Source of the DNA: Eledone cirrhosa
Lineage: Eukaryota
Length of the DNA stretch: 64,000 nucleotides
Reading direction: 5' to 3'
NCBI GenBank assembly: GCA_964016885.1
Contig: OZ024745.1
Coordinates: 102,796,001-102,860,000, forward strand
Shown: piece by piece, positions 1 to 64,000 of the stretch
Numbering within the stretch: position 1 is the first letter of the stretch
How the letters are laid out: each line of letters begins with the position of its first letter
Notes under the pieces: model-generated
Databases searched by the model: none
The model's input: the letters and a program-made list of their open reading frames with translations, nothing else
What the model was told of the DNA's origin: nothing
Position numbers and translations under genes: made by a program

Positions 1-817
1 CTCGGATTTACCAATGCTTTATATGTGAAATTTGGTAGACGGAAAGGTGCGGAAGCCCATCCTATGAACACACACACACACGCACGCACGCACGCATTAT
101 ATATATATTTATATATATATACATATAATACGTATATATATATATATATGTGTGTGTATATATATATACATACATACACGTATTTTCGCTCTTTATTTTC
201 TTTCTCGTTTTCTCTCATCACTCCTAACCAAAGTTCCAAATAACTTTTTTCTCCGCTTTACTCGGTTGCACAATTTCCTTGTTGTGCCCTAGTAGTAAGA
301 CTTTTTTTAAAAATTATATATATATATATCGACTCATAGTTTCCTTGTCTACTGAACCGTTTCTTCAGTCGTAAGACTTTCCTATTTGTTTGCGGTTTCG
401 TATTTCCGTTGTTCACTGTGTTGTTTGCCAATGTCATAAGACCTTTCATTCTGTATTTTCCGATAATTGTTGTACTGTTCCACACTCATATTTCACTATT
501 ACTAGATATTTTATAGCTGTACAGCTCGTTATTTCAAGCTGAAAGTCTTGTCACCCACTACCAAAAAGTAATGAGAAACAGTTTATGTTCCCATCGCAGT
601 ATCGTCCTCTTCGGAGGAGCTGGTTTGCCGAATTTTGCAGTGAAGCCATGTCGCACATCCTCCATGCTCTTGCCAGAATGCACACGATCATGTGTCCATA
701 CACTTGCAAGCAGCCTCTCTTCCAAACTGTAGCAGCTCTGAAATAGAAAATTATATTATTATTATTATATATTATAATTAACGATATTATATATTATATT
801 ATTAAAACAAAAAAATA

Positions 818-1262
818 ATTGTTTCTACGTCTGGCACAAGGCCAGCAATTACCCAGTACATTACTGGTTCTTTATTTTATCGACCCCGTAAGGATGAAAG
901 GCAAAGTTAATCTTGGCCTATCATCCATTAAAACAAAAAAATAATTGTTTCTATTTTTAGGCACAAGGCCAGCAATCACCCAGTACATTACTGGTACTTT
1001 ATTTTATCGACCCCGTAAGGATGAAAGGCAAAGTTAACCTCGGCGGGATTTGAACTCAGACTGTAAAGGGACGTAACTATGCTAGAAAGCATGGCGTCCA
1101 ACCCTCTACCGATACTGCCAATTAAAAAATAATTGTTTCTATTTTAGGCACAAGGCCAGCAATTATCCAGTACATTACTGGTACTTTCTTTTATCGACCC
1201 CGTAAGGATGAAAGGCAAAGTTAACCTCGGCCGGATTTGAACTCAGATCGTAAAGGGACGTA
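818..1262 (-). mobile_element. Three tandem, partly truncated copies of a ~185-bp tRNA-derived SINE (octopus OK-like; family A)
   Basis: Repeated core aattgtttcta..ggcacaaggccagcaatt.cccagtacattactgg..ctttattttatcgaccccgtaaggatgaaaggcaaagtt at ~818, ~942 and ~1129. Reverse-complement B box (ggatttgaactc) in two copies. Confidence 0.85.
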
Positions 1263-2071
1263 ACGAAAGTTAAAACAATATGTGACAAGGGTGACAAGAC
1301 TTTCGGACCACCCTGTACATACTAGAAATAAAGTAGCAAACTAGCAGTTGACACAGGAGATAGAAGCGTTTGTTTGTTCCTCCTTTGTGTTTTTTTTTTT
1401 CCTTTTCGCGTGCAATTGTGTGTTTGTTTACGTTTTTTATTTTTGTTTATTTTCGTTCGATAGAGATCGATGAACTAAATATAAGGCTTGAAAAATAAAT
1501 ATTAGAATTGATATGGTCGATTGAATTCATCGAAGCTGGTGCTTCAGCATAGCTGTGGGTTAATGACTAACACCCAGTAAAAGAGGAATAAGTTTTATTT
1601 TTGCTGCCGATGTTGCAATTACATACTATGAGACACACTATTCGCGAAACACTGCTCTACGTAGTCGCTCGACCAGATAGTAATAACATTTTTCTCAAAT
1701 CACATCACCAACCAACCAACCAACCTATACGTCTTAAAAGAAAAAAAAATACGGAAGACACATTGGACCATGTAATATCCTAGATAAACAAATAAGACGA
1801 GGTGATTACAGCCGGAACGACTGTTTAATCAGGGCCGACCTGGGAGCTAAACAACATAATTCGTTTCAATCAAATTGTTTACGTAATATATTTGTCTCCC
1901 AGTAGAGCGACGTTGTGTCCAGTGTAAGAAGGCATTAATGTGAGTGTGTTGATCTGTGTATTAGTGAGATTGCTTCTGAATTTATGGGAGTGAGTTTGTG
2001 TGTGTGGGTGTATGTATGTATATATGTGTATATATTTCTCTCTATGTATATATATATCTACATATATATGT

Positions 2072-2290
2072 GAAGGCGTGTGGCTGAGTGGTTAGAGAAT
2101 TGGATTCGCAATCGTAAGGTTGTGAGTTCGATTCCTGGACCAGGCGACGCGTTATGTCCTTGAGCAAGACACTTTATTTCACGTTGCTCCTTCTACCTGG
2201 AGTTGCGACCGATAGATAGTATTAGCAATTGGAAAGACCAACGGAAACATTGTTCCCTCGGTCCGATTTGACGAAAGTCGATCGTTCCTA
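2072..2290 (+). mobile_element. tRNA-derived CORE-type SINE (OR-like; family B)
   Basis: A box tggctgagtggtt, B box gagttcgattcc, CORE-like gtccttgagcaagacactttatttcac. Homologous to 11081-11225. Confidence 0.75.
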
Positions 2291-2296
2291 TATATA

Positions 2297-2351
<55 letters not shown>

Positions 2352-2410
2352 ATGTATGTATGTATATATGCGTATATATCTCTCTCTCTGTATATATATC
2401 TACATATATA

Positions 2411-2441
<31 letters not shown>

Positions 2442-2758
2442 GTGTGTGTGTATGTATGTGTGTATGTATATATATATGTGTGTGTGTGTGTATGTATATA
2501 TATATATATGTGTGTGTGTATGTACATATGTATGTGTATATATATGTGTGTGTGTGTATGTATATATATGTGTGTGTATATATATATATATATATGTGTG
2601 TGTATATATATGTGTATGTATGTATGTATGTGTGTGTATATATATGTGTGTGTGTGTGTATATATATGTGTATGTATGTGTGTGTATATATATGTGTGTG
2701 TGTGTGTGTATATATATATATGTGTGTGTATTTATGTATGTATGTGTGTGTATATATA

Positions 2759-2817
<59 letters not shown>

Positions 2818-2846
2818 ATTTATGTATATATGTGTGTGTATATATG
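2289..2846. repeat. Compound (TA)n/(TG)n microsatellite
   Basis: Directly visible; explains the overlapping YI/CV/HT-rich ORFs. Confidence 0.97.
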
Positions 2847-5800
2847 TGAGGGGCGGGGCGATAAAAGGAGCCCTAACCAAATGCTCCTCCCACACAAAGC
2901 CGGCCAGTCTACCGCGGCTGGCGGTTTTACCCTTGCAAGCAGTCGAAACCATCACAATAGAAAGAACTTGATTCTTGGCGCATGGAATGTGCGTACCCTC
3001 ATGGATATGGAAACCACCTTGAGGCCAGAGAGAAGAACTGCCCTCATAGCAAGGGAATTAGCTCGCTACCGGATCGACATAGCCGCCCTCAGCGAGACTA
3101 GACTTGCCGAAGAAGGATCAGTAGCAGAACCGAAATGAGGCTACACCTTCTTCTGGAAGAGCAATGCAAAGGACGAGGACGGAATCCACGGGGTATGCCT
3201 GGCCATCAGGACTTCACTCTGCAAGCAGCTACCAGACCTCCCAACACCTGTGAGCGAGCGGCTGATGATGCTCCGCCTCTCCCGCGACCCATCTCGGCAT
3301 GTCACAGTCATAAGCGCGTACGCCCCCATTCTCACCAGCAGCGATGAAGCAAAGAACGCTTTCTACGAGGAACTCAACGCACTCGTGAAGGGCCCCCCCC
3401 TCCCAAAGCGATAAAATCATCCTACTGGGGGACTTCAACGCAAGAGTCGGGTATGACAGTAGCAACTGGAGAGACGTGCTGGGACCTCACGGTGCAGGGA
3501 AGCTGAACTCTAACGGCCTCATACTGTTGAGTTTATGCGCCGAGAACGACCTCACCATCACCAGCACACTGTTCCGCCAGGCAGACAAGTTCAAGATGAC
3601 ATGGTTGCACCCCAGATCCAAACAGTGGCATCTGATTGACTTTGCCATATGCCGCAGGAGGGACATCCGTGACGTCAGAATCACCAGGGCCATGCGTGGT
3701 GCAGAGCGTCGGACCGACCATCGCCTTGTCAGGACCATCCTGTTACTGCACATCATCCCGACGCATCACAAGACTCCGAAAATCTGTAGGCCAGCTTTCG
3801 ACGTCGCACGACTCAAGCAGCCAGAGCATCGTGATGCGTTCGCGGAAGACGGCCGGCTGAATGCCCATGGACCAGTGACCGGACCCCCAACTCAACAGTG
3901 GGACCAGTTCAGGTCGCTGGTACAGAGTCAGCCAAGGCAACCATTGGGCCGAGGAAGAGAGTCCACCAGGACTGGTTTGATGAAAACGATGAGCGCATCA
4001 GACAACTCCTCCACCTCGAAGCGCGACCGCTTCAAGCACCTCCAGAGGCAGACCCAAGCAGCACTACGCAGAATGCAGGAGAAGTGCTGGGAAAAGAAGG
4101 CCGAAGAAGTCGAGAGATACGCTGACACAAAGAACTCCAAGATGTTCTTCAGCGCCATCGGAGACGTCTACTGAGCCCCCAAGCCTGTCACCATACCACT
4201 GCTGTCTGCTGACGGCTCGATGCTGCTGAAGGAGAAGCGCAGCATCAACTCGAGGTGGAGAGAGCACTTCAGCAACCTGCTCAACAGGCCCTCCACTGTC
4301 GACCCTGCCGCCCTCGATCAGGTCCCACAGAAGCCCGTAGTCGGCAGCCTTGGTGTTTCCGAACGGCTCCGATTCCTCTCCGCCCTAGCGCACCTGGAAT
4401 TGCCGTATCAGGTTCACAAACGTTGGATGAAGTCACGAAGGCAATCAACCAGACCAGCTCAGGAAAGGCCCATTGGAAGGACGGGATTGCTGCCGAGATC
4501 TTCAAGTCGGCCGATCCAGCTGCCCTGGGGGCCTTCCACACACTCCTCGTCAGCATAGGGGAGGAAGAAGAGGTGCCCAAAGACTTCAGAGATGCCACAG
4601 TTGTCTCGCTTTTTAAGAACAAAGGCAGCAAAACTGACTGTGGCAACTATCGGGGCATTTCTCTCCTGTCCATCTCTGGGAAGGTCTGGCTCGAATCATG
4701 CTCAACCGCCTCATTGCCAACATCTTGAAGGAAAACCTGCCTGAAGCCCAGTGTGGGTTCCACCCAAACCGCAGCACGATCGACATGATCTTCTCTGTAC
4801 GCTAGGTGCAGGAGAAGTGTGTCGAGCAGAACATGGACCTCTTTGCCGTCTTCATAGATTTGACGAAGGCATTCGACACTGTCAACAGGGAAGCCCTCTG
4901 GTTGATCCTGTCGAATTTTGGTTGCTCGACAAAGTTTGTGAACCTGATACGGCAATTCCAGGTGCGCTAGGGCGGAGAGGCATCGGAGCCGTTCGGAATC
5001 ACCAACGGCGTCAAGCAAAGATGCGTGCTGGCTCCCGTCCTCTTCAACCTGTTCTTCACCTGCGTGCTCAATCATGCCGTCAGGAACCTCGAGCTCGGAT
5101 ACAGACTGGACGGCTCCCTGTTTGACCTGCGGCGCTTGACGGCCAAGACAAGGACCGTGCAGAGGATCGTCCTGGAAGCACTTTTTGCTGACGACTGTGC
5201 TCTCATGGCCCACAGGGAGTCTGACCTCCAACTCATCGTCAACAAGTTCGTGGAGGCCTCCTCTTCGATCTCACGATTAGCCTTAGCAAGACTGAGGTCC
5301 TGTTCCATCCTGCACCTCCCTCCGTCGCCCACCCTCCTATCTCCATCGGAGGCACCCAGCTAAAGACGGTAGACGACTTCAAGTACCTCGGCAGTGTCAT
5401 CAGCAGCGATGGAAGCCTCGACAAGGATATAAACGCCAGAATCTGCAAGGCCAGTCAAGCCCTCGGCCGCCTGAGGACACGCGTCCTGAACCAGCACAAC
5501 ATCAGGCAGTCCACCAAGCACAAGGTGTACAGGACCGTTGTTCTCACCAGCCTCCTCTGCGGATGTGAGACATGGACCCTGTACAGAAGGCACCTGAAGC
5601 AGCTGGAACGGTTCCACATGCGCAGCCTTCGGTCAATTATGAACATCAAATGGCAGGACAAGGTCTCCAACATCGAAGTTCTTGACATGGCTGAGACAAC
5701 CAGTGTCGAAGCTATGATACTGAAGAGCCAACTTCGATGGGTGGGACATGTCATCCGGATGGACTATCACTGGTTTCCGAAGCAACTGATGTATGGGGAA

Positions 5801-6174
5801 CTCTGTTCGGGGAAACGAAAGCGGGGCAGGCCTCTCAAGAGGTTCAAAGACTGCGTGAAGTCCAGTTTCAACAACACTGGAATTTCACCAAAACAACCCG
5901 AGTCTCATGCTCAGGACAGCACTGAGTGGCGAGCCCTTACCAGACGCGCCAAAGACTCTTTTGAAGAGAAGAGACGGGCAGAGGTCACTGAGGCCCGTGA
6001 AAGGAGGAGAAAGGCATCAACAGCTGCCCCAAGCGACTCCGGTCTCTCCCCCTGCCCCCACTGTCCCCGGACCTGCAAGTCAAGGATCGGCCTCCACAGC
6101 CACCTTCGTGCCCATGGCAGACGGGAACTAAAATAAAGAAGATGTCATCATCGTTTACGATGGACAACCAAGAT

Positions 6175-6175
<1 letters not shown>
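2847..6175 (+). mobile_element. Near full-length, frameshifted RTE-clade LINE (APE endonuclease, RT, C-terminal C2H2 finger)
   Basis: APE motifs LGAWNVRTL, DIAALSETR, LLGDFNARVG and TDHRLV. RT motifs NYRGISLLS, LAPVLFNLFF and LFADD. GCETW and QLRWVGHV. Terminal [21 protein letters not shown]. Multiple stops and frameshifts; flanked by TG/TA microsatellites. Confidence 0.95.
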
Positions 6176-6801
<626 letters not shown>

Positions 6802-7257
6802 AATATAATTTCAGCGAGATCGAATTACGGCAGTGGTTAAAAACAAAGCGAAACGCAATTTTCGAGATATGCTGCAAGCGCTCAATCGACTAAAAGAAGA
6901 CCAGAACAATAAACATAGGTTATAGAGGCCAAACAAACTGAAAATGGCGGTCATAGAGCCATCAACCACCGAAGCCAAAAAATCGAAGCAAGCTAAAGAG
7001 GTCAAACGATATGTATGTGCGTGTGTGTGTACAGTTTGTTCAATGTATTTCTATATAACGGTAAAAGTATCTGTTAAGAGTGGATGTGCAGCTGTAATTA
7101 TGTTGTTGTGTGTATCAGTATGTGTGTGTGGTCTGCTATGAGATCCTCAAAGACCTCACCGATGTAGGATTAGACCTCATCGTCGTAGTTCGATAGACAA
7201 CCAAAGACGAAGAATTGGGATTGTATATATATATATGTGTGTGGGTGTGTATATGGG

Positions 7258-7322
<65 letters not shown>

Positions 7323-7704
7323 TGTGTGTGTGTATATGTGTGTCTGTATATGTCTAAGCATATATGGTGTATATGTCAATGTGTATACTCATGTATAGAT
7401 GCGAGAAGAGAATACAAAAGTGAAGAAAAGAACGAAAGGGAAATAATAACATGCAAAAGAGAAATAGTTAGCTGGAGACAGTTTTGAAGTGATATATGAT
7501 AAAGGTTGCGTAAAAGAGAGGTGATTTATAAGTGAAACAACATAAACAGAATGTGTAAAATGTGTGAGTGTTATATAGTATAGGATGATTTATAAACAAG
7601 GAGTGGGCATAGCTGTGTTGTTCAAAAATCCACATTAGACACGTGGTTCCGGCTTCTATCCCACCAAATAACAACTTTTTGAATGTGTCTTCTATAGATT
7701 TGGG

Positions 7705-8667
7705 TATACAGTAATCCCCCGCTATATCGCGGTTCACTTTTTGCGATTCCGCTACATCGCGGGTTTTTCTTTGTAACGTATCTAATTTCCTATCGCGGTA
7801 ATCCCCGCTACATCGCGGATTTTTTTGTTAGAACATATCTATTTTCTTATCGTGGTACGTACATCTGAATAAAAAGTGTTTAAATTTTAAACTTATTAAA
7901 TAAGTTTCGATGTGATTGAAGTGTATAGCGTAAGGAAGGGGCATGTTTTTATTTTTCATTCCATTACTGTTCTACTGATTGTGTTTTTGTTCTCTAATCT
8001 ACTATAAACCCTTCATAGATTGACGTATACAGTAATCCCCCGCTATATCGCGGTTCACTTTTTGCGGTTCCGCTACATCGCGGGGTTTTCTTTGTAACGT
8101 ATCTAATTTCCTATCGCGGTAATCCCCGCTACATCGCGGATTTTTTTGTTAGAACATATCTATTTTCTTATCGTGGTACGTACATCTGAATAAAAAGTGT
8201 TTAAATTTTAAACTTATCAAATAAGTTTCGATGTGATTGAAGTGTATAGCGTAAGGAAGGGGCATGTTTTTATTTTTCATTCCATTACTGTTCTACTGAT
8301 TGTGTTTTTGTTCTCTAATCTACTATAAACCCTTCATAGATTGACGTATACAGTAATCCCCCGCTATATCGCGGTTCACTTTTTGCGGTTCCGCTACATC
8401 GCGGGTTTTTCTTTGTAACGTATCTAATTACCTATCGCGGTAATCCCCGTTACATCGCGGATTTTTTTGTTAGAACATATCTATTTTCTTATCGTGGTAC
8501 GTACATCTGAATAAAAAGTCTTTAAATTTTAAACTTATTAAATAAGTTTCGATGTGATTGAAGTGTATAGCGTAAGGAAGGGACATGTTTTTATTTTTCA
8601 TTCCATTACTGTTCTACTGATTGTGTTTTTTTTCTCTAATCTACTATAAACCCTTCATAGATTGACG
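7705..8667 (+). repeat. Three head-to-tail ~321-bp units, each beginning with a pogo/Tigger-like transposon terminus
   Basis: Units start TA+CAGTAATCCCCCGCTATATCGCGGTTCAC at 7709, 8030 and 8351 and are near identical. Confidence 0.9.
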
Positions 8668-8802
8668 GGAGATGTGCAATGTATTACCAAAGGGCTAAAG
8701 TGGCTGTTAATGATCGTATTGGTAACTAGTGTGGCGATCATTACTAATTGTTTTTGGTGTTTGAATACAAAAGTGTGTTTTAATGAGTTTATATGTACTT
8801 AA

Positions 8803-8997
8803 CTCTTTAGCATTTAAACCGGCCATATCCGACCAGAAATCTCTCACCTCTTTCTGTTCAAACCAGCTGTAACTGGCCACTCATACTGATGTTAAGGCAT
8901 TGTTCTCAAAATAAATATACCAAAATCTCACAGATTCGATATTATGGGAGATAATTATGCAAGGTAAAGTGTTTACTGTGAACATACAATAGTAAAT
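8803..8997 (+). mobile_element. piggyBac-like MITE copy, interrupted at its right end by Helitron-like sequence
   Basis: Homologous to 25918-26122 (ttagcatttaaaccggccatatccg...ttctcaaaataaat...ggtaaag). Confidence 0.65.
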
Positions 8998-9245
8998 ACT
9001 AGCAGAATGGCCCGGCGTTGCTCGGGAATTGCTCTAGGGTTCTTATATATTTGATATATATTTAACCTTATCGAGCCTCGTGAAATAAATACGTTTATTT
9101 ATGGCTCGGTATTGCTCGGGATTTGCTCTATAATTCGTATATATTTTATATATATTTATCCTTATCGAGCCACGTGAAATAAATACGTTTGTTTATATTT
9201 TGTTATTGTGTACACAAAAATATCTGTACATGAATATATAATTAT
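8997..9245. mobile_element. Helitron-type non-autonomous terminus with two ~112-bp subrepeats
   Basis: actagcagaatggcccggcgttgctcggg terminus. cgtgaaataaata...aaaaatatctgtaca is shared with the flank of the Helitron coding remnant at 63550-63600. Confidence 0.6.
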
Positions 9246-9254
9246 ATATATATA

Positions 9255-9730
9255 CGTAGCGAAATCTGTCCGTGCTTTGAACCTTGGGTGACACCTAAAG
9301 GTCAAATTCTGGGTCATCACCCTTTTGGTGTGAACGGGTTGATGCGTTGGCTATCTTCTCAAGAGGGAGGCAGGAAGCGATAGGTATATAAAGCCTGTAT
9401 CATCCCACGTTTATAGAGAGACATCGGAGCACCCCACTACAGAACACGCTATATGAAAGATTCACCACTATCAACAGACCCCAGTGGTCTACAGAAACAG
9501 ATAGATTGGAGCTCTACGGTACACAACAAACTAGGTAAAGATATTCCGCTATCTACAAGCCACAGTGGTCTAAAATCAATTACAGACCATTACTATCTCT
9601 CACTCACTATGGTCTTAGACTCACGACGAAAACTATGACGACTGCAACAAACTTTAACCACCAACAAACTTTATCTCGTCATTCGTTGTTTTCATATCAA
9701 CAACAAAATAACATTGTCAACCTTCGCAAC
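9255..9730 (+). mobile_element. Possible degenerate solo LTR
   Basis: Imperfect inverted termini (c)gtagcgaa...ttcgcaac, internal TATA (gggtatataaagc), duplicated cagtggtcta motif. Confidence 0.35.
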
Positions 9731-10129
9731 TCTTGGTAACTGTTTTATTGTACTTTTTAATTGATTCACGTGAAGTAAACCATATCTATATATATAAAAC
9801 TGAGGATGTCTGCGTGTGTGAGTTTGAATCCCTAAAACTCGAGAACCACCCAACTGACTGTTTTCAAACTTTTCTGTTGCTTTCTTTTGTCTTTCTTATA
9901 TCTTTCTTTTGTCTTTCTTTTTCATTTCCTCCTATCTATTTATATATATCTTCCTTTTTTCTCTCCTTTTCTCTCCGTTTTTTCTTTCTCTCCGTCTTTT
10001 TTCTAACTGTGCTTAACACTATAACTAATAAAATAAATATAAACATCTCACTATCCAGACAGCTTCCAAAAATAATGGTCGCATCTAATAGGGTACGTCA
10101 AAATTATCTATAAAACTGTTTATATATTG

Positions 10130-10194
10130 TATTTTGTCTGATGAAGGCATACCATGTTTTAATTTGGTATCCCTGAAATATGTATAATGAAATA
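10130..10194 (+). ncRNA. Penelope-type minimal hammerhead ribozyme (putative)
   Basis: CTGATGA, stem II (AGG.ATACCA...TGGTAT.CCT), GAAAT-atgt-ATA. Stem I tattttgt/atgaaata relies on GU pairs. Confidence 0.55.
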
Positions 10195-10235
10195 AATATG
10201 GTTTTATAAATATAGTTTCCATTTATTTAATATCG

Positions 10236-10365
10236 TATATATATATATATTTATATATGTATATATATTTATATATGTATATATTTATATATGTATATAT
10301 ATATATATTTATATATGTATATATATTTATATATGTATATATATTTATATATGTATATATATTTA

Positions 10366-10396
<31 letters not shown>

Positions 10397-10469
10397 ATGT
10401 ATATATATTTAAATATGTATATATATATTTATATATGTATATAAATATGTATATATATATTTATATATG

Positions 10470-10500
<31 letters not shown>

Positions 10501-10849
10501 GTATATATATATATATATATATATACATAGGTAATAAGCTTGAAACTAGTACAGCGTTCCTTTGTCAGTGTTGAACAAATGAGCAACGATGTTTGCTAGA
10601 CACTGTACGGCTTAATTCGGGATGTTTGTTTACAAACACACCGAGCATTATGATAAATGTTCGGTGAATCCATACGTACATATATATATATGTGTGCATG
10701 TATGTATATGTGTATATATATGCATACTACTGTACGTTTGTATACATATATGTATGTACGTATACATACTTATATATATATATGTATATGTATGTATATA
10801 TATATATGTATATATATGTATACATATATGTATATATATACATATATGC

Positions 10850-10885
<36 letters not shown>

Positions 10886-11080
10886 ATACATACATACATA
10901 TATACATATATATATACATACATACATATATACATATATATATACATACATACATATATACATATATATATACATACATACATATATACATATATATATA
11001 CATACATATACATATATATATATACATATACATATATAAATATATATATATATACATATATAAATATATATATATATATT
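10236..11080. repeat. TA-rich compound microsatellites
   Basis: Directly visible (10236-10528 and ~10680-11080). Confidence 0.95.
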
Positions 11081-11414
11081 GGAGGCACATGGCTTAGTGG
11101 TTCGAGCATTGGCCTTGCAATCAAAAGATTGTGAGTTCAATCCTCAGACCGGGTGATGTGTTGTTTCCTTGAGCAAGACACTTTATTTCACATTGCTCCA
11201 GTTTACTCAGCTGTAGAAATGAGATGATAGGGACTGGGGTCCATATCATTCCACTGCAAAGTGGTCGTGGAGGTGCCACGAGCACCCAGCACTCACTGTA
11301 AATGAGGTTGGTGTTAGGAAGGGCATCCAGCTGTATAAATCAAGCCAGCATCAGTTCCCGTCCCACCCTTTCAAGCAGGGAAAAAGCGGACGTAAAATGC
11401 AATGATGATGATGA
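11081..11414 (+). mobile_element. CORE-type SINE (family B) followed by a repeat with an RTE-like 3' tail
   Basis: A box tggcttagtggtt, B box gagttcaatcc, ccttgagcaagacactttatttcac. Ends ...aagcggacgtaaaatgcaatgatgatgat, matching the LINE tail at ~45720-45750. Confidence 0.75.
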
Positions 11415-11583
11415 TATACATATATAAATATATATATATACATATATAAATATATATATATAAATTTATATAAATATATATATATATACATATATAAATA
11501 TATATATATAAATTTATATATATATATATACATATATAAATATATATATATACATATATAAATATATATATATACATATATAA

Positions 11584-11614
<31 letters not shown>

Positions 11615-12194
11615 CATATATAAATATATATATATATACATATATAAATATTGTTATACTTGGGGAGGGTCATATTTGTGTAATAATATTGCCAGAATTA
11701 ATAACAGAACACACTCACTCTTTGGTTGGTTTTCGCTTCTGTGTCTTTTATATCGATTAATTCAATTTATTCGGTCCTCAATGTTGCCATTGACTGACCA
11801 ACGGTCAAAAATACAGATACATTATAGACACAAACATATATATATAGTCTATCAAAGTTCTTTCGTTGCACATCTGCAACAACGTCAGTGTTGATATTAT
11901 GTTCCCTCCCGTTGCATTGTATGCTTACGCCATCTTTATTTAGTCTGTTTATTTATTTATTTATTTGCTTATTTTTTTTTGTCTTCTCTGCGTTTGCGTG
12001 TGTGTATAGTGTTTTGTTTGATGTGTGTTTTTGTTCGGGTGACTGTGTATTGGTTAATGTATTCTATCTTAGTTTACTAGTGTGTGTTTATATGTGTTTG
12101 TTGTTATTGTGCTTGTGTATGTATCTATTTATTTATTTATTTATACTTCTCTTAGGTCAGTGTTGTTTGTTTGGGTGTTGTTGTTATTCCATTC

Positions 12195-14695
12195 ATGAAT
12201 GAGTTTTTCTTGTCCCAACTTGTCCTTGCACCAACGAGGCATCAGAAGAACATTCTGGATCTAGTGTTTAGTAACCACACTAACACTATACATAATATTA
12301 CAGTGGAAAAAACCCTTCTCTCAGACCATGACATGGTTCTTTGTAACCTGAGATTCCACCAGCCGAAAGCTAATCCCAGGGTCCTCTCTCCAGCCCACCC
12401 ATTTGATAACATGGATCTCCACAATGCCAACTGGGATGCAATTATGAACGAACTATCACATGTCGACTGGTCTTTTACACACGCGCACACTTCCACCAAC
12501 ATAAAAAAATCTTGGCAGACCTTTGTAGACACTGTCACAAATATATGTACAAAACACACCCCACCAAAACCTGTGAATAAAACCAAGTGCAGTATCCTCC
12601 AAAACAGAAAAACAATTATCAGAAAAATAAAAAGAACAAACAAAAAAATTAACACACTAAAATACTGCCAACAGCAACACATACATTCAATGGCTATCAC
12701 CCTGCTTGAGTAAAAAAAATATAACCTCCAGCAATGCATGATGACCATCATCAATAACCAGAGAATAGCTGAAGAGAGGTGGGCCATTGAGAAAATCAAA
12801 CTCAACCCCAAAGTGTTCTTCCCATTCGCTAAAAAACACAAGGTCACCGTCTCCACTGTTGGCCCCCTAGTTGATGAAAATGGCACACTCCAGGCCAATG
12901 CCAAAACCATGGGCGAGATACTGCAGAAACAATACTGCTCTGTTTTCAGCAACCCTGATATGGCCGGTCTGAGCCGTATCCGTGATATTAACCCCCAACA
13001 CACTATATCAGACATAACGTTTGGCGCCCCTGATGTCTTAGCGGCAATAAACGAAATTAAACACAATTCAGCAGTAGGCCCCGGCAGGTTCCCTGCTTGT
13101 GTCCTGAAGGTGTGTCGACACCAACTTGCAACTCCTCTTGCTAATCTGTGGAGGAACTCACTGGACACTGGCTATATTCCTGAAAACTTTCTGTCCCAGT
13201 CCGTTGTCCCAGTCTTCAAAAAGGGAAATAAGTCCCTTGCAATGAACTACCGTCCGATCTCACTCACCTCTCATATTATCAAGGTATTTGAGAGGGTGGT
13301 GAGATCACGAATAACCCACTTTCTTGAAAGCAACGGCCTGCTGAACTCCAACCAACATGAATTCCGTAATGGAAGGGACTGCCTAACGCAGCTCCTGCAT
13401 CACTTTCGCGAGTTTTTGAGAGCCTTGGGAGAGGGCTCCAACACTGATGTCATCTACCTTGATTTCAGCAAGCCCTTCGACAGGGTTGATCATAAGTTTC
13501 TACTGAAAAAACTATCCAATGTTGGTGTCTCTGGAAGGTTACTACAGTGGATCAAATGTTTCCTGACAGGCATAACCCAGCATGTTGTAGTCGAAGGAGT
13601 AAAATCAAGCCCTGCCAAAGTCAGCAGTGGCGTTCCACAAGGCACTGTGTTGGGCCCACTTCTTTTCATCATCTACATTAATGACATTACTGACATCATC
13701 AAACACAGCAACATCAGAATCTTCGCAGATGATTCCAAGCTCCAAAGGGTCATCAATGAGGTGGGTGACCGGACTTGACTTCAGTCAGACCTACTGGCTG
13801 TTATCCAATGGCAGAGATGAATAATATGCTGTTGAATGAGGATAAATTTGAACTAATCCACTTTGGAAAAAAGGATGCCCTGAAACTACCATACTCTCTT
13901 CCTTCGGGTGAAACTCTAGTGGCTTCCAATAACATCAGAGACCTGGGAGTAATTGTGGACAACAATATAAGCTGGGCCACTCATATAAACAGCAAAGTTG
14001 ATATGGTCCGCAGAATGTGTTCCTGGATTCTCAGAACTTTCCAGACGAGAGATATCCACACTGTTGTCCTTCTCTTCTCCACTTTTGCCCGACCCCACCT
14101 TGAAGACTGTTGTCCACTGTGGTCACCCCCACACGAAAAAAAGTATCATGAAAGTTGAAGCACCCCAAAGGTCAATTACAAAAAAGTTAGTTGGCATGAC
14201 AGGCCTTGCTTGCCTATTGGGGTCGATTAGAAAAGCTCAAACTTTATTCTCTTCAACGTTGCCGTGAGCGCTTCATTATCTGTATGATGTGGAAAATATT
14301 CCATCAGCTTAGCCCAAATGATGTTGGCATCACCTTTAGTGTACACCCAAGACTTGGACCATGTGCTATCCGCCCACGACAAAAATCCCACTCGCATCAC
14401 ATAACAACAATACGGCACAATTATTTCACCTCAATTGGCCCTGCACTCTTTCACATTAGACCAAAACACATCAAAGCAGAGACAGACCCCATCAAGTTCA
14501 AGAAGTCTTTGGATAAATTCCTTCAAGAAATCCCGGATAAGCCTCCTACACCCGAATATGCCTCCGTAAACAATAACTCTCTGCTCGAGTGGGCCATGGT
14601 GTCCAAACACTTATTTGTAAGACTTCGCCAGGTGGTGGTGGTGCTATTAAGTTAGACATGGCCTGGGCTAATACTGGCCGAAACCTATCAAAGTT
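12195..14695 (+). mobile_element. 5'-truncated CR1-group LINE ORF2 (endonuclease C-terminus and RT), disrupted
   Basis: PTR..NILDLVFSN, SDHDMV, NYRPISLTS, YLDFSKPFDRVDH, GVPQGTVLGPLLFIIYIND, IFADD, RDLGVIVD, across ORFs 12171-14655. Confidence 0.92.
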
Positions 14696-14697
14696 AT

Positions 14698-14731
<34 letters not shown>

Positions 14732-14737
14732 ATACAT

Positions 14738-14786
<49 letters not shown>

Positions 14787-14787
<1 letters not shown>

Positions 14788-15320
14788 TAATGTTCAGAGC
14801 CATCCTCAGCATTCTCGTGTAGCACCTATCCACCATTTCTGGGTCAGTGTCCAAGTCTCAGACCCGTACAGCAGCACAGACTCCACTACAGCAATGAAGA
14901 AGCGGATTTTCAGGTCTTTACGAAGGTCCGACTTCCACACCGATCTCAAGCTGTGGCCCGCCGCCCAGGCTTTGGTCTTCCTCTCAACCACATCATCTTC
15001 CGTATTCCCAATCTTTGCTCCCAAATACAGGAAGTCCTCAACCAATTCTAGCGGCTTCCCGCCTACATTAGTGATCCCCTCTGGCTTCTCAACATTCTCT
15101 ACCAGATATTTTGTTTTAGTTTCATTCATTCTCAGCCCCACACTCATTGACACAGTCTCAACGTCCTGCATCATATTCCTCTGCCTCCTTCACTGTATAT
15201 GTCACCAAAACTATGTCGTCGGCAAATTCAGCATCCGATATCTTTTTCGCCGGTGCTACAGTAAAGCCAGAGTCCTGGTGTTTCTCCAGTGCAAGGCGCA
15301 TACAATAGTCCACTACGATG
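14787..15320 (-). mobile_element. RTE/RTEX-like LINE RT fragment
   Basis: EFADDI, GLRMNETKTK, DFLYLG, ESVLLYGSETW. Confidence 0.85.
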
Positions 15321-15390
15321 ACACACACACACACACACACACGCGCACGCGCACGCGCACGCGCACGCACACGCACACGCACACATACAC

Positions 15391-15423
<33 letters not shown>

Positions 15424-15441
15424 CATATATACATATATACA

Positions 15442-15681
15442 TATATTAAGACAGGGGGGAAGAAAAAATGGCTTCACTTGTGCTTTCAACAAATTTATTT
15501 TCTTCACAAAATCCCAAAAGAATTTTTCTTAAAAAAAATTATTTTATAAATTAAGTTGTTGCAACAACTTAATTTATAAAATAATTTTTTTTAAGAAAAA
15601 TTCTTTTGGGATTTTGTGAAGAAAATAAATTTGTTGAAAGCACAAGTGAAGCCATTTTTTCTTCCCCCCTGTCTTAATATA
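15442..15681. repeat. 240-bp perfect palindrome with no spacer (foldback or MITE-like)
   Basis: Centre gttgttg|caacaac at 15561/15562. Arms read tatattaagacagggggga...tcccccctgtcttaatata. Confidence 0.92.
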
Positions 15682-15710
15682 CCTAACTGTACCAAGGATT
15701 ACACACATTT

Positions 15711-15747
<37 letters not shown>

Positions 15748-16003
15748 CATATATATATACATATATATATACATATATACATACATATATATACATATAT
15801 ATATTTTGCAATTCTGCAATAATAAAACACATACTGAATTGATCTGCCAAAACTAAGGGTTGCCCCCTTGTCGAGCCCCACGTGGGTTTTGATAACGGTC
15901 AGTCCTTGGCCTTGCACTTGAACTAAAAGCCTGTTGAGAAAGTGACTTCCTTGTTCAATCATCTTACCAAAAGCTTAACATTATTTGTCTAAGCAGAATT
16001 CTA

Positions 16004-16195
16004 GGGCGGTGAATTGGCAGTAACGGTAGAGGGTCGGACGCCATGCTTTGACGCATAGAGTTACGGCCCTTGCCATTCTGAGTTCAAATCCCGCCGAGGT
16101 TAACTTTGCCTTTCATCCTTACGGGGTCGATAAAATAAAGTACCAGTAATGTACTGGGTAATTGCTGGCCTTGTGCCAATAGTAGAAACAATTAT
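16004..16195 (+). mobile_element. Full-length SINE family A with target-site duplication
   Basis: A box tggcagtaacggt, B box gagttcaaatcc. Direct repeat attatttgtctaagcaga at ~15980 and ~16191. Confidence 0.88.
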
Positions 16196-16518
16196 TTGTC
16201 TAAGCAGACAGTACCTGATTTAGGAGTTGCAGAAATACAAATGCTGGATTTTACCAACCTTCCAGGGGTCCGGGTATAATTTTCAATCATATTTTATTTG
16301 TTTGACCCGAATTACTTAATCGTTTCTATGGCTGTGCGGGTAATGGTTAACCATCGTCTCAGTGTGTTTGGCCTTTTAACTTATGTTGTAGCTCTAGTTC
16401 ACTAGCTTCTATGGAGCGTTTGCCACACATCTCGGAAGTTGTTTTTCGCTAATTTCCAATAGCCGAAATACGATTCTCGCTAATTCATATTTACATATAT
16501 ATATACATATACACATAT

Positions 16519-16572
<54 letters not shown>

Positions 16573-17717
16573 CGTTTCTGAATTTGTTTAGCAAGAATCT
16601 TTATCTGAAAACGTGTGTTGAAACCGATATTGTTATACTTTGGGAGTGTCATGTTGCCAATAACACACGCACCAGTTGCTTTCACTCTAATTTATTATAA
16701 ATTATAAATTTATAAATTTCCGGTTGGTTGGTTGGTTCCACAACCGGACGGTTGTTCATATATTGTCAAAGTTCTTTCGTCACACATTCTGTGACCTCTC
16801 CAGTGACTGGGTATTATTTTCTTTGTTTTGTGCCTCTCATTTGTTCTGTCCTACGCCATCTTGTTTTTGTGTGAACACACACAAAAACAAGATGGACAAT
16901 ACTACACTATGCTGAATGGACAATACTACTTACACGCCATCAATGGGCTTACACACATCCCCGGGGTTTTGTTATTTTATTTTGTGTTGGGTAACACGCC
17001 CACACCACTCAAACACTTATCTTAAAGGCCTAAGGGCCCATATGACGGGGAAACGCACACACTGACTCCTTAACTGAAATACCCAACCTTATATGGAGCC
17101 CCTTGTTGGCCTACATGGCGGTGCTTGCACACACAGACTCGGGGACTCAGATTCTCAACGAGACAACGGCACATATAGAGTTCGATACGAGCTGACTACT
17201 TGCTCTTCACATGGATGTGTATATACCAAAACATACACTATTTAGACGATACGGATGTTACAATTCAATCGATACACGTATAGCAGAACATTGAACGGAA
17301 TTTACTTGCGTGTGTATAGGGTTGTGGTTGACCCAATTTTTTTCTAATTTACATCGAGAAAATTGAGATTTGACCAATATAACATTTGTTGTTTTGTAAC
17401 CTAACTTTCGGTGCATACTGTGTTGGTGTATATATTTTTTCTCTGACTTCGCGTCGGTGTGTGTGAGTGTGTGTGTACTCACTAACGCTAATTATGACCG
17501 ACCAAAATTCTACAGATTTGATGCTGAGATTAGACCTGTCCAGCGTCTGTTACAGCTATTGAGAGATAGAGACTTGATAGATTTATGACCCTGACTGAAG
17601 ACGATAACAGTTGGCGTGTTTTGGCTGGTGAATCTTCATATGGGGAACAAAACTCTAGTGAGTGAACATCGTTAGTTTTTCCTTCCTCATATCAAAGATT
17701 TGAAGACATTTCATTAT

Positions 17718-17791
17718 TCACCTGATGAGGTCAGTGATAATCGATCATAACCACACGATCGATCTATCCCTTTTTGAAACATGTGTCGTGA
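17718..17791 (+). ncRNA. Penelope-type minimal hammerhead ribozyme
   Basis: tcac-CTGATGA, stem II with atcgatc/gatcgat, GAAAC-atgt-GTC-gtga. Canonical core and GUC triplet. Confidence 0.7.
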
Positions 17792-17835
17792 TTAAAATGA
17801 TTGGAAATTTATACCATGCCTTCGGATCTTTATTT

Positions 17836-17894
<59 letters not shown>

Positions 17895-18026
17895 GCAAAA
17901 TGTTTGACACCGACGCCAGAGCTCAAGCCGTTTCGACGGCTATTTCTGGACTGTATTGAGTACTCTGGTGCGTTATGGTCCATCTGGTTCCTTATCCTCC
18001 TTCGTTGTATACATATATACATACAC

Positions 18027-18186
<160 letters not shown>

Positions 18187-18364
18187 TATTTAATTACAAA
18201 GTGAACATATATATTATATAGATGTATATTATAAACTGTTGGTGCGTACATTGTACACATTTCTCCTTCTGTGTGTGTGTGTGTATATATATAAATTCTA
18301 TATACAAAAATGTATGTATGTGTACGTGCAGACATCTATATACGTGTGTGTGTATATATATATA

Positions 18365-18407
<43 letters not shown>

Positions 18408-18649
18408 GGAGATGGAATAATTGGAAAACTAGTTGAGCGCTTAAAGAGATAAGCGACTAATGAGGTGCGAAGAGGGAACATTTCATCTGTTAAACAATAT
18501 AAGGAAGATTTCTCTCGTTAGGATACTTAGTAACAACTGATCCCAACAGAGTTAAGAGTGAATGGGGAAAGACAGTGTCAGATGATGATCTAGCTTTCTA
18601 TACAGAATATGGATATCAGGATATCTACGTGTGTGTGCGCGCGTGTATC

Positions 18650-18651
18650 TC

Positions 18652-18743
<92 letters not shown>

Positions 18744-18832
18744 TTCTTCTTTTTTTTTCTTTCTTTCTCTTTCTCTCTTTCTCTTTCTCTTTCTCCCTCT
18801 TTCTTCCTCTCTTTCTCCTTTCTTCCTCTCTT

Positions 18833-18871
<39 letters not shown>

Positions 18872-18895
18872 CTCTCTCTCTCTCTCGCTCTCTCC
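18650..18895. repeat. (TTTC)n/(TC)n pyrimidine microsatellite
   Basis: Directly visible. Confidence 0.95.
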
Positions 18896-18946
18896 TTGTA
18901 TGTGTTTGTTGGTGCCTTTGTATGCATGTATATATATGCTTCTATT

Positions 18947-19518
18947 CCAGTACAACCTGTCCCATGGTCGGGTCGTTGGCGACTAAACTGGCAACCCCAC
19001 CAAGGTTTCTTGGTGAGTAGGGTGACTTTGGACATCCTGCAGGACTAAAAACAAAACCTGTCAAAGGGCAAAAGAGCTCTTAAGAGTCAATGGCCATCCA
19101 AAATCACCGGGAGAGATGACCCATTAGCCTTTGTCAAGGCAGAATTCTAGGAGAAGGAAAACTCTGATATAACACCTGCAACCCTGATGGTATCCAATGA
19201 TGTTGACTTATTCTTCTTTTTGGTAAATATCATCTTGGTTAAGAGAGTGGGACTGGCTTTGTGCAGTGACTTTGCTCACTATAAAAGCTTCACGGCACAG
19301 GCATTGCTTTGTATCTGGAGATCTCTCTGCACATGTCGTCACATGGTACCACGGGCCCAGCACTATGTGTCAATAATTGTCACAAGTGTAGTGTTTGTAC
19401 CAGCGTTTTCAAGTCGCTGGTTGGACTAAAAAGTCACACTCGTTCAGCGCATCGGTAGGGGTTCTCCTACATGGATATAAAGTAGTGGCCGTACTCGAAA
19501 ACCAGTTGGCAGCCACCA
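18947..19518 (+). mobile_element. RTE-derived bipartite non-autonomous retroposon (family C), copy 1
   Basis: 5' part has RTE-UTR-like motifs (ctggcaaccccac, ggagaaggaaaactctga). 3' part encodes a remnant zinc finger (CSVCT..FK/QSL.GLKSH). Homologous to 19627-20235 and 37227-37635. Confidence 0.7.
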
Positions 19519-19560
19519 TATGCATGTATATATATGTGTGTCTACCTCAATATATACCTT

Positions 19561-19626
<66 letters not shown>

Positions 19627-20235
19627 TGGTGGCTGCCAACTCGTTTTCGTGTACGGCCACTACGTTATATCCATGTAGGAGAACTACATCGCTGAACGAG
19701 TGTGACTTTTTAGTCCAGCCAGCGACTTGAAAACTCTGGTACAGACACTACACTTGTGACAAATATTGACACATAGTGCTGGGCCCATGATACCATGTGA
19801 TGACAAGTGCAGAGAGATCTCCAGATATAAAGCAATGCCTGTGCCGTGAAGCTTTTATAGTGAGCAAAGGCACTGCACAAAGCCAGTCGCACTCTCTTAA
19901 CCAAGATGATATTTACCAAAAAGAAGAATAAGTCAACATCATTGGATACCATCAGGGTTTGCAGGTGTTATATCAGAGTTTTCCTTCTCCTAGAATTCTG
20001 CCCTTGACAAAGGCTAAGGGGTCATCTCTCCCGGGTGATTTTGGATGCCCATTGACTCTTAAGAGCTCCTTTGCCCTTTGACAGGTTTTGTTTTTAGTCC
20101 TGAAGGATGTCCAAAGTCACCCTCCTCACCAAGAAACCTTGGTGGGGTTGCCAGTTTAGTCGCCAACGACCCGACAATGAGACAGGTTGTACTGGGATAC
20201 ATGTTACCAGTAGCACCAACTGGTGACCTGACATA
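19627..20235 (-). mobile_element. Family C retroposon, copy 2 (longest), inverted relative to copy 1
   Basis: Reverse complement of copy 1; shares the 80-aa ORF MVSNDVDLFF... Confidence 0.75.
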
Positions 20236-20239
20236 AATA

Positions 20240-24451
<4,212 letters not shown>

Positions 24452-24709
24452 TTCAAGAGTAACCAATCTTAAAGAGAGAGATGGAGATAGGAGAGGAGAT
24501 ATGAGAGGAGAGATTGGTGAATTAGTTAGAAGCCAAAGCGTAAAAGGCATGTGCTCAATGTGCAATATGCAGTAGAAAGCAGCTAGGTGGCTGGGTTCAG
24601 GCAGAAGTTAGGTGCGCAGAGCTGAGAAATATATACATTATTATTACGTAATATTCGAACATTATATTATGTAACATTCTCTCGTTATTTTAATTTATAT
24701 TCCTTTGAA

Positions 24710-24830
24710 GTTCCGATGAGCCGCTCTGTCCTTTAAATATGTTAATTATTTTCAACTGAACCAGATCAATTATGATATATAGTCATCTGATCCAGAAAAT
24801 ATCACATGGAGTAGCGAAACAATTGTAAAC
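24710..24830 (+). ncRNA. Degenerate hammerhead ribozyme (core CCGATGA)
   Basis: gtt-CCGATGA-gc...gc-GAAAC-aatt-GTA-aac; one core substitution. Confidence 0.45.
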
Positions 24831-25458
24831 GGACATTATTATTATTAATATTATTATTATTATTATTCTCTAAATTCCTTACATCAAACTAAAATATGTT
24901 GACGATCTTTTAATAACGTCTTCCTTGTGAAATTTGTGGTCTTGTTTTGCTTAACTAATGAATATATACATACATACATATATATATATAATATATATAT
25001 ATATATATTATATATATTTTAGAAAGTGAGGTTTTTTTTACAAAATGAAAAATAACCGAGGTGTCCTACACGAGTGAAAGTATAAAGAAAAAGAGATGAA
25101 ATCGAAAATGCAACTGGGGTCTTTTTTTTTTTAAATATATATATATTTATTTGGTTCCTTTATCGGTTTCGGAGTTCTTCTGCTTTTCAAAAGGTGAGTT
25201 GAGATGGAGGGTCTGTGGTTTTTCTCACATCTGGTTGGTCTCTGAATGTTACTTGTTTTATATGGAAAAAGTGGCTCGAAATGCCAGGTTTTTTCGAGAA
25301 GTAATTTGATTGGTTTGTCAATAATTATAATAAATTTCGCGCCAGTTTGCGTTACAATAGTTCTTCAAATAAGAGGGGGGGTTGTCATAGGTTGTTTTTT
25401 CATATATGAGTGTTTGAATTTCTTTTTACTTGAAAAAAGGAGGCTCACGAAGGCTTTT

Positions 25459-25658
25459 NNNNNNNNNNNNNNNNNNNNNNNNNNNNNNNNNNNNNNNNNN
25501 NNNNNNNNNNNNNNNNNNNNNNNNNNNNNNNNNNNNNNNNNNNNNNNNNNNNNNNNNNNNNNNNNNNNNNNNNNNNNNNNNNNNNNNNNNNNNNNNNNNN
25601 NNNNNNNNNNNNNNNNNNNNNNNNNNNNNNNNNNNNNNNNNNNNNNNNNNNNNNNNNN
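25459..25658. other. Assembly gap (200 N)
   Basis: Run of N. Confidence 1.
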
Positions 25659-25767
25659 GGCACAAAGTTAACCTCGGTGGGATTTGAACTCAGACTGTAA
25701 AGGGCCATAACTCTATGCTGCAAAGCATGGCATTTGACCCTCTACTGATACTGCCAATCTACTGCCC
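25659..25767 (-). mobile_element. SINE family A, 5' half abutting the gap
   Basis: aagttaacctcgg..ggatttgaactcag...gatactgccaat. Confidence 0.8.
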
Positions 25768-25917
25768 CTTATAAAACTTACCTATATAATATCACTGTTT
25801 TACTTAACAATCATTCAATATTTCTACATCAATGCATATTCATCCAATTACCTCACATGCTGCGCATTTAAGTTTGGGGTACATAGACTTTTATTATAAC
25901 ATACTTTTTTTCATTAA

Positions 25918-26122
25918 CCCATTAGCATATAAACTGCCCATATCCGGCCAGAATTCTCTCAACTCTTTCTTTTCAAACCAGCTGTAACCGGTCGCTCATG
26001 CTGATGTTAGGGTATTGTTCTCAAAATAAATAATATCAAAATTTCATAGATTCGATATTATAGGAGATAAAGATGTGAGGTAAAGCCTTTACCATGAAAA
26101 TATAATAGTAAATGCCAAAGGG
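25918..26122 (+). mobile_element. piggyBac-like MITE (~205 bp)
   Basis: TTAA|CCC...GGG|TTAA termini. Further copies at ~8803, 40207-40442 and ~57520-57723. Confidence 0.75.
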
Positions 26123-27493
26123 TTAAGGAATGATTTTAATTGATTTTGTTTAGTTTTTTGATGGACCTCAAAAATAAGAATAAATTCTGTGTTGACTTGC
26201 TGACATGTGTCAATGCAGGTATTCATGCTGGCATAAACAATATTTGAAATGTTAAATTTCTCAGGATATCAACTTTGTTTTAATAAATCATGTAAACTAT
26301 AGAATGATGTGATATTTCTGTATAGCGTGTAAGGGGGAAAAAAAGAAAAAAAAGGATCAAAAGTTACAAGTAAAAGCTACAACTAAAATTCTCTCTCTAT
26401 CAAATACACTGCTTAAATTATTCAACTGTGAAGTTTAATATTATCCTCATTCACAGTTGACCTCATGCACTTTGAATGGCTTTAAATTTCAAGGCATTTT
26501 ATGACAAATGTGATTTATGAAACGGATATTGTTAACATTGAAACAATAATTTTTTTATGAAACTAAAAAAATATGAAATAGGCACGGTTTTTTTTGTTTG
26601 ATTTTATTTGAAGCTGACACACATCTGCATTCTAAAAATCTGACTTCACACTATCAAAGCAATTATCTCATTACATAACTGATTTTAAACACAGCAGTTA
26701 AAAAATTGCATAATTTATTTTGAAAAACACCTGGAATCAACCAAGTGAAATGACCTACTGTAACCTCCTGTAATCATATATCGATCATGTTAGCATAAAT
26801 TCAAGATGAATCATTTGTGTGGATCAATAGTTCAGTTTTCAGATCATCATCATCATCTTTGACAATCACATCAGTGGTTTTATTATCAACTTCTAAAGTA
26901 GTATATTGTTACAGTACATATTACAGCAACTAATGGTGATAATTTATTGCAATTTCATTAAAGGGACTTATGTTTCACATTTCAAAATATTATTATAAAT
27001 GTATTTTTTTAAATAGAATTTATTTCATTTTACTATTGATTTCAATTAGTAGCTTTCTCTGATTATATTTTTGTGTTGACATATTGACAAATATTCCTTC
27101 TAACATAAACAATATTGGAGATGTTATTTGATATATAGTATAATGGTTGTTAAGAAAATTAGAGCTAGATGAATGGCTCATGATTATGCTTAGAAAAATG
27201 CATTGGAGTAATGTGAGCAAGATCAAGATTTGAAGTAAATTCAGCAAATAATTTAGTATACAAGATTCTACTCAACTTAGTAATATCTATTGGAGTTCTT
27301 GAAGCCATATAATGCACACAACAACAGTTTGAGAGAAAAGTTACTCTTTAAATGTGCTACACCTACAAGAGTGGGACGCTTTAAAGGGTTAACTTGAAAT
27401 AATTATACAGTGAAAAAAGAAATTATTAGTCAATGATTTATATACTTCCTTTTCTCTGTAAATATGGAATGCAACTCTGGACATGTTTTGGCA

Positions 27494-27879
27494 GGATTGG
27501 CTGTATCGGTAGAGGGTCGGACGCCATGCTTTGACGCATAGAGTTACGGCCCTTGCCATTCTGAGTTCAAATCCCGCCGAGGTTAACTTTGTCTTTCATC
27601 CTAATGGAGTCGATAAAATAAAGTACCAGTAATACACTGGGTAATTGTTGGCCTTGTGCCAAAAGTAGAAATAATTATGACATCACTTTAAGGGCGGTGA
27701 ATTGGCAGTATCGGTGGAGGGTCGGACATGCTTTCCAGCATAGTATGTCCCTTTACGATCTGAGTTCAAATTCTGCCGAGGTTAACTTTGCCTTTCATCC
27801 TTACGGGGTCGATAAAATAAAGTACCAGTAATGTACTGGGATAATTGCTGGCCTTGTGCCAAAAGTAGAAACAATTATG
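27494..27879 (+). mobile_element. Two tandem SINE family A copies
   Basis: Two full A box, B box and core units, each ending aattatgacat. Confidence 0.85.
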
Positions 27880-28529
27880 ACATTATCACTGAAACATAGC
27901 TTTCACAATACCTGATAAAGCATTGGTGATACAATCACTAAGTAAATATGCAAGAATATACATTGATTAGCATAGTAAAATTTTTTTTTTTTTAATAATT
28001 CAAAAAACGTGATCTACAGGAAAAACAATAGTTAATTTAGTGGTAGCATATTTATTGCAAGGGGTATTAAAAATCTGTTGAGAAATAATTATGTAGTAGA
28101 GAAAAAATAATATAGATAAACAACACAACCACAAAAACTAATGGTTTAAAGCTATTTTCCCTGCAAAAGCAGGGGTTAACTTCACAGGCCCAATGGCAGG
28201 CTTCATACTCACTGTGAGGTTCTTTTTGAAGCAATGTTTTATGGTCAGTTACCCTTCCTGGTACCTACTCTTTTAGTCTCCTGTTAAGACATTTAGGGAT
28301 ATGGTGTATCTATTCTAAACAGAATACACACAGTCTAAAAAACAAAACAATATTAATCAATAGTTAATATTATTTTTATTTCACTAGTAAGAACAGGAGA
28401 GACGTCCAGAAATCATTTAGTCTTAGGATCTCATCAGCAAAACAAAGACTTTACTAAATTTGCCAAAATAGTGATAAAAGAATTACTAAATATACAATAT
28501 TGGTTGTCATAGGAAAATAGAATTGTTCT

Positions 28530-28870
28530 TTTCTTCTCCACCCAGTTATTCCTGAGAGGGTTGTGGGGGCAGAGTCCTCAAATACTCCTTCCTGAGGGTC
28601 CTGTCAGAAGCAGCCATCTCCAACTTATCTGGCTGGATCCCCAAGCGAGACCAGCCAAGTTCATGGATGTTATTCGACCATCTTGCTTGGGGTCTACTCC
28701 TGGGTCTCCTGCCAGTTAATTTTGCCTGTAAGATCTGTTCAGAGATTCTCTGCTGAGAAATTCTTAACACTTGCCCTTAGTATCAGAGCTTTGATCTCTC
28801 TATTTGGAGAAGTAGCGGTTCTACCGGGAGTGACTCTCTGAGTTACGTACTCTATTGAGTAATGTTACTC
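28530..28870 (-). mobile_element. RTE-like LINE 3' fragment
   Basis: GRRPRSRPQARW. Same family at ~44045-44380 and ~59490-59710. Confidence 0.75.
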
Positions 28871-30339
28871 CAAAGAATTGCTTATAGAATGAATAATAGA
28901 GATGATAGTTTCATGTATTTTTACAAAATTAATTCCTTATACTGTTTAGGCAGATCATTAAATGTTGAACATAATTTGATGCTTAAGTACCTAATTAATG
29001 CTAATGTTAATACAATTATTTAAAAAATGGAGAAGCTGTGTTAAAAAAAAAAAGAAATAAAAAGGAAAGAATTTCAGATAATTTTTGTATCTCAGCCCTG
29101 ATTAGCCAGACCCATGATTAAGACTTATCCCATTTTTTCAAACATTGTATATCTAGGACTAAATAATCTAATATATATTTTTTTTTATAAAGTTGGTAAG
29201 GTAACGTTGGGTATGAGGTTGGTATGGCTATGTTAAGTGATTGCAAAGAAGCTCCATCATTGGATCAGCTTGCATTAATCTACTCATCCAATAAAATTCA
29301 ACCAATAAAATTCCATAAAAACAAAGACATTTTTCCAAGGACATTTGTAGTATCTGAAGAGAAGCACTGAATCAACTTGAACCCAAACAATAGAATTTAC
29401 ATAAAACAGGAAAATTGGATAGTTTCTAATGCATAGTTAAGACTCACTTTACTGAAATTTTAAAATTCTTAGAGGCATACAATAGATTAATCTTCAGTTG
29501 GTTTAATATTCATCTATATTAATGATTATCATTATTATGATATTGATAAAGCAATATAATATCTGATGTATATATATTTAACATTTTTATGTTCATTTAG
29601 ATTTTTATTTCATATGCACCATTTTTATAAGCAAACAAAGAGTAAAATAATATATACTTGTAATTTAGGATTATAACTTTATATTCATTCACAACTATCT
29701 GAATACAACATCTTATTACTAATTATTAAACAGCTCTCATTCAAAACTTCTACCTCAATGTGCAATTTTAATGCACTCACTGTAGTTATTAATATAGAAG
29801 TCCATTGGGGTTTTTTTAGATTTAGTTTGAAAATATTTAATCTAAAATTTCAACATAATTTGAATATGTCTTTCAATAGAAAATTAGGGTTTTAATTTAT
29901 AAATAAAAACATATGCATACATTTTCAGAAACCATTCATGACTGAAGAAAAAGGCTTTGTGGTGAAGAACTTTACTTCATAACAGCCTGGTTTTGTGTTT
30001 AAGTTAAGAGCCTGTGTCTTCTACCATAGTATTGGTAAAGAGAAGCGTTGTAATTGAAATTTGGTAGATGGAATCTATTGAAACCCATTGAGTCTGTTGA
30101 GGAAACCAGTCATATTCTAGTAGATATAATCCATTGTCCAGTTTAACACTACCACCAAAGTTCACTCTGTATCAAGTATTTGGGCCAGGTTTCTGATATG
30201 TCAGTGACTAAAACATTATCTTTCTTCTCCTTAATCACATAAAAAATACACATTTCATTATTCAAGAAAATATTGAAATTTGGCAAATAATAATTCACTT
30301 AGCAACAGTTTAGTGTAGGGTATACCTCACAGCCCATAA

Positions 30340-32320
30340 CACTATGTAACATATTTTTTGTTCCCCGGTTCTAAGTGTTATTTCATGGTTTGTTATATCC
30401 CATTATTATAAAAAAAACACTATTATTTAATCAGAAGTTTGGGTTTGTGGTCAGGAGTTTGATATTTCGAAATTTTCATATTTTTCAAGAAAAAACACTT
30501 TTTTTTAAAAATTTATCAGTTCATATAATTAAATCAACAGAGTATATATTTATTTTATTACACAAGCTTATCAAAAGCAAACAAGTAAAAACAAATAACA
30601 CTTATAAAGCAACTTATACACGTCAGAAATGACTAGATTTCCTGGATTTGCGGTTGTAATCCAGGTCGCATTCCCGCACTAGCCCCCAGATATAGTCCCC
30701 CATCATTTTTTCATTGTAGTGGTCCTTATACCTCCGCTCTATCTCTTTCACATCTTGGTGGAATCGTTCGCCTTGTTCTTCTGAGTAGGTGCCCATATTG
30801 TCCTTGAATTTTTCCAGGTGAGCGTCCAGCATATGGAGTTTAAGCGACATCCTGCATCCCATGGCGCCAAAAGCCTTTATCATATCCTGCACCAGTTGCT
30901 GGTAGTTTTCAGCTCTATAGTTGCCCAGGAAGCCCTTAACAACTGCCTTGAAACAGTTCCATGCTGTTCTCTCAATCCTATTGAGCTTATTGGAGAACTC
31001 AGTAGACTCAAACACCTTCTTTATCTGAGGTCCAACAAAAATTCCACCTTTGATTTTGGCCTTAGATAACTTGGGAAAGAACTCAAAAAGGTACTTAAAA
31101 GCGCTGATTCTTGGTTGAGAGCCTTCACAAACTGCTTCATCAACGCCAACTTAATGTGCAGTGGCGGCATGAGCACAATCCTGGGATCAACCAGTGGCTC
31201 CCACATGACGTTCCGGGTCCCAACTACAAATTCTGTTCACTGCTCCCAGTTCTTTCTTTTGCAGTGGTCAGAGGTGGCTCTGCTGTCCCAAAGGCAGAGG
31301 AAGCATTGGAATTTGATAAAGTCTTGGAGTCCAAGCAGGAAAGCCACCATCTTGAAGTCTCCAATGATTTCCCAATTGTACTGGTTGCATTGCAGAGCTT
31401 CCAAGAGGACTTTCACACTGTAGTAATCTTCCTTCAGGCAGACTGAATGAGCTAGGGGCAGTGTCGGGAACTTGTTTCCATTGTGGAGGAGGACAGCCTT
31501 CAAACATGTGGTGGAGCTGTCTATAAATAGCCACCACTCCTTGGGCACAAACGGCACCCCAATAACATCAAACAGTCCAGGCATGTCATGGTAGAAGCAG
31601 AGGCCATCTCTAAGGGTGTTAAAGCCTGAGAAAGGTTTGTGTCGACTTCTCTGACTTATCACCTGCACTTCCTCCTTGACCAAGTTCCACTGCTTCATCC
31701 TGGAGACGAATAGCTCTGCATTGGACTTGGTCAGACCCATATCCCTGACCAAGTCATTGACTTCTTTTTGGTTTGGGAAGTGAGGAACTTTTTCTGGTAC
31801 CTCAGGCAGGTAATCCAAGTCCTCAGCATCCATCTCCTCCTCTTCATCAGAATACTTGTCTTGGAAAATAAATTTAATATGCAATACAAAATAAATATTG
31901 GAAAGGGAAATACATATTTAAATAATATAAAAGAACACTAATAATACTAATGAAAATTCGTGCTTAAAACACAACTCACCCTTTATTCAGGGTGCGAAAA
32001 TCCAGTATCAATAAATCTCTTTAATCCACTTTTTAACAATTTTATACTTTATTGCACTTTTATAATTTTCTTTAGGTATTACTCTTTATTTTATAATTTT
32101 AATTTAACCTGAAACATATATAAAAAAATCATTTAACATAAGCAAATTAAACTTACATACAACGTAAAATCCCACATAATTCTAGTGAATAGCTTAGAAT
32201 TTTTACAAACCCAAACTTTTAACTGTTTAATAGCACTTTTTTATTTATTGGGACCTAAACAACACAAAAAAAGTGATTACAAGCCAGGAACAGAGAAAAA
32301 AAAATTTTTGTTACACAGTG
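30340..32320 (-). mobile_element. Chapaev3-type (CMC superfamily) DNA transposon, internally deleted and frameshifted
   Basis: TIRs CACTATGTAACA (30340) and TGTTACACAGTG (32320), TAA on both sides. Transposase motifs FIDSS..CLKAVLLHNGN, IIGDFKMV, PPLHIKLALMKQFVKAL, SLKLHML.AHL and EQGERFHQD. Confidence 0.85.
30623..31860 (-). pseudogene. Chapaev3 transposase pseudogene (three frame pieces; upstream GT-AG intron ~31860-31979)
   Basis: ORFs 31237-31884, 31021-31206 and 30623-31015 join into one transposase. Donor GGTGAGT near 31979 and acceptor ttttccaag near 31860. Confidence 0.8.
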
Positions 32321-32709
32321 TAATTAGAGAGGTGTTCCTATGCTAACTAACTTTTAAAATTAATAATGATTTAAAGATTTAAACACTTGTTCAGCAAATA
32401 AAATCATCATCTCAAGTCATTGTTGTCCTGTATCAAGAGGCATAGAGCAGAAATATGATCAACAATATTTCAGTAATCTTGTATTTATTTTTCAATAGAA
32501 ACACTATTTTTTTTTCAAGTTTTAAGTTGTGTGAGTTGAAGACGTTTTAGCTGCAATTTCTAGCTGATCAAGTGACCACATAGTCACCTTCATAGATTTG
32601 TCTTAGTCTAGCTAGTTTACTTTGTAGAAATACAGGGGGATATAAATACCATTTGGAACTCCTGACTCAAGAAAAGAATAACAGAAAGGGTGACTTGATT
32701 TTCGGAATT

Positions 32710-33055
32710 AATCATCCCCATCATCAATTTTTATGCTTGGACAGGTATTTTTCAGAGTAGCATCTCTCCACTCGCTGCGTTCTTTCATCATCTCCTCTGT
32801 GAATCTCAGTGATGTGAGATCAGCTCTCACAACTTCTGCCCAGCTCTTCATTGGTCTAATTCTACTGTAGCTTCCCTCCACTACAATTTCCTGGAAAATC
32901 TTCACCCAGCAGTCATCATCCATGCACATCACATGTCTGTACCAATGCAGTCTTCTCTCTAGCACAGCACTTCAGATTACCCTTAAACCCAGTTTCTCCC
33001 TCAGTTCATCCGTGCTCTGCATATTCTCTCACATTTACATTGCACATCCAATGAA
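32710..33055 (-). mobile_element. RTE LINE 3' fragment
   Basis: RRLHWYRHVM..DDDCWVK; gatgat tail; homologous to 45000-45750. Confidence 0.75.
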
Positions 33056-33104
33056 GTATGATTGATTCATTTCTCTCCACACACACACATACACATATAT
33101 ACAT

Positions 33105-33137
<33 letters not shown>

Positions 33138-33399
33138 CACACAAATACATACATACAGACACACACACACAACTATATTAACTGGTACCTCTGTTCACTC
33201 TCTCTCCACCCCAAGGAGTATCTTTTTCAGTTGCTTTTTATTTATTGTAATCACTTGATAAAATAAAGTACCAGTAATGTACTGGGTAATTGCTGGCCTT
33301 GTGCCAATAGTAGAAACAATTATTATATTATTATAGTCATGGCCATTGGAACAACTACATTTCAAATTTTCCTAATCATCCTTAGTTCAACACCTATGA

Positions 33400-33448
33400 C
33401 TGTGTGTATATAAATAGATGAATATATATATATATATATAAACATATG

Positions 33449-33489
<41 letters not shown>

Positions 33490-33574
33490 ATATGTATATA
33501 AATATATATATATACATAAATATATACATAAATATATACATAGATGAATATATATATATATAAATAAACATATG

Positions 33575-33613
<39 letters not shown>

Positions 33614-33618
33614 ATATG

Positions 33619-33659
<41 letters not shown>

Positions 33660-33676
33660 ATATGTATATAAATATA
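33400..33676. repeat. TA minisatellite (unit tatataaacatatgtatataaata), interrupted by the viral insertion and resuming at 37636-37772
   Basis: The same distinctive units (aaacatatgta; catagatgaata) occur on both sides of the insertion. Confidence 0.85.
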
Positions 33677-33793
33677 AACGGGTTACCATGCGAAATAAAT
33701 ACTTATTCGGGGGCTAAAAAAAGTGCATGGGCACCAACGGAAAAAGGGGCATCCGGTTTGCCGCCTTTGACAGTGCATTTGCTATTAACCAAA

Positions 33794-33832
<39 letters not shown>

Positions 33833-33847
33833 ATGCAGATATATAGT

Positions 33848-33853
33848 TTTATT
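33848..33853 (-). terminator. AATAAA polyadenylation signal of the viral transcription unit
   Basis: tttatt on the + strand, ~80 nt after the NS1 stop. Confidence 0.55.
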
Positions 33854-33935
33854 CAAGTAATACAGAAAGAAAGTTATTATCTCGAGGATATTACTAGTTA
33901 TATAATGAAACGAAAATGAAATAAAATAAAGAAAT

Positions 33936-35054
33936 TTAAAGTTCTTGAGTGAATGGTTCTGGAGAAGGAGCGTCTTTGTTCGACTGCATCATTTTTTTGA
34001 ATCTGCTCGTTCCTTGAATGGTACTGACGTGCGTAAACATGTTAGATATACTACGCGCGATCATTGATTTGCCTGTGTTAGGCAGGCCGGTGAATACAAG
34101 CAAGTTTGTTTTGGCTTTGTATTTATTAAGCAAATCCCAAATACATTTTACAAGTTCTTCTTCGTCTATGTCTTGTGTCATAATTATTGATCTAAATATT
34201 TTCAACGAAGTTTCGGTATCCATCCATAATTTGGTGTTTTCAAATTGTTTCCAATTCATATTCTCGAACTTCTCTTTGAATGGCATTATCAGTGTTTTCA
34301 GTTTCACGCATTCGAGTACTTTCTTCATGACGCTGTCGTACATGGGATGACTGATAGCGCGCATGAAATTTTCGTTGTTTGCTCGGTTAAGCCAGTGTGT
34401 TTTCATCTCCTGTTCGTTTCGAAATTTTTTTGATGTGAATATATACGTCAGGTAGTTGAATAGAGTTAAAGTCGTACCACTTCTGCTTTTGAATGTCGGT
34501 TCGTCCGTGGCATGTCTTGTTGATGTACTCGTTTTAGGTGTTGGGCTACATTTAGGTACGTATTCTTTCGAGCACCATTCTGCAAATTCAGAGTTTATAG
34601 AACCGAGGCCTTTTATCAGTAAATATCTCGGTGGTTGGCAGAAGTAATTGGCCATGCTGCTAGGGAACTTTACTCTTTGACACTCTGGTATGTATCGCGC
34701 TAACTGTGTTCCCTTTTTGTACAAGCTTCTCACGTATTTGAGACGTTGGTTTTCTCCTGGTCTTATCTCTGAATTCCATATGATATGGAAGTGGTTGAAC
34801 GCATTCCATTCCTTTTTGTCGCATATTTTTGATTCTTTTGGATGGTAAATTACTGTTGCCTTGTTGATTTGAATAAATTCTATTATTTTTCTGTTTGCAT
34901 TAATTAGAAAGTTATTCTTGTATGCCCCTTCTTTTTCGTCGAAATCGTTTGTTGTTATTTCGTCGTGTTGTATCGGAACTCTACCGTTGTCCCAACTGAA
35001 GTCCGTTTCAAGTATCCAAGGATAAATGCACATGTACATTTTTATTCCTCTTTT
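33936..35054 (-). CDS. NS1: Parvoviral NS1/Rep exon 2 (HUH endonuclease and truncated SF3 helicase)
   Basis: HUH motif NHFHII (34785-34793), Tyr motif ANYF, Walker A LLVFTGLPNTGKS (34065-34088). Walker B and motif C absent. Preceded by acceptor ccattttatatttgcAG. Confidence 0.85.
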   Translation of the reverse strand, partial: KRGIKMYMCIYPWILETDFSWDNGRVPIQHDEITTNDFDEKEGAYKNNFLINANRKIIEFIQINKATVIYHPKESKICDKKEWNAFNHFHIIWNSEIRPGENQRLKYVRSLYKKGTQLARYIPECQRVKFPSSMANYFCQPPRYLLIKGLGSINSEFAEWCSKEYVPKCSPTPKTSTSTRHATDEPTFKSRSGTTLTLFNYLTYIFTSKKFRNEQEMKTHWLNRANNENFMRAISHPMYDSVMKKVLECVKLKTLIMPFKEKFENMNWKQFENTKLWMDTETSLKIFRSIIMTQDIDEEELVKCIWDLLNKYKAKTNLLVFTGLPNTGKSMIARSISNMFTHVSTIQGTSRFKKMMQSNKDAPSPEPFTQEL

Positions 35055-35093
35055 CTGCAAATATAAAATGGATAGATTTGTTGTAATATTACT

Positions 35094-36662
35094 TTAACGA
35101 TGAGCTTGTCGGGTTTTACCGACTCTCGTTATTTCATAATTACGTAAACCTTGCGGCCATTTACATAGATTTGTTTTGGCTGAATTTTGTATTGTTGCAT
35201 TGTCTTTTCCCCATGCCATCCAACCCATGGTTTGTGGACTGCCAGAAATATATTCGAAATCTATTTCAGAATGATAAGTTATTGTGATCATGAATGATAT
35301 TTTAGCCGGATTGTTTTGAGAATCTAGAATAGGTACAGAATCTAAAGTAGCTATTGGCGGTGGATTAGATGGATTTATTGGAAACTGTGTTAAATGTGAT
35401 CTGCCAGTGTTTTGTTCTTCATTTGATTTATCTACCGCCATTGATTTACTCCATGCCCCTTTTTCCGTTGGTGCCCATGCACTTTTTTTAGCCCCCGAAT
35501 AAGTATTTATTTCGCATGGTAATCCGTTAGTTAGTTTTATTGTTGGTGGTTCGTATGTAGAATTAAATGCATAATAGTTCATCATATTGAACCAACTTGG
35601 AGTTCTATTTACCCATGTATATCCTGCTGTGTCCCCAGCGTAAACGAATTGAAATTGACCAGTGTTTAAATAAGACAATATTTCTTCTGCTGGTATTTCT
35701 TGTTCTGTAGGTTTCGCTGCCTTAGTATCTTGCCATAACCACCAATCTTTTCTAATTAATCTATTTGTAATGCATTGATTTAGTTTCCCTTCTTCCCTTG
35801 TTAATGGTACGTTATGTGTCCAATTATTGTTTAAATGTCCTATTAAGTATGTTTGATTAGGAAATAAACAGTATTTATTATCGACGTAATGTATCATCCA
35901 TGGTCTTGTATTGAATGTTGTGTTAGTTGTAGTTGTATTTTGTAATGTTCCTAATTCGTCTGTTAAAGGAATTATATTTGATATTTGATACCCACATGAT
36001 TTAACTCTGAAATTATTGCAAGGTGTTAAATATGTTTCTAATTCTGCTATTGTCATACTAGCTTTTAATTCTGTATATGGTATGTATGATGCTCTGTGTT
36101 TTATTGTTAATTCTATGTATTCATCATCATGTGTTTTGTATATTGCTTTATCTGTAGGATTATCCGAACAGTTTATGTAGTGTATGAAAGTTCTTGAAAA
36201 TTTTTTTGAAACGATTGGATTTTTATCGCCTATGTCTGGTGGTTGATCTCCACTTGCCATTGCTGCTGAGCCCCCAGGAGCTGGACCTACATGTGGATCA
36301 CCCATGTCTACTGTTTGACTATTAATTCCGCTGTCTTGTGATACAAAGTCTTCGTCTGATGCGTCGCAAAGGTCTTCTTGATTTTTCTTAGATTGTTCTT
36401 CTTCTACTCTTCTTTTTTTGTTCGCCGGTGGCATAACCCAATTCTTAGCTTTGATTGTGTTTGCTACTACGAACGCCGCTACTCCGCCTATATTTTCAGA
36501 ACACTGTATTAATCTATTATCTGCTTCTGCTATATCTACCTCTGTTTTACCGTATTCTATGTCGTGTATTTGACAGCATTTATCTAATTCGTTAACAGGT
36601 TGTTTTTGTAAATTGTTTGTGTATGGACCACAATAATTATAACCTGGTAAATGTAAAGGCAT
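35094..36662 (-). CDS. VP1: Parvoviral capsid protein VP1 (522 aa) with N-terminal PLA2 domain
   Basis: LPGYNYCGPY...VNELDKCCQIHDIEY...D (Ca loop and HD catalytic motif), NLS-like PANKKRR, Gly/Ala-rich PGGSAAMASG, Y-I-P motif typical of the start of the jelly roll. ORF uninterrupted. Confidence 0.9.
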   Translation of the reverse strand: MPLHLPGYNYCGPYTNNLQKQPVNELDKCCQIHDIEYGKTEVDIAEADNRLIQCSENIGGVAAFVVANTIKAKNWVMPPANKKRRVEEEQSKKNQEDLCDASDEDFVSQDSGINSQTVDMGDPHVGPAPGGSAAMASGDQPPDIGDKNPIVSKKFSRTFIHYINCSDNPTDKAIYKTHDDEYIELTIKHRASYIPYTELKASMTIAELETYLTPCNNFRVKSCGYQISNIIPLTDELGTLQNTTTTNTTFNTRPWMIHYVDNKYCLFPNQTYLIGHLNNNWTHNVPLTREEGKLNQCITNRLIRKDWWLWQDTKAAKPTEQEIPAEEILSYLNTGQFQFVYAGDTAGYTWVNRTPSWFNMMNYYAFNSTYEPPTIKLTNGLPCEINTYSGAKKSAWAPTEKGAWSKSMAVDKSNEEQNTGRSHLTQFPINPSNPPPIATLDSVPILDSQNNPAKISFMITITYHSEIDFEYISGSPQTMGWMAWGKDNATIQNSAKTNLCKWPQGLRNYEITRVGKTRQAHR

Positions 36663-36672
36663 TCTGACTTAC

Positions 36673-36726
36673 CGCCAAAGAAGTAATCATATCTCGATCT
36701 CTCGTCTTTAAATCTTCGTAATTCAT
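36673..36726 (-). CDS. NS1: Predicted NS1 exon 1 (MNYEDLKTRDRDMITSLA)
   Basis: CAAC-ATG context and 18 codons ending GCG|GTAAGT (phase 0), in frame with exon 2 after CAG at 35055. Confidence 0.7.
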
Positions 36727-36808
36727 GTTGATCTTTTTGCGGAGTAACGGCGTTCGTATCTGCAAGATGTCTGCTGAGTTGTGGCAGTTTGAGTTGCGCG
36801 CTCTTTGT

Positions 36809-36924
36809 TTTTATATCTCGATTCTTGCTGACGTTAGCATATTGAATTACTGTCACGTGGTTCTATTTATACTTTTGCTAACGCAAGCATTATTTTTTGC
36901 TGATGTAGCTTTAATATTGCGTCA
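36809..36924 (-). promoter_or_regulatory. Viral left-end promoter
   Basis: TATAAATA (36864-36871), TATAAAA (36809-36815), E-box CACGTG (36854-36859), CRE half-sites TGACG (36829-36833 and 36920-36924). Confidence 0.6.
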
Positions 36925-37228
36925 TTTCTTAACTGTCAAATCTTGCTTTGTAATTTGATATCTTTGCCTGTCCCCTCTCCTAACTGTGCTATGCACTGAA
37001 CTTTTGGATAGGAGACCTGACCGGGAGGGAGGGAGGTTGAGGTTCATTACAAAGTTATAGCGTAAAGGATCTTCACGATTACCTATCCGCTAAATTCTTT
37101 AGATTCCTCAACCTCCCTCCCTCCCGGTCAGGTCTCCTATCCAAAAGTTCAGTGCATAGCACAGTTAGGAGAGGGGACAGGCAAAGATATCAAATTACAA
37201 AGCAAGATTTGACAGTTAAGAAATGACG
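36920..37228. repeat. Parvoviral terminal hairpin (telomere and replication origin)
   Basis: Arms 36920-37042 and 37106-37228 are exact 123-bp reverse complements. The 63-nt centre pairs imperfectly (aaag/cttt, tagcg/cgcta, agg/cct, atc/gat). Confidence 0.92.
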
Positions 37229-37635
37229 GGAGAGATGACCCCTTAGCCTTTGTCAAGGCAGAATTCTAGGAGAAGGAAAACTCTGATATAACACCTGCAA
37301 CCCTGATGGTATCCAATGATGTTGACTTGTTCTTCTTTTTGGTAAATATCATCTTGGTTAAGAGAGTGGGACTGGCTTTGTGCAGTGCCTTTGCTCACTA
37401 TAAAAGCTTCACGGCACAGGCATTGCTTTATATCTGGAGATCTCTCTGCACTTGTCGTCACATGGTACCATGGGCCCAGCACTCTGTGTCAATAATTGTC
37501 ACAAGTGTAGTGTTTGTACCAGAGTTTTCAAGTCGCTGGCTGGACTAAAAAGTCAGTCGTTCAGCGCATCGGTAGGGGTTCTCCTACATGGATATAAAGT
37601 AGTGGCCGTACTCGAAAACGAGTTGGCAGCCACCA
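37227..37635 (+). mobile_element. Family C RTE-derived retroposon, 5'-truncated and fused to the viral hairpin end
   Basis: Matches the 3' ~410 bp of the copies at 18947-19518 and 19627-20235. Remnant CSVCTRVFKSLAGLKS; followed by (TA)n. Confidence 0.85.
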
Positions 37636-37873
37636 TATATATATATATATATATATAAACATATGTATATAAATATATATATATACATAAATATATACAT
37701 AAATATATACATAAATATATACATAGATGAATATATATATATATAAATAAACATATGTATATAAATATATATAGGAACGAGTAGGACCCCGACGGCTGAG
37801 CTCAAGCTGTTTTGGCGGCTAATTCTGGACTACTTATGGTCTACCTGGTTCCTTACCACATTTCCTTCGTTAT

Positions 37874-38053
37874 GGATTGGCAGTATCGGTAGAGGGTCGG
37901 ACGCCATGATTTCCAGCATAGTTACGTCCCTTTACGATCTGAGTTCAAATCCCGCCGAGGTTGACTTTGCCTTTCATCCTTACGGCGTCGATAAAATAAA
38001 GTACCAGTAATTCACTGGGTAATTGCTGGCCTTGTGCCTAAAGTAGAAACAGT

Positions 38054-38056
<3 letters not shown>
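37874..38056 (+). mobile_element. SINE family A
   Basis: A box, B box and core as in the other copies. Confidence 0.85.
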
Positions 38057-38101
<45 letters not shown>

Positions 38102-38234
38102 CATACTTGTGTGTGTATATATATGATATGTATAAATAAACATATGTATATATATATATATATATAAAATAATTAAGTCAAATATGTAAAATTTGTCTTT
38201 ATTTATTATAAAATTATAAATTATAGATATATAG

Positions 38235-38285
38235 TGCTATATATATTTCGGTGACAGCCATCATTGGCTGTGACCTCTTCAGGCA
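38235..38285 (-). ncRNA. Minimal hammerhead ribozyme (Penelope-type)
   Basis: Minus strand: tgc-CTGAAGA-GG.CACAGCCA atga TGGCTGT.ACC-GAAAT-atat-ATA-gca. Confidence 0.65.
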
Positions 38286-39115
38286 GTCCGAATTGGTGTG
38301 GTAGAGACAGGTACACATGTTGTTGAAGTGTGTTTTACTCCGTCAATACTCTGATATGCCCAGCTCCTGGTTGCGTTGTTATTTCTCTGAGGAACTGGAA
38401 TCATATGAATTAGAACAAACGAATTTCGAATTTCGGTGGCATAGGACATTCTCTCATCCCATTGGTCAGTTGTGAGAACATTCCTCAGTCAAAAGTCTAT
38501 AGAAATGTTTCTGAGGCAAGACAATATGTTGTAGTTGTTTTTGTTTAAGTACAGCTGACCTCCTCCATTGTGTTGGTAGTGGTAGTAGTGTTAAGGGGTC
38601 AGCTGGCAGGTCAGCTTTGGTTTGCTGCTGCTATGTTCAGAAGAATTTGTGTGTGTGGGTTGGCATCTATCCTGCCACCATTTCACATGGTGGGGGGTGC
38701 CAAACAAATAAAAAAATAAAATGTGTGTGTTACAACCAATATCAAAATTTGAAAGATTTGGAAAATAGAAAAGCTGTGTGTCAGAATCGAGAAGTGCAAA
38801 GAATTACAATTCTTATACTATCATCAGGTGGTGCGTTTTAAGAGCAAATGAGACAAAAGTGGAGTGTAAAACACCAAATCCTGAGTGTCAAAATCCGGAA
38901 ATGCAAAGGACTACAGTTCCTATTTCGGCATAAAGTACATATGCGTGTATGTAAACAACCAACATATACTCAAAATATATATATATATATATAGTAATAA
39001 TAATAAATTTGAAGACTAAAATCCAAAGAGGGCATGATAAGGATAAATATATATCAGATATATAAGAACCGTATAGCAAATATTTATTAAAATAACAGAT
39101 TAAAGTTTAAGCAAA

Positions 39116-39180
39116 GAATCGCTGCTTTCACTCTTAACGGGATCTTCTGAAGATCCCGTTAAGAGTGAAAGCAACGATTC
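39116..39180. repeat. 65-bp palindrome (32-bp arms) ending a Helitron-associated repeat
   Basis: gaatcgctgctttcactcttaacgggatcttc-t-gaagatcccgttaagagtgaaagcaacgattc; one mismatch. Confidence 0.85.
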
Positions 39181-40206
39181 CACTTTCAGAATTGCCTCGG
39201 TCTATGTAGACCCATCCAACCCTTGCTAGCAGGGAAAGCAGACATTAAAGCAATGATGATGATGATGTGTATATATATATATATATATATACATTGACTA
39301 TAATGGATAATAAATATGATAAATACCTTTTACTTTTAGTGCAGGGGAGATGTTTTCATATTTTATAATTTGAACTTTAGATAAGTTATCAATCTTTGTA
39401 CAAATTAATTGCTGAAATAATGAACTATGTTATCAACTGTAGGTTAATTCTTTGTATAATAACACCATGATAGCATTACCTATCACATATAATTGGTCGT
39501 CACTTATCAACCAGTTATCATTAATGTTGGTGTCCCTTTAATATAATACATTTCAACTGAAATCAAATATTACAAATGAAAATAAAACGAATCTTAGTTT
39601 TCTTTAGTTTAAAAAAGAAAAATAGTTTAATGCATTTGGTAAACAATAGCATTGCTTGGTTGTGTGTTTCCAAAGGACTGTTGAGAGTGACAAAGGTATG
39701 TGTGTGTAACTTGGGTGAAACATATAACACACAAAATAAAATGAACTCTCTTACTCCAACCTCTTTATATAGATGGTTTTAAATTGTGCAGTTTTGGACT
39801 TACTCATTCACACAATAGTTTTGAAAAATTAATCTTATTTAAGAACATTTATTAAGCTGTAACCCAAACACCAGCTTGGTAATGTGAAAATTAGTTATAT
39901 TACTAAATCTACCCAAATACTTCATTATTTTCAAAATTATTTGAAAATTATAGGCAATATTTTCATTAGACACGTATCTTATAAAAGGATTAAATATACC
40001 ATCTCTGAAAAAAACCTGATTGCTTGAATTCTTTTTATTATGAGGCTCCCCATAGGGTGGTGGATTGGCAGTATCGGTAGAGTGTCGACACCATGCTTTG
40101 TAACATAGAGGTACGGCCCAGTTACATTCTGAGATCAAATCCCGTCGAGTTTAGCTTTGTCAATAAAATACGGGGTCAATAAAAGAAAGTACTGGGGTTG
40201 ATTTAA

Positions 40207-40442
40207 CTTTTGAGCATTTAAACCGGCCATATCCAGTCAGAATTCTCTCACCTCTCTCTGTTCAAACCAGCTGTAACTGGCTGCTCATACTTATGTTAAG
40301 GTATTGTTCTCAAAATATATAATATCAAAATCTCGTAGATTCAATATTATGTGAGATAATTATGTAAGGTAAAACCTTTACTGTGAAAATATAATAGTAA
40401 ATATAGAGTAATATAGAGTAAATATAGATAAATGATAAAGGG
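40207..40442 (+). mobile_element. piggyBac-like MITE nested within a SINE remnant
   Basis: Ends aaaGGG|TTAA and is homologous to 25918-26122. SINE pieces lie at 40061-40200 and 40445-40503. Confidence 0.65.
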
Positions 40443-40983
40443 TTAATCAACTTTCCCCTCCCCCTCAAATTGCTGGCCTTGTGCCTATTGTAGAAATCAT
40501 TATGAGGCTCCACTACCAGGCTGACTTGAGGCTGGATAACAACAACTATAAATGTGATTAGAAATATACCAAAACTTATATACACTGAGGATGATAAAAT
40601 TATATTTTACATATAAACTGTAGCTTGTAGCTTTTTTGGAAAGTATCAAACAAGATGGACATTGGCAAACAAAAAAGGTCAATGTCTACTAAACATAGGT
40701 ATAAACTATAATGGAATATGCTTGTATTTTCTGGATAAGTCTTGTATTTTTTTCTGAAACCTCAACTAGCATGATGTTGTTCAAAGGAGAGGTCTTTCAG
40801 TCACTGTAATTTATAAAGCTAAAACTGATTTTTGAAAATCTACCTATGAATGGTCTATGTTACAGTATAGAAATTAATGCTGCTTGAGTGCTTCACAAAA
40901 TGAATAAAACTCACATTCATTTACTGTTAAGCTGCATTGCAGTATGAAATCCAACATTGTAATGTTATTCTACATATTTGATA

Positions 40984-41170
40984 ATAATTGTTTCTACTTT
41001 TGGCACAAGGCCAGCAATTATCCCAGTGTATTACTGGTACTTTATTTTATCGACACCGTAAGGATGAAAGGCAAAGTTAACCTCGGCGGGATTTGAACTC
41101 AGACAATAAAGGGATGTAACTCTTTGCTATAAAGCATGGCGTCAGACCCTCTACCGATACTGCCAATCCC
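40984..41170 (-). mobile_element. SINE family A with TSD tatttgataataat
   Basis: Full-length copy; direct repeat at ~40974 and ~41171. Confidence 0.85.
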
Positions 41171-41489
41171 TATTTGATAATAATGCTTAGTCTGGATAGA
41201 AGTTGCCAGAATTTAACTTTCAGAAACTAGAACAGTGCAGACAGACTAGACTAGAAAATGGTTAAAAGCACAGGATCTAAACACTTTCAGCCCCTGAATT
41301 GCAGTAACCATTATAGGACTCCTATAGAGAGGACCATTGTATTTCTCACCTAGAATCCAAATGTCTAATGAAGTTATTGTTTACAAATACTTGTATAAAA
41401 AAATATAACATACAAACTTAAATCTAGTCAGAAGGCACCTCTTAACCCAATATTCACCCCACCCACACCCCTACTCCATCCTCCCACTT

Positions 41490-43435
41490 CCGTCCACTGT
41501 AAAGTGGTTGTGTAGGTGACATGACAAAAAGCACCCAGTTCACACTGTAAAGTGGTCAAGTAGGAGACACAGTAAAAAGTCTCCCAGTCCACACTGTAAA
41601 TGTGGTTGGTGTTAGGAAGGGCATCCAGCTGTAGAAAACCTGCCAGAAACAGTTCTGTGCAAGCGAGACATGGTCACCTGACCAATCTTGCCTCAAGTGG
41701 GACAAATCTGTCCAACCCATGCTAGCGTGGAAGATGGATGTTAAACGATGATGAGGATGATGATAGTTAGTTTTCAAATACACATGGATCAAAATATTTT
41801 CAAATCTAAAACGTAAACAGACCCAGGGTAGACTAATCAAGTAAGGTCAAAAGTGCAATTGTCTTGATAAATGTCTAGATTGATAGAAGCCGTAAATCTA
41901 TAGATATCAATAAAATATATTTCCTTTTAGTAACTAGAAGTGAAATAAAGTAAAATGTACACTGCAATGAACATATCACCCAGATTTTCTGATAATGGTT
42001 GTTACTCTTTTAATCTTATATTGGTTTCAGTCACTGGATTGTAGCCATGCTGGAGCTTTCTATTGAAAAATTTAATCAACTAGAATTTTGTTCACATGCT
42101 GCCGCATATGTGTATATGTGTGTGCATGTGTATATGTGCATATGCATACATTTATATGTATGTGTATATAAATATAAACGTGCAAACACACACATACATT
42201 CACTCAAATACACGCACATACATTCACTCAAACACACACACATACATTCACTCAAACACACACATATATTTACACAAACACACACACACACACACACACA
42301 TACACTCACACACAGCGTATTTTTTCACCATCCCCTTCCTTCCTTTTACACACACATACATTCATGCAGGCACACGTAAAGAGAGGAGTAGTAGTATGAG
42401 GTAGTCAAACTACTCCTCTCTCTTTACATGTGAGAGAATCACAGAAATTTATATATAGATTATGTTGCCTTCAGTTGAACTACTAAGTTACAAGACATAA
42501 ACATAAACACACACAGTGTGATTAGTAGGGAATTATACGAGACAAGAGATTAGTCAAGGGTTGCTAGTTTAGGTGTACTTGGTTACATGTACCAGTTGTG
42601 CTCAAGAGTGATATGACAAGGTCATCCATTAGTGTGTGTATATGTATATTTAAATGTTTATGTTGATATACATGAAAGAAGGATACACTTACTTAAAACC
42701 TGCAGTGTTTGAAGACTCTGTCCATTTTGTTTTGTTTTTGTTTTTTACTAGTTTAATGACTTAAATCTTTTAGAGAGTGGCTTTTGTATCACAGAAGCAA
42801 AATAGTGCCCAGCCTGCACTGTAAAGTGATCGTGTAGGTGTCACAGCAAAAGGTATCCAGTCCACACTGTAAAATGGTCATGTAGGTTTCACGGCAAAAA
42901 TCACTCAGCACTCACTGTAAATGAGGCTGGCGCTATGAAGGGCATCCATCTGTAGAAGCCAAGCCAAAATCAGTTCTATACAAGCAAGACATGATCACCT
43001 GACCTGGCATTGCTGACAACAGGATAACTCATTGAACCCATGCCAACTTGGAAAAATGAATGTTAAAAGGAGGTGATGATGATGATGATGATATATATAA
43101 AACCCGCCAGACAGTCTTATGCGAGCAAGACAACCACTCTTGCCTCAAGTGGGAAAACTCCCGTCCAAACCCATGCAAGCGTGGAACATGGACATTAAAC
43201 GATGATGAGGATGATGATGATGATATACGGTGCAGAGGACTCCTCAGACTGGCTAGGGATATAATAACCTTACTAGTGCTAGTGCCATGATAAAATGCAC
43301 CTGGTGCACTCTGTAAAGTAATTGGTGTTAGGAAGAGGAAGCCAAATCTAGAAGCCATGCCGAATATTGATTGTAGAGGTAAGACATGGCTTCTCAACGA
43401 TATCAACCCATGCCAGCATGGAAAGCAAATGTAAA
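41490..43435 (+). mobile_element. Cluster of short repeats with RTE-like tails (cactgtaa..ggtgttaggaagggcatccagctgtagaaa..acccatgc..gatgatgat)
   Basis: Copies at ~41490-41765 and ~42810-43435; same family at ~56220-56425 and ~61760-62280. Confidence 0.65.
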
Positions 43436-43804
43436 ATTATGTTGATATATTTGTGTGTCTGTGTGTGTGTTTCATTAAATGAAAGATGACATTTAATTAT
43501 ATCTATGTTCTCTTCAGTTCTCTATATATTTTGGAACTTCATTTCATTGACAACATTGTTCACATCATTGAAGAAATTTATTGGTTTAAATAGTTAGTAG
43601 GCCAAAAACCGCTTTTATTATATATTTAAGTACCATTTCATTAACAACATTTGGCAATTGATTATTTCATTAATCCTATTTAGCAATTAATTATTTCATT
43701 AATTGAACTCTTAAACAAATTTACATCTTTCCCTACATTATTTCTTGTCAATGAACTGAAAGTTTAGAAGTTTTAAATGTCATCTTTCAATTAAAGAAAC
43801 GCGC

Positions 43805-43857
<53 letters not shown>

Positions 43858-44044
43858 CATGCATGTACTGAATTGTGTTTATGGAAAGCTGTTATATGCT
43901 GAACTGTCTCTGCACAACAATATTGATGAACCAATAATAATCCTTTGTAACATAGCCATACAGCCAGAAATTTTAGTGAAGGGGTAAGTTGATTAAACCA
44001 GCCCCAGTATTTGATTGTTTCTTTATTTTATTGACCTTGGAAGC

Positions 44045-44380
44045 ATCTTCTTCTTTGCCCACTTATTCCTGAGAGGGTCATTGGGGCAGAGTCCTCAAAC
44101 AATCCTTCCAGCAGGCCCTGTTAGAAGCAGCTGTCTCCAACTGATCCGGCTGGATCCCCAATTGTGACCAGCCAAGCTCATGGATGTTGCCCAGCCATCT
44201 TGCTTGGGGTCTACCCCTGGATCTCCTGCCAGTTGGTTTTTCCCATAAAGTCTGTCCAACAATTCTTTCCTGAGACATTCTAACCACATGCCCATAGTAT
44301 TGGAGCTGTGATCTCTCAATTCCAAGAAGTAGTGGCTCTACTTTTAGTGATTCTCTGATCTGCGAGCTATTAAACTCCGA
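44045..44380 (-). mobile_element. RTE-like LINE 3' fragment
   Basis: QLQYYGHVVRM...GRRSRGRPQARW. Confidence 0.78.
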
Positions 44381-44999
44381 ATATAAAGAACTAGAACAAA
44401 TATAGCAATGGCATTTTTCCCTATTTTCTAATGCCTCTGCCAATCCATCAATTGCAGTGAACCAATAATAATAAGTATTTTCTTAGATTGACTTATGACT
44501 GCAGGTGTGAAGAAACGTCCACCTGATTGTATTCATTGTAGCATATGATCAGTAGATACCAGAAAAATGGGAGTAATATTGGCCCCTACAAGAAGAACAA
44601 ATATTGACTGTCTTGCACAAGGTCACAACTTCTGAGAGGAGAATATAGTCGGTTATATTACATCCAATACTTGAATAATACTCATTTTATTGAGTTTGAA
44701 AAGCAAAATCAACATAAGTGGAAGTTTAACTAAAATCTAAAGGGTCATAGTTAAATACTGCAAGTCATTTCACCCTCTGCTCTAGTGAATATCTATATAT
44801 GTGTGTATTTAACACGTTTCTATGTCGTTCTATATCTATATTTCAGTATTTTATGTATGTAAAATCATCATCATTTTACATTTTTTTCCCATAGTTGCAT
44901 AGGTGTAAGTGAGGAGTAATTAGATAGATACATAGATAAGAGGTGGCACGCCCTTGTCAGCTATATGGGTCTGTCTTGAAAGTGTAGGTAACAACACAA

Positions 45000-45751
45000 G
45001 TGCCAAATGTGTGTGTCCATGAAATTTATACATGTAGGGAGAAATATGTATGCAGTAGATGTACAGGGAAATTAGACAGTAGAAGTTGCATTGATAGACA
45101 TATTTTTCAAGTGCAGGAGGGCGCTATAGAAGTGGTGGATAGCTTCCGGTACCTAGATCAGATTAGCATGGGAGGAGGGTGTTCCGAGGCCATAGTATCT
45201 AGAATAAGGATGGGTTGGAAGAAGTTTAGGGAGCTGCTTCCTCTGTTGACAAAGAAGGGTTTCTCTCTGCATACGAAAGGACGGTTATATGATGCCTGTG
45301 TGAGATGCACGATGCTGCATGGTAGTGAGACATGGGCAGCAACTGCAGAAGATATGCGACGGCTGGAGAGAAATGAAGCAAGTATACTCCATTGGATGTA
45401 CAATGCCAATGTGCGTCAATGACCAAGCATAGACGAGATGAGAAAGAAACTGGGTATAAGAGGGATAAGTTGTGGTGCAGGAGAGAAGGCTGAGATGGTA
45501 TGGACTTGTGATGCTCATGGAGGATGACCGCTGGGTAAAGAAGTGCCAAGAAATCCCAGTAGAAGGAAGACGCAGTAGAGGTAGACCACGAAAAACATGG
45601 GCGGAGCTGATGAGAGCAGACCTCAGATTGCTGAAACTCACCGAGGAGATGACGAAGGACCGTGACAAGTGGAGAGATGCTGTGCTGAATAAGACCCATC
45701 CCACCCTTGCAAGCAGGGAAAAGCGGACGTAAAATGATGATGATGATGATG
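45000..45751 (+). mobile_element. 5'-truncated RTE LINE 3' end with (GAT)n tail
   Basis: VDSFRYL, MLHGSETW, RRLRWYGLV, GRRSRGRPRKTW; tail gacgtaaaatgatgatgat. Confidence 0.85.
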
Positions 45752-45965
45752 ACACCAGGTCCGAACACAAAAGAACAATACTCTCACTATCATTGCCTCT
45801 GTCTCTCCTGCTCTCCCCATCTTTCATAATTTCCTTCTGTATTCTGTCCACCAGGGCTGCAGGGTGGCCAGCATGTGGGCCCCCATTTGCTCATAATAGT
45901 GAGAGATGGGGAGAGATGAAGGCAGTGACAGTGGAGTTTAGTTCTTTGGGGTTCGGACCTGGTGT
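45752..45965. mobile_element. MITE-like element with inverted termini
   Basis: acaccaggtccgaac...gttcggacctggtgt; the right half is repeated at ~49295-49391. Confidence 0.6.
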
Positions 45966-47289
45966 ATATGTACATGTTTCACAGACACACACTGATGACA
46001 CTTGCATAGGTTGGATGAGTGGTTATGGTTTGAGTAACTTATTATTTGGAGCTATCAGAGGACAACATCTAGCTTGTACATTCACATTTAGCATGTTTTC
46101 TATGACTGGATACCTTTCCTGTTTGAATCTTGTTAATGTGCATATGCTTATATTTGCTTGTGCATCTAAGTTTATTGCATTTATAAGTATTAGTATTCAA
46201 ATACATGAGTTTGGGAATCCCAATTCATTATATACAAAGTAAATACTTTCAAAGAATGCCAACATTAATAGACAAAAGATAAATGATATTCACTTTCATT
46301 GTGAGAAAGATATTTAGATTGTAACTGGGTGATCAAATGTTTAACCAATCTCTTTTCAGTAACGAAAATAAGAAAAATTTGCTTTCTACTTTGTTGATTA
46401 GAGCATGAGTGTAAACTGCCTATTTAGCTTTTATTTTATCTTCATCAGTAAAGCAAAATTATCAAGATCTCAAAAGTATTAATTATTCAGCAAAATTGTT
46501 CTCTCAAATAATTTTTTCTGTAATTAGACAATTCCTTATTTCCTTGGTTGATTACAAATTAATTTCCAGTGAACAACTGATGAAAAGACAAACATCATAC
46601 TAAATTAGTATAAAGAATTTCAAGAATAGTAATTTGAAATTAGAGATATTCTGAAATTCTGAAGAGAAAACAACAATAATACAATAAATGTTAATTGCTA
46701 AATTTCCAGTGTTTTTCTTTCATTTCCTGTTTTTCTTCTATTTTTCATTAGAGAGATTGTTAGTGTTGTTTAGCCCCAGGTCGACCATACATGATTGAGA
46801 AGATTTATAATAAAAGAATTCCAATTGTGACCATCCCAATGTTTTAGAAATATCTAGGACTACATTATCTAATGTATTGTTTTTAAAGATATGACGGTGT
46901 TTAATTTGAGTCAGGTTTGGCTGCTATTTCAAGCAGATTAAGTGACCTCTGATTAATTCAAATGTTAGAGAGGTATAATAACTGAGCAGAGAAAAATGTA
47001 TAAGATTAATGATTAAAAGATTATTAACCTTGCCGCTAATATTGCTTTTTAGCCATTAGGCAAAGTACACTGTGTTGCTTTTTTTTTTTGTTATTCTTCA
47101 TTTACTAGTCATCTGACTGTGGCCATGCTGGGGCATTGCTTCAAAAGATTTTTTATTTAATTCTATTGAGTCAAGCACTTAGTCTAGTATTTATTTCATT
47201 CTTGTAAGATACAAAACATAATGTGGGACATTGGCATTACTTGGTTGGTTGTTACTGTTCTCACCCTGCTCATACATACATACATATAT

Positions 47290-47550
47290 AATATCAAAGA
47301 TTAGCGAAAAGGAGAATATTTATGCAGAACTGATGAGAAATCTGCAGATACTCCACCTTGATTATACCTTCAGATTTATGTCTGTGATTATTGGGGCACT
47401 TGGATATGTTAGTAACTGCCTCAATACACATCTTGAGAAGCTGGACTTCACAGGAACAGAAAGAACACAACTAGTTAGGAAATTACAAATACAATCCATT
47501 AATGGAACAGTAAAAATATGTAAAACATTCCAAAAATTTTGCATCTAATA
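47290..47550 (+). mobile_element. R4/Dong-like (restriction-like endonuclease) LINE C-terminal fragment
   Basis: K..KENIYAEL...VIIGALG resembles RLE-clade C-termini. Confidence 0.55.
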
Positions 47551-48819
47551 ACTGCATATACACATGTACAGATACTAAGCATATACACATGCACACATAC
47601 AACTCAAAACATCCACATCCACACATACAATAACATCCATATCTACTCATGCAGACATATATACCTAGTTGATGTGTAAATTCCAATGAGACATCCCTGT
47701 GGCTATGCTAGAAACTGGCCCTCTCTCTATTGACAAAAATTTGTGAAAATATAAAACCAGAAGAACACACACACACATACACTCTCTCTCTCTCTCTTCA
47801 TGTAATCCTTATGCAGAATCAGCATGACACATTGTGTGGCATGGCTGTCTTTTTGAATTACAAGTATAATCCTTCCAATAAAACTGTGGCTTCAGCACAT
47901 ATTTTTTTAGAATGTTACAATATTGTTTTGAGAGGTTGCTACAGTAATAGTTAATCTGAGTGCAACACCTACAGCCATACATAAGTTGAACAGTTAAAGT
48001 CTACTCCAAGCTCAGAAGCTCATCAATCAGTGTTAGGAGACTTAGAGTACAAAACACCCCAACATTTCTGGAAAAAACACCAGTCTATTGCAAGGTTAAC
48101 AACCAGCTACTGCTGTTACTCATTTTCAGCAATGTGAAATGAAATGTATTCATGAGTGCCTAACAAAAATATAATAGTATCATAGAGGTTGACTTTGCCT
48201 TTCATCCTTACGGGGTCGATAAAATAAAGTACCAGTAATGCACTGGGTAATTGCTGGCCTTGTGCCTAAAGTAGAAACAATTATTAATATTCGGTTTATG
48301 AAGTGTTTTGCTCAAAACACATCGCCCAAAGCCCAGGAATTGTACAGGAATTGTACTCATAGCATCATAATTGTACATAACCAGCACAAAATTTGCAGTT
48401 AATATAACCTGCACAAAAGACATTTAATTTTTTTTTTACTTCACTTAAACATTTGAATGATTTTGAAATGTTTATAGTTTTTAAAGTCTCAAAATTACAT
48501 AATTAGGAATTCTAGCATACTATTGATAATATTTAAACTTAATCCATTCATTTCATCATTCTTTGTTCTGCTGCTTTTCATTAAATTTAATATATTATGC
48601 ACTGTATATAATGGGTACATTGTATCCTCGTATGTCATAAGGAGCAATTATTAGAGTTGCCATGTCATACATAAAATACTGCCTCAGAAAGTCCTGTTCA
48701 ACTCATGCTAACATGAAAAAAACGAACATAAAAATAATGATATTGTTCACTTTTAATACTGTTTACTCAAATCCAAATGACTTTGGATTTTCAAGTTTCA
48801 TTTACTATTGCCACTTTCC

Positions 48820-49290
48820 ACACTGTGCTGCTCTCAACGAGGTCATCAAGCATGGCTTGGATGCTGCAGGTTTTCCCTCCCAGCTTGAGCCAGTGGGGCT
48901 GGACTGAAGGGATGGCAAAAGGCCAGATGACATGACCATCTTTCCGTTCCAGGGTGGTAAACCCCTCATCTGGGATGTCACATGCAGCGACATATTCCCC
49001 AGCAGCAACCTGGTGCAATTTGCAACTAACCCAGACTCTGTTGCACTTCGGGCTAAGGAGGGTAAACTCTCTAAATATCAGTCGCTCTTCTCCAACAGCT
49101 TTGCAGTCAAGCCCATGGCAGTGGAGACTTCTGGTATCCTTGGCCCTAGTGCCACCTCCCTGCTCACCCCTATTGGCACAGAGTTGGCTACCCACAGGTG
49201 TGAGCCTTGCGAGCTGGAATGTCTCTTCCAGCACATCTCCCTCACCATCCTCTGGGAAAATCCTTCTTTATTCTGCTGGGGCAATCAGCG
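48820..49290 (+). mobile_element. CRE-like LINE restriction-like endonuclease fragment
   Basis: ALNEVIK..L..AGFPSQLEP.GL, DGKRPDDMT..PFQGGKPLIWDVTC, KLSKY, PMAVETSG.LGP. Confidence 0.75.
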
Positions 49291-50480
49291 CATTGGCCCC
49301 CATTTGCTCACATAGTGAGAGATAGGGAGAATGGGAGGGATGGAGGCAGTGACAGTGGGAGTTTGGTTCTTTTGTGTTCGGACCTGGTGTGTATATGTGT
49401 ATATAAGTGAGAATTAATTTAATGTCAGATGGTGTGTGTATCATGGTGTGTGTACCTTTCCTCAGGCCACTTTGCTTTATTGACATCCATCATTTTCTTT
49501 CATTACCACCAATCTTTCTTACTAGCCATTACTTGAGCAGTTTAGTGATTCATAAGGTCTACTGAAGATTCACACTTCTACTAATTCATATATTCTCCTA
49601 AACCTTATTTCTTTCTCAGTTATAGCAGGAATATTATGTTGGTGTATTCTATTTACATAACTAACTTCCCAGCTATAGCAACACTTTTGTTACAGTTGGA
49701 ATTTGAAATTTTTAGTCACAGAATTAAAAAAATAGAAATGAATTTATTTGAAGGAAGAATTGATTTTTGCTTTGGCAGAATTTGTAACTGCTGGTGTTTC
49801 GTCATAGCTGTTATTGACATAGTTATTTTGAAAGAACAAGATTGTGACTGGAAAAAATTACTAAGAAGTGCCAAACATTTTCAGAACATGTCAGCTGATG
49901 TAGGCGTCATGTTTGTTGTTTGTGTTTGTAGTTCCCATCAATCAGTATTTGTGAAAGATGTATTTATAAAAACCCTATCGGAAGATAATTTATCAAAGAA
50001 AATAAAATATAAAAACGCAGAAGACAATAAAAATCATATTTTACAATATTTTCAGATTAAACAAAATTATAGTTAAAAAGTAGAAAACTTCTAAAACATA
50101 TTAAACATTGATACAGTCACATTTCTGAATTATGTTATTTTTGTATTATTTACATTTTCTTATTATTACACAACCCCCACCTTTTTAATGTCCTTTTTTA
50201 ATGAGAAAAAAACAATGTTAAAATATATTCAAAATCATCAGACAGTGAAATTACATTCTGATAGAGAAGTGGATTTCCAATTACCAGCTTTTCAACTTTC
50301 ATTGAAGCTTGATGCCATTTTTCTGGTGACAAAATATATTGATGGTACTTAAGTTGAATAGTAAGGACATTTCTGTTCAAAATTTGTAAAATTACTAGTA
50401 TAAAGATCAATATTAACTATTTTGTTTTCACTTTGATTAAGCCTTAAATTTAACTTTATTAATCTGAATAGGAATTAAAA

Positions 50481-50666
50481 GGTGGATTGGCAGTATCAGT
50501 AGAGAGTAGGACACCATGCTTTGACGCATAGAGTTATGGCCCTTGCCATTCTGAATTCAAATCCTGCCGAGGTTAACTTTGCCTTTCATCCTTACGGGGT
50601 CGATAAAATAAAGTACCAGTAATGTACTGGGTAATTGTGGCCTTGTGCCTAAAATAGAAACAATTA
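50481..50666 (+). mobile_element. SINE family A
   Basis: A box, B box and core. Partial copies also at ~33257-33323 and ~48186-48284. Confidence 0.85.
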
Positions 50667-52834
50667 ATTTTTAGCAATGTAACTCTTAACTGATAATGTT
50701 TTGTAGGATAATAGGAACTTAAGGAGGATGTAGCCCATGATATGTTTAGACTGATAGAAGTATTGAATCTGACAAAGGAAATGATGTATAAAAATAGATG
50801 ATAAAAAGCAGAATTGACAGTAATTGTAAAAAGGCCTTATTTCATTACAACTATTTACATTCTGTGTTCAAATCCTACACAGGTTTGCTTTGGCTTTCAT
50901 CTTTCTATGGGCAATAACATGTCTACCACTCAATTTAAATAGTACTGGCTATTGATGTAATATACTATACCTTAGAAGATGGTGCTCCCAGAATGGCCAT
51001 AGTCCAATGAATGAGAAAAAGTAGAAAAATGGTAAAAAACTCCACATTTGGATTTTTATTCCCAGCAGAAAGAATTTGGTTTTACTTGAGAAAAGTCAGG
51101 TGAGTAGAGATAGTGGGTTCTTAAGAAAACCTAGAATATTACAGCCATCTTATTTCTTTTGTTCTAACAATCTGAAGTCCACTGCCTAATGAAAATTAAA
51201 CTAAAATTGTATAAAATATTTGAAATTAAATTATACAAGATTTTAAAATATGTTAAATAGTGTTCTGAAAAGCTAGTAGTTAATATATTTTTTAAATTCA
51301 ATATTTGAGGATAATGTTTTAAAAGTAGTTGAAAACTTGGTTGGCTTTATTGGTACTCTATTGATTGTACTTTCCCTTATTTTCACTTATATCCTTTATT
51401 TTCATCAAAGATATTGAGCCAATGAGAGAGACATTCCTTCATAGACAAACAGACAACAATATTGGTAATATAACAAATAGAAATAATCAACTAAATTATA
51501 TCTTCAAATATATAGTTAATGATATTATATACTGATTTATTCACAATAGTGTTCTCATCTTGGTTATTATAGTCACAACATTTGAATCATTGTACCATCT
51601 GGCTTTCATATTTAGTTGTCATTCTTGGAATTTTTAGCCAAATAATGGATTAAAACCACCAGGATAGATTGTTTACATTCCATTATCCATGTCCAAGATA
51701 TTCTCATATTAGTTATTATTGATGCCACTTACTTATTCTACTTGAATTAAATTATATATAGAAATCCCGCCAAGGTTAACTTTGCCTTTCATCCTTATAT
51801 ATAGATACACTGATCCAGCAAGCAACAACACAATAATTAACATCTAATATGGAATATCCCAGACATGGACAATGGAATGAAAACAATCTACTTTCATAGT
51901 TTGAATAAAGGATTTTAGTTTGAAATTCTGAGAATATTACCAGATACAGCAGGCAACTGAAGAAGGTTCGGGGATACAGTAATCAAAACACTGACTATAA
52001 TAACCAAGATAAGGCCACTTGTCTGAATAAATCAGTGTTGATAAGAGGATAGTTATACATGGCCAGGAGCATAGCCCAATGATTGCATAAGCATCTGATG
52101 AAGTCACATGAATAACCATACAAGAGAAATATATATATCATGCAATAAACAATTATGGTAAAATAAAAAAAAAACATTAACAATAATTCCCCATTTCTCA
52201 AATTCTGACAAAAATGATAAAATTGAAAATCTAAAAAGTATAATTGATTTCCAGATATTTTTTCCAATTCATTTCATTCATGCTTGTATTGAAAATGATG
52301 ATAAAAATATTTAAATTAAGCTGTCTGAATTTAACATGTTTTACATTTATGTATTTCTGAAAGACAGTGATGTATTTGTAAGACTGAGAATCAAAACTAG
52401 GTCACAGATGAATGTTTTCTTTTAAAGAACTTTTCATAACTATTCATAACCCTGCAGCACCATTATTATTGATAATAGGCCTAACACAACCTTGAGAGAC
52501 TATGTTTAGAGTTCATCTTGTTGCAAACATTTTCTCCTTACACATATTTTCCCTGCAGATATTGATTTGTAAAATACGCTTTCCAACAGCCACATGAATT
52601 TCATAAGTTTGAGAAGTCATGCATATGTTATGGGCACTGGGACCCAGCACTTGAATAATTTATGAAAATTAAGAACATAGTAACTCTGGCATTATTCTAT
52701 ACCAGACTATCTGAGTTATTTGAACTTTGTTAAGATAGATCAAATGAATTAAACTGCTCCAGTTTCAGTAACTATATTAAGAGAACAACTGAAGCTGCAA
52801 CAACACTTTCATCATACTAAGTAATATAATGAAT

Positions 52835-53660
52835 ATTTCGAGGAAAATTTTTGAGAAATCATTTTAGAAAAACTTTGATGAAATTATTGGGAAAATTTCG
52901 AAAAGTTTTGAGAGAGATGTTTAAAAAAGTTTTCAAAAATTGCAGAAAACTTTGCAAGAAATTTTGGGGGAATTTTTTCAATAACATTTTGATAAAGCTT
53001 TAAAAAAAATTTCGAGTAAAATTTTTCAGAAAACTTATCAGAAAAAAAATTTATTAAATTTGAGGGAAAGGTTTTGAAAGATTTCAAGAGAAATGTTTAA
53101 AAAAAGCTTTTAAAATATTACAGAAATCTTTTCTAGAAATGTTGGTGACATTTTTTCAAAAACATTAAAAAAAATTTCAAGGTAAATTTTCAAGAATCTT
53201 TCAGAAAAGACTTAAATGAAAGTTTTGGGAAAGGTTTCGAGAGATTTTGAGAGAAATGTTTAAAAAAGTTATCAAAAAATTGCAGAAAATTTTACAAGAA
53301 ATTTTGATGAAACTAAATTTTTCGCAAAATTTTCTGCATTTCTTTGAAAACTTTTTATAATATTTCCCTCAAAATTTTCTGAAACTTTTCCCAAAATTTT
53401 CATCGAAATATTTCTGAAAAGTTTTCTCAAAAATTTACCTCTAAATTTTCTTTAAAGTTTTATGAAAATGTTTTCGAAAATACTTCACCAAAATTTCTCG
53501 CAAAGTTTTCAGCAATTTTTCGAAAACTTTTTAAAACATTTCTCTCAAAGTTTTTCAAAACTTTTCTACAAAGGTTCATTAAAGTTTTATCAAAATGTTT
53601 GTGGAAGTATTTCACCAAAATTTCTCACAAAATGTTTGGCAATTTTAGTATTTTTTGTAA
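52835..53660. repeat. Degenerate foldback-like AT-rich inverted repeat with internal subrepeats
   Basis: A-rich left half (gagaaatgtttaaaaaagttt..aaaattgcagaaa) mirrors the T-rich right half (aaacttttttaaaacatttctctc); switch near 53315. Confidence 0.6.
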
Positions 53661-55152
53661 AAGTCTTTTTTTCAGTTCAGTATTTCTATTTTTTGATGCT
53701 GACATAAAAGTGAATTCTTCTTCCTCATCATTTTATGTTCACTTTCCATATTGGCATAGCTAGGATAGGTTTTTACAGTCAGGTGTGCCCCTCCTGGTTC
53801 CAATCACTATACACTGTATACTGGATGTATTTTAGCATGCACCAACACTAGAGTGTTTGTAATATCTTTGACAAGACTACAGAATCCCCTCTACCTTATG
53901 TTGTCTCTGTTTTATTGTCAACCAAGAAAGGAAATAACTTAATATTGCTCATAGTAGGTTTTACTATATTGGCTCTTACTGACTCAAAGCGCAATTAGAC
54001 TTGATTTAGAGTATGTAAATTATAATATGTATGTAATATGAGTAAAATATAGGGGGTTTGTGTAGAAACTGGTATTTGTGAGAAGAATGTTATTTGTGTA
54101 TTGGGGAGTTTCCAATGAAATATATTTTTGATAAAGAATTAGTATACAACCAAGTGGGAAATACTGAGGTTTTATATGGTTCAAGTCTTTATACAGAAAT
54201 TAGGAGAGGAGTTTAGAGTATTGTCATCTCTACAGGTATGGAAGTTGTTAGAGGGGACAGTAAATATAATAATTCAGAATCAGGAAGATATGAGTCAAGC
54301 AGTCAAGCTAAAATGTAATCCCATGTTGATGAGTGTCAGAGAAGATCCTTATTAATACATATTATAATGGATTGAATGGAGTGTTTTGAAATGAAATCCA
54401 TTTTGTAGATAATTAGGGTGTGACCATTAGCAAACAACTTTTAGAGATGATTTTCTCACATTAGTCATTTTGTATCTGAGTAGAATATAAATTAATAATA
54501 TTTTAAGCTTGTATGAATATCAGAACATCAAGTGGTTGCATCATATTACAAGTGTTATTATTTTTTAGAACAATGGCAGTTGATTGGCTGACTGGTCAGG
54601 GTTTGGACACAATTCCTTATAGTATTTGTTCTGGCTTGTTACTTTCTGAGTTCACATCCTGTTGAGATCAACTTTGCCTTTCATTCTTCTGAGGTTGATA
54701 AACTTCCAGTCAAGAACCAGTATTAATTTGTCTTTCTCCTACCCTACCCTTAGAATTTCTGGCCTTGTGCTTAAATTAGACACCTAAATGGGATTTAAAC
54801 TCAAAGTGCAGAGAGCCAGAACAAATACTGTAAAACAACGTTCTAATGACTTTGCCAATTCACTGCTTGTAAACATCATTTTTAGTTGAAGGAAAATAAA
54901 TTCTTATACATGATCTAGTTCAACTACCTTGAAAACAATAATATATTCAGATTTAATATTAAATTGTTGCCTATCACTAAAATGTTCAGTAGTAAATTTT
55001 TTTTATATATAAAATGCTTTTGCTACTTTATGACTCATTTTTAGTTCCATTCTATCACAGTGTATGATTTGAAATGAATTCAGTTATACAGGTAAAATTC
55101 CGTTAAACGAATACCATTATAACGAAGTTTTCAGTATAACCAAATTGTTTTC

Positions 55153-55307
55153 AAGAAAGATTTATGTTAAGGAAAAATTCTTTATAATGAGATCGACCGA
55201 AACAAATTGAGCCTTTGTTTGTTATTACCTCATAATAACAAACAAAGGCTCAATTTGTTTCGGTCGATCTCATTATAAAGAATTTTTCCTTAACACAAAT
55301 CTTTCTT
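55153..55307. repeat. 155-bp hairpin (75-bp arms, 5-nt spacer) inside a pogo/Tigger-like end
   Basis: Arms 55153-55227 and 55233-55307, one mismatch. Upstream TA+CAGGTAAAATTCCGTTAAACGAA at ~55087. Confidence 0.85.
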
Positions 55308-58300
55308 TATAGCTCGTGAATTTCGTTATACCATATAAAAAATCAGTAATTTTGTGGACCAGGCTCATACAACTAGTGACAATAACAAACCTTAAATATA
55401 CAAATATTCTTAAGAAAATTTCTTTTCATGAAATTTATTTAAATATCAACAGAATTATGTTGTTTTATGGAGGAAAACAAACTGTATAAAACTGAAAAAT
55501 CAATATATGGTGAGCCCTTATGTTGAATAAGTTGTTAGTAAATTCACAGTTATCATAAAAGAGAAACTAGATGTTGCTCTTCTATGCTCTTCACTAAAAA
55601 TACAGAAAATCGGTTTTGTTACTATGTCATCTATTCTCCCAATGTTTTCTCAACATTCATAAATCTATCAAAACAACTTCCATTCAAATCTTCCTTGATT
55701 TATCTCTACTATAGGTACATGCCATTGCATTCCTAACTTGTATTCGTTTTCCATGCATTATGTAACATGATTTACATTGCAAGGGTAAAATAATGTAGCC
55801 CTCCTTTTACAATACATTGGGGATTAATTCTGAGGTGCAACTATTTTTTCAATGCACTTTGACTGAGTCTTTCTATACATATTTCTCATAAATAAATATT
55901 ATACATCCAACAGAACAAATTTGAACCATTCATCTTCTGCTACTGTAGATACTGCACATCCATATTTCATTGCTTTAAGATATCAAACTCCTTTATGTAT
56001 CTCATATAATCTTTGTATGCAGAAGAAATCCTGCATTGACAATAGAAATAACAATTCTCTGAATTTCTTCCAAAATATTTACACTCTAGTCACTATTCTT
56101 TTATAAAAACTACCCTGAGATCCTTAAAGCTGAAAATACATAAACATAATCATGATATGTGCATGTATATATATGCATATATATATATGTATATTATGTT
56201 GGTACCACAAGACATCCATCCTACACTGTAAAGTGGATGTGTAAAAGAAACAGCAAAAAGCACACAGTGTTAGTGTGGTTGGCATTAGGAAGAGCATTCA
56301 GCCGTAGAAAACCAGCCAGAAACTCTCCTATATGGGTGAGACCTGGTCACCCAACCTAACTTGCCTCTAAGCTGGACAAACCATGTAACCCATGCTAGCA
56401 TGGAAGATAGATGTTAATCGATGATCATGATAGAAAAGCCTTAATGGGAGGATAAATATATAAATTAGGGATAGAAATCATATATATGGCTATCAAATGG
56501 AATTTCCTCAATTGATAGACAACCAGAGAAAAAAATAGACAGAGAAAAAATCAGAGTAGCTATATATATATAGCACTTGCTATATATATATATACCTGTC
56601 ATTCATATTCAGTATACCTGTCATTCATATCAGCTCAATATGGCTGCCTTTGCTTTACTAATTTAGTTTGAGGAAGGGAAGCATATTCAGTCTTTTCTAG
56701 AATGAACAATAGTGTGGGAGAAGTAAAATGCATGTACATACCAGCAGTTGTAGAGTGTTGATAAGTGAGTGTGCCTATCAGTTGAATCTACTCAAGAATA
56801 TGCTTATGTATAAGCAGGTGCAGCATACCAAACATGTGAACAGTGTAAGATGCATTTCTGTATTCTAAAAGAGTTAGCTACTGTTAAGATGGGAAGTAAT
56901 ATCTGTTCTTAAAGATATGAATTTTATTATATAGCCTTGGTTTTGCAATATATATATGGTTGCCATATGGGCTCATTAGATACAACTTATAAGGTTGATA
57001 ATGATGACTCATTTATTGGTTTTAGCCAGGGTATTTTTCATGAATAATAAATGTGCTGTATATTTGCTTTTGTTGTTTAGCCAGATCAAACAGATCTATA
57101 ATCAAAGGCATTCCAACTATGACCATGCTGTTATGATGTATAAATAAAAAAAGAACATTTTTTGAAATTGAGATTATCAGAGAGCAGGAATATTCATTAC
57201 CACAGCACTTTGGTCTTATTGCATTTATTTTATCACATATTTTAAACTTTTATTCTTTTTTAAGGACAATAGTTATTAGACTGCAGCCATACTGAGGCAC
57301 CACATTCAAGAGTTTAATCAGTCAGATTGTCTTTAGTATCCAATTCAGTCTGGTGTTTATATATCAATTTCTCTTTGCAGAAAAGGAATAAAACATATGC
57401 AACACTAGTTGTTAAAAGCCAGTGAAAGCATAAACACACACACACATACGCACGCATACACGCACGCACGCATACGTATGTGTGTGTAAATAGTGAACAG
57501 CTTTTCTTTCAGGCATATTATATTCTTTTAACATTTAAACTGGCCATATCCGGGCAGAATTCTCTCACCTCATTTTATTCAAACCAGCCATAACTGGCCC
57601 TTCATACTGACTTTAAGATAATATTCTCAAAATAAATAATATCAAAATTCACATAGCTTCGATATTATATGAAATAATTATGTGAGGTAAAGCTTTTTAT
57701 AGAGTGATGTGAATGCTAAAGGGTTAAAGACAAAACTGTATTCAACTTTGCTATATATACGTGTAAAATTCAAATTGTTCAGATCAGAGTTTAAAGCTAA
57801 ACTTCAGGAGCCAACTGCTACACTAATCTTACTTTTTAGCTGCAGTCAAAAGTATTATACCAGTAACAGAACCCAAAATAATCTCTCAACCATTTTGATA
57901 CCAAACTACCTGAAACTGCTCATTGTTCTAGGATATAAGCTATTTGTTTCAAAATGCATATATTTATCTAAAAACACCTTGCCATAATTTTATGAAAGAA
58001 ACTATGTTCAAAATAAAAAAAAAATAATGATAATGATAAAGTTAGTTATTTTAATAAATCCCTCCAAATTCTTGATAATTTTCAAATGATTTACATATTA
58101 AAGGTAGTGTTTTTCATTAGATATTCGGTAACAAAGGGGTTAAATGAATAAAGGAGAAAAATTTCAAAGAAATAGTTTGAATGCTAATTAATTTCAAGTT
58201 TAACAAATATTGCTAATAGCAATTGTGTGGCCTCAAGGCTGTAAATTAATTTCTTAAGATTTTCTATCTTTCTATTTGATAACTTTTAGGGTTAGTGGCT

Positions 58301-59327
58301 ACACTTTAAAAGTTAGTCTTCATTCAACTCTTATGTAATGGTTATGCATTTTTTAGCAATTGTAATATGGAAAGGTAAAAAAAATATTAATTCCTTCTAA
58401 TGATTTGTTAAACTAAAAGCCCAAATTATATAATCAAACAAAATAACCCATGAAATCATCGGAGAATTATTTCTAATTTTAATTAAATAATTTCCATCTT
58501 TATTTTAAATAGCCATATCTGTGATCTAGTGAATATTATGTATGATGTGTCATCAAATTTCTAGTAATATGAAATCCTACAATTATATATTCATGTGAGG
58601 CGATTGTTGTGAAAAATAACAGCTTGATATGCTGATAGATATAAGTAAATGTTAAAGAATTCACACTTGTAAGTTTCCATCAACTGTAACACGATAACTC
58701 ATAAATATTAGTGCGTGAATAAGATTGTCGACTTGACAAGACTGAAGCCACCTAAATGATTCAGGAATTAGATATCAGATTAGTAATTCAGATTCTGCTC
58801 TTTCTTAGTTATTGTCTTTGAAAACCTCTATGCTAATGACCATATTTACACAGCAGAACATGTCAGGGAGTTGTTGGAAAAATACTTCTGTTGTATTACA
58901 TATACCGGAATAATTAACTATAAAATGAAGTAAATTAAATTGCTCAGATGGTTCTTTAAATATATTCCAGAGTTTTTCAGTTACTCAAATGATCTAATAA
59001 ATGGATGAGTTCCTGTTTTGAAAGCATAATAGCTAGAATATGTCAGAATTGTGAGAAGTTCAAGGCACTGTTTATTCTGTTGGAAACAGAGCTTCTCTCT
59101 CTATACAAAATACAGATTGTATAAAAAGTGTGATGTTGCATAGTAATAAGACATGGATATTGAATATACAAACATCAGAGAGAAACGATGTGTAATTTAT
59201 GCAGATGAAAGTGAGTTAGGAGTATCTAGGTATTAAAGGCTTCATTGATGTAATAGGGAGAGGCAACTATGCTTGTATAGAGATGTGGTGTGAATAGGAA
59301 TGAAAAATAGCTAAATGAAAAAATGAA

Positions 59328-59500
59328 ATCTTCTTCTTCTTTTTTTTCTTTTTTTTCTTCTTTTTCTTCTTTTTCCTCTTTTTCTTCTTTTTCCTCTTTT
59401 TCTTCTTTTCTTCTTCTTTTTCTCCTTCTTTTTCTTCTTTTTCTCCTTCTTTTTCTTTTTCTTCTTTTTCTTCTTTTTTTTTCTTCTTCTTCTTCTTCTT
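59328..59500. repeat. (TTC)n-like pyrimidine tract, the tail of the minus-strand RTE fragment at 59490-59710
   Basis: Directly visible. Confidence 0.85.
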
Positions 59501-61031
59501 TATTCATGAGAGGGGCGTGGAGGAAGAGTTCTCAAACACTCCTTTCAGCAGGCCCTGTCAGAAGCAACCGTCTCCAACTGATCTTGCTGGATCCCTAAGT
59601 GAGACCAACTAAGCCAATGGATGTTGCCCAACGATTTTTTTTCCTGAGACATTCTAACCACATGCCGATAGTATCAGAGCTGTGATCTCTTAATTCGGAG
59701 AAGTAGAAGGATAAAAGAAACAACATTGAAATTTTAATTAATTTACTAACTAAAATTTATTAATTATGAAATGTAATGAAGGGTGTTAATAATCTTTGCC
59801 AGTGTGATATCTCTGGGTATGTTCTGGTCTTATTAGATTTCATCAACAACTTTTGTCTTGTAGTTCAGAGCCAAATTATTCTCAGCCTAACTCATCACAA
59901 ATAAATTACTTCTATGTCAGTTGATTCATTCTTCGTGATGCTCACCAAGATATTATCAGTCTTGAGAATGTTACTGAACCAATGAACATAAATATAATCT
60001 TTCTTGATTATATGGGAACAATGTACAAGTTTGTAGAAACAAGTTGTTGTATGTGTTGCTGCTGACTCTAGCAGATCTCCAAGAAAACATGGCCACACAG
60101 TTTAGCTGCTAGTAGATTTGACAGTTTGATGCCTCTTGTTATGGACCATCCACTACCCAGTTACCTCTTTCTATCTGTTCGGACACTGCATCCTTCAAAA
60201 CTTCCATGCATCCCGAAATTTGCCAACACTATACATGATATTCCTCCTCCATGCACACACACACGTGTCTGTATGTATATCATGACTCACTGTGTCTGTA
60301 TGTATATCTGTTCACTTTCCCCAATATTTGTACATTATTCTATGTACTATACATGCACCTTTGATGAGTTGTGCACCTGAGCACTGTACACAATAATTTT
60401 CATATTTTATTACCACATTTCTAATGAAAGACACTGACTATAAATAATCAAGAATTTAGTAATATAACTAATTTTCTTATTAATTAAGCTGGTGTTTGAA
60501 ACATAACAATGGTTCTTGCGTAAAATTACAACAGAAGGTGTTTTGATAAATATAAACATATTAAAATAAACAGCTTTGTATTTGAAAATGTAAGTGCAGT
60601 ATCAGGTGCTTAGGTATCAAAAGGGTTAAATAACAACAGCTTAACACGCTTGGTGACAATTTTTATTGAATAGTCATGAAACAGCGTACTGACATAGGAG
60701 TATTTTGGTTTAAAGTTGAGAATGAGATGAAGAACAGATGTGATTACAACATCTGAAGATTTAATTACTTTAATTACTTGACAGGCAAATTTTCTGTTCA
60801 TTAAAAATGGCAGGAACATAAAATTGTATTTCAGATTAAACCAATTTCTAAAAAAAAAAATTCAATATAATGAGTATGAGGTGACAGACATAGTGTCTGT
60901 AGTAGTAATAGTAGTAGTTGTCATGGCGGCAGCAGTAGTAGCAGCAGCAGTGGTGGTGGTGGCAGGAGCAGCAAAAGAGATAGAAGGAACATGGAAATGT
61001 TGTCATTTTTAGACAATAAGTGTGTCATAAG

Positions 61032-61180
61032 ATAATTGTTTCTACTATTGGCACAAGGCCAGCAATTACCCAGTACATTACTGGTACTTTATTTTATCGA
61101 CCCCGTAAGGATGAAAGGCAAAGTTAACCTTGGCGGGATTTGAACTCAGAATGGCAAGGGCCGTAACTCTATGCCCTTGC
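61032..61180 (-). mobile_element. 5'-truncated SINE family A with 20-bp TSD
   Basis: caataagtgtgtcataagat at 61014-61033 and 61181-61200. Confidence 0.9.
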
Positions 61181-63077
61181 CAATAAGTGTGTCATAAGAT
61201 CATATACCAATATAATTATTGTCAAAAATATATTCACATTAAATTATGAATTTCCATTAAGAATGGATTATAAAGATATTTAGAAAACTTCTAGTTTTGA
61301 AACACTTTAGTCTGTACTGCAAAAAAACGTATTTTATTTTTGTCATCTTTCAGTTTTGAATCATTTAAATCATTGTTTTAAAGAATATTATTCAATTTTT
61401 TTTATTGACTTAAAGCAACGTTTTTAAGAACATATTTACGTTTCTTCTCAATCCCATTCTTCAGCCATACAAGATAGTGTAACCGAATTAGTAATTGGTA
61501 GTCAAAGTTGTTACAATAGATGCCTTATCCGATTTACCAGCACCACCAGTTTTGTGCTGGAAAGAAAACAATGGCTAATGGTTTCTGGAATATATCATCA
61601 TCATTGGCAGCAACAGCACTACCATCACCACCATCATTACTTCCACTGTCTAATGATTTAGATTTTATTAGATGTTTTGATCTTAGATCTCTTCAGCAAT
61701 GCATCATATTGACTTAACTGCTTGGCTGAACTAGATTGGTCAATTTTATATATATATATACATACTGTAAATGTGGTTGGTGTAAGGAAGAGCATCCAGC
61801 TGTAAAGCGCATGGCCAAATTTACAGTCCTTGTCGGAACATGGTACGGCATAGACAATTCTGGCCAGGCTTGTCTCCCAATGTAGATGACCCATCTAATC
61901 CATGCAAGCATGGAAAAATGGATGCTAAATGATATATTATCATCATCATCACCGTTTTACGTCCATTCTTCCACGCTAGCATGGGTTAAACATGATGAAA
62001 GACTAGGGGCTACAATGTTTGGCAATCAAACAGACACAATGTAAGGTCATCAGTCTGGATGACCCTGTCAACTGGTAGTGCTAATGGCATGATAAATGCT
62101 ACCAGTACACTTTGTAAGGTGGTTCATGTTAGGAAGGGTATCCAGCCATAGAAAGCATGCCAAATATGAAACATATGAAAAAGATGAGGTTGCATCGACC
62201 TGTGTAGTTTCAAACTGTAAAAGACAGTTCAATTTATGCCAGGGTAGAAAGTGGATGTAAAATAATGGTGATGACAATGATGGTATTATCATCATTTTAT
62301 ATCTCCTTCACTTTGAGAGAGAAGCCCTTATTTCTTTACAGTGGTACTATCACATGGAACTTCTTGTGTCCCATTCATACTGTGGTTACTATACTTTCAA
62401 TGCAACCCCTCCCACTGCTGATTAGGTCACCTAGGTAACAAAAGTTTCCACCACTTCTAAGGTGCTTCCTGTATACTTAAGGGAATCTATTTTGTGTTTG
62501 TATGCTCTTATTGCTTGTTACTCCTTTATATTTTCCATGCTAATTTTCCTGTAACTCTACTAGATCCCTTGCATGTCCATAGATTACATAATATGCACCT
62601 TATGGAGTTTTTGCCCACCTCTTTTTGACATAATAAACAAGGCCATTTCCTCATTGGTATCAGAGTCCTAACTTCTTTCTTCCTTATTAAGACACTAGCT
62701 GGCCCCCGGCTAGGTATACAGGCATTTTATCTTTTCAGGAATCCCCCCTACACTCCAGTGCCAAGATACCGCACACCCTCTCAATGGGGGGGGGGGGGGG
62801 TAACGTGCTCTGATGTTGGGCTTGAATAGTTTTTAGGATTCCCCAGTTCAGCAGCCAGTATGTTAAAGAAAATTGATAGTTACAACAATAAAGGGTGACA
62901 GAGAACACATGTTTTAACAACCATAATGGAAATTCCAAGTAACAGAAAATATTTAAATTACATTGTTAGAGCCTCAGAGTATACAATATGTTTTTTTCGG
63001 CCCTCCGGAGCAAAGATGAAGAGATTGTTTGGTGAGCTCACCCTAGAGCATCCTACATACAATTGACCATGGGAGAA

Positions 63078-63527
63078 TCACTGATCTCGTAGCTCATCTT
63101 GCGGAGAAGCTCTGTAGATGTTGACCTCTGGACACTCCTGTAAGCTGTAATGACTTAGAGGCCTACCACCAATCTCCAGGACACTGTTTTCAAGACAAAT
63201 GAGCGCCTCATTGAAAACGACATTGTATGTTACGTTCGGATTGTGTCTGCGTGTGCGGTGGTGGATGTCCTCAGCTAGACTTTTGTGGTGGTTGTTCCAC
63301 AGTGCAAGAGGGTCGGCGAGATTGCAGTTGTGCAGCATAATAACAAAAGGTTTTCGCTGAGAAGGGACGTTAGCAGTTGCTGCTTCTTGCAGGGTGAGGT
63401 GCCAATGGCTGTCATCGTGTAACATACCATGTATCTGGCAAGCCAAATGGTAAGTGGAACATTGATGGCCATTGATCGTTCTCAGATCTTGGAAAGACTG
63501 TGGTCCTCTAACCTCGAACAGTAACAA
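63078..63527 (-). pseudogene. Helitron RepHel fragment (region between Rep and the Pif1 helicase)
   Basis: LLFEVRGPQSFQDLRTING...TYHLAC...GMLHDDSHW..TLQEAA, P..LW..H..SLAED, NEALI.LE. Confidence 0.85.
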
Positions 63528-64000
63528 TGACGATAAGCCATCTGTGCTTTCGTGAAATAAATAGGTTTTTGTGTATGCAAAAATATCTGTACACGAATAT
63601 ATATATTAAAATAACAGATTAAAGTTTAAGCAAAGGCTTTCACCCTTAACGGGATCTTCTGAAACTAAAAAAATCAATCTGTGAACGCAGAAGTAAATAT
63701 TTCGAAAAACGTTATCTAATGCAGACATACAGAGACATATTATAAGGGTGCTATGTTATAGCTATGTATCTATCTAAAAAGACAGACTAAGAAAAAGAGG
63801 GGAATGTTGTGCGATGTCATAAGAAAAAGTGAGGAATGTATAACCGTATAACCGGAAGTGTTGACATTTGAAATTTTAAAGAAGTGAATATTTAAATAAT
63901 GTCTTTAATCTTTTAACAAAATTCAGTAGACAAAAATACCCTCACTTTTTTACTTGGAAAAAGTTACATCTGTGGTGCAAATTTGGTGCTGTTTGGTCCA

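Follow-up and report, generated by a model that had tools for sequence, protein, structure and literature searches.

A parvoviral genome fused to a truncated retroposon within one target duplication, with a capsid gene very probably nested in an NS1 intron

Our analysis of a 64,000-nt stretch of Eledone cirrhosa DNA (the window) points to a single retrotransposition event that probably captured a defective viral replication intermediate. The virus very probably carries its capsid gene (VP) within a 1,618-nt GT-AG intron of NS1. The gene layout matters more surely than the insertion route: it reverses the textbook order, would let splicing decide whether replication or capsid protein is made, and implies that NS1 annotations for such viruses lack the first exon. 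Germ-line entry of DNA viruses is usually ascribed to end-joining, and here a retrotransposon route becomes directly testable. The locus is a dated case, open to polymorphism testing, of a retroposon and a virus within one target duplication, and this genome offers about 20 other insertions for comparison.

The composite locus, its target and its retroposon

Read from right to left, the composite consists of a TA tail, a retroposon piece, a viral hairpin, the viral genes on the minus strand, an A29 tract with 46 nt, and a VP piece (Table 1). A sequence-only reading had described the (TA)n tail, a retroposon 3' piece of about 410 bp derived from an RTE element, minus-strand viral genes and a 76-nt VP fragment, all of which we recovered.

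Table 1. Features of the composite locus in window coordinates; exon and intron limits are those of the very probable splice.
Feature	Position	Strand	Details
Left duplicated target block	33464..33590	+	~127 nt, locus-specific compound TA microsatellite; start approximate, inside a TA run
Extra units of target microsatellite	33591..33676	+	~86 nt; unit-by-unit flank comparison
Inverted VP piece	33677..33752	+	76 nt; 98.7% to 35528-35453 (one difference); 100% to other young copies
Viral terminal region beside second hairpin	33753..33827	+	46 nt (33753-33798) and A29 (33799-33827; T29 on viral sense strand)
AATAAA past NS1 stop, putative poly(A) signal	33848..33853	-	Sequence motif; presumed function
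NS1 second exon	33936..35054	-	Pfam Parvo_NS1 E 3e-06; internal deletion 33999/34002, helicase region
NS1 GT-AG intron, containing the entire capsid gene	35055..36672	-	1,618 nt; joint 35054-36673 in a run X4 contig
Capsid gene VP	35094..36662	-	522 aa; N-terminal PLA2 and jelly-roll shell; Pfam PF08398 E 2.4e-13
NS1 first exon	36673..36726	-	54 nt, 18 codons, phase 0
Promoter-side palindrome	36920..37228	.	Likely natural hairpin 37000-37148; 80 nt longer here
5'-truncated retroposon copy	37227..37634	+	Positions 198-608 of a 608-nt non-coding RTE-type family
TA tail and right duplicated target block	37635..37773	+	One additional 12-nt unit

The 26-mer previously noted on both flanks is present, but the duplicated target is longer, with about 127 nt at 33464-33590 recurring within 37635-37773 and a longest exact match of 83 nt (33508-33590 = 37691-37773). 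Five diagnostic motifs occur in the window in these two flanks only, and none of them turned up in a further 545,947 bases compared. The additional 86 nt on the left may have arisen by slippage or as templated filler, or may already have belonged to the original tract. In the alignment of the left joint the VP piece and the host repeat have AAC in common, and retroposon and virus overlap by the 2 nt CG at 37227-37228.

The 3' simple-repeat tail, the 5' truncation and the target duplication are all as expected of TPRT. Over 408 nt, 1 and 2 differences separate the retroposon from its nearest siblings. Its 3' part is homologous to a LINE 3' end: tblastx aligns it with the LINE at the older insertion L108 (28 codons, 43%, E 5e-05), and 13 nt at the terminus match as well; we take these LINEs to be RTE-type from their motifs, with no library match. 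As in bipartite non-autonomous RTE derivatives (described in PMC7245038), the element is short and non-coding with an RTE-like 3' end; unlike them, it has a strong TA/TATG target preference and longer duplications, the 127 nt here being far longer than the 16-18 bp given there for hagfish RTE, a point against an RTE-type event. The 5' flank is TA/TATG-like in 69 of 75 family copies, and no TA is left at the 5' end of the window copy; no retroposon 5' part was found left of the virus. Truncation shows a hot spot, since 7 of 18 truncated unselected copies begin at positions 190-210 (binomial p 1.5e-6) and the window copy at 198. As causes of this hot spot a ribozyme (no Rfam match near the gathering score) and a strong fold (z 1.0, not exceeding shuffled sequences) were rejected.

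Viral genes and gene order

The splice joint 35054-36673 was seen in a contig of run X4, presumably an RNA run, and its ends read CT..AC on the plus strand. The intron donor and its phase recur in 11 of 16 viral copies, the acceptor phase in 10 of 12. NS1 is very probably made by splicing an 18-codon exon across the whole capsid gene, and VP would be translated from unspliced RNA. In the window, as in all 8 older loci carrying both genes, VP lies ahead of NS1 and on its strand. Run X4 also shows plus-strand A>G clusters, which suggest antisense RNA from integrated copies. RAD run X21 gave sparse reads on the virus (depth <=2) and was left out of the evidence.

NS1 scores 26.9 bits against Pfam Parvo_NS1 (cut-off 20), its relatives carry PF01057, and it has the SF3 helicase of Parvoviridae; as to the HUH endonuclease domain of that family, an HFH motif is present in the ORF, in a part over which the profile search gave no match. 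Relative to the other young copies, the deletion at 33999/34002 removes about 540 nt. The VP profile matches parvoviral capsids with their jelly-roll, and the predicted VP structure (pLDDT 70) has 9nek as its top Foldseek match (E 5.2e-14); a first fold built from 3 sequences was discarded (pLDDT 33.5). Palindromic hairpins, again as in Parvoviridae, were found for both ends.

The primary paper on PmMDV is said to describe a unique organisation. Three Parvoviridae with divergent capsids, Syngnathus scovelli chapparvovirus (9nek), Penaeus stylirostris densovirus (3n7x) and Penaeus monodon metallodensovirus (6wh3), resemble the present virus in jelly-roll capsid, terminal hairpins and SF3 NS1; unlike in these, VP here bears a PLA2 and lies upstream of NS1, in the NS1 intron. 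According to a review (PMC11357303), NS lies on the left and VP on the right in all parvoviruses, which is not the order found here. Placement in Parvoviridae rests on NS1 and capsid, and the reversed gene order marks a variant, not an exclusion.

Searches of viral and metagenome contigs returned no free relatives showing the gene order, and database searches recovered no named viral NS1. An NS1 relative (P0003) and a VP relative (P0008) each lie on a 4,017-nt ENA contig. All copies of the virus seen here are integrated ones.

Viral termini and the joint with the retroposon

The promoter-side palindrome is a perfect inverted repeat with 123-nt arms (36920-37042 and 37106-37228; z -33.7 against shuffles). 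Among nine copies tested, the outer arm ends 1 nt beyond a shared CCAAAAG in three (window equivalent 37148), 11 nt beyond it in one and ahead of it in four; only in the window does it reach 81 nt beyond. In copy C10 the palindrome extends over about 1,700 nt. Judged from these ends, the natural viral 3' terminus likely corresponds to 37148, 80 nt short of the joint at 37228. The earlier placement of the joint at the viral 3' hairpin end is contradicted by the three independent insertions ending 80 nt earlier, which rule out 37228 as the natural 3' end. The CG overlap at the joint is real, but its landing on the last paired base of the hairpin is circular, because any cut in the outer arm leaves a last paired base. 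Likewise, the polarity of the parts cannot support one continuous cDNA, because the viral polarity follows from the geometry of joining at the hairpin end.

At the opposite end, the 46 nt and the A-tract recur in each arm of a terminal palindrome of another copy (G000:C998), whose arms agree with the window terminal region over 250/250 nt and over 251 nt at 99.6%, with A29 and A30. In a diverged strain, an A-rich tract lies at a similar distance from the same hairpin motif; a second hairpin with a shared 19-nt motif is present in C998 and in a diverged strain, and the window copy ends at the stem base of this hairpin. What had been read as poly(A) with about 45 nt of unassigned sequence is viral terminal DNA, identical on both C998 arms, and a polyadenylated RNA template is ruled out.

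One event or two

From the parts, overlaps, duplication and youth of the locus we infer a single event, its order and its enzymes. A LINE endonuclease would have nicked the TA-rich compound microsatellite, and the RT would have copied retroposon RNA from its 3' end before halting at position 198, in the truncation hot spot of the family. The cDNA 3' end would then have paired by 2 nt with a free viral DNA end, the substrate probably being a defective replication intermediate and not a packaged genome, as the 80 nt of additional hairpin, the NS1 deletion and the inverted VP piece suggest. The viral DNA would have been copied by the RT (template jump) or attached by host microhomology end-joining, and the far end would have joined the target via 3 nt after the extra repeat units, giving the duplication of about 127 nt.

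Endogenisation by retrotransposon machinery, as proposed from the sequence alone, is the best reading of the whole-composite duplication, the young truncated retroposon, the lost 5' TA and two older similar joints. The 2-nt overlap fits RT jump and host end-joining alike, the sequence cannot separate them, and we hold the two about even; over all readings together, an RT jump onto viral DNA is less likely than not. The joint lies 80 nt beyond the shared terminus and not at a free 3' terminus of the acceptor, yet a nascent or broken strand could still provide a 3' end at 37228. R2 and L1-U6 chimeras are examples of template jumping. Template jumping and use of DNA templates have been reported in vitro for L1 ORF2p (PMC10830420), where, as would be the case here, a second template extends the first cDNA after a short overlap; unlike there, the acceptor would be base-paired viral DNA, and the enzyme is deduced.

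LINE-mediated endogenisation is described for RNA-virus mRNAs, namely bornavirus-type EVEs (PMC2987831). These share with our locus a viral sequence within a target duplication and a retroelement-type tail; here, in contrast, the virus is a DNA virus, the non-transcribed hairpin is included, the intron is retained and the tail comes from the co-inserted retroposon. AAV integrants and parvoviral EVEs formed by end-joining (as presented in PMC8793687, PMC2987831 and PMC4231630) likewise show joints in terminal hairpins, microhomologies, inversions, deletions and concatemers, but differ from the exact fusion to a truncated retroposon 5' end and the long target duplication seen here. In a pillbug survey, no target duplications were reported around the EVEs.

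Hairpin-side joints of 19 insertions were classed by eye with BLAST help; hairpin copy L090, which continues into an inverted viral piece and not into host DNA, was excluded. RTE-type fusions make up 3 of the 19, window included. Against the retrotransposon reading, 16 are not RTE fusions, and the three viral ends at the likely natural terminus join non-RTE DNA. This survey, suggested by the earlier reading, yielded two older similar joints, but enrichment is not significant without the window (2 of 18; P 0.12 at an RTE share of 6.7%, itself an underestimate, and 0.23 at 10%). In both older cases (L088, L108) the same hairpin end lies in the same polarity <=3 nt from a 5'-truncated LINE. No LINE 5' part was found on the far side of either, and no target duplication around L088, L108 or C14. 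For C998, a shared block of about 465 nt (offset 774) contains several differences and is ambiguous. The wider proposition, that RTE-type RTs repeatedly jump from RNA onto the hairpin ends of parvoviral DNA under replication, a recurrent endogenisation route for DNA viruses represented here by three insertions of different ages, and that the virus is an undescribed cephalopod-associated lineage with its capsid gene inside an NS1 intron, is as a whole rather doubtful.

The most serious alternative, which we consider unlikely, involves two events: a truncated retroposon inserted and made the duplication, and the virus was later end-joined, as AAV is, into a break in the 5'-edge TA tract with resection to the CG overlap. 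The duplication does not by itself show that the virus arrived in the same event, since a retroposon inserting alone would leave it just as well. The ages are compatible (1-2 of 408 nt for the retroposon, 1-5 differences over 2,000-3,040 nt between the window virus and other young copies), a weak argument because the retroposon family is young overall. All four young insertions are internally rearranged and three of the four touch TA tracts, which may simply break often. In favour of the retrotransposon reading, two of the other young copies have hairpin ends with short tandem duplications directly on TA tracts, and DNA within 10 nt of (TA)5 makes up only 5.8% of the sequence examined. C10 and L102 look like insertions into older repeats, and C10 interrupts a SINE of which both halves remain, as in plain end-joining. 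Rearranged hairpins and joint microhomology are typical of random AAV integration (according to PMC8793687). Two events would nevertheless require that one young copy was broken at its edge and that all intervening TA bases were lost, and the same architecture occurs three times.

A chimeric or mis-joined assembly, via TA repeats or the high-copy retroposon, is very unlikely. The flanks are of low complexity, and among the records listed none spans the stretch or the right joint (37228/37229), but both flanks carry motifs absent from 546 kb of other sequence, the joints show microhomologies, contigs of run X1 fall in the left-joint bin (depth 4.7), and the copy sits on a 134.7-Mb contig. Even less probable is 5' transduction, the retrotransposition to this site of RNA from an older locus already combining virus and retroposon: the apparent antisense RNA with its A>G clusters would fit, but the virus-retroposon joint was found once among 40 scored candidates of 267, and a long perfect hairpin RNA is expected to show A>G, whereas the arms are perfectly paired. 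A strict chain of four templates (retroposon RNA, a packaged negative strand entered at its natural 3' end, a polyadenylated RNA and a VP-sense nucleic acid), as first proposed, fits polarity and CG overlap but is extremely improbable given the viral origin of the A-tract and 46 nt and a joint 80 nt past the shared terminus, and 0 of 3 RTE-fused viral ends lie at the likely natural terminus.

The composite insertion and its target

The host block left of the virus is repeated right of the retroposon, with an exact match of 83 nt and one additional 12-nt unit; about 86 nt of additional repeat units separate the left block from the virus. Five motifs of the block occur in both flanks and in none of the 545,947 other bases compared. 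This shows that the two flanks derive from one locus. Long duplications are known from RTEs of nematodes. The target duplication in the window far exceeds the 16-18 bp given for hagfish RTEs in PMC7245038. By itself it does not link the virus with the retroposon, whose own insertion would produce the same duplication.

The most economical reading, and in our view a fairly probable one, is a single insertion in which retrotransposition came first and the viral DNA would have been captured in the same event. The alternative requires breakage just at the border of a single young copy, with every TA base lost. Within the single event, a jump of the reverse transcriptase and host joining stand about even, because the 2-nt overlap is equally a product of host microhomology joining. 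Template jumping and DNA copying by L1 ORF2p are described in vitro (PMC10830420). The sequence-only reading, LINE-RT template jumping from the viral 3' hairpin end, described a real feature, and its parts and coordinates proved correct on re-examination; its interpretation holds in part only. In the literature searched (most subscription papers lay outside its reach) we found no precedent for a retroposon route of DNA-virus insertion or for a capsid gene nested in an NS1 intron; further papers considered were PMC2987831, PMC4231630, PMC10267136 and PMC12451622.

Four of 23 sequencing runs, all from one study (possibly the source study), contain at least half of the sampled words. Reads across the junctions had been named as a check; among the pieces listed (7,504 more are unlisted) none spans 33645-37690 or the right joint, and the reads neither confirm nor refute the junction.

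The retroposon belongs to a non-coding family of 608 nt (2,495 first-look candidates, 40 scored), whose 3' end resembles that of a LINE; the RTE label of these elements is our assumption from motifs. TA/TATG-like DNA adjoins the 5' edge in 69 of 75 copies classed. Among 18 truncated copies found beside the searched ones, seven start at 190-210 (p 1.5e-6), as does, at 198, the copy in the window. Among 30 loci compared, the nearest siblings of this copy differ from it at 1 and 2 positions in 408 nt. Neither a ribozyme nor a strong fold was detected behind the hot spot. Some copies of a related family at 70% also begin at the equivalent position.

Coordinates of features in the window and in compared loci
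Sequence	Position	Feature
Window	7689-8667	321-nt unit, three in tandem, 97% alike
Window	18943-20231	the same retroposon twice, tail to tail over a TA tract
Window	20265-24446	4.2-kb TA array adjoining this pair
Window	~25,450-25,660	run of N (gap in the assembly, or sequence withheld), ~8 kb left of the insertion
Window	33464-33590	left target block
Window	33753-33827	46 nt + A29
Window	33999/34002	NS1 internal deletion
Window	35523	private base in main VP copy
Window	36067-36671 and nearby	47 A>G places in run X4, clustered, all plus (virus-antisense) strand
Window	37635-37773	right target block
L022; L024	4180-4250; 4480-4540	viral ends on TA tracts
L025; L026 (C10)	9598-9767; 7348 onward	SINE split by virus
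L023; L107	8000-9121; 5200-5620	Penelope-like coding pieces (label presumed from motifs) adjoining viral hairpin ends
L098	4557-9949	second hairpin repeated, tandem and inverted, around one older viral copy
L119	848-3391	NS1 piece in many repeats, ~108-nt spacing, adjoining tandem LINE 3' ends
L094/L095	C12:9.07-9.09 Mb	two different viral copies, same non-matching sequence after hairpin

Viral copies and their ends

With the viral stretch of the window (C5:102,796,001-102,860,000) as query, the 3.0 Gb assembly yielded 89 matches (40 of 40 candidates). Three further insertions (contigs C10, C14 and C998) are near-identical, with 1-5 differences per 2,000-3,040 nt; older ones are numerous, at ~64-85% identity. 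Named relatives of the viral proteins carry only Octopus vulgaris and O. bimaculoides labels, on which basis an octopus-like host was assumed.

The supposed poly(A) RNA and ~45 nt of unassigned sequence are viral DNA. In C998 both arms of one palindrome carry the same 250 nt; at its centre is a second hairpin, with a 19-nt motif in common with the hairpin on the promoter side. The A-tracts are A29 and A30, and in a diverged strain an A-rich tract stands at similar distance from the motif. A polyadenylated RNA template is therefore unnecessary. That the joint falls on the hairpin's last paired base is uninformative, as an outer-arm cut of any palindrome does so, and polarity adds nothing to the case for a continuous cDNA, since a linear genome joined by that end always takes this orientation.

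Of nine outer-arm ends tested, three from different strains share one position, equivalent to 37148 in the window; one lies 10 nt beyond it, four fall short, and that of the window lies 80 nt beyond; the C10 arm is ~1,700 nt long. These ends suggest that the viral DNA naturally terminates, or is nicked, at 37148, in which case the captured DNA would be a replication intermediate, partly copied or broken. The NS1 internal deletion and the inverted 76-nt VP piece agree with an intermediate.

The private VP base is shared neither by the 76-nt VP piece nor by any other young copy, which all have the other base; it may be a later mutation, a copying error or a consensus error. Run X5 (organism B label) holds pieces ~99% identical to the virus (e.g. 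2 differences in 255 nt, depth 2-3), which may reflect an insertion common to the species or a virus circulating among close species. Close to L094/L095 are an inverted repeat of 114 bp and a distantly NS1-like sequence (23%); they may belong to a second small DNA virus that integrated alongside.

Other host joints

Nineteen promoter-hairpin-side joints were examined, L090 being left out. Three (the window, L088 and L108) have a 5'-truncated RTE-type element on the same strand ≤3 nt from the viral end, the partners at L088 and L108 being LINE ends of 1.9 and 0.84 kb. At these two older loci we found no LINE 5' part beyond the virus and no target duplication. With the background RTE-like share of 6.7% (479 kb of genome sequence examined), P is 0.024 for 3/19 and 0.12 for 2/18 without the window; with a 10% share, 0.067 and 0.23. 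The enrichment is suggestive only.

In C10 a multi-inverted viral concatemer splits a SINE, keeping both halves and the SINE's own flanking duplication, and several older viral ends gather near the hairpin tip. End-joining is thus the common route of viral insertion, as described for AAV (PMC8793687). The two young copies at L022 and L024 end inside the hairpin with tandem duplications of ~15 and 7-9 nt, resembling primer slippage as synthesis starts. In C998 (L021/L022 flanks) a ~465-nt block occurs on both sides of the virus, offset by 774 with several differences; it may be a long target duplication or an older tandem repeat.

A capsid gene probably nested within NS1

The nested capsid gene matters as much as the insertion route. 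The 522-aa ORF is a true capsid protein, because it has a PLA2 domain and profile matches to parvoviral capsids, and its structure model (pLDDT 70) finds its best match in a chapparvovirus capsid (E 5.2e-14). VP precedes NS1, with both genes on one strand, in the window and in 8/8 older loci holding both genes. In contrast, parvoviruses all have NS left and VP right according to a review (PMC11357303), and megaparvoviruses, with a separate PLA2 ORF upstream, yet place NS1 before VP (2026 paper, PMC13426907). No free viral relative showing the gene order was recovered from viral and metagenome contigs.

In run X4 a contig passes directly from 36673 to 35054 and omits 1,618 nt, whose ends read GT-AG on the viral strand; the exon of 54 nt thereby joined to NS1 is in frame with it. 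The joint is absent in run X1. Exon and GT(A/G)AGT donor occur in 11 of 16 copies examined (not found by pattern in five), the CAG acceptor in 12 of 16, and a conserved Pro-Trp pair follows 33 nt downstream, in phase, in 10 of those 12. From the splice-like joint and the clustered A>G places we infer that X4 is an RNA run; its coverage ends at 33999, so the RNA probably derives from a different integrated copy. Nearly all A>G places listed are missing from X1, and the clusters look like A-to-I hyper-editing of antisense RNA of integrated copies.

Follow-up and report, generated by a model that had tools for sequence, protein, structure and literature searches.

In parvoviruses the replication gene NS and the capsid gene VP are normally either arranged in one sense, with NS preceding VP, or placed in ambisense. 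The window analyzed here, the whole 64,000-nucleotide stretch of Eledone cirrhosa DNA, contains a parvovirus-type element in which VP appears to lie inside an intron of NS1, and this raises the questions of whether the layout is genuine and how the two proteins could be expressed from it. From left end to right end, the element contains the following features, given in window positions.

36920–37228, no strand assigned: left end with the terminal hairpin (core approximately 37021–37127) and the remnant of an inverted head-to-head copy
36866–36871, minus strand: upstream TATAAA, in a position not kept among copies
36810–36815, minus strand: TATAAA 89 nucleotides 5' of the exon-1 ATG, the likely promoter
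36673–36726, minus strand: NS1 exon 1 of 54 nucleotides and 18 codons, phase 0, with CAAC-ATG at 36726
36637–36726, minus strand: 29-codon upstream ORF, which is the exon-1 frame in unspliced RNA and overlaps the VP start
35055–36672, minus strand: NS1 intron of 1618 nucleotides, GT..AG, containing the entire VP ORF
35094–36662, minus strand: VP ORF of 1569 nucleotides and 522 amino acids, with ATG at 36662 and the stop ending at 35094
35055–35093, minus strand: pyrimidine tract and YAG acceptor in the 39 nucleotides after the VP stop, with the AG at 35055
33936–35054, minus strand: NS1 exon 2 with an HUH-type motif and Walker A, encoding a defective body of 372 amino acids
33848–33853, minus strand: AATAAA 83 nucleotides 3' of the NS stop
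33799–33827, minus strand: 29-nucleotide T run after the AATAAA
33753–33798, minus strand: right-end remnant, cut where the terminal motif common to both ends starts
33677–33752, plus strand: inverted 76-nucleotide piece of VP (amino acids 379–403), joining host microsatellite

Every number in the first-pass annotation for the ATG, donor, VP, acceptor, and intron is reproduced on the minus strand, and so are the 29-codon exon-1 frame of the unspliced RNA and the TATA boxes at 36871 and 36815. The GTAAGT donor at 36672 is the only GTAAG between positions 37240 and 33700. VP is in the +1 frame relative to exon 1 at either of the donor spacings, 7 or 10 nucleotides. The annotated hairpin exists as a perfect inverted repeat with 123-base-pair arms (36920–37042 and 37106–37228, z = −34) around a 63-nucleotide imperfect loop; however, its long form is partly a head-to-head junction with an inverted neighbor. 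A VP-specific polyadenylation site at the AATAAA at 35046, just past the acceptor, was considered and rejected because that AATAAA is not conserved.

The annotation had also proposed a 390-residue NS1, and it overlooked that the element is an integrated and rearranged copy whose helicase is defective. The reading frame of 18 plus 372 codons is joined in phase 0 as described, but it encodes an incomplete NS1. The body has 372 amino acids, compared with 554 in a sibling copy that is 99.8% identical, and the difference is an in-frame internal deletion of 182 helicase codons near 34003, just after Walker A, which takes out Walker B, B', motif C, and the arginine-finger region. The window copy is incapable of making a working helicase. 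The element is flanked by host repeats within a large chromosomal contig and has decayed paralogues, which identifies it as an endogenous parvoviral element.

The Pfam domain Parvo_NS1 matches residues 273–345 of NS in the window copy (E 2.8e-6). The window contains the HUH-type motif HFHII together with Walker A, and Walker B, B', and C are found in sibling copies. An Atlas search with the N-terminal half of NS gave leads of at most 0.80, all of them to HUH Rep clusters. VP carries a phospholipase A2 (PLA2)-like domain, PF08398, at residues 2–40 (Pfam, E 2.4e-13), and two in-frame methionines, Met77 and Met120, could serve as starts for shorter forms of the capsid protein. In a search of the PDB with a VP profile, the best capsid-core match is 6WH3 (E 5.4e-9 over 55 positions) and the other capsid match is 9NEK (E 0.0018). 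In the Atlas, VP first matches, at 0.95, a cluster of which 25% of the members carry Denso_VP4 and 14% carry VP1_2; a second set, likewise at 0.95, is smacovirus capsid. The structure model of VP is of low confidence, with a mean pLDDT of 28.7.

The nested layout recurs across copies of the element. The genes of its lineage, referred to as lineage A, occur together in 24 stretches, namely the window and 23 fetched stretches, four of which represent one near-identical strain. In 22 of the 24, both genes are on one strand with VP first; the identity of NS among these stretches ranges from approximately 29% to 100%. Of 19 divergent VP starts, 17 have a GT(A/G)AGT donor at −7 or −10 of the ATG, compared with a background frequency of this motif in the fetched loci of 4.2e-4 per position, and the placement of the donor before VP starts exceeds chance. 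The donor is present at the VP start in all seven copies of the window strain. Likewise, 17 of the 19 starts have an ATG-led, stop-free exon of 18 codons upstream of the donor, and this length is retained in L060 and in two L074 starts, where the exon peptide is unalignable. The identities of exon 1 at the three codon positions are 0.70, 0.77, and 0.58 (11 copies), and single-base codon differences are synonymous in 164 cases and non-synonymous in 71 (55 non-independent pairs from the same 11 copies); by this measure exon 1 evolves in the manner of coding DNA. A TATA box is positioned at −85 to −101 of exon 1 in 9 of 11 copies. On the acceptor side, a pyrimidine-rich YAG follows VP at all 14 other VP ends that were located by motif, in phase with NS in 13.

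The exceptions are few. Exon 1 or the donor is damaged at four of the 19 VP starts, which are decayed; no clean acceptor remains at L063, and the phase is ambiguous at L060. The order differs in L055, where a C-terminal piece of VP lies downstream of a truncated NS, and in L075, where an NS tail lies upstream of a VP start. The count of 19 starts excludes a false VP-start match inside NS (L046:4967); the donor of L064 comes from a separate analysis, the VP start of L059 is itself lost to other sequence, and a match to VP residues 1–40 on C1 was left out. Close relatives with a conventional NS-VP order had been named as the sign of a rearranged copy; instead, the relatives keep VP before NS, exon 1, and both splice sites. 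The nesting of VP in the NS1 intron is real and not an artefact of rearrangement.

Contigs from two public sequencing runs, which stem from two organisms and two studies, contain the proposed junction 36673^35054. The other condition named for refutation, NS1 homologs with their own promoter that begin at the internal methionines while junction reads and splice-site conservation are lacking, thus failed as well. Four of the 23 listed runs were examined; none of those listed is on record as RNA, a circumstance that carries no information on expression. In two of the four, X23 and X10, contigs contain a joint that skips exactly 1618 nucleotides with GT..AG ends. In X23 (organism C, study P7; run type unrecorded) the NS contig has 0 other letters, whereas that of X10 (organism A, study P3; run type guessed) has 229 over 1304 and belongs to a diverged relative. 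Unspliced contigs, in which exon 1 continues into VP or the acceptor is read through, occur in both runs as well. Only unspliced contigs occur in X1 and X7, and X7 includes a 3570-nucleotide contig from another organism with the same order and spacing. The contigs carry no strand, start, end, or level information, and no ranking of the spliced and unspliced forms was drawn from their depths. The remaining joints, 12 of 13, lack GT..AG ends and probably represent diverged paralogues.

Very probably, the element derives from a virus in which the nested layout and a single left promoter leave the choice between NS1 and VP to splicing. The window would hold a rearranged replication intermediate that entered the germline recently, from a parvovirus-type virus measuring approximately 3.9 kb between its hairpin axes, the hosts of which are probably octopuses. 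One promoter at the left end would read exon 1, then VP, and then the NS1 body. Splicing of the 1618-nucleotide intron excises the whole capsid gene and joins the 18-codon exon to the nuclease-helicase body. Since VP lies inside the excised intron, the spliced RNA can make NS1 and no capsid, and in the intron-retaining RNA a short upstream ORF precedes VP. For VP1, which includes the PLA2 domain, the most likely route of translation would be leaky scanning beyond the AUGs of exon 1, and a shorter major capsid protein may start at Met77 or Met120 by scanning or re-initiation. The ratio of NS to VP would be set by splicing efficiency, and a timed early-to-late change is plausible. The promoter and polyadenylation signals seen are the conserved TATA box and the downstream AATAAA only. 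Out-of-frame AUGs between Met1 and Met120 of VP have a purine at −3 in none of eight cases, against 32 of 59 downstream (three non-independent copies); such weak contexts before Met120 are what leaky scanning would favor.

Very short VP leaders are known from insect densoviruses. It is conceivable, although unlikely, that nesting and splicing are real while VP is translated from a short-leader RNA of its own that starts in or just after exon 1. Such an RNA would avoid the two upstream AUGs and the overlapping upstream ORF, and a second, distant VP-first lineage in the same genome, lineage B, which is without exon 1, has a TATA box, TCAGT, and the VP ATG in that order. By contrast, the conserved TATA box of lineage A is the one before exon 1, and the copies compared contain no conserved TATA 25–30 nucleotides upstream of the VP ATG. 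The weak out-of-frame AUGs fit scanning, yet they fit scanning from a short leader equally well. If VP had its own RNA, the switch would be a choice of promoter or start site and not of splicing alone.

It is improbable that the virus was VP-first with two promoters and an NS1 starting at the exon-2 methionine, and that the splice is incidental host processing of endogenous copies. A start there is possible because most copies have an in-frame methionine five to eight codons into exon 2, and the database gene models of relatives begin at this residue; lineage B seems to be VP-first with two promoters, and VP lies 5' of NS in two genomes already in the literature (PMC9001828). Incidental splicing does not, however, account for the fixed 18-codon exon, the donor spacing, and the phase-0 acceptor kept across copies that are 29–100% identical, or for the identical junction in two organisms. 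The NS1 of lineage B has 19 residues before the point that matches the start of exon 2 in lineage A, a length that fits the 18 supplied there by exon 1 and speaks for the spliced NS1. At L046 the VP of lineage B is split, but this reflects a duplication at that locus and not a conserved feature.

More improbable still is that the junction in the runs derives from a processed DNA retrocopy and not from RNA. The run types, unrecorded or guessed, leave room for this; however, the genome contains no exon 1 joined directly to NS, as all seven exact exon-1 copies and all motif matches precede a donor. X23 comprises 88 million letters, compared with approximately 1,400 million in three runs of the same study, and has an excess of A>G and T>C differences (155 versus 54) that weakly resembles RNA editing. 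L055, examined as a retrocopy candidate, has a duplicated NS start instead. Since a retrocopy would itself require a spliced RNA, the main claim stands in either case.

The reading of the layout as a concatemer junction or a rearrangement of a normal NS-then-VP genome is scarcely credible and largely refuted: the integrations are heavily rearranged, with fold-backs, inversions, and the mosaic L055 with its VP piece after NS, but the promoter region and left hairpin lie directly 5' of exon 1 and VP, the right hairpin lies directly 3' of NS, and order and spacing recur in the 22 of 24 stretches and in the X7 contig.

All DNA evidence derives from endogenous copies. The host genome, of 3.0 Gb, contains 59 NS and 78 VP matches, many with stops or frameshifts. 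Palindromic ends with a common 18-nucleotide motif and differing tips are present on both sides, and in a sibling copy the hairpin axes are approximately 3.9 kb apart. The head-to-head junction recurs at L042, where two VP genes diverge, and the right end of the window element is shortened and joined to the inverted 76-nucleotide VP piece; head-to-head and tail-to-tail junctions fit rolling-hairpin intermediates. The searches of viral_contigs (one match without the locus) and metagenome_contigs recovered no exogenous member of the lineage. Among close relatives, the only ones with a name are capsid and NS proteins annotated in Octopus vulgaris (CAI9722210-15 among them), in agreement with the earlier guess of a mollusc virus. 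Other database relatives include P0004, located on a contig of 4017 nucleotides, and the P0002 and P0020 groups.

No description of VP nested in an NS1 intron was found for parvoviruses in the literature searched, the coverage of which excludes the paper on Penaeus monodon metallodensovirus (PmMDV), and no described parvovirus of cephalopods was found in it. The best PDB capsid-core matches to VP are PmMDV (Metallovirinae) and Syngnathus scovelli chapparvovirus. The gene order of PmMDV is NS left and VP right, and to our knowledge its capsid is without PLA2, whereas the VP described here has it. PmMDV is said to have a unique organization and transcription strategy (PMC11357303), and it and the chapparvovirus have a single VP (PMC12115719).

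Among ambisense densoviruses, the main NS1 RNA of Planococcus citri densovirus is described as joining a short 5' coding exon (160..220) to the body (880..2516), with another ORF, NS3 (160..873), mostly removed as an intron (PMC5818608). There, the removed ORF is non-structural and shares the exon start codon, and VP is on the opposite strand; in the present element, splicing takes out the entire capsid gene, which shares the strand of NS1 but starts at a separate AUG in another frame. The order of VP before NS alone is already published: the metagenomic parvovirus genomes MT138329 and MT138334, from Anser indicus cloacal swabs, have a structural ORF upstream of the non-structural one, but they exceed 7 kb and have an extra large ORF, and their description mentions no intron or nesting (PMC9001828). 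In the Swazi bat megaparvovirus lineage, a PLA2 ORF upstream of NS1 ends at a predicted donor; unlike here, the genome is approximately 6.4 kb, with a separate, un-nested capsid cassette after NS1 (PMC13426907). Boca-, erythro-, and amdoparvoviruses (PMC12298888) and mouse kidney parvovirus (PMC6631224) share the single left promoter, the selection of the protein by RNA processing, and large introns that remove upstream coding sequence. However, their NS genes occupy the left side and VP the right, and NS sequence is spliced out so that VP can be expressed. Here the reverse holds: VP is spliced out to give NS1, and it is the RNA without this splice that serves as message for the capsid.

Parvoviridae are classified by an NS1 that combines an HUH endonuclease with an SF3 helicase domain (PMC13426907), and both are found in the NS1 of this lineage by Pfam and motifs, the later helicase motifs coming from siblings. 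The genome of approximately 3.9 kb with terminal hairpins falls within the 3.6–6.2 kb of the family (PMC10267136), and the PLA2 motif typical of the VP1 N-terminus in most Parvoviridae is present. Distinct NS and VP expression cassettes are a further family feature (PMC10267136); here both genes are present but interleaved, and for this reason the element is filed as parvovirus-type and formal membership is not claimed, although it works like a parvovirus. Members of the family further package linear single-stranded DNA in a T=1 capsid with a jelly-roll VP; on these features the observations are junctions that fit rolling-hairpin intermediates and the profile matches of VP to two parvovirus capsids. 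Placement in Densovirinae, Metallovirinae, or another named subfamily or genus depends on NS1 homology that extends past SF3, on NS1 identity of 35–40% across more than 80% of its length, and on monophyly with members. In a quick helicase tree of 95 of 107 rows (12 were removed because their coverage was short; best 94 of 150 listed representatives, no ICTV references), lineage A groups with unnamed proteins in a clade of 17 rows (SH-aLRT 98), separate from the sole named virus protein included. It is possible, if somewhat short of an even chance, that this is an undescribed, subfamily-level, still circulating mollusc lineage in which regulated intron retention from a single promoter is the only switch from replication to packaging, and that the VP-first, two-promoter lineage B represents a kind of intermediate toward nesting.

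The copies document that at least two deep lineages of parvovirus type have invaded the germline of a probable cephalopod repeatedly, in part very recently. Annotation from the first methionine of the NS ORF would miss the true N-terminus of NS1 across the clade. Because the NS1 and VP cassettes are interleaved, a given transcript can serve either the replicase or the capsid. Compared with single-promoter parvoviruses the logic is inverted, with the capsid gene and not the NS gene spliced out, and the element offers a one-intron system for studying the balance that a small DNA virus strikes between replication and packaging.

The capsid gene (VP) of the parvovirus-type element in the window lies inside an intron of the NS1 gene. 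This feature is real, conserved, and backed by contigs spanning the spliced junction. All coordinates of the first-pass annotation were reproduced, namely those of exon 1, the donor, VP, the gap with its AG, and the intron, together with the phases.

Features of the element in the window
36726-36673, minus strand: NS1 exon 1, 54 nt, 18 codons, phase 0
36672, minus strand: splice donor, phase 0
36672 to 35055, minus strand: NS1 intron, 1618 nt
ATG 36662, end 35094, minus strand: VP ORF, 522 aa
39 nt after VP with AG at 35055, minus strand: gap and acceptor, phase 0
Downstream, minus strand: NS body, 372 aa

Pfam identifies a PLA2-like domain in residues 2-40 of VP and Parvo_NS1 in the NS body. 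The window copy is defective. The 372-residue size of its NS body was confirmed; however, it is not the full NS1, since a 99.8%-identical sibling copy has 554 residues. Relative to the sibling, 182 codons are missing in-frame 3' of Walker A, and with them Walker B, B', motif C, and the region of the arginine finger. The right end is truncated and fused to an inverted 76-nt piece of VP. The hairpin noted earlier is in part a terminal hairpin within a 123-bp inverted repeat; the rest is an inverted remnant of a neighbor. Element ends, about 3.9 kb apart, have an 18-nt motif in common and different tips. Past the poly(A) signal, directly interior to the right hairpin, there is a long T run (33799-33827), and similar runs occur at the right end of L045 and in L046 near 4480-4560 (L-numbers denote stretches fetched from the same assembly, G000, and C-numbers its contigs).

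Host microsatellites and repeats flank the element in the 3.0-Gb genome of 1796 contigs, in which 59 matches to NS were found among 84 scored candidates, and 78 to VP (83 of 91 candidates scored). One strain occurs on four contigs with about 99-100% identity, which marks its integrations as very recent. They represent replication intermediates that were rearranged and that show head-to-head as well as tail-to-tail junctions. Named close relatives are limited to gene models of Octopus vulgaris (38% identity in the capsid and 61% in NS), so the host is probably an octopus.

The VP-before-NS order is not an artefact. The two genes follow each other in this order on one strand in 22 of the 24 stretches holding both genes of lineage A, as the element and its relatives are called here (the window and 23 of 56 fetched stretches, NS identities ranging from about 29% up to 100%). 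The order recurs in another organism, in a 3570-nt contig (sequencing run X7) that is colinear over 3.5 kb with 390 differing letters. The exceptions are L055, a mosaic of a truncated NS followed by a C-terminal piece of VP, and L075, with an NS tail 5' of a new VP start.

Exon 1, donor, and acceptor are, like the gene order, kept in most copies, as the first-pass annotation had proposed to check. The donor GT(A/G)AGT, which has a background of 358 in 846,096 positions, lies exactly 7 or 10 nt before the VP start in 17 of 19 starts outside the window strain; the other two belong to decayed copies with the donor altered by one base. The 54 nt preceding the donor form an ATG-led, stop-free exon of 18 codons in 17 of the 19, and this length is retained even in L060 and two starts of L074, where the peptide cannot be aligned with that of the window. 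The 11 alignable copies show a coding pattern in exon 1: identity by codon position is 0.70/0.77/0.58, and single-base codon differences are synonymous in 164 cases versus 71 non-synonymous, counted over pairs that are not independent. A TATA box is located 85-101 nt upstream in nine of these 11. A pyrimidine-rich YAG follows 26-38 nt past VP at all 14 other ends found by motif, in the NS frame in 13; the 14th has a frameshift a few codons downstream. Four further VP ends escaped the motif: L055 and L106 have no NS downstream, L063 has no clean acceptor past its VP end, and the acceptor phase in L060 is ambiguous. Comparison of the copies indicates that the splice signals are under selection.

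Contigs of four of the 23 listed public runs were mapped onto the sibling. Of the 13 joints, a single one is bounded by GT..AG; it skips exactly 1618 nt, equivalent to the predicted window junction 36673^35054. It is present in X23 (organism C, study P7), in an NS contig with zero differing letters, and in X10 (organism A, study P3), with 229 differing letters over 1304 nt, so that the latter contig derives from a diverged relative. The exon-1 side of the joint spans 29-30 nt, and the contigs carry no strand, start, or level. Both runs also contain unspliced paths, the only form in X1 and X7. No copy with exon 1 fused to NS was found among the genome copies. The run type is a guess for X10 and absent from the record of X23; weak hints of RNA in X23 are its size, 88 million letters compared with roughly 1,400 million for three runs from that study, and its excess of A>G/T>C differences (155 to 54). 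The zero-mismatch contig ends near the fold-back breakpoint of the copy on C14 (L041:4928 / L044), which together with this excess hints at transcription of an integrated copy and at editing of double-stranded RNA formed from it.

The genome also contains a very distant element, lineage B, whose NS1 is about 23-26% identical to that of lineage A and whose copies adjoin lineage-A copies; the lineage-B NS1 search gave 74 matches of 81 scored, lineage A being partly included. VP again precedes NS on one strand (L046, L093, L095, L097-L100, L102), as in the element at L046:461-3920 (C12), the VP of which bears PLA2. Lineage B has no coding exon 1: a TATA box and the start codon of VP stand at the left end, NS begins at a separate ATG, and no acceptor is conserved among the copies. 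In four of six copies a TATAAA precedes the NS ATG by 55-86 nt, within the last codons of VP. Lineage B is probably a two-promoter VP-first genome, judging by these motifs. A quick helicase tree separates A and B into supported clades on an unresolved backbone and decides neither way on a shared origin of the VP-first order. Pieces of both are adjacent or interleaved in L045/L046, L050, L055, L069, L071, and L075, which suggests co-infection with joint integration, or insertion hot spots. A 370-nt segment carrying a short ORF (about 70 codons, rich in Q and N) is located 5' of both A and B elements (L046:4112-4481 and 8297-8659, 97.6% identical).

Other ORFs were observed nearby and in related loci. 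An NS fragment at L054:2045-5380 (C18) is joined in-frame to a retroelement ORF that is integrase-like by its motifs, and the combined frame exceeds 1100 codons with one stop. A very diverged VP-like ORF at L061:2485-3390 (C20; 21-23% identity), with a Q/P-rich stretch and an acceptor-like site in frame 5', may represent an exon that a host gene acquired from a capsid gene. Two overlapping ORF remnants of 175 and 226 aa at window 30623-31917 (minus strand), without a convincing Pfam match, look like a decayed DNA-transposon gene; a related ORF lies at L045:543-1541. Decayed ORFs at window 3050-6136 and 12714-13778 (plus strand) are, by their motifs, of LINE-type endonuclease and reverse-transcriptase origin.

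The best PDB match of VP is the capsid of Penaeus monodon metallodensovirus (E 5.4e-9). In the full-text literature as covered, the main text of mostly freely accessible papers, neither a capsid gene lying within an intron of NS1 nor an octopus parvovirus was found. The parts of the sources consulted describe monosense, ambisense, and bipartite genomes (a 2026 overview, PMC13426907; also PMC10267136), and NS on the left with VP on the right in single-promoter parvoviruses (PMC12298888, PMC6631224, PMC9896142); passages of PMC13055364, PMC12115719, and PMC7737747 were consulted as well. VP lies upstream of NS in MT138329 and MT138334, which exceed 7 kb and have an extra ORF, according to PMC9001828. 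Mollusc parvovirus-like sequences outside known genera are reported without gene order, and with octopus unnamed, in the main text as far as covered (PMC5013282, PMC11357303). Planococcus citri densovirus joins a short exon to NS1 across NS3, as described in PMC5818608; by contrast, the ORF removed in the window lineage is VP. The element works like a parvovirus. Because the separate-cassette feature of parvoviruses fails in the window lineage, formal membership in Parvoviridae is not claimed.

Exon 1 probably encodes the N-terminal part of the nuclease domain, since in lineage B, where NS1 is unsplit, 19 residues precede the position corresponding to the start of exon 2. The database NS1 relatives P0002, P0004, P0020, P0023, and P0071 either begin no earlier than the first strand-like motif or open with an F-F-S run resembling a pyrimidine tract that has been read through; this hints weakly that lack of exon 1 is widespread in their clade. 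With a single promoter and a single poly(A) site, splicing would yield the NS1 message and intron retention the VP message, and a timed switch between the two would be plausible. VP is in the +1 frame relative to exon 1 at donor spacings of both 7 and 10 nt, and the exon-1 frame, an upstream ORF of 29 codons in unspliced RNA as annotated previously, terminates just within VP. VP1 would therefore need leaky scanning, past two AUGs, and the conserved Met77 and Met120 are possible start sites of shorter capsid proteins. A purine at -3 is found in none of the eight out-of-frame AUGs before Met120 versus 32 of 59 downstream (three copies), a weakness of context that fits scanning. The main alternative, in which VP is translated from a separate short-leader RNA, is unlikely. 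The nested, spliced layout is very probably real.

Follow-up and report, generated by a model that had tools for sequence, protein, structure and literature searches.

Parvoviruses have been described as carrying the NS gene in the genome's left half and the capsid gene in the right half, for all members in the excerpt of one account (PMC11357303) and "often" in the excerpt of another, which also describes genera that rely on splicing from a single promoter (PMC12298888). The genera Bocaparvovirus and Amdoparvovirus are heterotelomeric and monosense with one left promoter, and they resemble the element described here in having different end hairpins, genes on one strand, alternative splicing, a PLA2 domain at the capsid N-terminus and an NS1 with HUH and SF3 domains (excerpts of PMC12298888 and PMC13426907). 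They differ in that NS lies left and capsid right, as given in the excerpted sources (PMC12298888; PMC11357303), whereas here the capsid comes first and appears to lie inside an NS intron. The best solved-structure match of our capsid body was that of Penaeus monodon metallodensovirus (PmMDV; Metalloincertoparvovirus), with E-values of 5e-8 (single sequence) and 2.5e-9 (profile) over a short stretch of ~56 residues. PmMDV has NS first and is not known to carry a PLA2. The excerpted description of its ends gives a 161-nt terminal hairpin, a likeness to our locus, and 416-nt inverted terminal repeats with a T-shaped hairpin (PMC11357303), a difference, since the two ends here are unlike outside a 19-nt block; the 416-nt repeats and T-shaped hairpin that mark Metalloincertoparvovirus and Metallovirinae were not found here. 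The Swazi bat megaparvovirus group and its beetle EVEs have a PLA2-bearing ORF upstream of NS1, as here, and complete invertebrate EVEs are known, but the capsid ORF of the megaparvoviruses follows NS1 and lacks PLA2, and their genomes are ~6.4 kb and likely homotelomeric (excerpt of PMC13426907). For octopuses, Francois et al. 2016 listed a parvovirus-related NS fragment of 246 aa from Octopus bimaculoides in their supplement (PMC5013282). A 246-aa O. bimaculoides protein was 72% identical to the NS studied here, its length and the start of its accession match that entry as excerpted, and the 2016 fragment probably belongs to the same family; the excerpted entry is a fragment only and gives no termini, gene order or splicing (PMC5013282). 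We found no paper on a capsid-in-NS-intron layout or on octopus parvoviral EVEs in the searched literature, which excluded subscription journals and ICTV proposals, and the excerpts of PMC10267136, PMC9707805 and PMC12297876 hold nothing on a capsid-first layout.

We analyzed a 64,000-nt stretch of the Eledone cirrhosa assembly (the window), in which an earlier note had pointed to a parvoviral terminal hairpin. That identification was borne out by the adjoining genes. An uninterrupted capsid ORF of 522 aa (35094..36662, minus strand) carries an N-terminal PLA2 domain (PF08398; E 2e-13 by profile search), and its sequence and feature matches were to parvoviral capsids, while single-sequence fold prediction reached a pLDDT of only 31. 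After it on the same strand comes an NS ORF of 367 aa that matched Parvo_NS1 (PF01057; E 3e-6, and 7e-16 for an undeleted natural NS copy) and, in the PDB, NS1 and AAV Rep. The part that we take as NS exon 2 (33936..35054, minus strand) contains a HUH-like motif and Walker A; an HFH motif common to relatives was seen by eye and is covered by no profile match. The SF3 helicase typical of Parvoviridae NS1 is present by the PF01057 match, which was above the cut-off, but the window copy lacks the part after Walker A, which an in-frame 546-nt deletion at 34002/34003 has removed relative to the other natural copies. In run X1, two short-read contigs stop exactly at the deletion point, one on each side, which is what a mixture of deleted and undeleted forms would give. 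Further downstream we found an AATAAA (33848..33853, minus strand), a T run (33799-33827), a 46-nt remnant of a right-end arm cut at the start of its GGGA block (33753..33798, minus strand) and, at the left junction, a 76-nt inverted capsid fragment (33677..33752, plus strand) that carries the allele of sister copies and not that of the window, with a TA-rich array beyond it. On the hairpin side, motif matches on the minus strand gave a TATA-like box (36865..36871) and an E-box (36854-36859) as a candidate left promoter, and a second TATA-like box (36809-36815). Elsewhere in the window, frames of decayed LINE-type endonucleases and reverse transcriptases, and a fragment resembling a transposase, were seen by eye (2950-6140, 12195-13780 and 31237-31833), and there is an N gap near 25.5-25.7 kb.

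Arm comparison and ssDNA folding placed the palindrome (36920..37228, no strand assigned) at the left end of the element. As the note had described, its arms are perfect over 123/123 bp (36920-37042 and 37106-37228), with unpaired flanking bases, and the 63-nt centre (37043..37105, no strand assigned) folds as a weak, bulged stem. The 309 nt folded as ssDNA with -164.6 kcal/mol (z = -35.8), and 0 of 100 shuffles did equally well. The imperfect centre is strongly conserved in sequence and is present in the window as the "flip" isomer. The note had expected flip/flop isomers from the mismatched centre, and both occur among the integrated copies: of 18 left ends read from the gene side, 8 were flip, 8 flop (one of them divergent and one a symmetric bridge at C10) and 2 undetermined. 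Flip and flop centres are a signature of terminal resolution in rolling-hairpin replication. We did not count arm covariation towards selection, because during hairpin transfer one arm is the template of the other; no compensatory pair was seen in the centre among the 4 copies compared.

The GGGA repeats noted beside the centre form a 19-nt block (37020..37038, plus strand) that is mirrored at 37110-37128. C998 and C2 show the right end to be another hairpin, which carries the same 19-nt block and has a TGCAC motif nearby. Palindromic hairpins at both ends and flip/flop isomers are found here, as in Parvoviridae. Organism B carries a variant of the right-end hairpin. At the left end the TGCAC motif lies in a small stem-loop (36984..36998, plus strand) near the repeat block, a candidate nick region. 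The recurrence of block and motif in the otherwise different right-end hairpin supports the suggestion that the GGGA repeats are candidate NS1-binding iterons. Right ends were more variable than left ends. An older copy (L072 2520-2660 and 6000-8060; G000:C2) has at least 6 right-end hairpins in re-folded arrays; one of these 6 lies upstream of the capsid, with a GACA/GACG microsatellite between it and half a left hairpin. The right-end hairpins of other older copies (L070 3330-3600, L077 2620-2900, L027 2930-3200 and L022 3930-4220) do not resemble the young type: they are short and perfect, with a GAGG-type tip between runs of A and T.

The note had also called the hairpin complete, and here the evidence leans the other way. 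Older copies match only 36984-37164 by their BLAST limits, and mean identity to 11 of them falls from 0.73 at 36984-37012 to 0.27-0.33 at 36880-36983, a step to which alignment gaps contribute. These limits and the identity step define a conserved 181-nt core with 59-bp arms (36984..37164, no strand assigned) as the likely natural terminal hairpin. The remaining outer 64 bp of the host-side arm (37165..37228, plus strand) would be interior sequence copied in a head-to-head dimer, and they meet a host repeat at a 2-nt microhomology (4 other repeat copies compared). Host-side arms of the young copies measure 123, 43, 9, 1 and 0 bp. In the older copy C4 the outer arm stops at the TGCAC motif, and at C2 the re-folded right ends turn round at it. 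At C10 we found a capsid-hairpin-capsid palindrome with arms of ~1.56 kb, and at C998 a tail-to-tail palindrome of 1.4 kb. A further candidate head-to-head bridge, L071, was rejected and is a tandem partial duplication. Because older copies keep 181 nt, the arm ends in microhomology and a sister copy has ~1.5-kb arms, we favor the view that the 309 nt are a ~180-nt hairpin extended by 64 bp of interior sequence that came from a head-to-head dimer and was cut at the microhomology, and hold it to be likely. That the 309 nt are instead a complete natural left terminus, integrated intact in extended form, seems to us unlikely but deserving of weight. The 123 bp are the longest host-side arm among the young copies, trimming alone could explain the older ones, and long parvoviral hairpins exist in B19 and goose parvovirus. 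Against this, both the conservation and the older outer arms end at ~59 bp, the arm stops in microhomology inside a host repeat, and dimers with far longer arms have integrated at C10. Trimmed hairpins, microhomology junctions, small duplications and head-to-head and tail-to-tail arrays are also known from AAV and densovirus integrants; unlike those, the copies described here lie in a germ-line assembly and keep both hairpin isomers.

The host repeat that the viral arm cuts internally (37229..37634, plus strand) is young and of high copy number, with at least 40 copies at 98-100% identity (40 of 434 candidates scored). It was very deep in runs X1 and X4 and often lay beside TA runs. A TA-rich minisatellite flanks virus and host repeat together (33450-33590 and 37635-37773; 93% identity over 141 nt, 83 nt exact), and may predate the virus. 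C998 also lies between two copies of a single array (88% over 750 nt).

The genome gave 59 matches to NS and 78 to the capsid, and natural copies span ~4 kb from end to end. The young copies comprise seven segments at four loci, the window and C10, C14 and C998, that are 99.8-100% identical. Compared with the window, the C10 and C14 segments differ at 1-3 sites and C998 at 6 of 3,044, counts that include the deletion-edge site where it is covered. Recent integration, as proposed in the note, is supported by a single difference in 2,672 nt between the window and sister copies, which limits divergence to at most 0.2%. The perfect arms by themselves are no proof of recency, contrary to what had been argued, since 0 differences in 123 bp permit up to 2.4% divergence. 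At an assumed substitution rate of ~3e-9 per site per year the integration is younger than ~350,000 years and could be one generation old. Over NS, where the greater part of it could be aligned, older copies were 52-72% identical. Their capsids gave dN of 0.14-0.25 and dS of 1.2-1.9 (4 pairs), and NS dS was saturated (7 pairs). Since they diverged under purifying selection, the older copies split as viruses and entered separately. An NS tree of 22 rows showed several lineages with 3 of 16 inner branches starred; 7 sequences were left out for short cover, it held neither an outgroup from named genera nor PmMDV NS1, and family placement is beyond its resolution. The named relatives of the capsid and NS proteins come from Octopus vulgaris and O. 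bimaculoides. Between two copies of the family at G000:C12 (~9.078 Mb) lies a distant NS-like sequence (L069 7983-9887 and L070 4-852; 22-33% identical, with an open frame of 547 aa), which may represent a second lineage of parvoviruses.

The near-identity of the seven segments at four loci would also be expected if the young copies arose within the host, NS from an integrated copy re-replicating and re-inserting the element like a transposon with no outside infection. Spliced NS RNA reaching past the deletion point of the window is present in run X4, and concatemers occur. We nevertheless consider this origin doubtful: the copies have neither a target-site duplication of fixed length nor fixed ends, older copies show purifying selection on the capsid too, and infection of a single germ cell explains the near-identity equally well.

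We scanned 20 places besides the window, and 15 held both genes. The capsid preceded NS on the same strand in 14 of these, the remaining one (C841) having a mixed order, and in organism B a contig of 3,670 nt shows this capsid-then-NS layout too, at ~90% identity. An 18-codon ORF that ends in GTAAGT lies directly before the capsid start, and a pyrimidine-rich CAG acceptor lies directly before NS. Of 11 copies, 9 have an intact donor and 2 differ at its first base; in 11/11 the acceptor precedes the aligned NS codon by exactly 15 nt, and the reading frame of the leader is conserved. In run X4 a contig of depth 18.1 joins 35054 to 36673 and skips 1,618 nt with GT..AG ends on the minus strand (CT..AC on the plus strand), whereas depth at this joint was 0 in run X1 of the same study. 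The joint comes from one contig of one run, and its short side of 29 letters is below the 31-letter threshold. Run X4, whose run type is not on record, was taken as RNA from this joint and an A>G skew only. Conservation and the joint together define NS exon 1 as the 18-codon leader with its donor (36673..36726, minus strand) and a likely GT-AG intron of 1,618 nt that holds the whole capsid ORF (35055..36672, minus strand); leader and NS join in phase 0, in frame. A second joint in X1 and X4 (34859-35013) was rejected as a splice on account of its CT..AG ends and its occurrence in both runs. A Met lies two codons after the aligned NS start in 11/11 copies, so NS could also start without the leader. 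In unspliced RNA the leader runs over the capsid start in a different reading frame, so the route to the capsid is only inferred.

The canonical Parvoviridae layout of an NS cassette on the left and a separate capsid cassette on the right was not found, the capsid lying between NS exons 1 and 2. This order might be a by-product of integration, for instance if an ordinary NS-capsid genome was circularly permuted or joined into a concatemer, given that the integrants are heavily rearranged and C841 is mixed. But the same short, hairpin-free capsid-NS spacer recurs in organism B and in copies with just 52-72% NS identity, the hairpins before the capsid and after NS differ, and splice signals bracket the capsid; we regard the by-product reading as very improbable and already largely refuted. 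Weakest of all is the reading of the palindrome as a MITE of the host or an artefact of fold-back reads, which we judge scarcely credible: although assembly artefacts can give long palindromes and 2 of the at least 14 genomic hairpin matches (a lower bound) are solo ends with no viral gene within ~5-8 kb, the other 12 adjoin viral genes, ends are ragged where a MITE should have fixed ones, with target-site duplications and numerous copies that lack genes, the asymmetric centre is kept in two isomers in diverged copies and organism B, and X1 short-read contigs carry the inner arm and centre without differences, while none of the contigs listed bridges the 37228/37229 junction.

We found no free or exogenous relatives in viral_contigs or metagenome_contigs. 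The depth of X1 contigs over the element was mostly 10-35, with one bin at 84, and contig depth gives no copy number. In RAD runs from three other individuals under the same species label, 50 reads were placed, 14 of them at >=99%, and 48 of the 50 lay on the stretch just in part; this hints weakly that other individuals share the young family. Four X22 reads that join NS to a virus-free host site in G000 were not counted as an insertion polymorphism, since with AATT on both sides a library ligation chimera is as likely. Of the 64 changes listed for X4, 63 were A>G when read on the capsid-antisense strand; they group on individual contigs over 35782-36671 (40 rows listed). This pattern is consistent with fold-back RNA, transcribed from the inverted C10 and C14 arrays, having been hyper-edited by ADAR. 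T>C changes were near absent in X4, with 12 at a looser setting on the stretch including the host flank; the near absence may be a mapping limit, the sense strand being 42% A. The private capsid allele of the window at 35523 is also that of the X4 contig, while the X4 NS contig is undeleted and X4 leaves the 3' end uncovered; no single assembled copy fits X4 in capsid allele, undeleted NS and uncovered 3' end.

In our assessment the palindrome is quite probably the left hairpin of an integrated parvovirus, likely a piece of a broken head-to-head dimer, from a lineage that carries its capsid in a likely NS intron; the natural left hairpin is probably ~180 nt. We propose that a promoter beside the hairpin would drive one pre-mRNA. 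Splicing would join the 18-codon leader to the NS exon and remove the capsid ORF, and the capsid would be translated from intron-retaining RNA, probably through leaky scanning beyond the leader, with other splices possible. NS1 would bind the GGGA block at both ends, nick near the TGCAC stem-loop and invert the centre in rolling-hairpin replication. End joining may have inserted the resulting monomers, snap-backs and dimer bridges at breaks in host DNA, frequently within TA-rich arrays, a process that would have gone on for a long period and recurred recently. Going further, we tentatively raise the possibility, for which we would claim somewhat less than even confidence, that these are octopus parvoviruses of an undescribed genus or subfamily in which the gene plan of the family has been inverted and the capsid nested in an NS1 intron, a single choice of splicing deciding between replication and capsid, and that they still infect octopuses and are entering the germ line now, leaving in chromosomes raw rolling-hairpin intermediates whose fold-back transcripts are hyper-edited by ADAR.

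A capsid nested in an NS intron, if true, would need a different early-to-late switch. The integrants keep both termini, both isomers and dimer bridges, features rarely shown for endogenous parvoviruses, and one genome holds a time series of them, from near-identical copies to ~50% NS identity. They point to a cephalopod DNA virus that is probably living, and offer direct PCR targets for finding it.
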